A program made the position numbers and the translations under genes. The notes under the pieces were generated by a model. That model did not search any database and was not told the origin of the DNA. It saw only the letters and a list, made by a program, of their open reading frames with translations. From positions 31,519-95,518 of the forward strand of contig MCFE01000321.1 in assembly GCA_002104905.1 (NCBI GenBank): DNA of 64,000 nucleotides. Direction: 5' to 3'. This stretch comes from Basidiobolus meristosporus CBS 931.73 (taxonomy: Eukaryota; Fungi; Basidiobolomycota). Shown in pieces: positions 1-64,000 of the stretch. How positions within the stretch are numbered: position 1 is the first letter of the stretch; every line of letters begins with the position of its first letter.

Positions 1-870
1 TCCATCATATAGATTCTGTGTGAGGTAATAGAAATGACCTATATTAGGCAAAGCTAAGGTTTTGTCATCTATATGTGATCCAGATTATCCCATTTCTTGG
101 TACTGTGTCACACAGTGCATGGCCAAAAAAGGGTTTTTGTTCAACTCTGAGCTAGGATGGCCTTCTCCCACTTGAACCACGCCTATTTAGTGCTTCAGAT
201 ATACAAAAATGATCTAGAGTGGTTATGTTTGTTTTCCTTAAGTAACAATATCTATCTTTGATAGTTTACTTTGCTTACAATAGACTCAAGGTCCATTTGC
301 TTCTTGGTTTTCCCAGTTTGGTATCAGAAAGTACCATTGATTAGTGAGTAGGTACTTTCAGAGTGCTTCCACAGATTTGAATTGATACAACTGCTTTTGT
401 CTTATCAGAATATACATATGGAGTAGAGTCTAGTGCATTCCCAGAAGTGAGATTCTTCTCAACAAGGGCTTTGATCATCCTTATTCTCCTAATAGGTATT
501 TTCAGCCTTGAGCTTGGTTTGCAAGGCTAACTGATGTTCTCAGTGTCTTCAGAATCCATAAAACACATCTGGTTGATGCTTGCACCTTTTTTCTTTTAGC
601 TCCATAGACAGCACTGTGGTAGGGTTAACATACCTCCCACAGACAAGTTTATTCATGCAGTCATTATGATAAACCTATCCATATTTTATCTTATTAGTAT
701 TATCCCATTCTTCTTTTGCCCATATTATCAGTATTATCCCCATATGATGTTTACCCTGATTAGTTATTAGCATTAGTTATCCCAGATGTTATTCAGCTTT
801 GTGATCAATATATGTACCTACATAAGGCAAGTACCCGCGTCAAGTACCTGTGACACATGACCTAGGTCTG

Positions 871-1189
871 TGTTACCATCCCTACCAGTTCAATACCATA
901 TATGGTATTTCTATGTTGCACAGGTTTCAGATTACTGATTCCTGATTGGTTGAATGTGCTGTGCCTTTTAGAATCTTCCAGGACATTCTTGGCATATTTT
1001 TGGCTCATAGTGATGTCACCAAGAATTCCACTGATACCTGGAATCTTCTAGAACCTTGTCATTAATAATCACTTGGCAATCAGGAAAAGTATTTAAGGGA
1101 AAGCAATCCCTTGTCAATAAATCATCCCTTCTTTCAGTAACACTTCTACCTTATTGTTTAGCAGTTGATCACTGCACCTGCCTTTAACA
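871..1189 (+). repeat. Possible solo LTR of a second family
   Basis: TGTTA...TAACA termini, TATA-like ATTTAAG at 1091, AATAAA at 1116. No convincing TSD. Confidence 0.35.
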
Positions 1190-2639
1190 GTACATCTCAG
1201 ACCTGCCATCAAGGAGCTTTTCAGGGTAGTGCACAAGACACACAGAGGCCTTTGGAGACACTTGGAGCACCTAGGAAGCTAGAGAAGCAGGAGCTTTTAC
1301 CATTGTGATATATTGACAAAGACACCAGCAGTTTAGACACAGAGGGTATTGCACCCATCAGACACCTCACACACCTCAAGTTGTGTAGCTTCCCCCAGGA
1401 GTACCTCTACACCACCACAGCACACATCAAGACTTCTGCTTCAATGAATCTGCTCCAATTTAAACTACAATATCTGACAGATATTGTTGAAATTTCAGGG
1501 CTCTTGTGGAATTTGAGACTCAATGACTTTGTACAAGAGGCACCATGAAGCATATCTACACTGATAGATAGTCCAAATATAGCCTACATAGGTTTTGGCT
1601 CCATTTGGGGAGTACCTTAATTTGTAGTAGTAATATTTTCCCATTTCTCTACTTTTTCTTTTTCTGCTAAGGATCCAAGGGAGATCCCATTTGTGGGATG
1701 GTTCTGGACTCTCCTACAGGAGGGACCACAGCGTGCTTTAGCATAGAAGTCCTCATGAGATTGTTCCAGAATATATGACTATTTGGCAGTGAAATAATCA
1801 AAATTGGTATCCACTTAGATCTATCGTAACTTTAGATAGAGTTAACAAAATTTGATCAAATAAACTGCATTTGCAAGCTGTATAATATCTTATCCAAAAG
1901 CTTGTCTAACATTTATTGAGGTCATATAAATACATACAGCAATAAATTTCTTTGCAGTACTGAACCCTCAAATGCCAATATTACACAATTTTTTCAGTAG
2001 TGGTAGAGCACCAATGTACTATATATCTTGACATATTTGCATGCCAGCTTGCTAGACTCTGCTTCATAACAAGCTTCAGTAGGTACTAAATCAGTATCTT
2101 GGGGGCAAGTTCTTCTTCTCTACAGTAATATCCTCAGGAACATAGTCCTTTGGGCAGTGGTAGTATTTGTTAACTTTAGCAGAGCAATAGTGCAGAAAGT
2201 CTTTCTCCAGACTAGCAGAAAAGAATTCAAGGCAAAGTAGACACTAAGAGAATAGCAGACTTGGGGTTTATAACCTCTTGCAATATTCTGAGAAGTATTG
2301 GAAGTGGTAATGAGAATTAGTGGATTTACATGATATATAATTGTGGATTTATTGATCAAATGTATGGTATTTATACATTTGACAAAGTAGAGCATACAAA
2401 TATATAGGTTCTGTCATGGAAGGTTCCAAGAATATGTATGCAAAGTTTGGGGCTTTTGGACAACTTTAGGAAAGATTATAATCTGGGTACCTGATAATTT
2501 GGAGAAAATATTCTAGGTAGATCCTGACAAGAAATTTTGTCAGTACAGAATGATAATCAACAAAAAAGATCTATGTAACTAAGCAATCCTGAACATTAAG
2601 GAGACAACTTAATAATTGCAACACTCAAGAGCTTTGGTA

Positions 2640-2900
2640 TCATCAAGACTAAGACACAATCTCATCTATTTCAATGACATCTGTGTGGACTTAAGCATAA
2701 TTCATCCTTAAGAATGATGAAGAATTTGATCACCTTTATTGATGATAATACAAGATACTTATGGGTTAACTTTATGAAAACAAAAGAAGAAGCACTGTCA
2801 AAGTTCAGGGAGCTTAAAGCTGTGGTGAAAAGAGAAACTGGTGAAAATATCAAGCAAATATACTCTGACAGGGGTGGGGAATTGTTGTGTTGTATTATGA
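2640..2900 (+). pseudogene. Copia integrase fragment
   Basis: LITFIDDNTRYLWVNFMKTKEEALSKFRELKAVVKRETGENIKQIYSDRGGE matches the rve core and is near-identical to 11010-11160. Confidence 0.9.
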
Positions 2901-3194
2901 CTAGTATGAAGCTTGTTCTGCAATGTGGAAGCTAATCAACATTATACAAAAAGTTCCAGAATGCTAATACTAAAATAGCTTATTGGGAGTTTGATATACC
3001 AATAGAAGATAAAATTTTGACTAATATCCTCAATCTTGGGCTCAAAATATACTATAGACAATGATTCTCACTTCTACAGCAGTGTTCTGACCTTCTGTCA
3101 ACTACTGGGCTTATTTGCTTTTATGTAACTTGTTCTTATTTGGAAGTCACTTTCCTTTCTGAGAAAATATTTGCTAATATGGAAATTCTGAACT

Positions 3195-3400
3195 CCCTTT
3201 AACCTAAAGGGGTGTAGTGTAGAAGTCTCCAAAGGGGTCTTTAGACCTAGTGGGGTGTCTAAAGTGGTGTCAGAGTAAAGGGGCTTTTTGTAGTGGTCAC
3301 TAAAGTGGACTTTACACTAAAGGGGTGCCTGAAGGGGCTTCTTAAAGGTGTCTCTAAAGGTATATCTTTAGAATAAAGGGGCTTCTTAGAAGGGACTTTT
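3195..3400. repeat. Degenerate low-complexity repeat, ~12 copies of (C/T)AAAGGGG-like motif
   Basis: ctaaaggggt, ccaaaggggt, ctaaagtggt, taaaggggc and similar, at irregular spacing. Confidence 0.6.
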
Positions 3401-4059
3401 CTGACAGAAAAGTTGTAGTTTTCTTGTAGAACTTAGATTGATTCTTGTGAGCTTTGCAGTCTCTTTACTGATGTAGTACCAATCAAAGTCAGAATACTCA
3501 ACAGTGCCAGTGATGCAGAGGAAGTCTTATAACCTTTAAACTTGTAACTGTAGGGTGGAGATTCTGGAAAGAGATGCTCTCCTTTATTTCTCAGCTGGGG
3601 AAGTCATATATATGAAAATTCTGAGGGATCAAAGATTTGCGCAAGCAATACACATTATACAAAGCCAAAATTTTGCAGTGGTGCAGATTTCACATAGGTG
3701 TAGCACCTGTGAAAATATCACATGATTTTATTGGCTGATTTGAAAGCTACACACAATCAAAGTCACTATAGTAATTCTAGCAATAGAGGCCTAGTTTATA
3801 TGATAATTGGGCTCTTTGATCATAACTCCTTGAGTACTGCTTCAAATGAGCTGTAACTTGAACCATGTGTTGACTACTGAGCATTTGGCATGAAATAATA
3901 TTCTTGGGTGAATTTCTTGTCAGGGTCTGGAGCATTTGTCCTTCAAAGTTGAAAATTCTTGATCTTTCACTTGTGTGTTATGATAGTACAAAGCAAAATA
4001 AAGGAATGAGTCCAATATTGGTTTTGAGATATGTAGTAATGGAATACTTTCCATTACCA

Positions 4060-6010
4060 CAGAATATACCTCGAAACTCTTCATCCACTTCTGCAAAAAT
4101 GCTTGGGATAAAGTAAGAGATCACTGCACCATACTCTCCATAACAAAATGAGTGGCAGAATATGCAAGCAATACAATAAGTGAAACTGCAGATCTATATC
4201 CATTATCAAAATTATCCTATGATCTTTGAAAAGAGTCAGTTGTTACCGCAGTATATCTCAAAAATAGGACATTCCAGAGAACTCTATAATCATGGTTTGA
4301 TCTGAATTAGTGCATCAAGTGATTATTTCAGGGTCACAAGCCAGAGGATCCAACCAGATCAGGCATTGCCTGTATTACTATATCAATGAGGGTACAAAGG
4401 TATCCTATGCCTATTCAGTTCAAATTGATGGATCATAGACAGTAAAAGAGTTCCAAAATTGCCTATGGAGGAAGCTTGGAGATGTGCAATGACCACAGAG
4501 TATCAGGCCCTGATGAAAAATCAAACTTGGTACCTAGTCAAATTTCCAACTAGCAAAAAATGAAGTGGATGCTGATAGGTCATCTACAAAAATTACATTG
4601 CTGATTGTATATTTGAGAGACATAAAGTAAGATTTATGGCCATAGGATACTCTCAGACAAAGGACTGGACTACACTGAGACCTGTGCATCAGTAGCCAAT
4701 ATTAACTCCAGCATACAAATACTGGACTTCTTCTGTTGGATAGTGCCATATCAAGACATAAGTACCAAATGAGGCTATAGTGTCCCAAGGAGGCAAAGTG
4801 AGCCTATACATGGCCACAGAGTGTGAAATATAGCTCTGCATCTTCATGCAAAGCAGCCCCTGTGCTTCACCCATTGTGCTGGAGAAAATTCATTTTTTGA
4901 CCTTTTTTTTGGATCAATATTGTGCAGAATGTGCAAGAGCACAAAAAAATTGAAGACATGTGTCAGGTACTCATTACCTATGGCACTCTGAATCTAGCCC
5001 TGTGGCTTGTATCATGTCACAAAGATTATGGGACTATCTTGGTCCACTGGTACTATCAGGCACTATATTTAAATATTAGCCCTAAAGTAAAACCTATAAA
5101 AGCACTTATAGTGCCAGATAGTACCAGTGGACCAAGATAGTGCCATGCATTTTGGTGACATGATACAAGCCACATGGCTAGATTCAGAGTGCCATGAGTA
5201 TTGGGTATCAGATCCATGTCTTCAGTTCTTCTGTGCTCTTACACATCCTGAACAATGTTGATTCAACAAAAAGGTCAAAAAATGGATTTTCTCCAGCGCT
5301 ATGGGTGAAACACAGGGGCTGCTATTCATGAAGATGAAGAGTCATGTTTTACGCGCTGTGGCTAAGTTTAGGTCCACTACACCTTTCTGGCATGTAATGG
5401 CACTATTTGGCACCCATGGCTCAATGTAGCACTATCCAACACAACAAGTCTACTAACCAGTGCAGCCAAATATAGGTTTTTGGCTCCTCAAATGGATGTA
5501 AAGCTACATTTTGGTATGGAGAACTTGATGAAAACCTGTACATGGACCATCTTGATATGTTGGTTGGGCAGGATAACCTAAGCTTGGTCTGCAAGATTAA
5601 AAATCTCTATATGGTGTGAAACTATCATCAGGAGCCTAGAATTGCAAAATAGATTTGTATTTGGAATCACTGAGTTTCCATAAATGTACTGCCAGCCACT
5701 GTATCTACTATAAGCTAGGTAGAGCAAGTCTGGCTCTGTTAGCTCTCAATATTGGTGCAATTATTATAGCCAGCAATAACTGAGAAACACTGGAAGAGAC
5801 TAAATCCAGCACATCTAAGGAGTTCAAGATGTCTTATCTAGGAGAACTCAGTTACTGCTTAAAGATAAATTTCTCTCTAAATAGAGGTATCTAAGTTATC
5901 ACCCTTAGACGGTCCAATTATATTCAAGATAAGTTCAAGTGGTGCTATGTGGATGACTGTAAGTTAGCAGCTACCCTAATGAAGCCAAACCTTAGCTTTG
6001 TCCAGGTTTT
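4060..6010 (+). pseudogene. Copia integrase/RT fragment, interrupted by the foldback element
   Basis: EYTSK..IHFCK, MTTEYQALMKNQTW.LVK and QMDVK..F..GELDE align with the better preserved copy at 11150-12760. Confidence 0.85.
4725..5450. mobile_element. Foldback/MITE-like element: ~342-bp inverted arms, 41-bp AT-rich spacer
   Basis: Arm 4725-5066 is the reverse complement of arm 5108-5450 along its length (e.g. atcttggtccactggtactatc / gatagtaccagtggaccaagat). Flanked by TACTG / TACTA inside a copia RT frame. Confidence 0.88.
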
Positions 6011-6184
6011 GTTTTAAATATTTTTTAAATCCAAATTCAGGCTAAATATCAGCTTACACACATTACTATTTCAAAAATGCGTGAACTAAACCTCATGGTT
6101 GCTAATTCAATAATTACCAACAAGTTTAAAAATATGCCTTGAAATATATATTTTTAAATCCAAATTCAAGCCAAATATCAACAT

Positions 6185-9100
6185 TTATACTTTTATATGG
6201 TCTTAGAGTAATGGGCACTGAGAATAGATTTAGGAAGGCTCTTAGAACAAGTGTGCAAATTGTGTGCTGTTTTGGCAACTTATCAAATCTTTATGACTGG
6301 GTATCTGATATTTTGATGAAAATATTCCAGGTAGATCCTAACAAGGAATGTGGTCAGTATTCTCTAAGATTTGTAGGTAAAGATCTGAGTGGCAAGTTAG
6401 GTGAGTATTTAGGTGGATTTATGAGCCTTCACAATACTCCTGCTGAACTAAACGCTCATACTGAATAGTTCTGATATTGACCTATGATTTTCAAATTTGT
6501 CTCTAGCTTATGGCTTCATAGATTTGTCTGCAATCATTTAATCTATAAGACAGCAAGCTGATTTAACTAAGTTATGTTCTGTAGTTTTACATATGATATA
6601 ATGTCTAATATCTTTCTGTATAGGTCCAGTATAAGAAGTTGGATTTCTACCTAAACTTGTATACATCCTTCCTTATCTTGAAACAAAGTAATGAGTACTC
6701 TTGACATAAGTCTAAGTCTTTAAAAAGCTTTCTGAGCCCCATTACCTCTTTTGTAGCTTCACAGGCTGCCATATACTCTGCCTCTGTGGTGGAAAGTGTG
6801 TCAGTAGGTTGCTTTCTTGAATTCCATGAACTTGCTCCTTTGCAGTGAAGAAAGGTGTATGCCATGATGGATCATCTGTCTTCTAAACTTTGTCCCCAGT
6901 CTGCATGGGTATATTTTGTGAGATCCTGTTCTGCATCTTTATTGGTGTTCCTTGAGCAGATATCAGCAGCTCCTTTTAGGTATCTAAAAATCCACTCAAC
7001 TGCTGCATATGATCAGATCCATAGTTCTGATTATGCTGGCAGACAACTCCCACCAAGTATGCATATCTGCTCAGGTTTCAAGCATAAAATGTGTTGGACT
7101 ACCAGACATAGCTTAGTAAGCAAATGCTGGCTTTCAGATGGCCCCAGACTCACTTGACTTGGTTGAGCTTGGACTAACTTAAGGTTTGTCCCCATTGGAG
7201 TAGCTGCTGATTTACAGTCTTCCATTTGGTACTTCTTGATTATATCTTGAATATACTTTGACTGGGTAAAGGTGATAGTCTTGGTACTTCTGTTATTGTA
7301 GAACATAATTCCTAATGAATAACTGGGTTCCCTAGACTGGATATCTTGGGCTCCTTAGATATGCTGGATTTGATCTCTTCCATATAGTAGATACTATGGT
7401 CAGCAGTACCTTTTGGCAACTAAATGATTTCTAGTAAGAATCTGTCTTGCATATCCAGGCTCTTTGTCATTGTTCCAGAATATATAGAAAGCTTTTGAGC
7501 TTTCAGACCAAACAGGGGCTATTTGATCAGCAAGCCCTCCAGGCTGGTCTATGTACCTGCTCTCATCAAGCTCTCCTCTCAGAAATGCAGTTGTTGCATC
7601 CACTTGGTGAATCAAAAATCTTTTTTGGCTGCAATAGTTAGCATTTATATGCTGGATTAAATCTTGCTACTGGTGCAAAGGTCTCAGTGAATTTAAGTCT
7701 TTTATTTGAGAGTATTCTTGAGCCACAAGTCCTGCTTTGTAACCTTCAACTGTACCATCAGCCTTGTAATTCTCTTGAAGATACATCTATATCTGATTGA
7801 GTTTTGGCTGATTGATAATTTGATTAAGTTACAAGTTTGATTTGCATTAGGACCTGACACTCCCCAGTCATTGTAGACCTCTAAAACCTTGTCTGAGGGC
7901 TATTTAGAGTCTTTTTTACAGTCTGAGTCTTATTAATGTGGACTGAATAGGTATATGCTAGAAATGTAACCTTGCTGATATAGTATATGGGCTAGTTCTG
8001 GTCTAGTTGGGTCTACTGGCTTGTAATACTAGAATGATCACTTCTGAGATATTTCTTGGCACTGATTCTGGCTGCACCATGGTTATCAAGTCCTCTGGAG
8101 TGAAAGGAATCTCATTGTTTTCCTCTGATTCAATCCTGACTGGTAATGCACTTGAGGTCAGATTTTTGTAATCATCTGATGTCATTTTTTGTAAAAAATC
8201 TTAATTTCTGTTAAGAACACATCATTGAACTAGATCCACTTCATTGCTTTGGAATTGTAGAGTCTAATATACCCTACTATCAGTGCAGTAGCCCAAAAGG
8301 TTGCATTTCACACTTTTGGGCTCAAATTTTGACTGATTTCAGAGCAGTTTCTTGGCATATGCTGTGCACCCAAGTGTTCTTAGATATACTGCACTTGGCC
8401 TGTACTCATATCATGCTGCAAGTGCAGTAGGCTCACAAGTTATTCTGTCATAGCTCCTATTTCAAGGGATACAGTTGTGGCAATTAATTTGCCCAAAAAT
8501 TGAAGGATAATATGATACTTGATCATAGAGCTTGCCATTTATACAACTCATCTGTTTGCACATCTGGTCACTTCATTTTGCTGTAGGGAGTATGGCACAG
8601 TAGTCTCTAGCTTATCCCATGAATGTTGCAGCAGTGTATGAAAAGTTTTGAGGTATACTCTTGATCATTGGCAGAGCATATTTTCTTGATTTTTCACTGG
8701 TTTCTCTCTCTACCATGGCTTTAGACTCTCTGAGCTTTGACAAAGTTTCTTCCTTTTTTCCCATGAAGTAGCCCCTTGTGTATCATGTATTATCATTAAT
8801 TAAAGTGACAAAGTACTTCATCATGCCTAAGGATAAATATTTGTAGGACCATATTGACCAGGATAAATTAAAGCTAATTTTTCTTAGTTTCTATTAACTC
8901 AGAGCCCCTGAGCAGCTCTCTGTCGTTTTTCCCATATATGCAGGCCTCATAGTGCTACAAGTTAACTGGGGAATCAAATTTACTTTAGAAATTAGCTAGT
9001 CTGATCATTTTGCACCAATAAACATATGATGTGTTCAAATCTCCAGTGCCAATGCATTGGTGCTTCCTTATTTAAGTTACCTGCGTTGGCTTCCTGATAT

Positions 9101-9280
9101 GATGGAATATAAGTCAAATTACATAGATTCTGCTCCCTGATTACCAAAGCAATATGGGTACCATTTTGATCAGCAATCCTGCATCTAGAACTGTCAAAGC
9201 TGAAACTGAGTCCTTCTGCTGAGGTCTCACTTACAGAGAGTAGGTTCTTGGCAATTTCCGGTATATAGAGTACTTCCTTG
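6185..9280 (-). mobile_element. Ty1/copia copy, 5'-truncated (protease-integrase-RT-RNase H-PPT-partial 3' LTR)
   Basis: Minus strand: EVLYIPEIAKNLLSVS (~9200), integrase 8300-8930, RT 7000-7950, RNase H SWNSRKQPTDTLSTTEAEYMAACEATKE (6647-6865), decayed PPT, LTR 6185-6436. Confidence 0.88.
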
Positions 9281-9630
9281 TGTTGTAAGAGTCTTGGAGA
9301 TATTAGAAGTTATTTAGGAGGACAAGTAGATTATGTGGTTTTCACTCAGAGATATATTGAGTGTAAAAGTAGTACTTATACTTTTACATGGTCTTGGCAT
9401 TACAAGCACATAGAATAGGTTAATGAAGGTCCCAAGAGCATGTGTGCAAAGTTTGGGGATGCTTGGACAACTTTGAGAATTTTCATGATCTGGGTACCTG
9501 GTATTGTGGTGAAAATATTCTATGTAAATCCCAACAAGGAACTTGGTTAGTATTCTATAGGATTTGAAGGTAATTATCTAAGTGACTAAGTTAGGTGAAT
9601 ATCCAGGTGGACTTACAAACTTCTACAACA
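9281..9630 (-). repeat. Complete copia 3' LTR (350 bp)
   Basis: TGTTGTA...TACAACA inverted termini. A PPT (GAGTGGGAG on minus) abuts 9631. Homologous copies at ~2290-2560, 6185-6436 and 12777-13103. Confidence 0.85.
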
Positions 9631-10420
9631 CTCCCACTCTGCTAAATGCACATACTGACCAGTCCTAATTTTGACCTAAGATATTCAAGCTCATCTCTAG
9701 CTAATGTTTCATAAATATGTCTGCAATCATATCATCTGAGGGACAGTAAATTAAGCTAACTTGTTACGCTCTATAGCTTCACGTATGAAATGATGTCAAA
9801 TATTTATGTGCTTGGTTCTAGCATGAAAGGTTGGATCTCTACCTAACTTTGTACATCCTTGATTATCCTGAAATAAGTAATAGGTGTTTTTTGACTTAGG
9901 CCTAAATCTGTACAAAGCTTTCAGAACCACATTGCTTCTTCTGTAGCTTCACAAGCTGCAATATACTCTGCCTCTGTGGTAGAGAGTGCTACGGTTAGTT
10001 GCTTTTGTGAATTCTATGAAACTGCTCCTTTGCAGTAAGGAAAGGTGCATCCAATGGTGGATCATCTGTATTCCAACTGATATCCCAATAAACATCATAG
10101 TATGCTGCAAGATCCTGTTTTAACTCCTTATAGTTATATCTTAAGCAGATATCCACAGTTCCTTTTAGGTATCTAAAAGTCTGCTTAACTGCTCCAATAT
10201 GATCAGATCCATAGTTCTGATAATGCTGGCTGACAACTCCCACTGAATATTAGATATCTGGACATGTTCTAAGCATGAAATAAATCAGACTGCTGACTAT
10301 AGTTTGATAAGGAAAGTCAGGGCTTTTGGATGGTGTCAAGCTCTCTTGATTTGGTTGAGTGTTGACCAAGTTAAGGCAGACTGGTGCTTCAGAAAGTGAG
10401 ATAGTCAGCAGAAAAAGCCT
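9631..10420 (-). mobile_element. 3' internal part (RT end/RNase H) of a second minus-strand copia copy
   Basis: FPYQTIVSSLIYFMLRTCPDI and AVKQTFRYLKGTVDICLRY, then an STTEAEY-type segment at ~9950-10000. Confidence 0.85.
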
Positions 10421-12776
10421 AAGAAATGCCAATTAAGAAGGTTTTCATGGGTGACAATAGAACAATTGATGCAGTGGGCAAATGAACTATCCAAGTAAGC
10501 CTTAGATGCAAAGAAGGAAGCCATACACTGACCTTTAAAGAAGTACGCTATGTACCAGAAATAGCCAAGAACCTATCATCTGTAAGCAAGGCCACTGTAA
10601 AAGAACTCAGCTTCAGCTTTGACAATTCTGGATGCAGGATCACTGATCAAAATGGTGCCCATGTTGCTTTGGGTATCAGATATCAGAATCTATACAAGTT
10701 GACTTATATTCCATCATATCTGGAAGCTGATATCAGTAACTTAAATGAAGTAACACCAGTGGTCTGACACAGAAGATTTGGACACATCAATTTAGATTAT
10801 TTGTGCAAAATAATCATATATCATCCAATTTCCAGAGCAAAAATTGATCCCCTAGCTGATTTAGAGCACTGTGAAGCCTGCATATATGGGAAATAAGCTA
10901 GACAACCATTCAAGAGCTTTGGGTTAATCAAAACTAAGAAAAAATTAGATCCAGTCATTTCAGATCTGTGTGGACCTATGCAAAGTTTATCATTAGGTGG
11001 GATGTAGTATTTAATCACTTTTATCGATGATTTTACATGGGTCTACTTCATGAAGTGAAAGGAAGAAGCTCTGTCTAAGTTCAGGGAGTTCAAAGTCATG
11101 GTGGAGAGAGAAACTAGTGAAAATATCATGAAAATACACTCTGACAATGGTGGAGAATATACCTCAAAACTCCTCATCCACTTCTGCAAAATTCATGGGA
11201 TAAAGCAAGAGACCACTGTGACATACTCCCCACAGCAAAATAGAGCAACAAAACATGCAAATAGATCAATAATTGATATGGCAAGATCTATGTTCTATAA
11301 TCAAAAATTATCCTATGATATTTGGGCAGAATCAGTTGCCACTGCTGTATACCTTAACAATAGGAGTTATAACAGAATACTTTGTAATTCTACTCTATTT
11401 GAGGCATGGCATGGAGACAGGCCAAGTATAGAGCTTCTAAGAGAACTTGTGTGTACATCATGTGCCAAGAAACTGCCCAGAAATCAGTCAAAGTTTGAGC
11501 CAAAGAGTCTAAATTGCATATATTTGGGCTACAGCAATGAAAGTAAAGCATACAGACTCTACAATGCCAAAGCAAAGAAGCTTATCAAGCTCAGGGATGT
11601 GTTGCCTGGTGAAAATGGAAAACTTTCACAAATAATGACATCTGATGATGACAAAAATCTGATCTCAAGTCCACCAATTGTCAGGACAGAATCAGAGCTA
11701 AACAATGAGAATTTTTCACTCCAGTGGACTCTACAACCATGGTACAGCCAGAATCAGTGCCCAGGAATATCCCAGAAGAGATTGTTTCAGTATCAAATGC
11801 CAGGAGATTCAACTGGACAAGAAATAGTCCTTATTACTAAATCATTGTGGGAACAAGTTTAGCCTATGCCTATTCAGTCATTATTGATGAGCACCACACT
11901 TTCAAAGAGGCCCTAAATAGCCCTCAGACAAGGTTTTGGAGATCTGCAATGACTGAGGAATATCAGGCCCTGATGGAAAATCAAACTTGGGACTTGGTCA
12001 AATTACCTATCAATCAAAAATCAATTGGATGCAGATGGGTCTCTAAGACAAAATATAAGGCTAATGGCACAATTGAAAGATACAAAGCAAGATTTGTGGC
12101 CAAAGAATACTCTCAAATAAAGGGACTTGAGTATATTGAGACCTTTGCACCAGTAGCCAAATTTATTTCCATCAGATTAATATTGGCTATTGCAGCCAAA
12201 TATGAGTTTTTTATACATCAAATGGATATAAAAACTGCACTTTGAATAGAGAGCTTGACAAGGATGAGTATACATACCAGCTTGATGTGTTGATTACCCA
12301 GGATAACCCCCATTTGGTCTGCAAGCTTAAAAATACCTATATGGTCTCAAACAATCACCAAAAGCCTGGAATTGCAAGATAGATTCATACTTGGAGTCTT
12401 TGAGTTTCAAAAGGAGTTGTGCTGACTATAATATGTACTATAAGCCAGATAGAGTAATTCTAGTTCTATTAGTTCTTTATGTGAATAATCTTATTATAGC
12501 CACCAATAATCTCAAACATTGGAACAGACTAAATCCAGTCTATCTAATTAGCTCAAGATTTCAAATCTAGGAGAACTCAGTTACTACTTTGGGATAAAGT
12601 TCTCCCTAGACAGAAGTACCCAGACTATCACCCTAAGCCAATCCAAGTATATTCAAGGTAAACTAAAGAAGTACCAAATGGGAGTCTGTAAACCAGCAGC
12701 TACCCCAATGGAGACAAACCTTAACTTGGACAAAACTCAACCAAATCAAGAGAGCTTGCATGCTAGAGCTACGCAT
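10420..12776 (+). mobile_element. Ty1/copia pol fragment (protease, GAG-pre-integrase, integrase, RT), best preserved copy
   Basis: ORFs 11098-11862 (IHSDNGGEYTS...YSPQQN) and 11847-12245 (WDLVKLP...RYKARFVAK...ETFAPVAK...HQMDIKTA). HRRFGHINLDYL at ~10770. Confidence 0.93.
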
Positions 12777-13103
12777 TGTTAGAGCCTTGGAGATATTGGA
12801 AGTGTTTGGGAGGACAAGTAGATTATGTGATTTTCACTTAAAAGTTTATTGAAAGTACAAGTAGTATTTATACTTTTACATGGTCTTGGCATAATAAGCA
12901 CATATAATAGGTTTAGGAAGGTCCCAAGAGCATGTATTGTCAGTTTGGAGCTGTTTGGATGACTTTGAGAATTTCTGTGTTCTGGGTAAACATTCTAAGT
13001 AAATCCCAACAAGGAATTGACCAGAATTTTCTATGATTTGTAGACAGTGATCCAAGTGACTAAGTTAGGTACATATTCAGGTGTGATTACAAAATTTACA
13101 ACA
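12777..13103 (-). repeat. Copia LTR copy
   Basis: TGTT...TACAACA ends, aligns with 9281-9630, has an internal deletion, no TSD. Confidence 0.8.
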
Positions 13104-13756
13104 ACTTCCTGCCCACATAACTTGCCATAGTGACAAAGCTTCCATATATGAAAGTTCTTACAGCACCTAAAAAGTCCTTAGGCTTTTTATGAATGCTTTT
13201 GGTGCCTTCTTAATTATAATGTGTCTTGCCTTTGAAGCCTTGTAAACATATATATATCATTAAGTGAGAGCAACATAATCTAAAGCCCCACATTTGTAAG
13301 GTGATTACCAATTCATAGAACTATCAGAGATTTGATGCTATTTGCAAATTAATTTCGTACCAAGAAAATGCAAGCCTAGAAATTTGCACAAGTTTTCAAA
13401 TATTTGGATTGTTTAGACAAGATAAGAAGTCTAAATGGTTAAGTGAATGGATAGCCAAATCCCTAGTAATATTCTAGTCACTCCATTTGTCAAGTAAAAC
13501 CTACAATGTAATGATTGATATTGCTTAAATTGGACGTAGGCGATGGCAGTATTCTTATGGAAACTGCAAAGAACCTGGTTAGGACACTTCGTCTGCAATT
13601 AGTGGATAGACCATATTGGTACGTGATGATTGGCCAACAAAGATATTTCAACAGCTCCTATATTAGAAACTACAGCACATGAACGCTCTCTAGAGGTGCA
13701 CATAGAGAATAGAGTGCTTCATTCAACTGAGTGCACTTATTAAGCAAGAATCTCTG

Positions 13757-15162
13757 ATGAAGAAGCCCGATTCCTCTGGAAAAGCTTACTTGAGGACACT
13801 CCAGACTTGGTCCTCTCTAGCGCTCCAAATCTCGCTCAGAGATTGGCTATTAATAGTTGTTCTTATTTTTGGTGGTTGCTGCAGTAATGTATTTACCCTA
13901 GAGGTTCTCGTAGGGTAAGTGAACAATACAGTTGGTTTACTTGCATTGGCTTTTTTCTCAATTTCCTATTCTTCAAAGGGGAGCCAAAAAAAGTGGAAAC
14001 CTTGTAACCTGTGCTCAGTTCTTATTCGTATCTTTGGATGGGCTAATGCAGCACATAGATATACCAAAGGGATCCTATCTTCCGCGGCTTAAAGAGCGAA
14101 AGGTTCCGGTTCATGTCTGGCTCATCATGGTCGTTCTCTTCTTCTCGCTGTCTGTGATGAATAATCTAGCGCTTGGCTACCATATCTCGGTTCCTCTTCA
14201 CATTATATTCAGATCGGCCGGGCTCATGTTCAACATGATTTTGGGCTGGCTCGTACTAAACAAAAGGTAAGTAAGGTTTGAGGGTTGCTGGCCTTACTCT
14301 GTTCTCATGGCGTTGCTTTGATACAGATACTCCGCGAAACAGATCGTGGCAGTGATCCTAATATCCATTGGTGTGACTGCCGCCACTTTAAGCTCGGCTG
14401 ACACTTCCAAGGTAAGCTTGGTCAATGGCCTATTGGTGCGCCGGATAACTCAGCTTTGTATGTACGCCACAGGGTGTATCGCACGATCAAATGAACTATA
14501 GCGACTGGATGATTGGAGTGTCTCTCTTGCTTATTGCTATTGTTCTTTCGTCTCTACTGGGTCTGTACCAGGAGGTGACATACAAAAAGTACGGAAACCA
14601 GTGGCGGGAGAGTTTGTTTTACACGGTAAGCTGAGTTGGGTGTTCGATGGTGGTTCGTGTACTGACTGCCACATCTTAGCACTTCTTCTCCCTCCCATTC
14701 TTTGCTCTGTTCTACCGAGACATCCTGGAGCAGATACAGATCTACATCGCCTCGGAGCCAATGAAGCTGAGCCAGGTCTTTGAAGGCCTTCCTCTTCACG
14801 GCATCGCGCAATTGGTGTTGGGCGACGTAGCATGTCCGAAGCTACTCCTGTTCCTTGTCTTCAACATCCTAACCCAGTAAGCATCCAGCTTAGCCTAACC
14901 TCGACAACCACGGCTAACCCTACCCTCCCTTAGGTATGTCTGCATCTCCGGTGTTCACAGACTCACTGGAATGGCCACATCCTTGACCCTGAACTTGGTG
15001 TTGACCCTTCGCAAGCTCGTCAGTCTGGTGATATCAGTGTGGTACTTTGACAACGAGCTCAGCTTCGAAGCCATGGTCGGATGCAGTATGGTGTTCTTGG
15101 GCACGGTGCTGTATTCCTTGGGCTCGAGAAGCCAACAGAAGCCCAAGCAGAAAACCACTTGA
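13757..15162 (+). CDS. YEA4: UDP-xylose/UDP-GlcNAc nucleotide-sugar transporter (SLC35B4/YEA4 family), multi-exon
   Basis: IFGGCCSNVFTLE, GNLVTCAQF, ISVPLHIIFRS, SLTLNLVLTLRK.VSLVISV.YF. GT-AG introns. C-terminal KxKxx. Confidence 0.9.
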
Positions 15163-15276
15163 ATATCCCAACATGTGATACCATTGCATAGAGTAAATAA
15201 AAGCCATCAATGTCTGGAGGAACTGGATATTTATTATTAGCTGATAGCCAATCTCCTAAGAAAGAAAAGATAGCGT

Positions 15277-15667
15277 CTAGTCGAAAAGACCGAAACCCAT
15301 ATCATCATCAGATTCTTCCTTGGCCTCCTCCTTCTCCTCGGCAGCTGGGCATCAGTGGCAGCTTCACCAGCAGCGGCACCGGCAGCAGCGGCAGGAGCAG
15401 CACCTCCAGAGCCAACATTCATCAACAAATCGCCAATGTTCTTGCCAGCCAAGGCCTTGGCGAAGAGGGAAGCCCAAACAGGCTCGACCTCAACACCGGC
15501 GGCTTTGGTGAGAGCAGTGAGCTTGTCAGCCTGCAATGTACATTAATTAGTATCCAATGCCGAGATACGCCACATCCATCAACCCAGGGTCAACTACTTA
15601 CAGTGATCTCAACACCGTCATCTTGGAGGATGAGAGCGGCATAGACAATAGCTTGTTCAGATGACAT
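15277..15667 (-). CDS. RPP1: 60S acidic ribosomal protein P1 (one intron; apparent 1-bp frameshift at ~15348)
   Basis: [22 protein letters not shown] / [27 protein letters not shown], and [13 protein letters not shown] in a shifted frame. Confidence 0.92.
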
Positions 15668-16259
15668 TTTAAAAGATAGTGAAACTCGTGATGCGCAAGT
15701 AACGATTTAACTCTTAACGAGATACAAGACGCTTCAACACGAACGGGGCTGTTAGCGAAAATGGGAAGAGAGAATCAAGCATCATGGTGCCTTTTTGTTC
15801 ATGTCCCATTAACCATCCGGCACACTTCATTGGACGAAAAATTCCTCCATCCATTGGCTTCATCAACCCACTTTTTTTCTGGCTTCTTTTTTAATAGCCG
15901 TATGTGACCGGCTCAGTTTAGTAGGGCTTTGATTTGCTGATTAAAGACTTGGTAGTTTCAATCCTGCATTTATTAATATCATCTACGCTGTATTTTTCTA
16001 TCGTGATTATTCATTTTGTTGGTTTCAAAATGTTGCTTCAATGCTCATGAAGCTAATCCAAGCCAGTTGATTGGTGCCGAAAGTAAACAATCTACACAAT
16101 TTGCACGAATCGCGAAAGTGGATAACTCTTCAATTATATAAACAACTCCAGGCGTGAAGACTTGCCTCGATAGTTCTGCGGTTCACATTCCACTTTTCGC
16201 GTCAATCGTTGTTCAATACACATATTAGTACTTTAGATATTATTACATTACATTCTTCC

Positions 16260-19119
16260 ATGCCACTATTTCGTGCTGACACCGGTCATCAAAGCCCAAA
16301 TAGAAAGGTATCGTAGAATACAGGTCACACTCTCTCTAGATTCCTTACTTACCACTATACTAGATTATTCAGCTAGAGCGCGATACCTCCACTACTCTAC
16401 AAGACAATCTCGAAATAATTTTTACTCGTTTCGATTGCGCCAAAAAGGGCACCATTATTGCCGAAAATCTGTTCCCAATACTCGAACTATTTGAACGCGA
16501 ACAAGGGATCTCACTGTTGGCTTCAGAGCCTAAGGATCTGCTAAACAAATTTTGCCAAAAAAACAGCCAGCTCGAGTTATCGGCAGAGGATTTACACCGA
16601 CTTATATCAGAGCTATCTTCTCCCAGAAACGCCTGTTCTCCTGGTAGCTCACCAAGAAGCTCTACCCCTCAGCCCCATTCGGCTTTAGCGTTCACGCATC
16701 CACTGTCACCCCTCTCATCTCGAAGAAGAACCACACCGCTTATTTCGAAAGTTCTCAGTACCAAAAAAGTCGCCATTAGCAGCTTAAGGCGTAGAAGTTT
16801 ATCCAATAGCGGATTTCCTACTAAGCTTTTCTTCGACGACGACGTGAAAAGTGCACCATCGAACCTAACGGAAGGTTCTCACCCAAAAGTTGACGATATC
16901 AACACCGATTCTATTTTCTACAACCAAAACGGGTTCGAAGGTGATTCTGTACTTAGTTTTTGTTCACCTCTCCAGGTAACCTTGTTCATGCTGGTTTTAG
17001 ATTGTTCAGAAGCTAATAGTGCCACTATTTGCATTTCGGTTTAGCTTGACATGATTGATAGTATCAAAACACCGAAATCAACGCGTCACTCTCACAACAA
17101 CAATGAGTCGTGGGGTAGACATACTATTGAAGCCAGCTCTTGGATTTCCTCTACTTCCGAGAATGAAAGTAGCTTTGAAAGATCGAACGATGTTTATGCA
17201 GATCTTGAGGTGAATTAAAGTGTTGCAAATGTCGTACATATAACAAAATCTCATTTTCAGTATTAATTATTAATAGATACAAGCAGTCAGTCCTTCACAG
17301 CATCACCAACTCCACAAGATGACTGCTAGCTTGAATAGACGACTGCTTCAAGCAGAGAAAAATCTGAATCTTACAGTTCACCAACACGAGGAACAAATTA
17401 GTGATTTACAAACCCGTATCGATGAAATGCAGAAGGAACTGATACTGAAAAGAAGAGATATCCAGGAGTTGAAGGGTCGTGAAAAAACCCATTTAGCACA
17501 AATAAGCTTGGTAAGTAATTCATCATCCTAAGCAAGCTTAGATCTCTTTTTCACCCTTGTCGCGTAGCTTGAATCCGAAGTTGTTTCTGTAACTCGGCGC
17601 TTATCCGACCATCAAAATTCATATGGTGACCTCAAGAGGCAATGCGAAGAAAAAAGAAGTAAGCTAGTATCTTACATATTTCTTTAATCACGAAAATAAT
17701 GGCTGATATATCGCTCCTTTATAGACGAGAATGAGAAGCTTCAGCAACAAATAAAAGTACAAGAGGAAGAATTATGTAATGTGGAGATGGAGCTCCAAAC
17801 ATTTGCATCAAAACAGGAAAAAGTAGTGTGCACACCAATCGATCTTTGCCGATGTAAATTCTCACATTTTCCGAAAGTTCCAGGATGAACGGGTTGCTCT
17901 TGAAAAGCATATTGCTCGACTTGAGCACGAGATCCTATTTGCCCAAACACTTGAGACAGAAGTCAACGAGCTTCAACAAGACAATCAACATCTTAGAGGT
18001 GTCATCGAAGGTTTACGTAAGGACCTTGACGAAACCAGGAAAAGTGTTCGTGGCAATTCTGTTGGAGAACATTTAGTCTACAGGAATCACCCAAGCCAGG
18101 TAGATATTTCATTGCAACTGCTATTAAAGAGGGATAGTATCCTAAGCATCGTTTTTCGATTAGAATTTGTTTTCTGAACTGGCGCTACAAGACCAAGATA
18201 TTGATGCTCAGATTGTTCCGAATTCTGATCAAAACGAAAATAACGATGCAAATGTAAGTGTTTCTGAGTTGACCTGGTGATTGGCGTATCTCTCTGATCC
18301 TTGAATGGTTTCCAGGAGCAATGCAAACATATTGAGGGCTTACTTGAGGAAAATCATTTCTTCAAATCCCAAGTAGACATTGCTACGCAAAAATGGATGG
18401 ATGGTGAGTTACAACGTAGCAGAAATCCTTTACTCTTACAGTGTTTACTTACAATACACATTCTAGCAATGAGTCAATTACAGCAAGCGAAAGCCTCGGT
18501 CAGAGAGGAGAAAGAACTGCTTTTGGCAGAAATTGAACGTCTTCGAAACTCGCAAGTGTCTGTGTCCGACAAAGATACACAATGTGATATCCTTTCGGCG
18601 ACTAGTTCATCGTCGGATGCATTTCCCCAGTGTGACTGTTCTATACTCGACCATGGTTTATCAGAAGTCGAAGTAGGAAGTGCAGAGTCAACACCTCCAC
18701 ATAAGAAGCTCTTGGATAACGAACACCAGAATGTACCAAAAGATTGTGACATTGAGTTACTCAATCCAAATGCCAGTTTGAAAACATCCATGCCCCGAGG
18801 TCGCCACTGCCACCTTTCTTCCCAGGAGAAGAATAAGAGTAAAGAAGCTACTTCTAGAGCACTAGGAAGAAGACCTTGGTTCAGTAGCATCATGTTGTAT
18901 ATCTTAATATCCATACTAGTTATCTTCTTCGCCCGAGCTCTTGCAAGAATTCCTTCCGATGCCGTAAATTTTGAGCCTAGAGGTGTCTCCATAGATTTAC
19001 ACCCTGTTACTTCAGGGTTAAAACGGTTTTATCATGCATGCACCAGAACGCCAGCGTTTGCCGCCGAATGGTTAAACCTATTTGGCGAAGACAATGAAGC
19101 CTTCCAAATTCCAACTTGA
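16260..19119 (+). CDS. EF-hand-like + coiled-coil + C-terminal TM protein, candidate KASH/Kms1-like nuclear envelope protein
   Basis: Exon 2 has IFTRFDCAKKGTIIAENL (EF-hand-like). Several coiled-coil exons follow, then a single TM (SIMLYILISILVIFFA) and a tail ending QIPT*. Confidence 0.6.
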
Positions 19120-19894
19120 GCAGTCGTATTCTTGACCTTCCCTGGTGGAGTAAAAAGGGCTTGAATAGCATGCGTACATATATATATATATCCTTTGTTT
19201 TCTTTTGTATGTTCTTGGTTTCTTATGTTATAATTGTTTATAGCAGGTAAATAAACAACAATGCTTTGATAAAGTTTGGCGGTCACAGCTACTATTCTTG
19301 ATCAAGATAATCGGGAGCTAGACCTCATTCCATGGAATACAGTATAGATAACGCAACAGCCGGATGGTCATATAATTCGTGTAACAAATTCAGCGAATGT
19401 GCAACATTTTCTCAGCATCAAACCAATTTCAACACACCTGGCGGATCCACATTGATCTGTTGACAAATGAACTCAGTCTCTCATGTTCTACCAGTACCCA
19501 CCAGTACCCACCAGTACCCTTCTAACTAAATAGCGTGATGGAGTTAGTTGGGATTCCTTCCTTTTTAAGCAGGTGGCTATCCATATTATTGATGGATTGT
19601 AGTTAACCGTACCGTTTAATGCACTGAATATGCGCTGATTCAAGCCCCAATTCGTTATTTATTTCAAAGGTTGGATAGATTATAATCGACTTGATAGGAG
19701 AGGGGGCAGTATTGCTTAGGGATAATAGTAGGCTTTCTTTCGAAAAACACCTATCTTTTATTGTGTCCTCACAACACTTTTCTCAGCCAGGGTTTGATAA
19801 TAACCCTCTCATAGAACTTTGCAAAGAATACCATCGTTGTATTCCATCCTTCAAACTACTTTATTTATTCCAACTGCTCCACTACACATCATCC

Positions 19895-22800
19895 ATGATG
19901 AGTAGACATGAGCCATATCCGGCCACCGAAGGCCCGCGAATCCCCTTATTAAAAGACTACCATTTTGGCGAATCCCTAGAGTCTCACATAACTGCTGAGC
20001 CCTTGGAACAGCCAGTGGGTAGCGGGGATTCGTTGTCTTGTCTTGACCAGAGCGGCGAGTTTGCTGCTTATGGATTCCCGCAGACCAGGGAGTCCACCTC
20101 CAGCACGGGTCGTATCATAAGTGGCAAGCATCTGGGTAGACTTTATCCTAGTCTTAGCGGGAGAGGTTAGGATGCACTATTGTTGCTTCAGTGGCGTTTG
20201 CTTACCGTTAATATCATACGTTAATGTAGAGAGTACCTTGCGGCCACCCGCTCGTGGCCAACACATCAGAAGTAATTCAGACGGGGAATTCACCAGGCTG
20301 TCTCGCACCAGCGAAACCATGAGCATCCCAAAGAAAAAGGTGGTCATTTACCCTGCACTACTATCAAGAGTCGCCGAGGTATTTCGGGAGAAGATTGTGT
20401 TGCAAAACCATGTTAAGGATTCACTAGAGTACAAAAATTGCTTTACCGGACGGGAGGCAGTTGTAAGTGGTATTCCAAGCGCAGCGTCCTTGAGACGTCT
20501 TCCCCTATGCTAAGCGGACTGACCTGGACTGCATTTTAGGATATAATTTGCTATATCATCCGGAACAGCGACCGAAATCTCGCCCTGCTCTTGGGCCGTG
20601 CGCTAGATGCACAGAAGATGTTTCACGATGTCACGTACGAGCACAGACTTAGGGATAGTTTGAACGAGTTGTATATGTTTGACGAGTTGATCTCCACTTC
20701 ATACGATGAAGCCGAGTCAGATAGGAACTCGCTGAGCCCGGAGGACACTGCATCCGAACCACCAGTCAATGGTGTATTCACACTGCTAGCCAGTTGCTAC
20801 TCCCCAACGTGCTCTCGAGACAGACTATGCTACAGTATTGCTTGCCCAAGACGGCTAGAGCAGGTATTGCTCATGAGAACAGAATTGCTCGTCATACACC
20901 CAGCTCTAACATCCAACCCAAACCATAGCAAGCAAGGTTAAATATGACGCCCAGTGCTGGTCTTAAACGAACGGAAAGCCGTTCTTCACTCCAAGATAAG
21001 CAGGTAAGAGTTCTACTCTGTGCATCTCCTTGATAGGGCCGGTTGTCAACATCATCCTGTAGGAGCAGCAGGATTTTTGGATCAACTCCGTCCCCAAAGA
21101 GATAGTGGATTCGGTCTCGAAGGAAGAGCAGAAGAGACAGGAGATTATTTTCGAGGTGATCTACACCGAGAGAGACTTTGTCCGAGACCTTGAGATCCTC
21201 AACGAGGTATGCTGTGTTGTGGTTGGTATGGTTGCTGAATGCCATCAACTCACCAGATTCTGTAGCTCTACATGGCTCCCCTGATGTATGGCAGTGTGAT
21301 AGAGGAGACTCGAAGGGAGAGCTTTGGCCGGGAGGTTTTCTTCAATGTAATGGAGGTGTATTCGGTGGGGTCCAAGTTGAGTGATGATCTCATCAAAAGG
21401 CAAAACGAGAGAGCGGTTGTGGAGCGGATCGGTGATGTCTTCCTCAAACACGTCGGGAACTTCAAACCCTTCGTCAGTTACGGTGCGCACCAGATTTACT
21501 CGAAGCATTGCCTAGAGCTGGAGTCCAAGCGTAACCACCGGCTAGCTAAGTTCTTGGAGGTAAGTTCGACCTTGTGTTGGATGGTGTACGGTTGTTGAAC
21601 TTGGGCCACTTCAGGAAAGAGAGCGTTTACCAGAGTCTCGAAAGCTGCCCATCTATAGCTTTTTGGGAAGACCAACCACAAGGCTGGGCCGGTACCCTCT
21701 GCTGCTGGAAGCCGTGATCAAACATACTCCCGATGGCCATCCTGATAAGCGCGATCTACCGATCGTTATCGAGGCCATCAAGGAGTTGTTGTCCCAGGTG
21801 AATACGGAGACCGGTCGCGCGGACAACAAGCTCCGTCTGACCAAGCTAAACGACGCCCTCTTTAGCAAGAACGGCGATATCAAGGTTGGGTCCGAGGGTT
21901 TGTTCCACCGTGCTTCTAGACAACTAATGCGCGTGTTCATTTAAGGAGTTGAGGCTGCTGGACGAAAACCGACAACTGATCAGAGATGGGCCGATCAAGA
22001 AGCGTTCAGGTGTGGAGCAAGTGGAGCTGACCATGTTCCTGTTTGACCATGCGCTCCTGCTTACCAAAAAGAAGAAGACCAAGGACTCGGACTTTTACGA
22101 ATACAAAGTCCACAAGAAGGTAAGGGCGCTTCGTTGCAGAGCCTTGTTTGCATGGACACTTGATTGAATGTGTCTTCCTAGCCAATCCCTCTAGAGCTCC
22201 TCGCTCTATCCTCCACGGACGAGGTGCTTCCTCGAGTGGTCACAAGGCGTTCCAGCGCCGTCTTGGGCCACTTGCCTGGAGCAGCCACGCCCAAGTACAT
22301 CTCGGATATCGGCAAAGGAGGATATCCGCTAACCATCACCCACCTCGGGAAAAACGGGGGTAGCCACACCCTCTATGCCGCGAGCCAAGCAGACTTGCAG
22401 ATGTGGAAAGAGAGGATCGAGCAACAGCGAGCCTTGATAGCCGAGAAGAAGATGAAGTTCGAGCTGGACGTGCTGACCGACATCACCTTCACCACCACCA
22501 ACAGAGTAACCTGCTCCGCGGTCGTCGGTAAGTGGCACACACCCTCCTCCCAGGTGCATTTCTAAACAACCCTCTGCCTCAGACTTCAGCAAGACCATCG
22601 TGATTGGGGCCGAAGACGGCATATACGCAGGGATCGAGGGGTCCCGAAAAAGTTTCAAGAAGATCATCGAGATTGAAAGAGTGTCACAGATCGCTGTGTT
22701 GGAGAGTTACAACATCCTACTTGTGTTAGCAGGTAATGTCAACTGAGGCTTGCCGGCGATGGTCGAATGGTTGCTAATCCACCATTGCCTGGTCCAGACA

Positions 22801-23824
22801 AGGTACTTGTCACCTTCCCCCTGGCGACGCTAGATTCCATGGAGTTGGTGAGCATCAAGCGTGCGCGTAAGATTAGTTCCCACGTCAGCTTCTTCAAGGT
22901 CGGCGTCTGTCTTGGAAAAACGTTGGTTTGCGTGGTGAAGTCCACCGCGCTTTCCTCCACAATCAAGACGTACGAGCCGATCCCTGTAGACACCACCAAG
23001 AAGAAGAGTTCTCTGGGGAAACTATTGATCCGAAGCAGTGGGGACGGGATGAAGGTGTATAAGGTAAACGGCTTCGCACTGTGCCCTTGGGATCGCCGTG
23101 GTCACTCACCCGTCTACGCAGGAATTTTACATCCCCACGGAGTCGTCCTCGGTCCATTTCCTGAGATCCAAGCTGTGTGTTGGGTGTACCAAGGGTTTTG
23201 AGATTGTGGATCTGGAATCGCTCAATACTCAAGGTTCGTTGCACTGTGACCGCGGTAGCCGAGTGGTACTTACGCGCATCCACCTGTAGATTTGTTAGAC
23301 CCAGCCGATGAAAACCTCAACTTCGTTCTGAAGCGCGAGAACATCAGACCTATCAGCATCTTCAGAATCCGGGACGGGGATTTCCTGCTGTGTTACGACG
23401 GTAAAGTGAATTCTGACATCGACCGAGGCCCATCTAACATCCGATATCCCCACCAGAATTCGCCTTCTACGTCAACAAAAATGGCCGAAGATCACGACCC
23501 AACTTCATCATCAACTGGGAGGGTGCCCCATCCGCCTTTGGTACGGCCGCTTGTTCCCCTCACTCACACGGCTGTGACTAACCTTTCCTCGTTGTAGCGC
23601 TGCAATACCCCTATGCCATCGCATTCGATCCGTCGTTCATCGAGATCCGACATATCGAAACCGGTGAGCTTGCGCAGGTGATTGTCGCCAAGAACCTGCG
23701 TCCACTTTGTATCGAGAGCAACACGGTTCATTGTGTGGCCGATTCGATTCTCGACTACCAGAGTGTGTCGCAGCTCAAGCTGCGAAACGAGGAATCGCCT
23801 GACGTCCCGGTGAACGGAAGATAG
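19895..23824 (+). CDS. ROM2: Rho GEF, Rom1/Rom2 type (DEP-DH-PH-CNH), multi-exon; start uncertain
   Basis: EYKNCFTGREAV (DEP), RQEIIFEVIYTERDFVRDL and PTTRLGRYPLLL (DH), FLFDHALL (PH), PTESSSVHFLRSKLCVGCTKGFEIVDL (CNH). Confidence 0.9.
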
Positions 23825-24358
23825 GCCATGCGGGTCGGGTCGCCAATGTACATCTCGGTCGAACTTAATTACCTCCCCATCTCTCTCCACCCGTTAATCT
23901 GCTTGCGTTCATTGTATTTTTCCCTGACCTCACCTCTCCGTTTATCGACACACATTGCAATGTTTCCACAGGCCTTTCATATCCTTGATAACCTAGATGC
24001 TCAACACACACACACACACAAATGATATCTCTCCCTTGTTGCATAGCACTTAGAAATCTGACTAAAACCGTATCCAAACAACTTCCATCTCGTTCCCCCC
24101 CCCCGACCGTGTGTCACGTGATATCACGAGGGTAGCGCGGTCGAGAGTTAAAAAAAATGGACGAAAGCAGTCCTCGAAGGGGATGAAAATGAGAATCATA
24201 AAAAAAAACGGACCGAACTGATCAACCACGGCACCAATATCAATCACCGTAAGACTCGTCAATCGGGTCAAGGCAACCCAACAAGTGCGTTCGCATACCA
24301 AACCAAAGCCAAGGCCGAAACCGCGCAACCCGTCACCCCCCTTCCAAACGACCACAGC

Positions 24359-25495
24359 ATGTCCAAGTTAACGTCCGCCGATTCGCTGGAAGACGACTTC
24401 TACCTGTCCGGCTCTGGCAGCGAGCCCGAGTTGGACGAGACCACGGAGCCAACCGAGGACGTCTCCGACGACGAGGAGCAAGACGTCCCGACCGAGACGA
24501 AAAAGAGAAAGGTGGAGGCGAAGGAGGAGCCGAAGAAGGCCAAAAAAGCAAAGGTACACCTCGGGAAGGACCGTCCCCCCCACCACCACCACCATCACCA
24601 CCCCGACCACTAACCCGCTTGCTTGACCAATATTAGAAACCCAAGAAGGCGTACGCGCTCGAGGTGGAGTTTGGTCACATGTCCGCCGGCGAGCAGGCGA
24701 AATACTACTTCGAGAAGCAGAGGGACTGCCGGTCGAAGCTGTCGGAACTCGAGCTGCAGGAGTTGGAGTTTGACGGTAAGCACACGTGGGAGACGGATCG
24801 GCGAGGAGGAGGTTTGGCACTCAACTGAGAGACTTCGTATTCTAGAGAGCTGTTTCGTCGACACCCGGGAATTCGAATTGGAGCACACGCTGGAGAACAT
24901 GACCAAGGTGCTGCAGAAGAGTGAGTGACCAAGTGGAAGTGGTTGAACCCGCCAACGTCGTACTTTGCTAACCCCCATCCCCTCATAGTCATCCCTAGTT
25001 ACAAGGCCAGACTGGTGAGAAAGCCCGCCAAGAAGGGGGCCCCTTCTCTGATCATCATCTGTAGCTCGGCCATCAGAGCGGTGGATCTTTGCAGGTTAGT
25101 CAGTTTTCGAACTTCGGGCAACAGTCGGGAAAGTAGACGAACCCTCCTCCTAACCCACTCCCCCCCTTCACAGAGCGGTCAAGGAGCTCACCAAGACCTG
25201 TCCGGTGGGAAAGCTCTTCGCCAAGCACAAGAAGTTGGCGGAGCAGATCTCGTTCCTGAAGGCGTTCGACTTCAACATCGCCATCGGCACGCCCAACCGT
25301 ATCATGAAGATACTGGAGGACTCGGACGCGCTCGACCTGGAGCGTCTGGAGTTGTGTCTCATCGATTGCCACCGGGACCAGAAGGAGCGCACGATCTTCG
25401 ATATCCCCGAGTGTCGTGGGGACCTCTTCACCCTCCTCGGGAACCACCTCACCCCGCGATTCAAGGCGGACCAGACGAAGCTGGTGTTCTATTGA
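24359..25495 (+). CDS. CMS1: Cms1/CMSS1 90S pre-ribosome factor
   Basis: GAPSLIIICSSAIRAVDL, KLFAKHKKLAEQ, IAIGTPNRI.K, acidic/basic N-terminus. Confidence 0.88.
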
Positions 25496-25702
25496 TAGGG
25501 TGGGGCGTGGAGTGGTGGCAACGGTGGGCGATAGAGATATGTGTACATATACCGGCGCACCCAATGCTTTTCATCAATAAAAAATGGTCGCATTTATTTC
25601 GACGAGTTGGATTGAAGGGAGAGGGGGGGAATAGATGGAGGGGGAGAGGGAGAGGGAGAGGGAGAAAGCCTCTCGAAATTAAACGTGCACGAAATCCATA
25701 GA

Positions 25703-26682
<980 letters not shown>

Positions 26683-26907
26683 CTAAGGGAGACCACCCAG
26701 CCAGATAGTAATTGATATGGAATTGGAAATTTTGGTTGCGTAATGGTATGCCGTCCTGCGGGTGTGGAGATCTAGCATGTTTACGTCGATTCCCATGACG
26801 CAATCCGGGGGTTGGTGGTTAGATTTCAACATGAATAGGGAAATTCTGCATAAATGGGAGATGGATTCAATTTATTGCTCGGTGGAATCATACAACACAT
26901 GTGGAAA

Positions 26908-29089
26908 TCACAGTTTGGGCTCTGGGTTGGACATCCAACCGAACTCGAGCTTCTTCTTGCCTCCGGGCTTGATCATCACATTGACGACCGACAGCTTCTC
27001 CGTCTCGTTGAGCGCCTGCTGGACGGCACTGCCGAGCTCCTCTGGGGTGCGCACAAAATACCCCTTGCCACCAACCGCATCCGCAATCATGTCGTATCGA
27101 GTCTCGGGCAGCAATGCCGTGGGTGGCAGGCTCTCGATGGGAGTTTTGTTGAATTCCCCATGATCCAAGCCGTGGTAGATCCCGTTGTTGTTCACCACAA
27201 TGATCACCAGAGGAAGCTTAGCACGGGCTGCGGTTTCAAGTTCCATGGCACTACATGATGGTGAATAATGAGTCAGAGATACGATGAGGAGAATGTCCCA
27301 CCAAGAACCCCTGTACTAACCTGAATCCAAATGCGGAGTCACCTACGATGGCAACCACTTTTCTGTTGGTGTGGAACATTTGCGCGGCGACCGAGAAGCC
27401 CATGCCCACTCCCATGGTGGCGAAAGTGCCGGCGTCGAGTCTCAGACGTGGACTGTACATGTCGAAAACGGTTCTCGCTATGTCCATGGTGTTCGCGCCT
27501 TCACTTACAATCACCACGTCCTCCGGTAGCCTTTGCTTGATCTCGGAGAAGACTCGATGGTATGACATGGGGATGGAGTCGTCTTTGTAGCGCTTCTCAT
27601 TGGACTCCGTGTTGGCGTGGATCTTTGCCTTCAGCTCCTTCAGGTATGGGCTCTGCTGAGAATACTGATAGCCCTTTAGGCCCTCGGCGAGTTGGCTGAC
27701 AACGAGGGAGATGTCTCCCACCAGCGGAAGTGTCTCGCGATTGTTGCGGATCTCTTCTGGACAAATATCCACTTGGATGATTTTGCAATCCTTGTGGATT
27801 CTTGGGGACATGCCGAAATGTAGAATCCAGTTGAGTCTAGCGCCAAGAAGCACAATGGCATCTGCCTTGGCAAGAGCTTTGGAACGGGCAGCAGCAACAC
27901 ACAGAGGATGTGTGTCCGAAACAACTCCTTTGCCCATAGGAGTGGGAAGGAAAGGAAGACCGGTGGAGTCAATAAGATGATTGATCTCTTTCTCGCTTCT
28001 TGCGTAAGCTGCACCCTTGCCAACAATAATAAGTGGATTCTTGGCGGTTCTCAACACTTGCACAGCAACTTCAACGTCACGAGGGTCCGCTTGGTACTTG
28101 GGAGCCTCGGGAACCTGGCGATGAATGGAGACCTTTCTGGAGGTAGCCCCTTGAATGTAGTCGCCAGGCAGATCAATATAGCATGGGCCTGGTCTTCCAT
28201 AAGTGGCTGTTCTGAATGCCTTCTCGACAACGAATGGAATCTGCTCGATGCTTCCGGGACGTGCTGCATATCTGAATGAAATTTAATGAATTTATTTTCC
28301 GGAGATTGGGTGGCTGATACCCATGCATGACTTACTTGGTGTATTGACGGCATGCCTCGACTTGTCGGAGTTCCTGGAATCCACCCATATCTTCCTATTG
28401 CAACGTCAGTCTCAAGAAAGAATCTACCCAGCCTGAGAATGCCCCTTACCTGAGTGGTGTCACTGGAGCCACTGATCAATACCATGGGCTGTGAGAACAC
28501 AAAAAATAGTTAGCACAACCAACACACAGGATTCTGGTCGCAGTTGAAAAGACATACCCAGCAATTTACTTGAGCATTACCCAGTCCGGCAAGACCTACA
28601 CAGAAAGGTTAACATCAAGAGATCCGTAACGCGCACAGCAGAATTCCGCCATACCATGGATGACACCCGGGCCAGAAACAGTTAGACAGACCTAGAAAGT
28701 GGAAGGGAGAAGCTTAGCCTTATGTCACTACGTTTGAATCAACCTTCTCTGTGCTTACACCAGGGCGGCCGGTAAGAAAGCCTGAAGAACATCAGTTAGG
28801 GAGACGTCGCTCAACAAACCACAAGTTCACCTACCCCAAGCACCGGCAGCGTAACTGGCGGACTGTTCGTTTCGGAAACCGATAAACTTGATCCAACCTC
28901 GGTTAAAGCCTCGGCAACCTACGTAGTCCTGTAAGCAAGGTACACTCCTCATTCCAAGTTCGTTCGTTCAAGATAGAGTACCTCCACCACGGGGATCCCG
29001 ACAATTCCAAACACCACCGTCACTCCCTGTTCCTTAAGGCACTCTGCAAGGAGCTTGGCGCCGACTGTTTTCTCCTGTATGATAGACAT
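26908..29089 (-). CDS. HACL1: 2-hydroxyacyl-CoA lyase / oxalyl-CoA decarboxylase-like TPP enzyme, probably peroxisomal
   Basis: VFGIVGIPVVE, RLDAGTFATMGVGMG, GDSAFGF and VVNNNGIY (TPP motif). C-terminal -PKL resembles a PTS1. Confidence 0.92.
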
Positions 29090-29619
29090 GTTGTAGTAGG
29101 GAAACCTGGACCATGATCCATAGATTTATACCCATCTCATCTACATCGCGAACAGGTAAAAATGGAAATTCCATGATTCATTATTCATCTGACTGCCTTT
29201 CCCAATATCCACCTGATAATATAATCCCAGTTGCCTTTTATGCGAGGTAACCTTGAATGCATGTATATATATACATTGGTCGATCCAAGTACCGCGCATG
29301 CCAACCAACTCCCGCAACACCAAAACCAAACCTTGTGCCGAGCTAAACCTAATGCCCACAGCGGATTCACGCCCACCCATGACAGGGTGGTACGACCCTT
29401 GCGTGATTCCCGACCACCGTTGATGAGCAATCTGTGCGAAATATCACAAAATCGATTTATATTATCCAATTGATCAATCGATAGAAGAACCAATTTAAAT
29501 AGGCCAGATAATACAAATGGAGTAAATAGATGTGGGCATAGTGGGAGCTTGGGAAGGCACGCTTCATAACCAGTATATCAAAATAGATAGGATTGGCGAT
29601 ATTCGCTTAAATATGGATG

Positions 29620-30981
29620 TTATGGCCCATCTGGGCTCCTGGGAGTGAGGTATCCATACTTCCCATGCTCTTCCTCGCTCTCGTAACATACGTGGGAGCC
29701 CACGCGTGCGAGAAACATTTTCAGTCGAAGTCGCAGGCAATCGTTGTAGAGCTTCTCGTGACTTGACTTGAGCAGGCCGCTGTGGATCATCCGCAGGAAG
29801 CTGTAGAAGTCGCATACCGAGACCAGTCGCTCTCTGCAGAAGCAGCAGAGGGCCTTTGCCTCTGCGTCGTCGTCTTCCAGACGATAGGTGTAGCTGGCTT
29901 GGGAGTCATTCAGAGCCTGATTACACAGGGAACAGCAGCTGAGGGAAGAGGCCTCTTTCCGTTCGTCGCTGGTGAACACCGGTTCGATGAGGATGGTGCC
30001 CGTCTGCGCGGCCGCGGCGAGCTTCCTTTGCTGAAACCAGCTGCGAACGCCAACCGCCGAGGTGTCGAACCGCAGCAAAAGGTCGATGTCTTCGACGATA
30101 CACCGTTTCACAAACCTCGACTGGAGGATGGTTTTGGGGGGCTGGAGCAAGAATTCCCTGAACTCAGCGTACCGGATATCGTCCTGGTTGAAGAAAAGTC
30201 CGGCCCCGGAGAGGGAGCTATCGTCGGAGCACACGCAGCTGCCGACGCTCCGCTTCTCCAGCTCCGAGAGCACGGACTCGGCATCGTTCGAGGCGAGGTC
30301 GTTGGTATAGACGGAGGATTCGGGGGAAGGGAATGGGTTGTTGAATATCTCGACGTTGGCTGGCTTCTTGTCCGCTGGGATAATCAGTGGGGGAAGGTTG
30401 TTGTAGGGACCGGTGGGCCCGGGCTTGATGAAGTTGCACTTGAGCTCCGTCAGCTGCTCTGACTGCAGCCTTGAAAGCTCCCGGTACTCCTCGAGCTGTC
30501 TCTCCAGCACGAGATTCTTGCGTTTCATTTCGGCACAGACCTTGCGTTGTTCCACCACCATCTTGTTCGCCTCCTCGAACAGCTGTATGGACAACTCCTC
30601 AAGTTCATTCTCCAGCTTGAACTTCGCATGCTCCACTTCCCCTCTCAGCTCAGTCTCTATGATCAGCTTCTCGGCGAGCCTCTTCATGTCTAGTTCGTAC
30701 TGGGTGATGTCCCGTCTATTAATGTTGGTGAAGGCGATGCGTAACTCGGCGATGATGTCTTTGGAGGATTTCAAATCCTTCTCAATGGAGTGCAGGCGTT
30801 GCTCGGCAATGGACTTCTCTTGCTCCACCTCGGCAAGTCTGGCCCTCAACTCTCTGATCTCTAGGAAGGGATCCTCAGCGTGCGAGTCAATCGTAAGCTG
30901 GGTTTCGTCAGGGAACAACCCTATGGTCGAATCAAAGGTGGTCGTGGTCATTACAAAGCAAATTCCCTTCGATTCTATCAA
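29620..30981 (-). CDS. SEC2: Sec2-like Rab GEF, single exon
   Basis: Coiled coil with ENELEELSIQLFEEANKMV, CIVEDIDLLLRFD, C-terminal CSLC...CCFCRERLVSVCDFYSFLRMI. Confidence 0.85.
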   Translation of the reverse strand: MIESKGICFVMTTTTFDSTIGLFPDETQLTIDSHAEDPFLEIRELRARLAEVEQEKSIAEQRLHSIEKDLKSSKDIIAELRIAFTNINRRDITQYELDMKRLAEKLIIETELRGEVEHAKFKLENELEELSIQLFEEANKMVVEQRKVCAEMKRKNLVLERQLEEYRELSRLQSEQLTELKCNFIKPGPTGPYNNLPPLIIPADKKPANVEIFNNPFPSPESSVYTNDLASNDAESVLSELEKRSVGSCVCSDDSSLSGAGLFFNQDDIRYAEFREFLLQPPKTILQSRFVKRCIVEDIDLLLRFDTSAVGVRSWFQQRKLAAAAQTGTILIEPVFTSDERKEASSLSCCSLCNQALNDSQASYTYRLEDDDAEAKALCCFCRERLVSVCDFYSFLRMIHSGLLKSSHEKLYNDCLRLRLKMFLARVGSHVCYESEEEHGKYGYLTPRSPDGP

Positions 30982-31611
30982 TAAATGATGTTCAGTAAAG
31001 CATACAGCGGGCTCGGTGGATAGAGAGAGACAAGGGGAGGAATGTTACCTAATCCGTGTCCGTCGGGGAGGAATATATACTGACGTACTCGAACAATGGC
31101 ATATTATCGCCGTGCAGCACGATCGCGTTCGATCAGTCATCCAGCTGGCAACAATGCCTCGAGAAGAATCCCTGGTGGCCCTGATGCATCGCGACAGTAA
31201 TTGTGAATCGATTAGCTGGTGCCGGCTGAATGCGCTTGCCGCTAGATTGAGGCTGGAGGCACAGCGCGGGCGCAACAAATAAATGCCATACGATCACTAC
31301 GGTGTTTATTCCATCAATCAGGCGGAGTCGGCGAATGCCATCACATGTGGTATCGGGGGATATAACCCTTAAGGTTACACGAATCAGCGAACATGGATTC
31401 CCTGACCCCTCCCCACCCACCATCAAGGCAGCCTTGAGCTGTGGTGATTTTAGGGCCACGAAAATCAAGCCAAATGATGCGGGATTTTGGGGCCCCATTC
31501 ACGGCGCAGATTCAAGCTTTTGGTTGGGGTAAGGCGGACTACCCATTCTAAAAACCATCCGCCCGTAGGACGTCAAGCACTTTGGCCTACTCCTCTGATC
31601 TCCCCTTCAGT

Positions 31612-32030
31612 ATGTCTCTTGCCAACTACATCAAGAACAGCTCTTTCCTTAAAAAAATATTCGTCCCCTTGGGCAACGCATACGCCAACGCTGCTGGCTA
31701 CAGACGCCTTGGTAACTACTAGATCTTCCCCATGCAGCCTGGCTCTCACTAATCCTCCCTTCCACAGGTCTGCGTTATGACGACATCATCGCCGAAGAAA
31801 GCGACATTGTTAGAGAGGCTTTGAGACGCCTTCCTGAAAAAGAGGCCTACGACAGAGCATACCGTCTGCGTGTCGCCATGCAATGCTCTTTGTCCCACAC
31901 CGAGCTTCCAAAGGCCCAATGGACCAAGGCTGAGGATGACGTCCGTTATCTCCAGCCTATCATCGATGACGTTGAGCGCGAGTACGCCGAACGTGCTCAG
32001 TTCGACTCTCTTAAGCCCACTCGCAATTAA
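31612..32030 (+). CDS. QCR7: Cytochrome b-c1 complex subunit 7 (one intron)
   Basis: YANAAGYRRLGLRYDDII.EE...EALRRLP.KEAYDRAYR. Confidence 0.96.
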
Positions 32031-32258
32031 ACTCATGTAGCCACCCTTCCCGCCGATTTCTTCTTACATAAGCATTTTCGAAACACCATTAAACCATTGT
32101 GTACCAAACGAACCAGTTGGCGTTTGCGTTTGCGTTTGCTTTTTCCTTGGCCTGGGGGTTTATTTATATGATCAGGCTGAGGTGTTGGTAACTGGCGGGC
32201 TAAGTGCAGCTTGGTGGATCTTGTAATACACTCCATTATGTACACATTTCCGGATAGT

Positions 32259-35200
32259 TTAATGGATTCTAGCTAGTCCTTCAATGATCTTGGTTAGCTC
32301 TTCAACGGTGGTCTTCAGCGGTGCGCCTCCGTCTATCCCAGTCACCACGTCCTCCATGCGCTCTTTCTTCAGATCCAAAAAGCATTCAATCAAATCGCCA
32401 TCCAAGAATCCATGGCAGGCAACTGTCTTGCGTTCGTTCTGGAAGGCTCTCCACCTAAAAGGGCTCATGTTAGTGCGTGCAGTGATAAGGTTCATGTGAG
32501 GGTAGATCAACCACGTACTCCTGATGGTCTAGTCCGCCAACACCGTGGATAACCTTGGTGAGGTTGGACTGGACTTGAAGCAGAAAGTTATACTGGTCTT
32601 GGGGCAGAGAGGCAACCACCCCGATGGACCCATTGGCGGTGCCGAACAGAAGACTGGAAATAGCTGGGGTCTCATTGTCCGGTTGGTTCATCACTAAGGA
32701 GCCTGCAATACACGTTGCAAGTTAGGTGTCTGGGGCAAATTGCACAGAGGATTGCCCACTAACCGTGTCGGAATTTGTTGACGAACTCCCCTAAATGGAA
32801 TTGGCCCACTGTCTCGAGTCGTCGCCTTTCCTCGTCTGTGGTGGCCTCGGCATTCTTGCGTACAGTAAACAAATTAAAGCCTATCTCTGAGCCGATGTAC
32901 AGATCATCATCCAGTGCTTCGACCGCGCTCATCCAGTTCGAGTTGTAATCCTTCGAGATTTCCTCGATGGTATCATCCAACTGTTTGTAGGCGAGGAGTG
33001 AGATGGATCGCATCAGATCACCAACGATAATAAAATCCCCTCTGGTCACGATATATAACGCCAGCACATGCCCCTCGTGACTGTGGACATGGTTCAAGGC
33101 GCCGGATTCACTGTCATTAAGGCTCCATTCAAACAAGGACACCTTCGATGAAATCAAGCTTAGTATCTGCACCATAGTGTCCAGCAGAAGCACCCACTGC
33201 ATACCTTGTTGTTGATTCCCGCAAGGAGTTTTCCGGCAAAGGGAACGATCGAATACACACACCCCTTCACCTCGATATCGGATACAAGCTTGATTTGGCG
33301 GGTATCCAGCACTTGGAAAATCAGGATCTTTCCTGCCTTTGGCTCGTCCTGGTCTGGCAACGCATAGGCTGTACCGACCGCGTAATAGACATTAGGATCT
33401 TGCTCAAAGGTGACGCTGGTGATACACTGGACTGATTCATGCGTGTCCATTTGGAAAGAGTCAAGAACTACGGAGGGGGAATCGGATGTCAGACAACCTC
33501 ATCTGGCTACCAGCAGTCGGTATACTAACCTTCGAAGGTTTGGTCGTCGAACAGCTTGAAATACGATGTCTGATCCTCTTCTCCTGACAGCGGGTCGACC
33601 GAGAGCTTCATCGTCAACACCCCAAAGGTACGAGTGGATTCTTGATGAGTGATTCGTCGAGCCATCTCTCCGAGGGGCACCGTTCGGATATGGAGCTTCT
33701 GGATCTCATCGATCGTTCCAATGGTAAGTCCCTCGTCGGATGTCAGCGCAAGGGAGTTTGGGAAGGAGGATGAGTGGAACGGGCAAACGGATGTCACCTC
33801 CTAAAGCTGGAGTTAGGCATTTGCTTGGACGCAATGCGTGAATCAGAGCTACCTTAAGGTTCACATTCGAATATGACAGCTTTTGGTTGCTACTGTAAAT
33901 GACGGTGGGGCGATCTGAAGCAGCAAACACGTGGGTCGTTCCGTTGGATTTGAATGTGGAAAACACGATGGGCTGCGTGCCCAGAGTGATTTTCTTGCGA
34001 TCGGTGAGCTCGCCGGTAGCCACGTCAAGAACGAAATTAAATAGATGTCCATCGCCTGTTTATCTATCCGGTAAGCATGCAAGGGGCAACCGTACACAGC
34101 TACAAAAAAACCCACCTAAAGCTATCAGCAAATAGTTGATTCCTTCGAATGAGGCCATCAGCACAGATCTTGGGATAATCTCTGCAAATATCGATAACGG
34201 GAAACGATGAGCATCGTCAAATCAGTGGATGTTGCCGAACATAAATCGCAAACCTCCTCCCAAGAACTGCTTGTTCAATGGTTCGAGCGTGGGCAAGCGG
34301 AGAAGCTTCACGCTGATGTCTGTCCAGAGGCCGACAGCGCATATGGAAGAGGCGGTTGGTGAGGCAGGATCCAAGGGATTGATATCGAGGCAGGCGATCT
34401 CGTGCTCTAGCTGGCAACGGCTACGAAGTTTCATCAGTTAGAGACTCATGCATTACAAAGCCCACGCCACGCTTACTTTATCTCAAGCAACTTCGACTCG
34501 CGAATCTCGAAATAGACGAGTATACCACCACCAAGCGCCACGACAATTTGCGAAGGGTTGATGCAGGCAACGTTGATTTTAGATCCGACATCGGGAGTCC
34601 ATTTTGAAGTGCAGGTGTTGCTCTCCACGTCGATTAGATTGATCGAGGATTCCGTGACCTACAGTAGTGCGACAGGTGAGCCAGGTACAGGCGGGGCACC
34701 CACGCTGCTAGAGTTACTTACCTGTGCAACCACTCCTCCGCTAACGTTGGCGGCAGCAATGGTCATTTCGTCGGTTACAAACCCTGCGGTGTCCTCAACC
34801 TCCTCCATCTCCTCCCCATCCAAAGCTAGAATACGCGTTTCGCCAATAAACGATATGACGAGCATGTTTTCATGGCTAGGTTGCATACAAGAGTTTAGGG
34901 GGAAGGCGCTGCATAACTTAACAAGGCGCGCGCTATAAATGCCTACCTTGCATCGACTGCTGGACGAAGCGACCATATTCCCTTGATACCGCTCATCTCC
35001 AAGAACGCTTGCTCGTTGATCCCAACCCCGTTGCGAATGATGCGAAGGGAGCCATCTTTGTAAGCCCCAGAACACGTTACAATTTGTCCCTGGACCACAC
35101 TGATCAATAACTCGTCAAGGCTGGCATCGAGCTGTTTACACACGCACGTACCTGGCCTTGTCTTTCCAGATCAACAACACAAAAGTCGGCTATGGGTGCT

Positions 35201-36736
35201 AGGTTTGTAAACCGATCGACGATTTCCAGGAAATCTCCATTCTCGTTGGGGTCGGTGCCTAGTCTGACGAGTTGTGAATCTCCGAAATGCGAACCAACAA
35301 AAGTGTAACCGTTGTCAAGGTAAACTATGCAAGAGGCGGATGAGGTCTAAGCCGATGTCGAATCCAAAAATATGAGTGTCTGCGTCGCGATCCATCGATA
35401 TCATTCCCACTCACCTCGCCCAGCCTTTCCAGCTTCAAATCCGTCAGTGTGCTACCATTGGTCAACAGGACGAGGACATAGAGATTCCCTAGATAATCAC
35501 CCAACAGATACCGAGATCCATCGCTGTCAATCTGGCCATAACTAAAGAGAAGAGTCAAGGATCGGCCACGAATAATGGTACAATCGGTTTCGGGCTCCAA
35601 AAAGATACGCTTTGATCACGGTTGTGTTCATGGATATGGATTTGGTGGCTTTCCCGGTGTAATGGGTGATCGTTTGTTCTCCGATAGCGATAACGCCGCC
35701 TACGGGAATTCAGAACTGCGTTAGTCCACAACTTCCAACTGGTTGTGTGGGTTTGGCTACCTAGAGGCGCTGGGACTCCAATCAAGATGTTTGCTCCTGG
35801 CTCAACATTGCTAACACTCCATGGGCCTTCCAGGAACTCCTTGTCTTTGATAGAGACCTCATATGTCTTGATATGTCGAGCTTCCTTAGTGTCTTGATAT
35901 AACACAGCCAATGTTGGCTTGGCCATTCCATGCAAAAAGGTCATCGAGACGATCAAGAGCTCCTCCAGACTAAAGACAAGGCATCGATGTTACTTGTGAA
36001 TCAACAATGGGCTGTTACAATAAACCGTGCAAAATACCGAATGTTGAAAGCATCCCGGAGATCCCCAACTTTAGCTGGTTTCAAGGGTTCTTTTCCGCGA
36101 CTTGAGCTTCGGGTTCCGCCGGTTTGCTTCCCATAATGGTCGCTTTCTATGGGAATAACCTTAAGAAGTCCTTGGTACAAATGCATTCCGATAAGTCGGC
36201 ACTCCGGGTCGATCAGGCCGATCTGCCCGCTCTCACATGGTTTACCGGTGAGATCCTTCAGATCGCCATTCGCTTCCGTATTTACGACTCCCGCGTCGTG
36301 GTCGTAAGATAGTACGAAGAATTTGTATTTCTCCGTGGACACAAACAAAAGATCCGTGTCGCGCCCCTTGAAAAGAACAAGAAACCAATTAAAACGGACA
36401 CCTCGTAAAGTTACTTATGTCTATGCACACATATGAAGCATGTCTGCACGTACCGGTGGACGATATAATTTCAAGGTTGCGATTCTACCATACACCCCAA
36501 ATTCCATGAACGGTCTCAAACCCTCCGGTGATAGTAAATATATCTCGACCCTAGTACCCTTACTAGGTAGAACAAAGAAGTTAGAGAGGGGAAAACAACC
36601 ACCTGCGCTAGTATCCGAATCGCTGCCGACCATACCTCACAATTAAATTGGTATGATCAGGACCAGTGAAATTCCCTTTGACTGCATTTTGTATGGAGGT
36701 CGACTTCTGTGCGGTCACTACGTAGTTATAAGCCAT
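32259..36736 (-). CDS. DDB1: DNA damage-binding protein 1, many introns
   Basis: [90 protein letters not shown]. Confidence 0.96.
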
Positions 36737-37024
36737 GACAGAAGGAAATTACTGCACTGGTTAATGTCGAAAAAGCTCAAGAGTGTTTACTGCGTAATAA
36801 GCAAATCAATGCACCACACCATTTACACATTTGATGGATTTCGGTGATATCACATATAAAATCTCCCCTCCAGGCACGTGACTGCTGGTGGATGGTTTAG
36901 GTAAGCAACACTTGGTAATCATGATGATGCTACTGGATATTTGTGCCTTTCAATATCGCCTCAGGTCTGATGCCCATTGTACATATTAGGTCATACAACC
37001 AGAAGCAAGCCTCCAACTCTATTG

Positions 37025-39397
37025 ATGACCCCCTTGGAAATAAATCGTGACTTGTCTGAACTCAGCGTTCAACTAAACACTGTTCTTAATAATGACAAAC
37101 CAGCGAACGGGCCGCACCTGAAGCGGTGCATATCGAGACTCCTTGAGCTAGCCACCAAAGGATACAACCTATCTTCTTTACTGAAAGACATTATCATGGT
37201 AACCTCGCATACAACTATCCCTCCAACCTGAAATCAACCCTACTGACTCTCTTGGAAGGTTGCGGCCAAGTGTGAGTGGATTGACAGGAAACTAATGTAT
37301 TACATTCTCAGTCTGCAGGCCACCTTAAATCCGGAGATATTTTTGATGCTCGTCAATTCATTGAGAAAGGATTGTGCTAGTGAGATTGGGACTATCCGTG
37401 CGCAGGCACTCAAAATTCTGTGTACCTTCCCGAATACGCTAGACTCGCAGGAGTACAAAAGCTACCTGATAGAGGCCCTGAAGCCTGCCTTGTCGGATAC
37501 TAATGCCTATGTTCGAAAGACGGCGATGGCTCTTCTACCAACAATCAGGCGGAGATATGGCATCCTAGAGGGTATTTAGTTATTACGATGTGGTCCATGG
37601 ATTGGATTTAACTGGTATCGGGGATATATTAGAGTTCAATCCGATCCTCGTGAAGCTAGTAGATGACTCGAACGCAGAGGTTTCGGCGGGTGCGGTTGCC
37701 CAGTTGTATGGTGTGGTTGGGAGCGATCTCTCCATGAGCTCTCGGGATTTTTCCAAGCTGCTGAATAAGATTGACCAAGTCGATTCTTGGAGCCGATGCA
37801 AGTATCTTCCGCTGATGAACAACTATGCCGTCAGTACCGAAAACGAGCTTCAGAAAATCCTGGTGAGTGCTACAATTTGACTTCTTGCAAGAAGCACCGC
37901 CGGAGCTAAACATCCATTTTAGTCACGTCTGAAACACAACCTACAGCATTCCCACCAAGGGGTGGTCTTTGGGACGATGGAGTTTATAATAAAGCAAGCC
38001 AGTCGATTTCCCACCCTACTTCCCGATGTGTTAAGCTCACTCAAAAGTAAATGACCTTTAAATTCGCTTGGTCAGCGCGCGTCGCTAACATTCACTACAG
38101 GGCCATTATTAAATGCGGTGGCGCTGGGGGATCAAGAGCTGATGTACATATCCTTGGCTCACCTTCATACCATTCTAATGGCCAACCCGAATGTGGCTGC
38201 TACCTTACGATACCGGGATTTTTACTGCAGGTAGGCCACATTTTCCGCATCAACCATTCAATCCCTGTTGACATGAACACTTCAATCCTACAGAGATCAG
38301 GACATCTCGTTTTTAAAACAGCAAAAGATCCGGATGCTCGTTGACATGGTTACACAGGAGAATGGCTTGGAAGTTCTTGATGAGCTTTAGTATGGCGCCT
38401 CTAATGCTCATGCGTACATGCATCTTGTCTAAACCTACATTCTTTTAGCCTTTACGCAGTCAGTGGAAGCACGGCAGTTGCGCAATCATCCATACTAGCT
38501 ATATCTCAAATTACTGAGAAGTCCCCAGAGCTCTCCACCCCTTGTCTACGAAAACTACATGACATTTGCTCACGTCGAGATGCAATTATACCGTTCGTAT
38601 TCACATCTATCTCAAGTCAGGCCTACTGCAATTTCCCATCCAACATGGTCGATTATACTAAGCATGGACTCTACTTTAGTTTGTTTGAGAAACCTTCCCT
38701 CGCAAGAAGGCTCCAGCATATTTACGCGGTTCTTTGTTTTCCTGAATCACATCCGAGACTCCAACGATGCCATGATCGCCTTTCTTAGGATCCTTGGGAA
38801 GTATGCGGCCTACGCCCCTGAAACCCCGTACATCTTGGAGGAATTCATAAGAATAACCCAACCGGCAAGTGCTACGGATGTATATGTGGAATTGCTGCAC
38901 TGCACCTTGGCTGCTTTTTTCCAACGGCCTGGTGAATGCCGAGATCTCTTGGGCTTTTTAATGAAGAGGGGCACAGGTGTCGATGTGCCAACACCTGTAT
39001 TAGAAAGAACCCGAATATTGTATGCGCTGTTGAAGTCGGAGCGTTCTATGGTACGTGTCATTCCACCCGCTTCCCTACCTGGTTCCGACTAATCCAATTC
39101 AACTAAGGCCCAGCAAATGCTCGAGACTTACTATAATCTCCACTTCGACACATCTACTTCGATCGATACTTCGGTAGGTAGCCATGTCACTTGAGCCTTA
39201 GAGTATCAACTCAATCCTTTTTCCAGAAACCAGGGCTTCATGATTTCAATACTTTAAAGATCGCTCTGCCCTCTTGGGTTGACAACGAACCTTACGATAT
39301 ACCGGCAATGAACAAGGGCAAGGGCAAAGCAGTGTTGATTGATCTGACCAACGATATGACCAACAATGCACCAAGTCCCGTGACTTCGGTGGAATAG
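37025..39397 (+). CDS. AP4B1: Beta-adaptin trunk protein, AP-4 beta-like, no appendage domain evident
   Basis: RKLMYYIL, VNSLRKDC...IRAQALK, LSDTNAYVRKTA, and FFQRPGECRDLLG, which resembles the AP4B1 LF.SRPAECQDMLG motif. Confidence 0.7.
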
Positions 39398-39683
39398 TAG
39401 CTAGCAGTCAAACTACCAGCAGTACACCCCGTGACCGCGCATCCCCTCCGCTCGTACACCACATATCACTCCTCCATCATCCGTAATTAACCCATCAACC
39501 CATCAACCCAAATCCAAACCCTCATCACACTGAAAAAAAAACAAAAAAAAGATTGCCCACCTTCTTTAGGGATTGGAAAACAGACCCCGAATTGAAATAA
39601 TTAGATCGGATAATAAAAAGAGAGTTCATAAAAATTATACCTTCTCTTTCATACACGTTCAACGGGTACTCAGTGCATCCAAC

Positions 39684-40569
39684 ATGAAGGTGATTGTCAA
39701 TCCAACGAATATATGAAGCCATACATCAACCTCAGCCAGAACAACCTACTAACCAACCATTCCCTCCCCAGTTGAACATCGCCAACCCAGCCACTGGCTG
39801 CCAAAAGACCATCGAAATTGATGATGAGCGTAAGGTGTAAGTAGCGACACCCACCCCCATCCCCACCCGAAACCCTGGTACTGATTCGCATTTTTGTAGT
39901 CGTGCTTTCTACGACAAACGTATGTCCGCTGAAGTTCCTGGCGATTCCCTTGGTGACGAGTTCAAGGGATATGTCTTCCGTATCACCGGTGGTAACGACA
40001 AGCAAGGTTTCCCCATGAAGCAAGGTATCCTTCTTCCCCACCGTGTTCGTCTTCTCTTGTCCAAGGGTCACTCTTGCTACCGCCCCCGTCGTACCGGTGA
40101 GCGCAAGAGAAAGTCCGTTCGTGGTTGTATCGTCGGTTCCGATCTCTCTGTCCTCTCCTTGGTTATTGTTAAGCAAGGTGAGCAAGAGCTCCCCGGTTTG
40201 ACCGACACCACCGTTCCTAAGCGTTTGGGCCCCAAGAGAGCCAGCAAGCTTAGAAAGATGTTCAACCTTACCAAGGAAGATGATGTTCGCAAGTTCGTTA
40301 TTCGTCGTGAGGTCCAACCCAAGAACGCTGAGAAGAAGCCTTACACCAAGGCTCCTAAGATTCAACGTCTTGTCACCCCTCTCACTCTTCAACGCAAGAG
40401 ACACAGAATTGCTCTCAAGCGTAAGAACTCCCAAGCTTCCAAGGAGGCTGCCGCCGAATACGCCAAGCTTCTTGCTCAACGCGTTAAGGAACAACGCGAA
40501 AGAAAGGAAGAGATCAAGAAGAGAAGACTCAGCTCTCAACACGCCAGCGCTGCCAAGAGCCAAGCTTAG
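39684..40569 (+). CDS. RPS6: 40S ribosomal protein S6 (two introns)
   Basis: [42 protein letters not shown]. Confidence 0.98.
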
Positions 40570-40871
40570 AATAGTTCTCTCACTATTTTTCTAAAATAAA
40601 TAACTTTCACGACGTAGCCCATCATCTGCTGTACATTTGTCCTTACAATAGAATACGAACCATGACATTGGAAGGGGTGCTGGTTATGTGTGATATGGGT
40701 TGGTGCGGACCAGCTGGCCTGGATCTCACATGGTTCGCACATCTCAGTGAGATGTAGTCGGTGCGAATCAATCATCCAAAATTCTGGAAATCCCTGTGAA
40801 TTTCTTTTTTTTTATTCACATTTTCACCTTATATACACTCACTCATCATCGGGCGGTGTTCCTTGCTAAGC

Positions 40872-41783
40872 ATGACCAGAATCACGAAACTATACAGGAA
40901 GACACATGAAGAAGCCTCCGGCTTCAAGGTAACCCCTTTGCTACCCAAGTCAAAGCAGAAGCGTACTGGTGACGCGGGGGACTCCAACTCGGAGAAAAGG
41001 CCAAGGCTCACCAAGGAGCAAAGACGGGAGAAATTTAGCACCGGAGGTATGTGTGAAAGGCGATTTCGAAGAGAGACATCATTTCTGAGCTCGAAGCAAT
41101 TCTAGGGTCTGAACGTTCGGAGTCGAGACGTCTTCGCCGAATTCGCGAGCGTAATTCCAAGCTTGTACGACCTTTTCACCACAACGCTCTCGGCTCTCCA
41201 TAAGACTAAACCAAGGATTTTCCTTCTGTAGACTTGCTTTGTTTGTAGACAGACTGGGCACGCTGCTAAAGATTGCCCTAAAGCCGACGATACTGGTGTT
41301 GGAGTGTGCTATAACTGCGGCTCTACAGAGCATACCTCCAAGGAATGCCGCAAGCCCGTCAATGGTTAGAAAACGTGGCACATCGTATGCCTGAGCGTAA
41401 CTAACCGTCTCTTGGATATAGGGAATCCATTCGCCTATGCCACCTGCTTTATTTGCAACTCTCAAGGACATCTCGCGTCCAGATGCCCTCAGAATCAAAA
41501 GGGGCTATATCCCAATGGTGGTGGGTGCCGGTATTGTGGCTCGATCAACCACTTGGCCAAAGATTGCCGCCCTACCCGCAACTCAGGTAAGTCACAGCGC
41601 TCTTTCCAAAATCCATCCCTTGGCTAACAACCTATTCCAGAGAACATGACCACCATTGGAAAAATCGATCTGGAACAGGGAGGTGATGATGACGATGTAT
41701 TTGTCGCGCTGCATAAAATCCAGAAGGAAAAATCCCAGCAAAAGCCGGCGGCCAAACCCAAGAAAAAAGTTGTTACTTTCTAA
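40872..41783 (+). CDS. CCHC zinc-knuckle protein, ZCCHC9-like
   Basis: Several CxxCxxxxHxxxxC knuckles (CFICNSQGHLASRC, CRYCGSINHLAKDC), YPNGGGC, C-terminal KKKVVTF*. Confidence 0.82.
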
Positions 41784-41957
41784 GACCCAGAACTCCACCA
41801 TTTAGACTGTACAAATAATAAAGTTCTTTCCAAATGTTAATTGGGAGGCATTTGTTGCATATTTGTTTTAAAAGCACGTGCTTGTTCTTCAGTGTGCATA
41901 TATGCTTCAAGTTATAAGCGACGGAACTTGAGAATGCTGCTGATTGTATCTGACCAT

Positions 41958-42683
41958 ATGTCGCGTATCCGGGTACTGCTAGCGTTGCTACTTTTCAAGG
42001 GGGTGGCTGCCCATATGGCTATGGTCGAGCCTGCTCCACGAAGGTCAGAGTTTAACCCATATTTTCGGCAAAGTAACGATGTAGACTACGATATAACATC
42101 CCCGCTGGACAGCCAGGTAAACTTCCCCCTCACTCTTGCTGTCGCGCGCGCTTGCTAATTCCGTATCCACCAACAGAGACCATACCCTTGCCAAGGTGCT
42201 CCCAGCAGTCGACCAATAGCCACATACCAAGCAGGACGCACGATCCCGGTTCGAGTAGGAGGTGATGCTCCACACGATGGTGGCCACTGTCAATTTGCAT
42301 TATCGTATGACGGAGGCCGAACTTTCGTGGTCATCCAGACTGTCCTTGATACGTGCCTGTTGAATAGGAACCAGTTTTCAGTGCCACTACCTGTGGATAC
42401 ACCAAGCGGAACGAGGGTCATATTTGCATGGACATGGATCAACAAGACTGGTGATCGCCAATATTACATGAACTGCGCAGACATCAACATTAATGGGAAG
42501 AAGAGCGGAGGGAAAATCACTGGGCCAAGGCTATTGGTCGCAAATTACGGCAATTACCCAACAATCCCCGAATGGCCTGATCCGGAATGGCAAGGGCGCA
42601 AACACTTTCAGGCCAGACAAACAATCACCGTCCATGGTCCCGTCACTGAGAATGAAGGGGAGGATAGCGACGAGGATGACTAG
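41958..42683 (+). CDS. Secreted AA11-like lytic polysaccharide monooxygenase (one intron)
   Basis: 18-aa signal peptide followed by His1 (HMAMVEPAPR), APHDGGHCQFALSYD, WTWINKTGDRQYYMNCAD. Confidence 0.85.
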
Positions 42684-42841
42684 TGGTCGGAGATCAATTG
42701 AATCATACTCGTTTTCATGAGATTCGCAAAATTCCCTTTACAATCTAAGTTTTGATCCCCTTCACGATTCCAAATATAATAAATTTTGGTTGATTTCAAT
42801 TCGTGTAGCAGTCAAATTTTGGTCGATTTGTTGCTTGAACA

Positions 42842-44734
42842 ATGGTACTTTGGTTGAACCACAGTCGGCTAGTAGTGTTGAAAAATGTCTCGCATATTCG
42901 GCCTTTCCAACCAACTACCTCCATCCGATGTCTCTCTCGGTCTACCAGCATTCTACAAAGCATCCCCTCGAAGATAACAGGCGCCGAAAATCTGGAGCGC
43001 TTTCTGTCGGAGAAAAACTGGGAAAAGTCCTGGAAGGAGTTCAGTAGACTCTCGGGAAGTGGACGAGAGATTCCGTTGAGTACTCGGCAATTTGCCCGAC
43101 TCCTTCAGCTGGCAACTAAGCAAAATTCAGCCGAAAGCGAGGCTTTTGGGGCAAAGGTGATCGAAACGATGAGAGAACGTAAGATCACCTGCAGTCATGG
43201 AGAAGAGTACAGTGCATTGATTTTGTACTACGGAAAATACGGACGCTTCAAGGAGTTAAAATTGGTGCTCAACGAGATGAAGGAAAAAAACCTCCCCAAG
43301 GACATACATGTCTATAACGCACTAATCGAAGCCTTTGGTCGCATTAGTTCCTCACAAACATACGGAGTGTACCGATTGCTGCAGCAGGAATCAGTCGCCC
43401 CCAATAGACACACTTTCGAGGCTCTTATCCAAGTTGCTGATACCCACAACGACACGATATTGCTTACGAAGGCCTACGACGAACAAAAAAAATACTTGAC
43501 AAACCCGGATGCTTCTTGGAATACCCTCCTGATGAATATTTGCTTGAAGAGAGCCGATCCGGAGCTGGGGCTGAAGCTCTTCAAAGATATGCGGCTGCAT
43601 TCATTCCCTCCTGAATCGCCAGTATTTCCCTCTTTCATAGAGATGCTTCTTGAGCAAGGGAAAGGGGTGGACATTCACCAGAGTTTGATCCAACAAGATA
43701 TGCCAACCAATCCTGCAATGTTAGATACAATGCTCGACGTGTTCTCAAAGCATGGCATGCATCCACAGGCTGTCGACATTCTGAACAGTATGCTTGCTAG
43801 CAATTCCACGCCATCGCCAGAAAGATGCAGCAAATTCCTCCAGGAATTGTGTAAAACCTCGGACGTGCAGCAGGTCACTCGTGTCCTCGAAGCAATGGAG
43901 AATAAGAACGTCGCGTTATCCAACGATACTTACCTACGAATATTCAAGAGATGCTTGGCAGATCCCACGAGTCTCGAGCGGAATAGTGAGATTTACCAGA
44001 AGATGGCACGCCAAGGAATCAAGGTAGAAGCACAAGATGTGGAGAGGATGATTAGCCAGTGTTCGAGGCTACCCACGACTGGCCAAACCATTGAGCTGTA
44101 CGGGGCAATTGCTGCACAGAAAATCCCCCTAAGCCCTGAGGCTCAGCAAACGATTGCTGCGGTACTTTCGAGCAGTGGTAGGTCGACTGCGGAATATAGA
44201 ACTTTGATCATCAACAGTTCGAAAAAGAGAGAGTTCAAGCAGGCGATCGAGCTGTTCGAAGAGATGGTATCCAAGAATGTCCAACCAGACCAATATATTT
44301 ACACCATGGCTATGAACTGCTACAGCCATTGCGGCAACGGAGAGAAAGTGCTTGAGCTGTGGAAGATCGTCCGAGGCCTGGCCCTTCCCCAGAAAGCCAA
44401 AAACATATCGGTCTCCATATTGCTGGACTCATGTGGGTTGAACTCGAGTTTCGATACGCTCCAGAGGACCTGGGAGGCCCTCAGGGCTTCGAAGTTCCCG
44501 TTGGATGAAAACAACTTCACGTCGTATATTGAGGCTTTGTGCAAGCATGGCAAGTACGCCGAGGCAAGGAGAGTGTTCCAAGAAGAGATTGAGGAAGCAG
44601 GCCTACAATTAAGCTACAAGACATGTGAAACAGTGATTACCCAATTCAAGATGAGCAAGCATCGCCACGAATTCCACAAACTTTTCAACTATATCCAAGC
44701 CAAGCACCCAGAATACTTCGCACTGAAATTGTGA
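42842..44734 (+). CDS. Pentatricopeptide repeat protein, probably mitochondrial, single exon
   Basis: 630 aa with repeated PPR units (YNALIEAF, WNTLLMNIC, YTMAMNCYSHCG, FTSYIEALCKHG). Arg/Ser-rich N-terminus. Confidence 0.88.
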   Translation: MVLWLNHSRLVVLKNVSHIRPFQPTTSIRCLSRSTSILQSIPSKITGAENLERFLSEKNWEKSWKEFSRLSGSGREIPLSTRQFARLLQLATKQNSAESEAFGAKVIETMRERKITCSHGEEYSALILYYGKYGRFKELKLVLNEMKEKNLPKDIHVYNALIEAFGRISSSQTYGVYRLLQQESVAPNRHTFEALIQVADTHNDTILLTKAYDEQKKYLTNPDASWNTLLMNICLKRADPELGLKLFKDMRLHSFPPESPVFPSFIEMLLEQGKGVDIHQSLIQQDMPTNPAMLDTMLDVFSKHGMHPQAVDILNSMLASNSTPSPERCSKFLQELCKTSDVQQVTRVLEAMENKNVALSNDTYLRIFKRCLADPTSLERNSEIYQKMARQGIKVEAQDVERMISQCSRLPTTGQTIELYGAIAAQKIPLSPEAQQTIAAVLSSSGRSTAEYRTLIINSSKKREFKQAIELFEEMVSKNVQPDQYIYTMAMNCYSHCGNGEKVLELWKIVRGLALPQKAKNISVSILLDSCGLNSSFDTLQRTWEALRASKFPLDENNFTSYIEALCKHGKYAEARRVFQEEIEEAGLQLSYKTCETVITQFKMSKHRHEFHKLFNYIQAKHPEYFALKL

Positions 44735-44842
44735 TTAAAGAGGCCCGTTTCTAGATTTATTCTCTGGTTTATTGATGCGGTTTAGTTGTTAGCAGATTAT
44801 TGCTCGGTTCACGGCAAAATGTACAGTTTAGTGTTTCGAAGG

Positions 44843-45286
44843 TTAGAACAGACGGGTGAACTTGGAGCTTTGCCTCTTTCGTGAGCGAAGGAAGCGTGGA
44901 AAGCTATGTCGCATCATGATCTCAGTTACTTCTACGATGGCCTCGTCGAAAATCGTTCGGTCTATCTGCTCGTCTAGAATTCGAAGGGTGATCTGCTTGA
45001 CCACCGAATCGCCGACGTTGACTTGCAGTGCAGCGCCCGGCACAATGAAAGTCTCGTATATCGCTAGCACTTCTTCCCTGAGATGGCGTATGGTGAGCAG
45101 CTTTGCTCTCTGACAGCGCTCGAAAAACAACGGATTCTCAACACTGAACTCTTGTACCGCGAAGTCCTTGAACAGCTCGAAAAGCATAGGGTCTTCTACC
45201 ACGTCGTAGAAGCCCAACTGACCTTTATCTAAGCTCCGTTGGTTACGAGTGTTCCTATAAACTCTGATTAGGGGTAAGTTTATCAT
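44843..45286 (-). CDS. Stand-alone RGS-domain protein
   Basis: LFKDFAVQEFSVENPLFF...IYETFIVPGAALQVNV...IFDEAIVEVTEIMMRHSFPRFL fits the RGS consensus. Confidence 0.8.
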   Translation of the reverse strand: MINLPLIRVYRNTRNQRSLDKGQLGFYDVVEDPMLFELFKDFAVQEFSVENPLFFERCQRAKLLTIRHLREEVLAIYETFIVPGAALQVNVGDSVVKQITLRILDEQIDRTIFDEAIVEVTEIMMRHSFPRFLRSRKRQSSKFTRLF

Positions 45287-45565
45287 GAAGGGCCATCAAA
45301 GACTACAAAAGTGGAAGATGTGATTTAAATGGAACCGACGCAAAATGCTCCTCATAAATAAGTGCCTGGCCTTGCACCAATAAGCAGATTATCGTCACGA
45401 TCGCCACCCTCAGCTGTACCGAGGCTGAGCTCAAGAAGCGTCCAAAAATTCAATGCATGCTTCAAAAGTCAACGGCAACCTCGCTTGATGGATGTATCCG
45501 GATGTGTAGGGACATCAGAGTGTATATGCGCATCTCCTTGATGTACGGCTCTGCAGCCCTGCCTT

Positions 45566-45657
45566 CACACAAATGGCTAGTCTTTGCTCTCACATAAATG
45601 GCCAGTCTTTGCCCTCACACAACTGGCTAGTCTTTGCCCTCACATAAATGGCTAGTC
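45566..45657. repeat. 25-bp minisatellite x3.6
   Basis: acacaaatggctagtctttgctctc units start at 45567, 45592, 45617 and 45642. Confidence 0.9.
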
Positions 45658-45956
45658 CTAGATGCTGGATCTGTCTATTCTCGCCACTAGCTAGCCTTAG
45701 ATGATGAATAGGAACTGCTATACCTATTTCCATCGTTTTGGCTAGCATATTGACCAACATGTAGGCGTATACTTATTTCCATTGATTTAACTTTATATTT
45801 AGCTTCAATAAAATCGTTCCCTATCAGGCGAATGGTCGATGGATTGTTCGATTGAACGGATGTTGAATGGATATGGTTTATCTCTAACTGTGCTACCCAT
45901 CATATATATCGGGCTTTTTGCCTTTGAATCCAGGTTTTTGTTTTCCTTCGCGTGTA

Positions 45957-46496
45957 ATGAGTGTAGACGAGCCCTCCGCCACTAATCACCAGAGCAGAAT
46001 TGAATGCTTGCGGAAGCGAAGAGAGACCCTCATCGCAAGATTTCGGATATTGATTCGGATTTCCCTGATGTTTGTCATATTAACGCTGGTGTTCGGTGTA
46101 CGCACTCTGCATCTACCGTGGTGGTTGATTCTTGTCCCTGTAGGGCTCATGGTAGTCAACTTCGGGCTCATCATTGTAAGTTGCATTTCCGAGTTTACGA
46201 GTGGCGGCCGTTACTTAACTTTCACTTCTTAGGCTGTGCGAGGCCAGATTCGCTCTGTCAACGCGGAGGAGGTATTTTTGATACAATCCTTACCGAGAAT
46301 CGAAGTGGCTCGCCCCAGGCAACCTATTGCTACCACGCTACAATCACCTCCTCCGACTTACGCAGCAGCAGCTGCAGAGCCGCCTGCTTATATAAACCCT
46401 CTAAAATCCCCCAGCTATGTATCACTAGTGCCTACACACACCGAGTTAGAGGCTCCGTCTAATCCTCATGATTCTGTCAGTATAGAGATGCCATAG
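45957..46496 (+). CDS. Small two-TM membrane protein with PPxY motifs (one intron)
   Basis: Two hydrophobic helices, a GT-AG intron at ~46177-46232, and a cytosolic tail with PPTY and PPAY. Confidence 0.65.
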
Positions 46497-46607
46497 GCGC
46501 TCCATTAGACGAGCGAGCTTCACCCATAGTTTATATATGTACATAAAGAGTAGTCATTTCCCACCTTCATTTCCCACCTCACCAAACTATTTCCCGATGA
46601 TTGTATC

Positions 46608-49600
46608 ATGTCGGGAAACATGCAAAATATCGATGTCTGTGTGATACGGTTTAACTCCAATTAAAGGAGTAAAAAAGGGATATCGAGGGCTTAGCACCTA
46701 CCACTCAAACAGCCCAGTTGTCTCGACAGCATCGGCATATGCCAGAGAAATGAGCTCCATACGTGCGATACTTAAAAAGCGTAGGCCAGCCTTTCAGGTC
46801 ACAATCTAGAGTTCACCTTGCCAACTTGGTTGTCAACGTAGGTTTTTTGGAAGCCATCAGAGGGCCAAACGGAGCCACAACATGGAAAGTTTTGGTAACC
46901 GATCCCTATTCAGCCCACTTGCTGTCCAGTTCCTGCAAGATGTTCGACATCTTGGAGGAGAAAGTCACTTGTAAGCCTTCGACTTAGTAAGCCTGCTGCA
47001 GCGCGTACTCACTGCTTTCCATTACAACAAGTGCTCGAAAATATCGAGTTCAATCGGCAGGCCTTCCCGGATTTGGAGGCGGTCTACTTGTTGACGCCAA
47101 CCTTTGAATCGGTCTTTAGGCTGTTGGAGGATTTCTGCACCAAGAAAGGGCCCATGTATGCTGCAGCTCACGTGTACTTTATTTCGGGTAAGGAGAACGA
47201 AATAACACGGAGAAGCATCTATTCGTAATAATAGTTGGACTTGCGTCTAGGTCTGGAGGAGCAAATGTTTGAGAAAATATCATCGTCTAGAGCGATGAAA
47301 TTTATCAAGACATTACAGGAGCTCTATGTGGATTTCATAGGTTTGAATTAGTCATGAGGAGATCCCATATGAACCTCCTAACCGCGTAGCTGTTAGGAAT
47401 GGAGTCTCGTGTCTTCTCCCTCGAGTCCCCCGCCTCTTTCTTCACTTTATTCTCACCCCAGTCCAACCGAAAATCTGCACTGGAGCTCCAAGATATCGCA
47501 CGCCGGGTACGAAGCCATCATCCCACCTTTCTGCAATCAACGATTCACACGTGTATTCAGCTTGTCTCCGTATGCGCTTCGCTGGATGAAAACCCCACCA
47601 TTCGCTACTTTTGCCCGGAAACGGAATCCAACAACACCGTCATATCGAGAAAGCTGGGAATGCTGCTGCAAGCAGAAATGGACGTATTCATGCAAGACAA
47701 CGGCAACTTTCCGGCAAGTGCTAGACCACAACTCAGCCGCGCTTCGGTGGAATACTAACGGGACGAGCTCTAGGTGAAGAAAGACCAACCAAAAAGTCAG
47801 CTCTTGGTACTTGATCGAACCATAGACATGATGAGTCCATTTCTGCACGAATTCACCTATCAAGCCATGAACAACGACTTGCTCGACATTGCGGACGGGG
47901 TGAATTACAAGTAATGCCAAGTAATGCCTTGTCCATCCTAACCAATATTCGAGCCCTAACCAAGCCCCATGCAGATTCAAATACACCACTGGGACCGATG
48001 ACCAAGCGGAGAAGCAAGTTACATTGAATGAAGAGGACAAACTCTGGTCCGAGATTCGGCATAAACACATAGCAGAGTGTATCGAGCATGTCATCACAAA
48101 CTTCAAGTCCCTGATTGGCGACAACAAGGCCATTGCCAACCTAGGAACGAGGTATGTGGCTTCACGGGTTTTGCAAATCGACCTGCTCTGAGCTTCTCGT
48201 CAGCGGAGAAGCGGCGAATCTGAAGAAACTCAAGGATATCCTGACCTCGTTGCCGCAATTCCAAGAGCAGAAGGATCAGGTAATGCGGCGATCGGCCTTG
48301 GGGGTTCAAGTCACTAACACTGGTGAATGTTTAGTACTCCATCCACCTGAATATTGCTCAGGAGTGTATGAGTATCTTTGATAAGCAAAACCTCACTGCG
48401 GTCGCGGGAGTAGAGCAGGTAATCTATAGTCGGTATGGTGTGGGAATCTCCACTAGAATGCACCCATCTAGGACATGGCAACATGGACCAGTGCCGAGGG
48501 AGAGCCAAGCAAAAGGGTGGTCGTCGACATGGTCCCACTGTTGGACAACCCAGCCATCAGGTACTCAGGAATTCCCTAACCCTGGCTATGGAGGTCAAAC
48601 TGACGCATCTCCTAGCCACGAAAACAAGCTCCGATTACTTCTCCTGTATGTTGTTTTCCGTGGAGGAGTAAAAGAAGAGGATCGAAGAAGGCTGCAAATC
48701 CATGCGCAATTGAAGCCAGACGACCTGGAGATCCTAGGCAATTTGCCGTTGCTTGGAGTGCCGTTAAACAGGGTAGAGAACCGAGATCCCCATCTTTAAA
48801 TTAGTCATGCTAACACGACATATCATCCCAGGTTCCAAAGACCCCCCAGGAAAGAGCGAATCGAAAAATCCGGTTCCTTCGGGGCAAAAAGCCTCCGGGA
48901 GACGGCGAAATGCCATATGAGCTTTCAAGATATGTCACAGTCATCAAGTCCATCATGGAGGTGAGCTTTTTCCATAGAGCTGGTTACGGAATTGACGATA
49001 TGAATGCATGTTCAGAGTTTAATCAAAGGTGACCTCGATACAACGCTATTTCCTTATGTGAGAGTGCCCGAAGATATGCGCGCGTTCCAGGAAACGAAAT
49101 TCTCGGCCACCTCTTTACGAAGGTAACTGACAGCCGATAGGAATTACTTGAGAGTTGGTGTTGATTTTCCTCATAAAAGCAACAAATCAAACTGGCAGCA
49201 AAGTAGTGTTGGTTCACGGCCAGAGGTGATCTATCTCAGCCAGCTTCACAAATAGTCTTCGTACTAATGAAGCTACCAGGAGAACAGCTACGGCCTAACC
49301 GGGAAGCTCATCATATTTGTCGCAGGAGGGATCACCTACTCTGAAATTAGGTCGGCCTACGAGGTTGCGAAGACTCTTCAGCGAGATGTTTATATAGGTA
49401 GCTTGTTGTCCGCGTTGAAAGTTTGCTCGTCGGCTTAACTTTGGTGGCTATTTAGGCAGCACCCATATCATTACCCCAAAAAGCTTTCTGAAAGACCTTG
49501 GTGCTCTTCGTAATCCACCCAGCCCTGAGCCAAGAAAGCTTAGCACCGGAGATTTGAAAATCAGTCCCGACATTCCTTCAGTCGCGAAAGCTCCGGCAAC

Positions 49601-49760
49601 TCCTGAAGCACCACAGGAGATACAGGTCAACGAGAATCCCCCAACAACAGGCTCGGGCAAAATCAAAGCCCCCGGAGCGGAAAAGAAGGCAGGAAAGAAG
49701 ATTCTGACGAAACTTCGGTTGCAAGGACGCAAAGAGCCAACTCCACAGCTACGGCCATGA
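46608..49760 (+). CDS. SEC1: Sec1/Munc18 family SM protein, many introns; start approximate
   Basis: WKVLVTD, RQAFPDLEAVYLLTP, LVLDRTIDMMSPFLHEFTYQAM..DLL, YELSRY, LIIFVAGGITYSEIRSAYEV. Confidence 0.92.
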
Positions 49761-50194
49761 TCCGATATAGTGATGTACATCAATCCACTTCGATGTGATC
49801 GACCCACTCGTTTTCTGTAGGAATCAAGCAAATACGCACACGCTACAAATGGGGCTTAGTTGCACCGTTCCGATCACTCGTCTCTAGAGATTTGTGCTAA
49901 ATAAACAATTGATTGGCAGTTACACTGATGCTAAACAATCGATTGGCAGTTACATTGATGTGCATACCGTAATCAACATGAAATCGATCTTGCGGTTAGC
50001 GTTACTTTGTCTTACATCTCACACCGCGTCACTTAACCTTACATCTAATGTGGAGTCAAAATTGCTGATGTTTTCCCCGATGTTTGACGATGTACATCCC
50101 AGTCCCACCGTCTCTATTGTTTAGGCGATTTCATCAGTTAAAACTCAGCGCCACCTCTCACTTTCCATGAACTATCTCCTCCTCTCAACCCCCC

Positions 50195-50890
50195 ATGAAA
50201 GAGCTGCTTGTTCCCAGTCCAATAAGATACTTCGCCAAATCTCCGAACACATGCCGCCAACTCCGAGGCAGGCTGATAGGTATGCTCAGTCCACACCCAG
50301 TCCACACCCAGTCCACACCCAGTCCTTTACCACTCAGGTATTGCCATCCAAGAGAATAATCCTGTCTTACTTCATTCGTAGATGTTGCGGAGGACATGAT
50401 TAACCACCTGTTCAAGTGCGACGACACCCGCACAAACGAACTCCACCAGCTGCCGAAACTTTCCGAATTCATCGACTCCGTGGTACGGCGCACGAACACG
50501 AGCTGGTCAAGCATACTGATAGCATTGACCTATTTGATCCGACTGAAACAAAAGCATCCTGGATGCAAAGGAACCTATGGGTCAGGTCATCGGCTCCTAC
50601 TGGCGTCCATCATGGTTGCCACGAAATACCTCAACGATGATGCGTACTACAACAAGACCTGGGCATCGGTGTGCAACGGGATATTCACGATCCAAGAGAT
50701 CAACAAGATGGAGATGGAGCTGCTGTTTTTCTTGGATTTCAAACTGTATGTCTCCGTGGAGTGTTGGTCGGAGTTGGTCGGTCGCATGGACGACAGGCTG
50801 CATACCGTCTGGCCTTACATCAAGCATTCCTCGGTGGAACTTGAATGTAGACAGCTTCCGACAAACCTTCTTCCATCCGGTCTAACCTAA
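50195..50890 (+). CDS. PHO80/Pcl-family cyclin (one intron 50280-50381)
   Basis: LPKLSEFI...ILIALTYLIRLKQKHPGCKGTYGSGHRLLLASIMVATKYLNDDAYYNKTWA. The spliced frame starts MKELLVPSP. Confidence 0.9.
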
Positions 50891-51008
50891 TCCAATCTCC
50901 CTCTCTTCAACTCATTCATGTATGTATTTTTCATCCTAATCTGTCTGCGTGGAATAAAAGCTTTTCTGAGTAGTTTGTTTGTTTTACTTATTATGTGCGA
51001 ACAATTGC

Positions 51009-51646
51009 TCAATCCAATCGACTAGACACACATAGAGTGACCCCAACCACAACCAACGCCATCCCTAGACAATCTGAGCCGAGCATTAGTCCAGCGTTAA
51101 CCAAGACCCAAAGGAAACCACATTCTACCTCGTCTGCTGACTTTCTCTCCCAAAAGGTATCCGGCAAAGGTTGTAAATATAAAGGTCAGGGAATTCGTAA
51201 TCGGCACAGCCAACGATAAATCTCGAAAACACCGTGTGAGCTAAACGGGACGTGGGTTTAATGCTGGTGAGCTTGAAAACATACCTGCTTTTCCCAGCGT
51301 GTAATAATATACAACAGAGCCGCTGAGATTGATAGCCAAAGGCAGAACGTACTGAGCGAATGGGAGCTTAGAATCAAATAAATCCCAGACATATAGCACT
51401 GTGAATCAAATTTACCTGCCAACGAGTGATGAGGAACCAAATCTCTGCCAAGGTTTGCTTTATGAAGCTATCTTTTCGAAGCTTCTCCAATCCTTCGGAG
51501 CCACGCTTGATAAAGGGATTGGTGAAGCCCCAGCACATCGCAACTAAGAAGAAGCCAAAAGCATTCTCTACAGTGAAGGGATGATAAGTCTGTTGTTTCG
51601 CTCTGCACAAGGTAAGCCACCTACCTATAATGTTACTATTATTCAT
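51009..51646 (-). CDS. TMEM234: TMEM234-family small membrane protein (4 introns)
   Basis: LVAMCWGFTNPFIKRG, YVLPLAINLSGSVVYYYTL, LSLAVPITNSLTFIFT. Confidence 0.88.
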
Positions 51647-51824
51647 GCTTGTCTGAAAGGGCTAACTAGCTAAGGCAAATGGTCAAAGGTACTCCCCTCC
51701 ACTGACCCATGTATCATAATAACGAATCACGAACAGATTCAAGTATTTAATATTCAGGAATATAAAACAGCGGCAATACAATCTACTGGAATGGAATATA
51801 CAAAAGCCATCTATAATCACACTA

Positions 51825-52805
51825 TTACTTGGGAGTACCAAAAACCGATTGAGGCAACAATGACCACATCTGTGGGAGTACTGGCATACTGAGACGCTTA
51901 TGTACCGTTTCAACTATGGGGTATCGAGGTACAGCAGCCTTGTCTATGGGTTTCCTACGAGCAACCGGGAATCTTTGGGGATCGAGTGTTAGCGACTCGC
52001 CCATCCCGGATTTCCTGTAGGATTCGTGATGGATATCCATCTTTTGAAGTCGACCGCATACATTCTCTAGCAACTGGTCAGTGGGGTTCGGCTTCCCCGA
52101 TTTCTGCCAGCTCTGGGCCACCTTTTTGTCCATCAGCTGAACAAAGTCCCCCCATTGCTCGGTATTGATGTGCAGCTTGAAATTTAAGAAATACAGCAGC
52201 TCGAACTCCATCTGGTTGATTTCTTCTATACTAAACGCCCCGTTACTTACCATCGCCCACGTCTTGTTATAGTATGCATCATCGTATAGATACTTCGTGG
52301 CCACTATGATGGCCGCCAGCAATAGCCGATGTCCAGATCCGTGGGTTCCCTTACACCCGGGGTGTCGCTGCTTTAGTCGGATCAGATACATGAGTGCAAC
52401 CAATATCGTGGAATGTCCAATATTCAGACGCCTAACAATTCTCCATATAAATTCGGAGAGCTTCGGAAGAGTCTCGTGCTCGGTGCTGTCCGCTTTAGGC
52501 TCGCCGCACTGAAATAACGTGTTGATGATCCTCCCAGCGATATCTAAGCAACATGTAGGATAAGCCGACCATTCCACAGTGTGCATGTTATTTCCTCGCC
52601 TGTAGAAACACATACCTATCAATTCCATACGGAGGTGCGTATTGAATTGTTCACTTGAACGCAAGCCACTCGATTTATTCAATAAAACTCGGTTGATGAC
52701 CTTTCGAAGTTCATTTGCGGAATGCGAAGAGTGAAGCCTCTGGCCCTGCAGTCTGCTGTTGCCCAGAGCATTCTGAGGCAGGCGTGGGGATTGTTGAGTT
52801 TTCAT
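51825..52805 (-). CDS. Second PHO80/Pcl-family cyclin, paralog of 50195-50890
   Basis: LPKLSEFI...RLKQRHPGCKGTHGSGHRLLLAAIIVATKYLYDDAYYNKTWA. Same intron position (52544-52615). Confidence 0.9.
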   Translation of the reverse strand: MKTQQSPRLPQNALGNSRLQGQRLHSSHSANELRKVINRVLLNKSSGLRSSEQFNTHLRMELIGMCFYRRGNNMHTVEWSAYPTCCLDIAGRIINTLFQCGEPKADSTEHETLPKLSEFIWRIVRRLNIGHSTILVALMYLIRLKQRHPGCKGTHGSGHRLLLAAIIVATKYLYDDAYYNKTWAMVSNGAFSIEEINQMEFELLYFLNFKLHINTEQWGDFVQLMDKKVAQSWQKSGKPNPTDQLLENVCGRLQKMDIHHESYRKSGMGESLTLDPQRFPVARRKPIDKAAVPRYPIVETVHKRLSMPVLPQMWSLLPQSVFGTPK

Positions 52806-53725
52806 TGGTCTAATGTTGATAAAATGTGAGAGTGAGATAGTTGGTTGGAGTGAAAGGCAATCAAAGCCCGACATACCAGCGCTGGTCTAAATGACAGGAG
52901 TGGTTAGGTCGAGAGTGAGCTTGAAGGGGGCGCGCAGACTAAAGATAAAAGACCTAAAAATGTACTGTGTAAACGTGGGATAACTCAAACTCAGCTTCTA
53001 TGCGTTCGTTGGAACGGTCACCACGGATTTATATTCAACTTGAAGATTGCCCGGGTAAAACATCTGGTTGTTGACATTATTTTACAGTGCTGTACAACGC
53101 AGTGAGGAGCTTGTCTTCGGGCTGGGTTGCTACCACGATACGTTCAATTCTCTGCACTTGCAAACATCGGGAAAAACAACGGGCGAATATTTTCCGCTAA
53201 TACTTTCCACTCTCTGATACATGTGAAACAGGCGATTCCATGAAGGACGATGTAACATCCCTGGAGCAACACATCTCGATGGCCATGGAGACACAACGAA
53301 TCGAAACAATCAAACCACGCTGCTCATGACGTCAAGCAAGTCAAGGCAATAATAATGAGATGAAGGCTAACACCTAGCAAAAACCTCAGGTTTGGGCGTA
53401 GAGGCTTGGGGTGGTGGGGAGCCGTCATTTGCAGGTCGATTTGTTCTAAAAATGGAACAAATACAGATGGATTCTATATATAGGTCAATATGAATAACTC
53501 ATGTTTGTGCACTTCAGAGCTGAATGGCAAGATCTAAGGGTACTGAACCTACCAATTAATACTAATTACTGCCTCTGGGTTAGGTGTAGTTGCCCATCCA
53601 CTGATTTTACCCAAAGACTTTTGCATATAACTGCCGAGACGGGTCCTTACTGCATTCTGTTTCTTTGACTTGCTTTTATCCCGCCGTAGCCACCAACTTC
53701 TTCACCCTCTTCTTCCCCTTGAACC

Positions 53726-54428
53726 ATGGCCATGTTGAACGTTCGAGTCCCCGCGATTAACTCCTGTTGCTTCTGCATCAACTTGAGAACTGCCACTCTA
53801 CTTTTGGCCGCTCTTGGTATGGTAAGTCTAGTTCCTTGTTGAGTTTGCCCAGCCCCCTGTTCTGACTGGCCATTGTCAAACAAAAGTTCAGCCATTTGTA
53901 TAGCGCACTTGTGATTAGACAAATGCCTACTACACAAGGTTCCTTCTTTTACACTCTTTGGATCGTCTACTCCTACCTCTCAATTGTGCTCTGTGGTGCT
54001 GGCGCCTTTGGCGTGTACAAGAACAAAAGCAAGCTTGTGAAGATGTTCGCCTTGTACTACTGGGTAGACCTTGCCTTTGGTTTCTTCCTCAGTATACTTT
54101 TCTCAGTAAAGGCTTTCCACTTGGAGGACTCTGTTTGCCAAGAGCTCGGTAACGATGCCAATGGAAGAATCAATTTGGAAACTTGCCATCAATTCTACAA
54201 CAATGCCGCTCTTGCCGTATTGGTCGCTCTTGGTCTTTCCTTAGTGATTAGAGTAAGCTCCTTTTTATCAAAGCTATTTCAGCTTGTCGAGACTAACCAA
54301 TTTTTGATATATAGCTCCACTACTCTCTCGCAGTGTGGTCGTTCTACAGACAGTCTACCACAACTCGTTATGCCCACGTCGAAGGTTCCCAAGATACGGA
54401 CAAATTGTACGAGATGGATTTCGAGTAA
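53726..54428 (+). CDS. Four-TM membrane protein, LAPTM/tetraspanin-like (two introns)
   Basis: N-terminal SCCFCINLRTA, four hydrophobic helices, Cys pair in the luminal loop. Confidence 0.65.
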
Positions 54429-55225
54429 ATCCCACCGTCAATACCTCTGACAACACCTCTGCCCTACTACTACATCAGCCTTAATTAACTGTCAGACCTT
54501 TGAAGTAAATTTCTTTTACCCTTCAACTCATCATTTCACTAGACCCAATCCAAGTCACTTTCCCCATGCTGATACGTCTATGAGGCAGGTAGCAGATGGG
54601 TAAATGGAATACCAATCTTGACCTCACGCCCTATTGCCTAAATCTGAGAAAACCATAAAAATAAAAGTAATACTAAACAAGAGCGCGAAGTTAGCAAATA
54701 ATCATACAGAACTCCTAAAATTAGCTTAATGTACAGGCTAAGTAAACAATGGCCAAATGAACAATCATAACTCGCCGTATATTAATCCACATTTGTACAT
54801 GGGATGATTCCAAGGGGAGTCGAATGACACAGCAAATATGTGTTTAGAGAAGGTACCAGGTTCGCAATATTGACACGTGTGCGGTCAAATGTTGGCTCGA
54901 TTAATCGATCACCTCCATCGGATCCTATGTCTCATATCCGCTTGATGCTTGTTCCTCCGTAATGAAACATCAACATCTTCATTCATTCCCCGAATTAGGA
55001 AATTGGTCATCCCAAGGATACGCCATCCCAACAGTTGTGCAACCAGCCTTGGCTACAAGTCATTTAATGACCAAATTTCTAATATTGGTTTGGGACATCT
55101 CTCAATCAATCTAGATGAGTTTTATTTCTTCGAAACCAGAGCGAGGTTCAGGTGCAATGATTCCATAACCATGCGAATTAGATTGTAGATAATTACAATT
55201 TCAAAATATATTAGAATACCTAGGG

Positions 55226-56686
55226 TTAGTTGTGTGCCTCAGTGGCAGGGAAATCGGCGTCTGGCGACTTGGTGCCGGTGATTTCCTCGATACTGCGACC
55301 CTTGGTTTCAGGCAAGAGGAAAAGAACTCCGATAAATCCGACGATACACGCAACCACGAAGATCAAAAATACGTAGCCCTCCATGGCGTTCTTCAATGAT
55401 GGAAAGAAGAAACCAACAACAAAGTTACCAAACCAATTGAGCCCAAGCGCCGAGGAGGCCACGGTCGAGACTGCTCTCGTAGGAATAAGTTCGGAGATGA
55501 TCAAAAATGGAATAGGTCCCATTCCGAGAGCGAAGGCGACAACAAAGGCAAACAGTCCAAGGATGACGAGCCCGGAGTCGTTACATTGGATACCAATGAT
55601 CATGAGTACGTTGAAAGAGGCCATACCAGCCAGACTCAAAAGTACTAGGAACTTTCTTCCGACGCGGTCGATAAGAAGGATGGTAACCACCGTGGCAAGT
55701 AGATTGATCGCTCCCACGCCAACGGTTAGGTACTGTGCAGTCTTGTTACCGTAAATGGAGGTGAAGATTGATGTGGAATAGTACATGATACCGTTGATAC
55801 CACAAAGTTGCTGGATTACACAAAGGAACATGCACATGAAAGCATGCTTACGGGTCAACGGGTCACTCATGATGAATCGGAACCCGTCCATCACAGAGGT
55901 ATTGTCTCCGGTGGATTTAGCATGAGCACGAGCATCGATCATGGTTTGGAGCTCACCACTAATGTCCATACCCTTGCGCAGTTTCAGGAGTGACTTCTCC
56001 GCATCCTCCACACGATCCTTCGATATGTAGTAACGAGGGGTTTCCGTGATAAACGACAAGGTAACCAGCTGGAAAACGGCGATGGCGCCAGTAAGTGCTA
56101 AGCAGACACGCCATCCAGCACGGGTAGATAGCCCAAGACCAGCCGCCTGAGTGACTAACTGACCAATGACACACGTAAGCTGAGTCATGGCACCGTAGGC
56201 ACCACGCACCCTGGTGGTTGAAACCTCACCGATGTAGGTTGGGAGAACTACAGTTCCGAAGCCAGAGCCAATACCGGTGAATGCACGGCCAACGATCCAC
56301 ATACCCTTGTTTTTAGAAAGACCGATGAGCAAAGCACCAACAATGAAGAAAACATTGTTGAAAAGGAGAGAGTTACGGCGTCCAAACTTTGCCTGGGCCC
56401 AACCGGCAGAAAGGCCGCCAATGGCACCACCAATGGAGAAACTACTCACGGCGAAGCCCCACATCCAGTCGCCCATAGGGAAACAGTATGGGAACCCATT
56501 CACCTTCTCATCGGGGTGGTCACAGTTCACAATGGATGCTTGAATAATATTGGTATCGGAGGTATTCCAGCCATTGTTGAAGGATACAATACAAGCAATG
56601 GAAACACACAGCAGTGTGTAGAGCGAGAAGCCAGCCTCAGACGAATCCATCGGACCCTTCTGTTCTTTTGAAGAACGGTTGAGCAT
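55226..56686 (-). CDS. MFS sugar porter (GLUT-like), single exon; last recognisable host gene before the telomeric array
   Basis: FGRR, GRAFTGIGSG, YIGEVS...RG, PRY-like ETPRY, QQLCGINGIMYYS, IDRVGRK, PETKGRSIEEI. Confidence 0.95.
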   Translation of the reverse strand: MLNRSSKEQKGPMDSSEAGFSLYTLLCVSIACIVSFNNGWNTSDTNIIQASIVNCDHPDEKVNGFPYCFPMGDWMWGFAVSSFSIGGAIGGLSAGWAQAKFGRRNSLLFNNVFFIVGALLIGLSKNKGMWIVGRAFTGIGSGFGTVVLPTYIGEVSTTRVRGAYGAMTQLTCVIGQLVTQAAGLGLSTRAGWRVCLALTGAIAVFQLVTLSFITETPRYYISKDRVEDAEKSLLKLRKGMDISGELQTMIDARAHAKSTGDNTSVMDGFRFIMSDPLTRKHAFMCMFLCVIQQLCGINGIMYYSTSIFTSIYGNKTAQYLTVGVGAINLLATVVTILLIDRVGRKFLVLLSLAGMASFNVLMIIGIQCNDSGLVILGLFAFVVAFALGMGPIPFLIISELIPTRAVSTVASSALGLNWFGNFVVGFFFPSLKNAMEGYVFLIFVVACIVGFIGVLFLLPETKGRSIEEITGTKSPDADFPATEAHN

Positions 56687-58776
56687 GTTGTGTGATAGGA
56701 TCGATGGATGTAGATAAAGCTCAATAAAGTGGATGTGTAATGGGAATTAGACCACAAACGACATTGGAAAACGGTATTTATATCGTGCCAGGGAATTTGG
56801 ACCATTCCAACGGTGTCCGTTTTCGCTGGCTATTTCCATAAGTAGATTTCACTGGATAAGTAAGAAATCAATACTTGTGTCTGGACTATACCCATGATTG
56901 TCAAGTTTAGTCCATTACTTCTCCCGCCAAACTCAACTAATTCTCCGCGCCCTTGGCAAGAACAGGTCGTATATAAATATGTATATATCAAGTGTATGGT
57001 ATGTCTATTACACTTGGAGGTAAAGAACAACCTGTGTTGAGTGTTACCATCGCAGCAAGTTGGCAAGTTGGAAAGAACTGACCTCAACAATGCTCGTGGA
57101 GGCCGCAATTTCGTTAGGGCCGTACAATACCGAATTTCCTTTCCAATTGAACATATCCGTTCGATGCACCGTAATATAAATATACCTAATCAAGCCTGAG
57201 GTCTTTCTGGTTAACTTTAAAAAATGCCGCCAGTAAAGTGCACGGAAAACATCAACTCCCAATTGCTAAGATCCAGCTGATTATTGGTTCCCCGAACGTC
57301 ATAATCCTAATTCAGAGGATTCTGTGTTGTTTATGGAGACACGGGGTAGGTAAATGCATGGGCATCTATGTGTGATAGGACAGTTCTAGAAGCGTGCTCG
57401 TGGGCATTGCTTAATTGAGCTTCTTGCCTAGTTGAATCCTCAGCCAAGCCCTAGAAATGCTTGGACTTACCCGGGCACCACACTTGAATGATAATTGTGG
57501 AGGGGTGGTTAAGCGTGGCATTATACAGAGTTCGGGTCAGGTTTGGTAGCGTTTATTATTCTTTATTGTTAGGCATCACGAGCTATCAAACCATATACAC
57601 ATGAGCCTTTGGTATGGTACAGCTTGTGGTTCAATGCACATAAGTCATTGCGGTGAGTTTGTGCTTACTGACTCCCAGCAAGTCGGTTATACACATTGCG
57701 CTTCCGGTTGGACAGTTATTGCGAATTATCGGAGCCATCAGTTTAAGGTAATCCCAATGATATCATCTTGAAAATCGGGAAATTGATCCAATTGAAGAGA
57801 ATTTCCTTCGATCAGCAACCTATATACGGAAACACGATCGGTGTATTAGCTTTGGATTTATTCAGTGCTGTAATAATAATTCCTATTTGTTGTACAATCT
57901 GCATCACATACTCTTGACTTCGAAGTTGAGAGCTATTGGAATACTGTCGATAGTGCTTGTGGGTTTTTAACGATGTCATACGGTGTGGTTGATGTGAATA
58001 TCACCGGGAACTGCCTCTTTTTCGCTAGCTAGTGTGTTACTCCGCCCTGACACACATTCTAGTAATGTAGAAAATGAATCCTGTTCTCGGCAGCGTTACT
58101 TTTATATACTTCATACGACTCTAACATTCTGCTGGTATGTCATGCAGGCGCAACTTCGATAAAGCATCTGAAGTATCAGGATGTTGAGGACTATTGGATG
58201 CTCCTGGTCTGATGCTGGAGCATGAATGGAAATTTGCCTGGTTTAGAAGGTGTGGGTAATCTTTGTACACTGTAGATTTACACAAGGCTACAGTAGTAAT
58301 CCAAACTGGATATGAAATCATGGTGCTACCCTCGAAGGATACCGATAGATCAGTTGATAAGCGATGAGACTCTGGTACTGAAGTCTTTGGACGATCCTTT
58401 GCTAAGTATAATTCTATTCTCTACTAGAAAGAAGGAGTGAATAGCTTGCTTTTGAATACAAAGAAAGATCTACCCGCTGCTCGTCTACCGGCTGATATTC
58501 TCTTTATCTTGATGGCTGTTAACAAAGTCTGCTTGAATGCTGGAGCAAGAGGACATGTAGATCGTATAGGATACAATCTACGCTTAGCCCTCCTATTAAT
58601 GTTACATTAGGTGAATCGACCCAGAAAGGATGTGATAAGCAAATTGTGTTTCAACCGTATTTTACGTAACATACATGAACTTATGTATATCGCTCATACC
58701 AGCTAAATGCCCTAATTAGTATATATATATCTATTCTGGTGAATTATGGTTCTTGTGCTGGTTAAACATCATGTAA

Positions 58777-59311
58777 GGGTTAGGGGGTGTGTGACAATTC
58801 CTAACAGGTGAAACCTTTGTTTCAATAACCCAAAATGAAGAAGTCAAGGATTACATGGGGAGCTTTTTTACAAGTGAATGAAGAGAAGGGTCATTTTGGG
58901 AATGCCTATAAGAAAGAGTACTAAGTTCAAGAGGAGTAAAAACAGATCCTAAGAAAAAATCCAAGAAAAGGCCAGCAGAACACCATCATTATATCAGCTG
59001 AATTCCAAGTTTCTCAAACTGGCAACTCTCAGTAACTCATTTACTGGCTGTTGGGTGGATAAGCAGACATATTTTCCAGGAGAAGACTAGGCCAACTAGC
59101 ATTCATAACAAAATTCTTAATAAGCTGCTTGTTCCTTCCACTAAAACTTGCAACTGAAAATTTGAAGGAAAGCCACCAGCTGAATGCCTGCAAAATACAA
59201 CTAGAATTCCAGCTGAACACTAGGTGATAATCAGATGAGTACCAAGTTTGAGATTTTATGTAGGGAGAGTCTAGTGGTACTGGAGGGATAACTAAAGCAT
59301 GCAGTGGCTCA
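58777..59311 (-). pseudogene. M1: diverged, decayed RT-C-terminus module (second subfamily)
   Basis: 58851-58952 encodes LGSVFTPLELSTLSYRHSQNDPSLHSLVKKLPM*, 15/33 identical without gaps to the C-terminus of M8, with the stop at the same position. Confidence 0.75.
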
Positions 59312-59870
59312 TAGGGTTAGGGGGAAGACAGTCACCAACAAGTGAAATCTTTATTTCAATTGAGACAAAAAAGCCAATGCTACTGTTGTAGCTTTTGTAC
59401 AAAAGTGTGTAGCTTCAGGAATTTGTAGGTAAGCTAATAGGGAGAGATGATAGTTCTTCAGTGCTCAAAACACTGTTCAGTGGAAAGGGGGGTAGCAAGA
59501 GGGGTAGGAATGCTTTGTGAGCAACATTGACAAGGGGAATATGATAAAGATTGATATTCATCATAAAGGGAGTGTGCGGCTTCAGATATTGCTGTCAAAG
59601 GTCTGCCAAGTACTTCAGGTAGGCCAGCTTGGGTTTTTCTGACTGCAGAATATAATGAGCAAACTTCTTGACTTTGGGATCTCAGAGTATAGTTCTCCAG
59701 CAGGAGCCAGGCATAGTGTGGTGTATTCTCTTCCAGGCCTTGATTAGTGGGTTGTTGCAGTGGAGAAGTCTGAGATATAACCTGGTTCTAAGGTAGAGAA
59801 GTCCAATCTTATAGGGCATAAACCCAAAAGCACCAAGAATTGCATGTCTGTAGGGGCTTTCAGGCAGATT
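59312..59870 (-). pseudogene. M2: 5'-truncated RT-C-terminus module with a nonsense mutation
   Basis: Aligns to M8 over its full length. TGG>TGA at ~59596. Confidence 0.88.
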
Positions 59871-60420
59871 TAGGGCTAGGGTTAGGGGAGGGAAAGTAGG
59901 GGGAGGAAAGTCACCAAGTGGTGAAATCTTTATTTCCTTATAACAAGTATCTAAAGAAGCCAAGTTAATCTGAAGTTATTCCTAGAACACTAGGTCTGAG
60001 AGATATCTTCCTGGTAAGCCAGGTCTGAGAGTTGAGAAACTGAGTGGTACTATATTTCCTAGTTAGCTAGGTCCAAGAGAGATTTCCTGGAAAGCCAGGC
60101 CTGAGAAGTAAGAATCTGAGTATATCTGAGCTAAGTTATACTGGTTTGCAATAGCTGAATTGTGGCTGGAATGGTCAGTAGACTGGGGGAACTCAGAGGA
60201 ATTTCTGAGTGATTACTGGCCATATTTACTAGGCAAATCTGGCCAATTAGCATTTCAAGGACTTCAGCCAATCAGAGCCTTTACTTTGCTTGATGGTTGA
60301 TCAAGCCATCTCCCAATAAGCACACTTCAATTAATTAATCAAGCTTTGCTAGATCTAGGATTTCAACCCACAACCATGGGTATGGAAGGGTTAGGAATAA
60401 CCACAAGTCTAAGTGTTCTT
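59871..60420 (-). ncRNA. M3: ~0.53-kb non-coding hairpin module (candidate non-autonomous RNA)
   Basis: Aligns to M6 with the same distal endpoint. Four CCT(A/G)G-N4-C(T/C)AGG stems. The short ORF of M6 is interrupted here. Confidence 0.55.
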
Positions 60421-60596
60421 GGTTAGGGGGTTAGGGGGAGCAAAGTAACCAAGTGGAGAAATCTTTATTTAATTATGACAAGTATCTAAAGAAGCCAAGT
60501 TAATCTGAAGTAATTCCTAGAAAGCTAGGTCTGAGAGATATCTTCCTGGTAAGCCAGGTCTGAGAGTTGAGAAGCTGAGTGGTACTATATTTCCTA
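60421..60596 (-). mobile_element. M4: truncated non-coding hairpin module
   Basis: 3' ~175 nt of the M3/M6 type, broken at AGTTAG within the third stem. Confidence 0.85.
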
Positions 60597-60913
60597 GTTA
60601 GGGGGGGAGACAGTCACCAACAGGTGAAATCTTTATTTCAGTTGAAACAAAGAAGCCAGCACTACTGTTGTAGCTTTGATATAAGAGTGTGTAGCTGAGG
60701 GGAATTTGTAGGTAAGTTAATAAGAAGTAATGATAGTTCTTCAGTGCTCAAGACACTGTTCAGTGGGAAGGGGGGTAGCAAGAGAGGTAAGAATGACTTG
60801 TGAACAACATTAATGAGGGGAATGTGATAAGGATTGATATTCATCATAAAGGGAGTGTGCTGCTGCAGATATTGCTGCCAAAGGTCTGTCAAGTACTTCA
60901 GGCAGGCCAGCTT
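60597..60913 (-). mobile_element. M5: truncated RT-C-terminus module
   Basis: ORF 60662-60892 is nearly identical to the M8 C-terminus. Broken at GGGTTT. Confidence 0.88.
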
Positions 60914-61445
60914 GGGTTTTAGGGGGGGAGGAAAGTCACCAAGTGGTGAAATCTTTATTTACTTATGACAAGTATCTAAAGAAGCCATGTTAATCTGAAG
61001 TAATTCCTAGAAAGCTAGGTCTGAGAGATATCTTCCTGGTAAGCCAGGTCTGAGAGTTGAGAAGCTGAGTGGTACTGTATTTCCTAGTTAGCTAGGTCTG
61101 AGAGAGGTTTCCTGGAAAGCCAGGCCTGAGAAGTGAGAATCTGAGTATATCTGAGGTTAGTTGTACTGATTTGCGGTAGCTGAATTGTGGCCGGAATGGC
61201 CAGTAGACTGGGGGAACTGAGAGGAATATCTGGGCGATCACTGGCCAAATTTACGAGGCAAATCTGACCAATTAGCATTTCAAGGATTTCAGCCAATCAG
61301 AGCCTTTACTTTGCCCGATGGTTGATCAAGCCATCTCCCAATGAGCACACATCAATTTATTAATCAAATTTTGTTGGATCTAGGATTTGAACACACAACC
61401 ATGGGTATGGAAGGGTTAGGGATAACCACAAGGCTAAGTGTTCTT
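60914..61445 (-). ncRNA. M6: ~0.53-kb non-coding hairpin module, CpG-retaining copy
   Basis: Stems at 61006, 61035, 61083 and 61111. CCAAT boxes at ~61269 and ~61293. Internal GGGTTAGG at ~61413. Confidence 0.55.
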
Positions 61446-61578
61446 GGTTTAGGGGGAGGGAAAGTCACCAAGGTAGGTGAAATCTTTATTTGATTGCAGA
61501 CAAGTCTAACTACAAATAAAGAAGCCAGCTGGGAATAGAAGATTCCCAAAGTAAACACGAAGTTGAATATGAATAAAT

Positions 61579-62307
61579 CTAAGCTAAAGTTAAGGCAGTA
61601 TCCCAGAGTACACTGGAGTTCAGGTTCATGGGGGAGTGAAGTAGATAAGCCTGAGAGATATAATAATCCTTTAAGAAGTGGGTAACAGCAGGTGAAGGGG
61701 AGTTTTTGATAAGTGAAGTGAATCTTGAGATTAGAGATTCCTCTAATGAGAAGGTCTTGTAAACTGGAGAATCAGGAAACTCTTTAAAGGCATGGTCAGT
61801 AGGTTCCCAGTAAAACTGGTCAGAGACATTTTGAGAGAACTCTTTAGCAATACTTTTGTCAAGTACTACCTCCAGAGTGTGATGGTTGATAAATCTCATG
61901 TTAACAATCTTGGATAAGTTGTAACCTTGTTGCTTGAGATACATCCTATGCTCAGATATAGGAATAAACTCCACATTGGCAAAGTAGCAGACAGCCCAGT
62001 CAGTAGCAGGAGGCAAATCAGAAGTAGCAGGAAACTTTCTTTTAGTCTTGGGAGGGGCAGCAGGATGTCTTGAGGAAGTAGGAACAGGCTTTTTGACAGC
62101 TTCAGAGTAGGAAGAGTGAGCAGGAGCAGATGATTCTTGGGGAATCTTGTTGACAGGAAGAGTTGGCACAGGGACAATAGATTCTTGCAGATCAGAAAAG
62201 GCAGAAAACAGCTTTTGAACTTGCTTCTTGAGTAAAGCATTTTCAGCTTCAACAAGTGCAAGCCTTTCCTCAAGGAAGGAAATCTGAAGGGAATGGAGTG
62301 AAGGCAT
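61579..62307 (-). CDS. M7 ORF: intact 242-aa LINE-like ORF1 (N-terminal coiled coil), with its own 3' cis-element
   Basis: MPSLHSLQISFLEERLALVEAENALLKKQV coiled coil, SYSEAVKK, KIVNMRFINHHTLEVVL. Assignment to ORF1 is inferred from the architecture. Confidence 0.7.
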   Translation of the reverse strand: MPSLHSLQISFLEERLALVEAENALLKKQVQKLFSAFSDLQESIVPVPTLPVNKIPQESSAPAHSSYSEAVKKPVPTSSRHPAAPPKTKRKFPATSDLPPATDWAVCYFANVEFIPISEHRMYLKQQGYNLSKIVNMRFINHHTLEVVLDKSIAKEFSQNVSDQFYWEPTDHAFKEFPDSPVYKTFSLEESLISRFTSLIKNSPSPAVTHFLKDYYISQAYLLHSPMNLNSSVLWDTALTLA

Positions 62308-62347
62308 AAGAAACAAGAAGAAGAGGGTAGGATGGGGTGGGTGGGTG

Positions 62348-63200
62348 GGAAAATTAGCAGGGAGAAGAGAAGGAAGGAGCAAAAATTCCGAAAGTCAGAA
62401 TTTATAGATGGATGGATTATTCCTGGGTTAGGAAAATTAGCAGGGAGAAGAGAAGGAAGGAGCAAAAATTCCGAAAGTCAGAATTTATAGATGGATGGAT
62501 TATTCCTGGGTTAGGAAAATTAGCAGGGAGAAGAGAAGGAAGGAGCAAAAATTCCGAAAGTCAGAATTTATAGATGGATGGATTATTCCTGGGTTAGGAA
62601 AATTAGCAGGGAGAAGAGAAGGAAGGAGCAAAAATTCCGAAAGTCAGAATTTATAGATGGATGGATTATTCCTGGGTTAGGAAAATTAGCAGGGAGAAGA
62701 GAAGGAAGGAGCAAAAATTCCGAAAGTCAGAATTTATAGATGGATGGATTATTCCTGGGTTAGGAAAATTAGCAGGGAGAAGAGAAGGAAGGAGCAAAAA
62801 TTCCGAAAGTCAGAATTTATAGATGGATGGATTATTCCTGGGTTAGGAAAATTAGCAGGGAGAAGAGAAAGAAGGAGCAAAAATTCCGAAAGTCAGAATT
62901 TATAGATGGATGGATTATTCCTGGGTTAGGAAAATTAGCAGGGAGAAGAGAAGGAAGGAGCAAAAATTCCGAAAGTCAGAATTTATAGATGGATGGATTA
63001 TTCCTGGGTTAGGAAAATTAGCAGGGAGAAGAGAAGGAAGGAGCAAAAATTCCGAAAGTCAGAATTTATAGATGGATGGATTATTCCTGGGTTAGGAAAA
63101 TTAGCAGGGAGAAGAGAAAGAAGGAGCAAAAATTCCGAAAGTCAGAATTTATAGATGGATGGATTATTCCTGGGTTAGGAAAATTAGCAGGGAGAAGAGA
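62348..63200. repeat. 83-bp tandem repeat x10.3, each unit containing GGGTTAGG
   Basis: Units start at 62348, 62431, 62514 ... 63178. One G>A variant is shared by units 7 and 10. Confidence 0.97.
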
Positions 63201-63268
63201 AGGGTTAGGGGGGGAGACAGTCACCAACAGGTGAAATCTTTATTTCAGTTGAAACAAAGAAGCCAGCG

Positions 63269-63838
63269 CTACTGTTGTAGCTTTGATACAAGAGTGTGTA
63301 GCTGAGGGGAATTTGTAGGTAAGTTAATAAGAAGTGATGATAGTTCTTCAGTGCTCAAGACACTGTTCAGTGGGAAGGGGGGTAGCAAGAGAGGTAAGAA
63401 TGACTTTTGAACAACATTAATGAGGGGAATGTGATAAGGATTGATATTCATCATAAAGGGAGTGTGCTGCTGCAGATATTGCTGCCAAAGGTCTGTCAAG
63501 TACTTCAGGTTGGCCAGCTTGGGTTTTTCTGACTGCAGAATATAGTGAGCAAACTTCTTGACTTCAGGATCTCCAAGTATAGTTCTCCAGCAGGAGCCAG
63601 GTGTTGTGTGGTGTGTTCTCTTCCAGGCCTTAATCAGTGGGTTGTTGCAGTTGTGAAGTCTGAGGTATAATCTGGTTCTAAGGTAGAGAAGTCTGATCTT
63701 ATAGGGCATAAACCCAAAAGCACCAAGAATAGCATGTCTGTAGGGGCATTCAGGCAAATGAGGCACCAAGGAGGTAATGCACCATACTGCAAACTTGTCA
63801 AGCTTAGTGCAGTCTCTAGAAGTAAGAGAGAGAAGTGG
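63269..63838 (-). CDS. M8 ORF: C-terminal ~189 codons of a non-LTR-type RT protein, cut off by the telomere
   Basis: The frame is open up to the telomere: LDKFAVWCITSLVPHLPECPYRHAILGAFGFMPYKIRLLYLRTRLYLRL resembles the LINE post-RT thumb region. No YxDD core is present. Confidence 0.65.
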   Translation of the reverse strand, partial: PLLSLTSRDCTKLDKFAVWCITSLVPHLPECPYRHAILGAFGFMPYKIRLLYLRTRLYLRLHNCNNPLIKAWKRTHHTTPGSCWRTILGDPEVKKFAHYILQSEKPKLANLKYLTDLWQQYLQQHTPFMMNINPYHIPLINVVQKSFLPLLLPPFPLNSVLSTEELSSLLINLPTNSPQLHTLVSKLQQ

Positions 63839-64000
63839 TTAGGGTTAGGGTTAGGGTTAGGGTTAGGGTTAGGTTAGGGTTAGGGTTAGGTTAGGGTTAG
63901 GGTTAGGGTTAGGGTTAGGGTTAGGTTAGGGTTAGGGTTAGGGTTAGGGTTAGGGTTAGGGTTAGGGTTAGGGTTAGGGTTAGGGTTAGGGTTAGGGTTA
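63837..64000 (+). repeat. Telomere (TTAGGG)n with three TTAGG variants
   Basis: Uninterrupted G-rich tract running to the window end. Confidence 0.99.

Follow-up and report, generated by a model that had tools for sequence, protein, structure and literature searches.

Retrotransposons specialised for telomeres are the textbook case of a truce between a host and its transposons. In stringent LINE/SINE pairs such as UnaL2 and UnaSINE1 of the eel, the two partners carry a common 3' stem-loop and terminal repeat, which the LINE reverse transcriptase (RT) recognises in trans. The closest analogues of the chromosome end described here are Drosophila HeT-A/TART/TAHRE, Bombyx SART/TRAS and Magnaporthe MoTeR1/2. 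The Drosophila elements stand head to tail with distal 5' ends and are 5'-truncated to varying extents; HeT-A, which is gag-only, occurs beside gag+pol members, whose pol carries an APE domain, and shares UTR sequence with one pol-bearing lineage. All of this recurs in the fungus Basidiobolus, where the UTR sharing links a gag-only element, E1, to the LINE termed LINE_B. Bombyx SART1 and TRAS1 (R1 clade) are, like the elements found here, APE-type LINEs tied to telomeric repeats and coexisting with telomerase; their 3' UTR structure matters for initiation, a role that the 3' module of Basidiobolus may share. No SINE or gag-only partner of SART/TRAS is given in PMC10088271. Magnaporthe MoTeR1/MoTeR2 and Fusarium FoTeRs likewise are fungal, telomere-embedded and arranged in head-to-tail arrays. 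The 77 nt at the 3' end are common to MoTeR1, which encodes an RT, and the non-autonomous MoTeR2, and MoTeR/FoTeR elements have telomere-like sequence near the 5' end and 5' tandem repeats (PMC7367193, PMC12857005). The remark in the initial annotation that no such organisation was known in fungi overlooks these elements, which differ in endonuclease and clade (PMC7367193, PMC12857005).

The window analysed here comprises 64,000 nucleotides of one contig of Basidiobolus meristosporus CBS 931.73. Positions 58777-63836 hold a head-to-tail array of eight units, all with their sense on the minus strand and their 5' ends toward the (TTAGGG)n cap (Table 1). We assign a probability of roughly 80% to the reading of this terminal array as a community of telomere-targeted non-LTR retrotransposons. 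Its members would be two autonomous LINEs (LINE_A and LINE_B), a 523-nt SINE and two gag-only elements (E1 and E2), united by one 3' module. All eight same-orientation modules of the initial annotation, with 5' ends telomere-ward and followed by (TTAGGG)n, could be mapped, and its order RT'-RT-nc-nc-RT-nc-ORF1-RT holds for M2-M8. M1 is no RT fragment: tblastn detects neither ORF1 nor ORF2 similarity, and the RT' label was dropped. Sense nt 48-366, the core of M1, belong to a dispersed repeat of which at least 40 internal copies occur in either orientation (77-83%). The last ~120 nt of the unit match about 18 other sites (75-84%), and its degenerate LINE_A-like tail no longer forms the hairpin (fold z = -0.3).

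Table 1. Features of the terminal array (positions in the 64,000-nt window)
Feature	Positions	Strand	Description	Basis or score
M1	58786..59313	-	Old degenerate unit; LINE_A-like tail without hairpin; core is a dispersed repeat	
M2	59320..59869	-	3' end of LINE_A type (reference positions 4112-4662), truncated at 5'; an older copy or a subfamily	
M3	59901..60423	-	SINE-like element, non-coding, full length (523 nt)	Reference positions 1-523 at 92%
M4	60436..60601	-	SINE 3' 166 nt (positions 358-523); tail hairpin mutated	
M5	60601..60920	-	LINE_A 3' 320 nt	98.4% to intact copy
M6	60926..61448	-	Full-length non-coding SINE	
M7	61455..63203	-	ORF1-only (gag-only) element E1; 5' truncation falls inside its own 83-bp repeat array	
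E1 ORF	61579..62307	-	242 aa	BLASTP and AF2 model
Tandem repeat in E1 5' region	62348..63203	-	83 bp x 10.3	TRF, 99% matches
Example 3' cis-element	63203..63262	-	Folded tail	MFE -15.8 kcal/mol, z = -5.35
M8	63208..63842	-	Outermost unit, LINE_A 3' 635 nt	98.6% to intact copy
Terminal telomere tract	63837..64000	+	(TTAGGG)n, few TTAGG variants	TRF period 6, 27.8 copies

The first line of evidence is the 3' tail, one conserved version of which ends seven of the eight units. As the initial annotation had stated, the ORF1, RT and non-coding cargoes are unrelated except in their terminal stretch, the common part being the last ~45 nt and, 25-45 nt upstream of these, a GGCTTCTTT box; each of the three cargo types also has its own AAATAAAG. 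The search with this 3' cis-element, proposed there for all chromosome ends, gave 1,542 tails in the 89.5-Mb assembly, compared with none in a reversed control; the sharing of the tail is therefore far beyond chance. All matches that could be placed relative to a contig end lie within about 22 kb of one. The SINE tail is 84-91% identical to those of LINE_A and LINE_B, while the E1 and LINE_B tails agree at 93% over the last 45 nt and at 87% over the preceding 30 nt.

The tail folds into two helices. In the example listed in Table 1, CUUUGUUUC pairs with GAAAUAAAG in helix 1, and helix 2 (UCACC-UGUU-GGUGA) is followed by a single-stranded CUGUCU-C7-UAACC end. In the general module, helix 1 sequesters AAAUAAAG, helix 2 has the form UCACC-loop-GGUGA, and the terminus consists of a single-stranded C-run and about one CCCUAA unit, complementary to the telomeric G strand. 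Helix 2 is found in all families; helix 1 contains a covarying pair, which is C-G in LINE_A, G-C in LINE_B and E1, and A-U in E2 and in a gag-only relative from B. ranarum with the same ORF-UTR-tail layout.

The second line of evidence comes from the RT-bearing units. LINE_A is a bicistronic element of 4.66 kb (ORF1, 502 aa; ORF2, 917-922 aa), whose full 922-aa ORF2 frame is kept in at least 50 copies at ~98% identity (59 copies scored); the 949-aa ORF2 frame of LINE_B is intact in at least 15. ORF2 matches RVT_1 (Pfam, residues 461-673, E 2.6e-25), and among proteins of solved structure human L1 ORF2p comes closest (E 5e-13). Among relatives in general, the next-nearest are insect APE+RT elements at ~30% identity. 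The initial annotation had suggested recovering a full-length RT module and checking it for an endonuclease; in the copies recovered, the N-terminal domain of ORF2 has an APE/ExoIII fold (AF2 model, pLDDT 78), with APE1, ExoA and the TRAS1 endonuclease (1wdu) as top Foldseek matches (E ~1e-9, probability 1.0), and Pfam finds no restriction-enzyme-like endonuclease domain in ORF2. The endonuclease motifs N, YxP, GDxN and SDH are conserved across intact copies and relatives. On domain content and modelled fold, the RT element is an APE-type LINE with predicted endonuclease activity; ORF1 lies upstream of ORF2, 3' ends are intact and 5' truncation is variable, as expected of a LINE. Among the 13 chromosome ends studied in detail, the 37 LINE_A copies with intact 3' ends start anywhere between positions 1 and 4631. 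In the window itself, M2 is 89.3% identical to an intact LINE_A copy (ORF2 aa 761-910 at 86.7%), and the ORF2 frame of M8 stays open as far as the telomere junction (97% identity with the full ORF2 across 58 aa).

These properties bear on two alternative readings. The initial annotation proposed one LINE split into obligatory, separately mobilised ORF1, RT and non-coding RNAs, and the array does contain ORF1-only, RT-bearing and non-coding units that each have their own tail and little else in common, with the ORF1-only frame intact in most of at least 150 copies. Nevertheless, the contiguous full-length element without internal cis-elements that it named as incompatible with a split is present: in L049 (sense 654-5316), ORF1 and ORF2 of LINE_A are contiguous without an internal tail, and C29, C3, C83 and C507 hold further such copies. 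ORF1 lies directly upstream of the RT in every full-length copy seen, many with intact frames, as well as in the bicistronic relatives from other assemblies (the closest LINE_B relative carries its own ORF1), and the RT units of the window are 5'-truncated copies of the bicistronic LINE_A. A split LINE is very improbable and was rejected; that unrelated RNAs share one 3' signal and are stacked with their 5' ends distal is a part of the proposal that stands. Still less credible are endonuclease-deficient Penelope-like elements priming on G-overhangs. Athena/Coprina and the bdelloid Terminons do resemble the array in having a 3' end complementary to the telomere, 5' ends that point distally and short runs of telomeric sequence from one unit to the next, but they belong to another RT class, lack an APE domain and carry hammerhead ribozymes. 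Here ORF2 joins a LINE-type APE domain to RVT_1, the ORF1/ORF2 layout and 5' truncation are typical of LINEs, and no Rfam family, hammerhead included, matches at E <= 1 in 56000-63840.

The remaining cargoes are non-autonomous. BLASTP aligns the E1 ORF with the C-terminal domain of LINE ORF1 (35% over 163 aa, E 2e-21), and the AF2 model of its protein shows a coiled-coil helix, a disordered linker, an RRM-like beta-alpha-beta-beta-alpha-beta domain and a helical C-terminal end. Judged by sequence, the E1 protein is a diverged paralogue of LINE ORF1, which makes E1 a gag-only element rather than the missing segment of a LINE; its 3' UTR matches that of LINE_B. E2 is a second, diverged gag-only family (~46% identical) of the same architecture. 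Each unit of the 83-bp repeat in E1 contains a sense-strand CCTAACCC telomere-type motif (8-mer census). The 523-nt unit is non-coding, shares its 3' tail with the LINEs and has a defined 5' end, 15 of 23 copies with intact 3' ends on the 13 chromosome-end pieces being full-length with starts at nt 1-5; it behaves as a SINE-like LINE partner. In M6, an A-box-like TAGCCTTGTGG at nt 13 and a B-box-like GTTCAAATC at nt 57, candidate elements of an internal Pol III promoter, occur in the absence of any T4 run (P ~0.05 by shuffling), and CCCTAACCC lies at nt 28; neither ARAGORN nor Rfam detects a tRNA in the SINE. On sequence grounds, the SINE and ORF1-only units must have RT supplied in trans.

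The third line of evidence is provided by the junctions. At 65 junctions, the median spacer between units is 5 nt long and the longest 25 nt (64/65 are <=11 nt), whereas terminal TTAGGG tracts measure 159-213 nt. Near-nil spacers beside long terminal tracts point to addition at nearly bare G-strand ends or to template jumps, and argue against random insertion inside normal ~170-nt telomeres. The further a unit lies from the end, the lower its identity to an intact copy (Spearman -0.56, p 6e-4), although this trend in age is not monotonic, with an average of 97.7% in the 10-20 kb bin. Arrays produced mainly by recombination between ends (break-induced replication or segmental duplication), to which retrotransposition at present adds little, seem distinctly improbable to us. 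Recombination has a precedent in the expansion of MoTeR arrays (PMC7367193, PMC8381367), and recurrence of the M4-M5 junction in four other contigs (89-96% identity) implies that the arrays also owe part of their form to composite units being duplicated or co-mobilised. The 37 LINE_A truncation points are almost all distinct, however, unit orders vary among the 13 ends, and the flank of this chromosome end is single-copy; intact ORFs, dozens of them at 97-99% identity, point to recent activity.

For the community of telomere-targeted elements, we infer trans-mobilisation, the priming step and any endonuclease role. The LINE ORF2 protein would bind the two hairpins of its own RNA in cis, or those of SINE and gag-only RNAs in trans; the C-rich RNA end would pair with the G strand and its 3' OH, and reverse transcription would extend the chromosome outward, so that each new unit would lie distally with its 5' end outermost. 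Telomerase, the TERT RBD of which is present in the genome, would then re-cap the end. Priming may occur on ends with ~1.5 repeats or fewer; alternatively, on reaching the 5' end of one RNA, the RT may jump to the tail of another. It should be noted that conservation of the APE domain would be superfluous for pure end-priming, and hints at nick-dependent insertion. A SART/TRAS-like route, in which ordinary target-primed reverse transcription starts from an APE nick in the G strand of duplex TTAGGG, with no end-priming, is the strongest competitor, though in our opinion an unlikely one. It would account for the APE fold and the conservation of most catalytic residues in intact copies and relatives, for the place of the TRAS1 endonuclease among the best structural matches, and is in keeping with PMC7265360, according to which SART1 can use TTAGGG repeats, three or more being needed. 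Random nicking, on the other hand, would leave long proximal tracts rather than 5-nt spacers; the array units carry no poly(A) tails, and the metal-binding Glu of the endonuclease is replaced by Asp in the LINE lineage.

Comparison with the described systems brings out several differences. Unlike the Drosophila elements, those of Basidiobolus do not replace telomerase repeats, the ends being TTAGGG-capped and telomerase present; the junctions are formed by a C-run/CCCTAA end, not by oligo(A), a SINE participates, and the host is a fungus. SART/TRAS carry poly(A) and insert at a fixed site within repeat tracts, in contrast to units with no poly(A) and almost no proximal spacer. MoTeR/FoTeR belong to the CRE clade and have a restriction-enzyme-like endonuclease, a single ORF and spacers of half a repeat to >20 repeats, whereas the Basidiobolus LINEs are APE-type with two ORFs, and their partners are a gag-only element and a SINE. 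Pairs of the UnaL2/UnaSINE1 type are dispersed genome-wide; in Basidiobolus, copies are located at the ends of chromosomes and finish in a repeat complementary to the telomere. Our literature search found no paper on a fungal APE-type telomeric LINE, on a telomeric SINE or, flies apart, on a gag-only partner.

More tentatively, and with greater doubt than confidence, the telomere might be regarded as two-layered, telomerase providing the cap and the retroelement guild healing critically short or broken ends; guild RNAs would then have a telomerase-RNA-like template end and 5' telomere seeds inviting re-capping. If true, this would be a convergent fungal counterpart of HeT-A/TART/TAHRE with telomerase still present; no gag-only telomeric element would have been known before except in flies, and no telomere-specific SINE at all. 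To our knowledge, gag-only telomeric helpers are known from Drosophila only, which has lost telomerase. Basidiobolus appears to hold the full cast (two LINE and two gag-only lineages and a SINE, with ~1,500 tails) with telomerase active, and may offer a tractable view of the beginnings of a telomeric retroelement system. The two hairpins and telomere-complementary end constitute a defined RNA module for studying how an RT is targeted to a DNA end, and the LINEs are a natural case on whether an APE endonuclease becomes dispensable given a free 3' end. The arrays are also relevant to the assembly and annotation of chromosome ends in early-diverging fungi.

The initial annotation interpreted the terminal array as a single LINE distributed over separate RNA segments. 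This interpretation is rejected, since a full-length element of the first LINE lineage (LINE_A, locus L049) carries ORF1 and ORF2 together, an arrangement that the annotation itself had held to be incompatible with a split element, and relatives from two other assemblies likewise have ORF1 directly upstream of ORF2. The element was recognized in long gaps between tails (copies of the 3′ module common to all families) by an ORF matching RVT_1 and, weakly, APE. In L049, two tandem repeats of ~100 nt occur in the 5′ UTR, which also has AACCCTAACCCTAA internally; ORF1 (502 aa) has a CxxC motif, a coiled coil, and a conserved C-terminal domain. LINE_A ORF2 spans 917–922 aa; of the 59 genomic copies scored, most have the 922-aa open frame intact, at ~98% identity. 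The second lineage, LINE_B, whose ORF2 is 45–52% identical to that of LINE_A, retains a 949-aa frame in at least 15 copies (97–99% identity), and P0005, the database sequence closest to LINE_B (66%), is likewise bicistronic. The contigs of relatives P0001 and P0005 end before the tail and are therefore silent on telomere position. The RT-bearing element is thus an ordinary autonomous LINE, of which the three RT units in the window are 5′-truncated copies.

LINE_A ORF2 matches RVT_1 at E 2.6e-25 (Pfam), and the solved structure nearest to it is human L1 ORF2p. Full-length copies were required for the Pfam assignment; the window's RT fragment or ORF1 alone yielded nothing useful. The N-terminal 230 residues of ORF2 are predicted to form an APE/ExoIII nuclease fold (model pLDDT 78), which Foldseek matches to APE1, ExoA, and the TRAS1 endonuclease at ~1e-9, whereas a PDB sequence search with the endonuclease domain alone gave no match. 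The endonuclease motifs N, YxP, GDxN, and SDH are kept in the alignment with relatives. The metal-binding Glu of APE is replaced by Asp throughout the LINE lineage (residues ~30–36 of L049 ORF2; P0001 and P0003), the context being CLID here versus LISE/LLSE in relatives. A Penelope-like identity is rejected on the grounds that ORF2 combines RVT_1 with an APE fold and that Rfam, at E ≤ 1 over window positions 56000–63840, returned no match, neither hammerhead nor tRNA.

Direct reading of window positions 57500–64000, together with repeat and ORF analysis, bears out the chromosome end. Eight units lie internal to (TTAGGG)n, every one of them sense on the minus strand; read on the plus strand, every unit opens with a brief telomere-like sequence, followed by a G-run and AGTCACC-loop-GGTGAAATCTTTATTT. 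The unique sequence flanking this end is present in a single copy, so that contigs C614 and C616 are not copies of this end. Among named homologues, those closest to a sugar-transporter gene in the window are from B. ranarum (88%) and B. meristosporus CBS 931.73 (85%). With unit boundaries and types assigned by BLAST against reference units, the module order proposed initially holds for units 2–8 and fails for unit 1, which has no similarity to RT or ORF1. The core of unit 1 is a dispersed repeat with no relation to the telomeric families; the final ~120 nt of the unit are those of an older, ~18-copy family, and its tail did not form the hairpin on folding.

Coordinates of the telomeric elements and associated features
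Feature	Location	Orientation	Remarks
(TTAGGG)n terminal tract	window 63837-64000		
Unit 1 core, dispersed ~320-nt repeat	window 58948-59266	both strands (internal copies)	at least 40 internal copies, 77-83% identity
Complete LINE_A	locus L049		4,663 nt; 5′ UTR, ORF1, ORF2, tail
Tail-only mini-units	L033/L039 (C32) ~10337-10369; L040 (C2) ~8659-8685; L046 (C82) ~7512-7540	sense	
Tail-only mini-unit	L053:641-660		
Recurrences of the LINE_A/SINE junction	G000:C463:137613-137859; C96:12809-13038; C204:12841-13084; C1234:174262-174483		89-96%
Telomere-type 8-mers	LINE_A nt 242-248 (L049); SINE nt 28-30 (window ~61419-61421 region)	sense	
Telomere-type 8-mers	window 62348-63203	sense	one per 83-bp E1 repeat
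Further telomere-type 8-mer	LINE_A nt 2724	sense	inside ORF2
Telomerase RBD (PF12009) match	G000:C935:173109-173423		two pieces, one in-frame TAG between

The structure of the tail was derived from folding and from sequence-by-sequence comparison across five families and B. ranarum, and comprises two helices. In helix 1 (5–12 bp, loops of 4–21 nt), N′-AAAUAAAG is the pairing partner of a CUUU(A/G)UUU-N box. Next to the loop, LINE_A has a C-G pair, LINE_B and E1 have G-C, and E2 and B. ranarum have A-U, a compensatory change. Helix 2 (UCACC-loop-GGUGA; 4 bp in B. ranarum) has a family-specific loop and is followed by a single-stranded C-run of 4–10 nt and then UAACCC. Since AAUAAA is located within helix 1, it may have a structural role in addition to, or in place of, that of a poly(A) signal; a poly(A) tail was found in none of the genomic copies. 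Tail-only mini-units of 20–35 nt, consisting of helix 2 and the C-run, lie between full units, in B. ranarum as well, and look like products of reverse transcription that stopped almost as soon as it had begun.

The tail pattern AAATAAAGATTTCACC-N3-8-GGTGACT has 1,542 matches in the 89.5-Mb assembly, compared with 0 for the same pattern read backwards over the whole assembly. On contigs of known size, all matches fall within ~22 kb of the contig end. The split by strand, 1,421 on the contig minus strand and 121 on the plus, places the telomere at the right end of most contigs. The combination of 1,366 contigs with ~1,540 tails may reflect very many chromosome ends or an assembly convention.

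Two families, E1 and E2, carry ORF1 only. The unit 7 ORF (242 aa) is 35% identical over 163 aa to the C-terminal domain of LINE_A ORF1 (E 2e-21). The E1 protein model contains a 40-residue helix, a disordered linker, a beta-alpha-beta-beta-alpha-beta domain, and a helical end, a predicted layout that is that of a LINE ORF1 chaperone; Foldseek returned no significant match for the ORF1-only model, only weak RRM-like ones. E1 has at least 150 genomic copies, stop-free in most full-length cases at 92–98% identity, and no full-length copy in the examined pieces has an ORF2 downstream. E2 is ~46% identical, with a like architecture and its own tail variant. A 49%-identical relative in B. ranarum shows the order ORF, ~70 nt of UTR, AAATAAAG, hairpin, C-run, and TAA, with its 5′ end toward the contig end and unique genes on the 3′ side. 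As the intact E1 copies, the E2 family, and the B. ranarum relative with the same plan show, gag-only elements form an established lineage that is diversifying. Over its last 75 nt, E1 is far closer to LINE_B (93% and 87% for two segments) than to LINE_A, which suggests that LINE_B drives E1.

The 523-nt non-coding unit behaves as a SINE. Among 23 copies with intact 3′ ends, 15 start at nt 1–5, and the tail is closest to that of LINE_B (91%), which the tails predict to be the partner of SINE and E1 alike. The unit has an A-box-like motif at nt 13 and a B-box-like motif at nt 57, candidate elements of a Pol III promoter, and no T4 run; neither ARAGORN, run over the window, nor Rfam called a tRNA. 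The unit also contains an internal tandem duplication (76 nt × 1.9, window 61000–61146).

Array dynamics were assessed on 13 chromosome-end pieces. Pure segmental duplication is rejected because unit order differs at all 13 ends and the truncation points of 37 LINE_A copies are nearly all distinct. Identity to the intact copy drops with distance from the end (Spearman −0.56, p 6e-4), averaging 98.8% in the outer 3 kb versus 94–96% at 3–10 kb. At window 60480–60720, a LINE_A tail is joined to a SINE truncated at nt 358; as this junction recurs in four other contigs, duplication or co-mobilization of composite read-through units occurs as well. A site 15–18 kb from a contig end (L031:4400–4620, C1) holds an internal LINE_A copy preceded by CCCTAACCCTAACCCT, with inverted TTAGGG-like repeats ~180 nt further out, and looks like what remains of an earlier chromosome end that has since been extended.

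A 2023 survey of telomere-resident retroelements lists SART/TRAS, GilM/GilT, Zepp, MoTeR1, Tx1-1_ACar, HeT-A/TART/TAHRE, and Athena, and does not mention a SINE (PMC10088271). MoTeR1, which encodes RT, and MoTeR2 share terminal sequences of 860 nt (5′) and 77 nt (3′); both belong to the CRE clade, which has a REL endonuclease, and are separated by spacers that can be as short as half a repeat or exceed 20 repeats (PMC7367193). FoTeRs belong to the same clade (PMC12857005). SART1 is described as requiring at least three repeats as well as a poly(A) tail (PMC7265360). Literature searches on telomeres or retrotransposons in Basidiobolus yielded nothing relevant. The Basidiobolus array resembles the fly system (HeT-A/TART/TAHRE) in cast and geometry, stringent LINE/SINE pairs in tail sharing, and Athena/Coprina in its telomere-complementary end.

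In the mechanism that we propose, the LINE RT would recognize the two-hairpin module in cis or in trans, and a G-strand 3′ OH would pair with the C-rich RNA end to prime reverse transcription. At 65 junctions, the spacer in telomere register after the C-run has a median of 5 nt and a maximum of 25 nt, and is ≤7 nt in 83%; assembled terminal tracts measure 159–213 nt. Erosion alone is insufficient to explain such short spacers, because full-length SINEs and LINEs have them too. The near absence of spacers favors priming on nearly bare ends, or template jumps between RNAs. An endonuclease-dependent route, for which the conservation of the APE domain speaks, appears unlikely to us, given that random nicking inside a normal telomere fits poorly with spacers that are almost absent.

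Alongside these elements, the genome encodes a telomerase RBD, and the match on C935 is probably part of an intron-containing TERT gene. Telomere-type 8-mers occur in the elements in the sense (C-strand) orientation only, nearly all in 5′ regions; none was found in the opposite orientation, versus 0.05–0.4 expected per element. Once an element is outermost, its 5′ 8-mers could serve as telomerase seeds or as sites for telomere-binding proteins.
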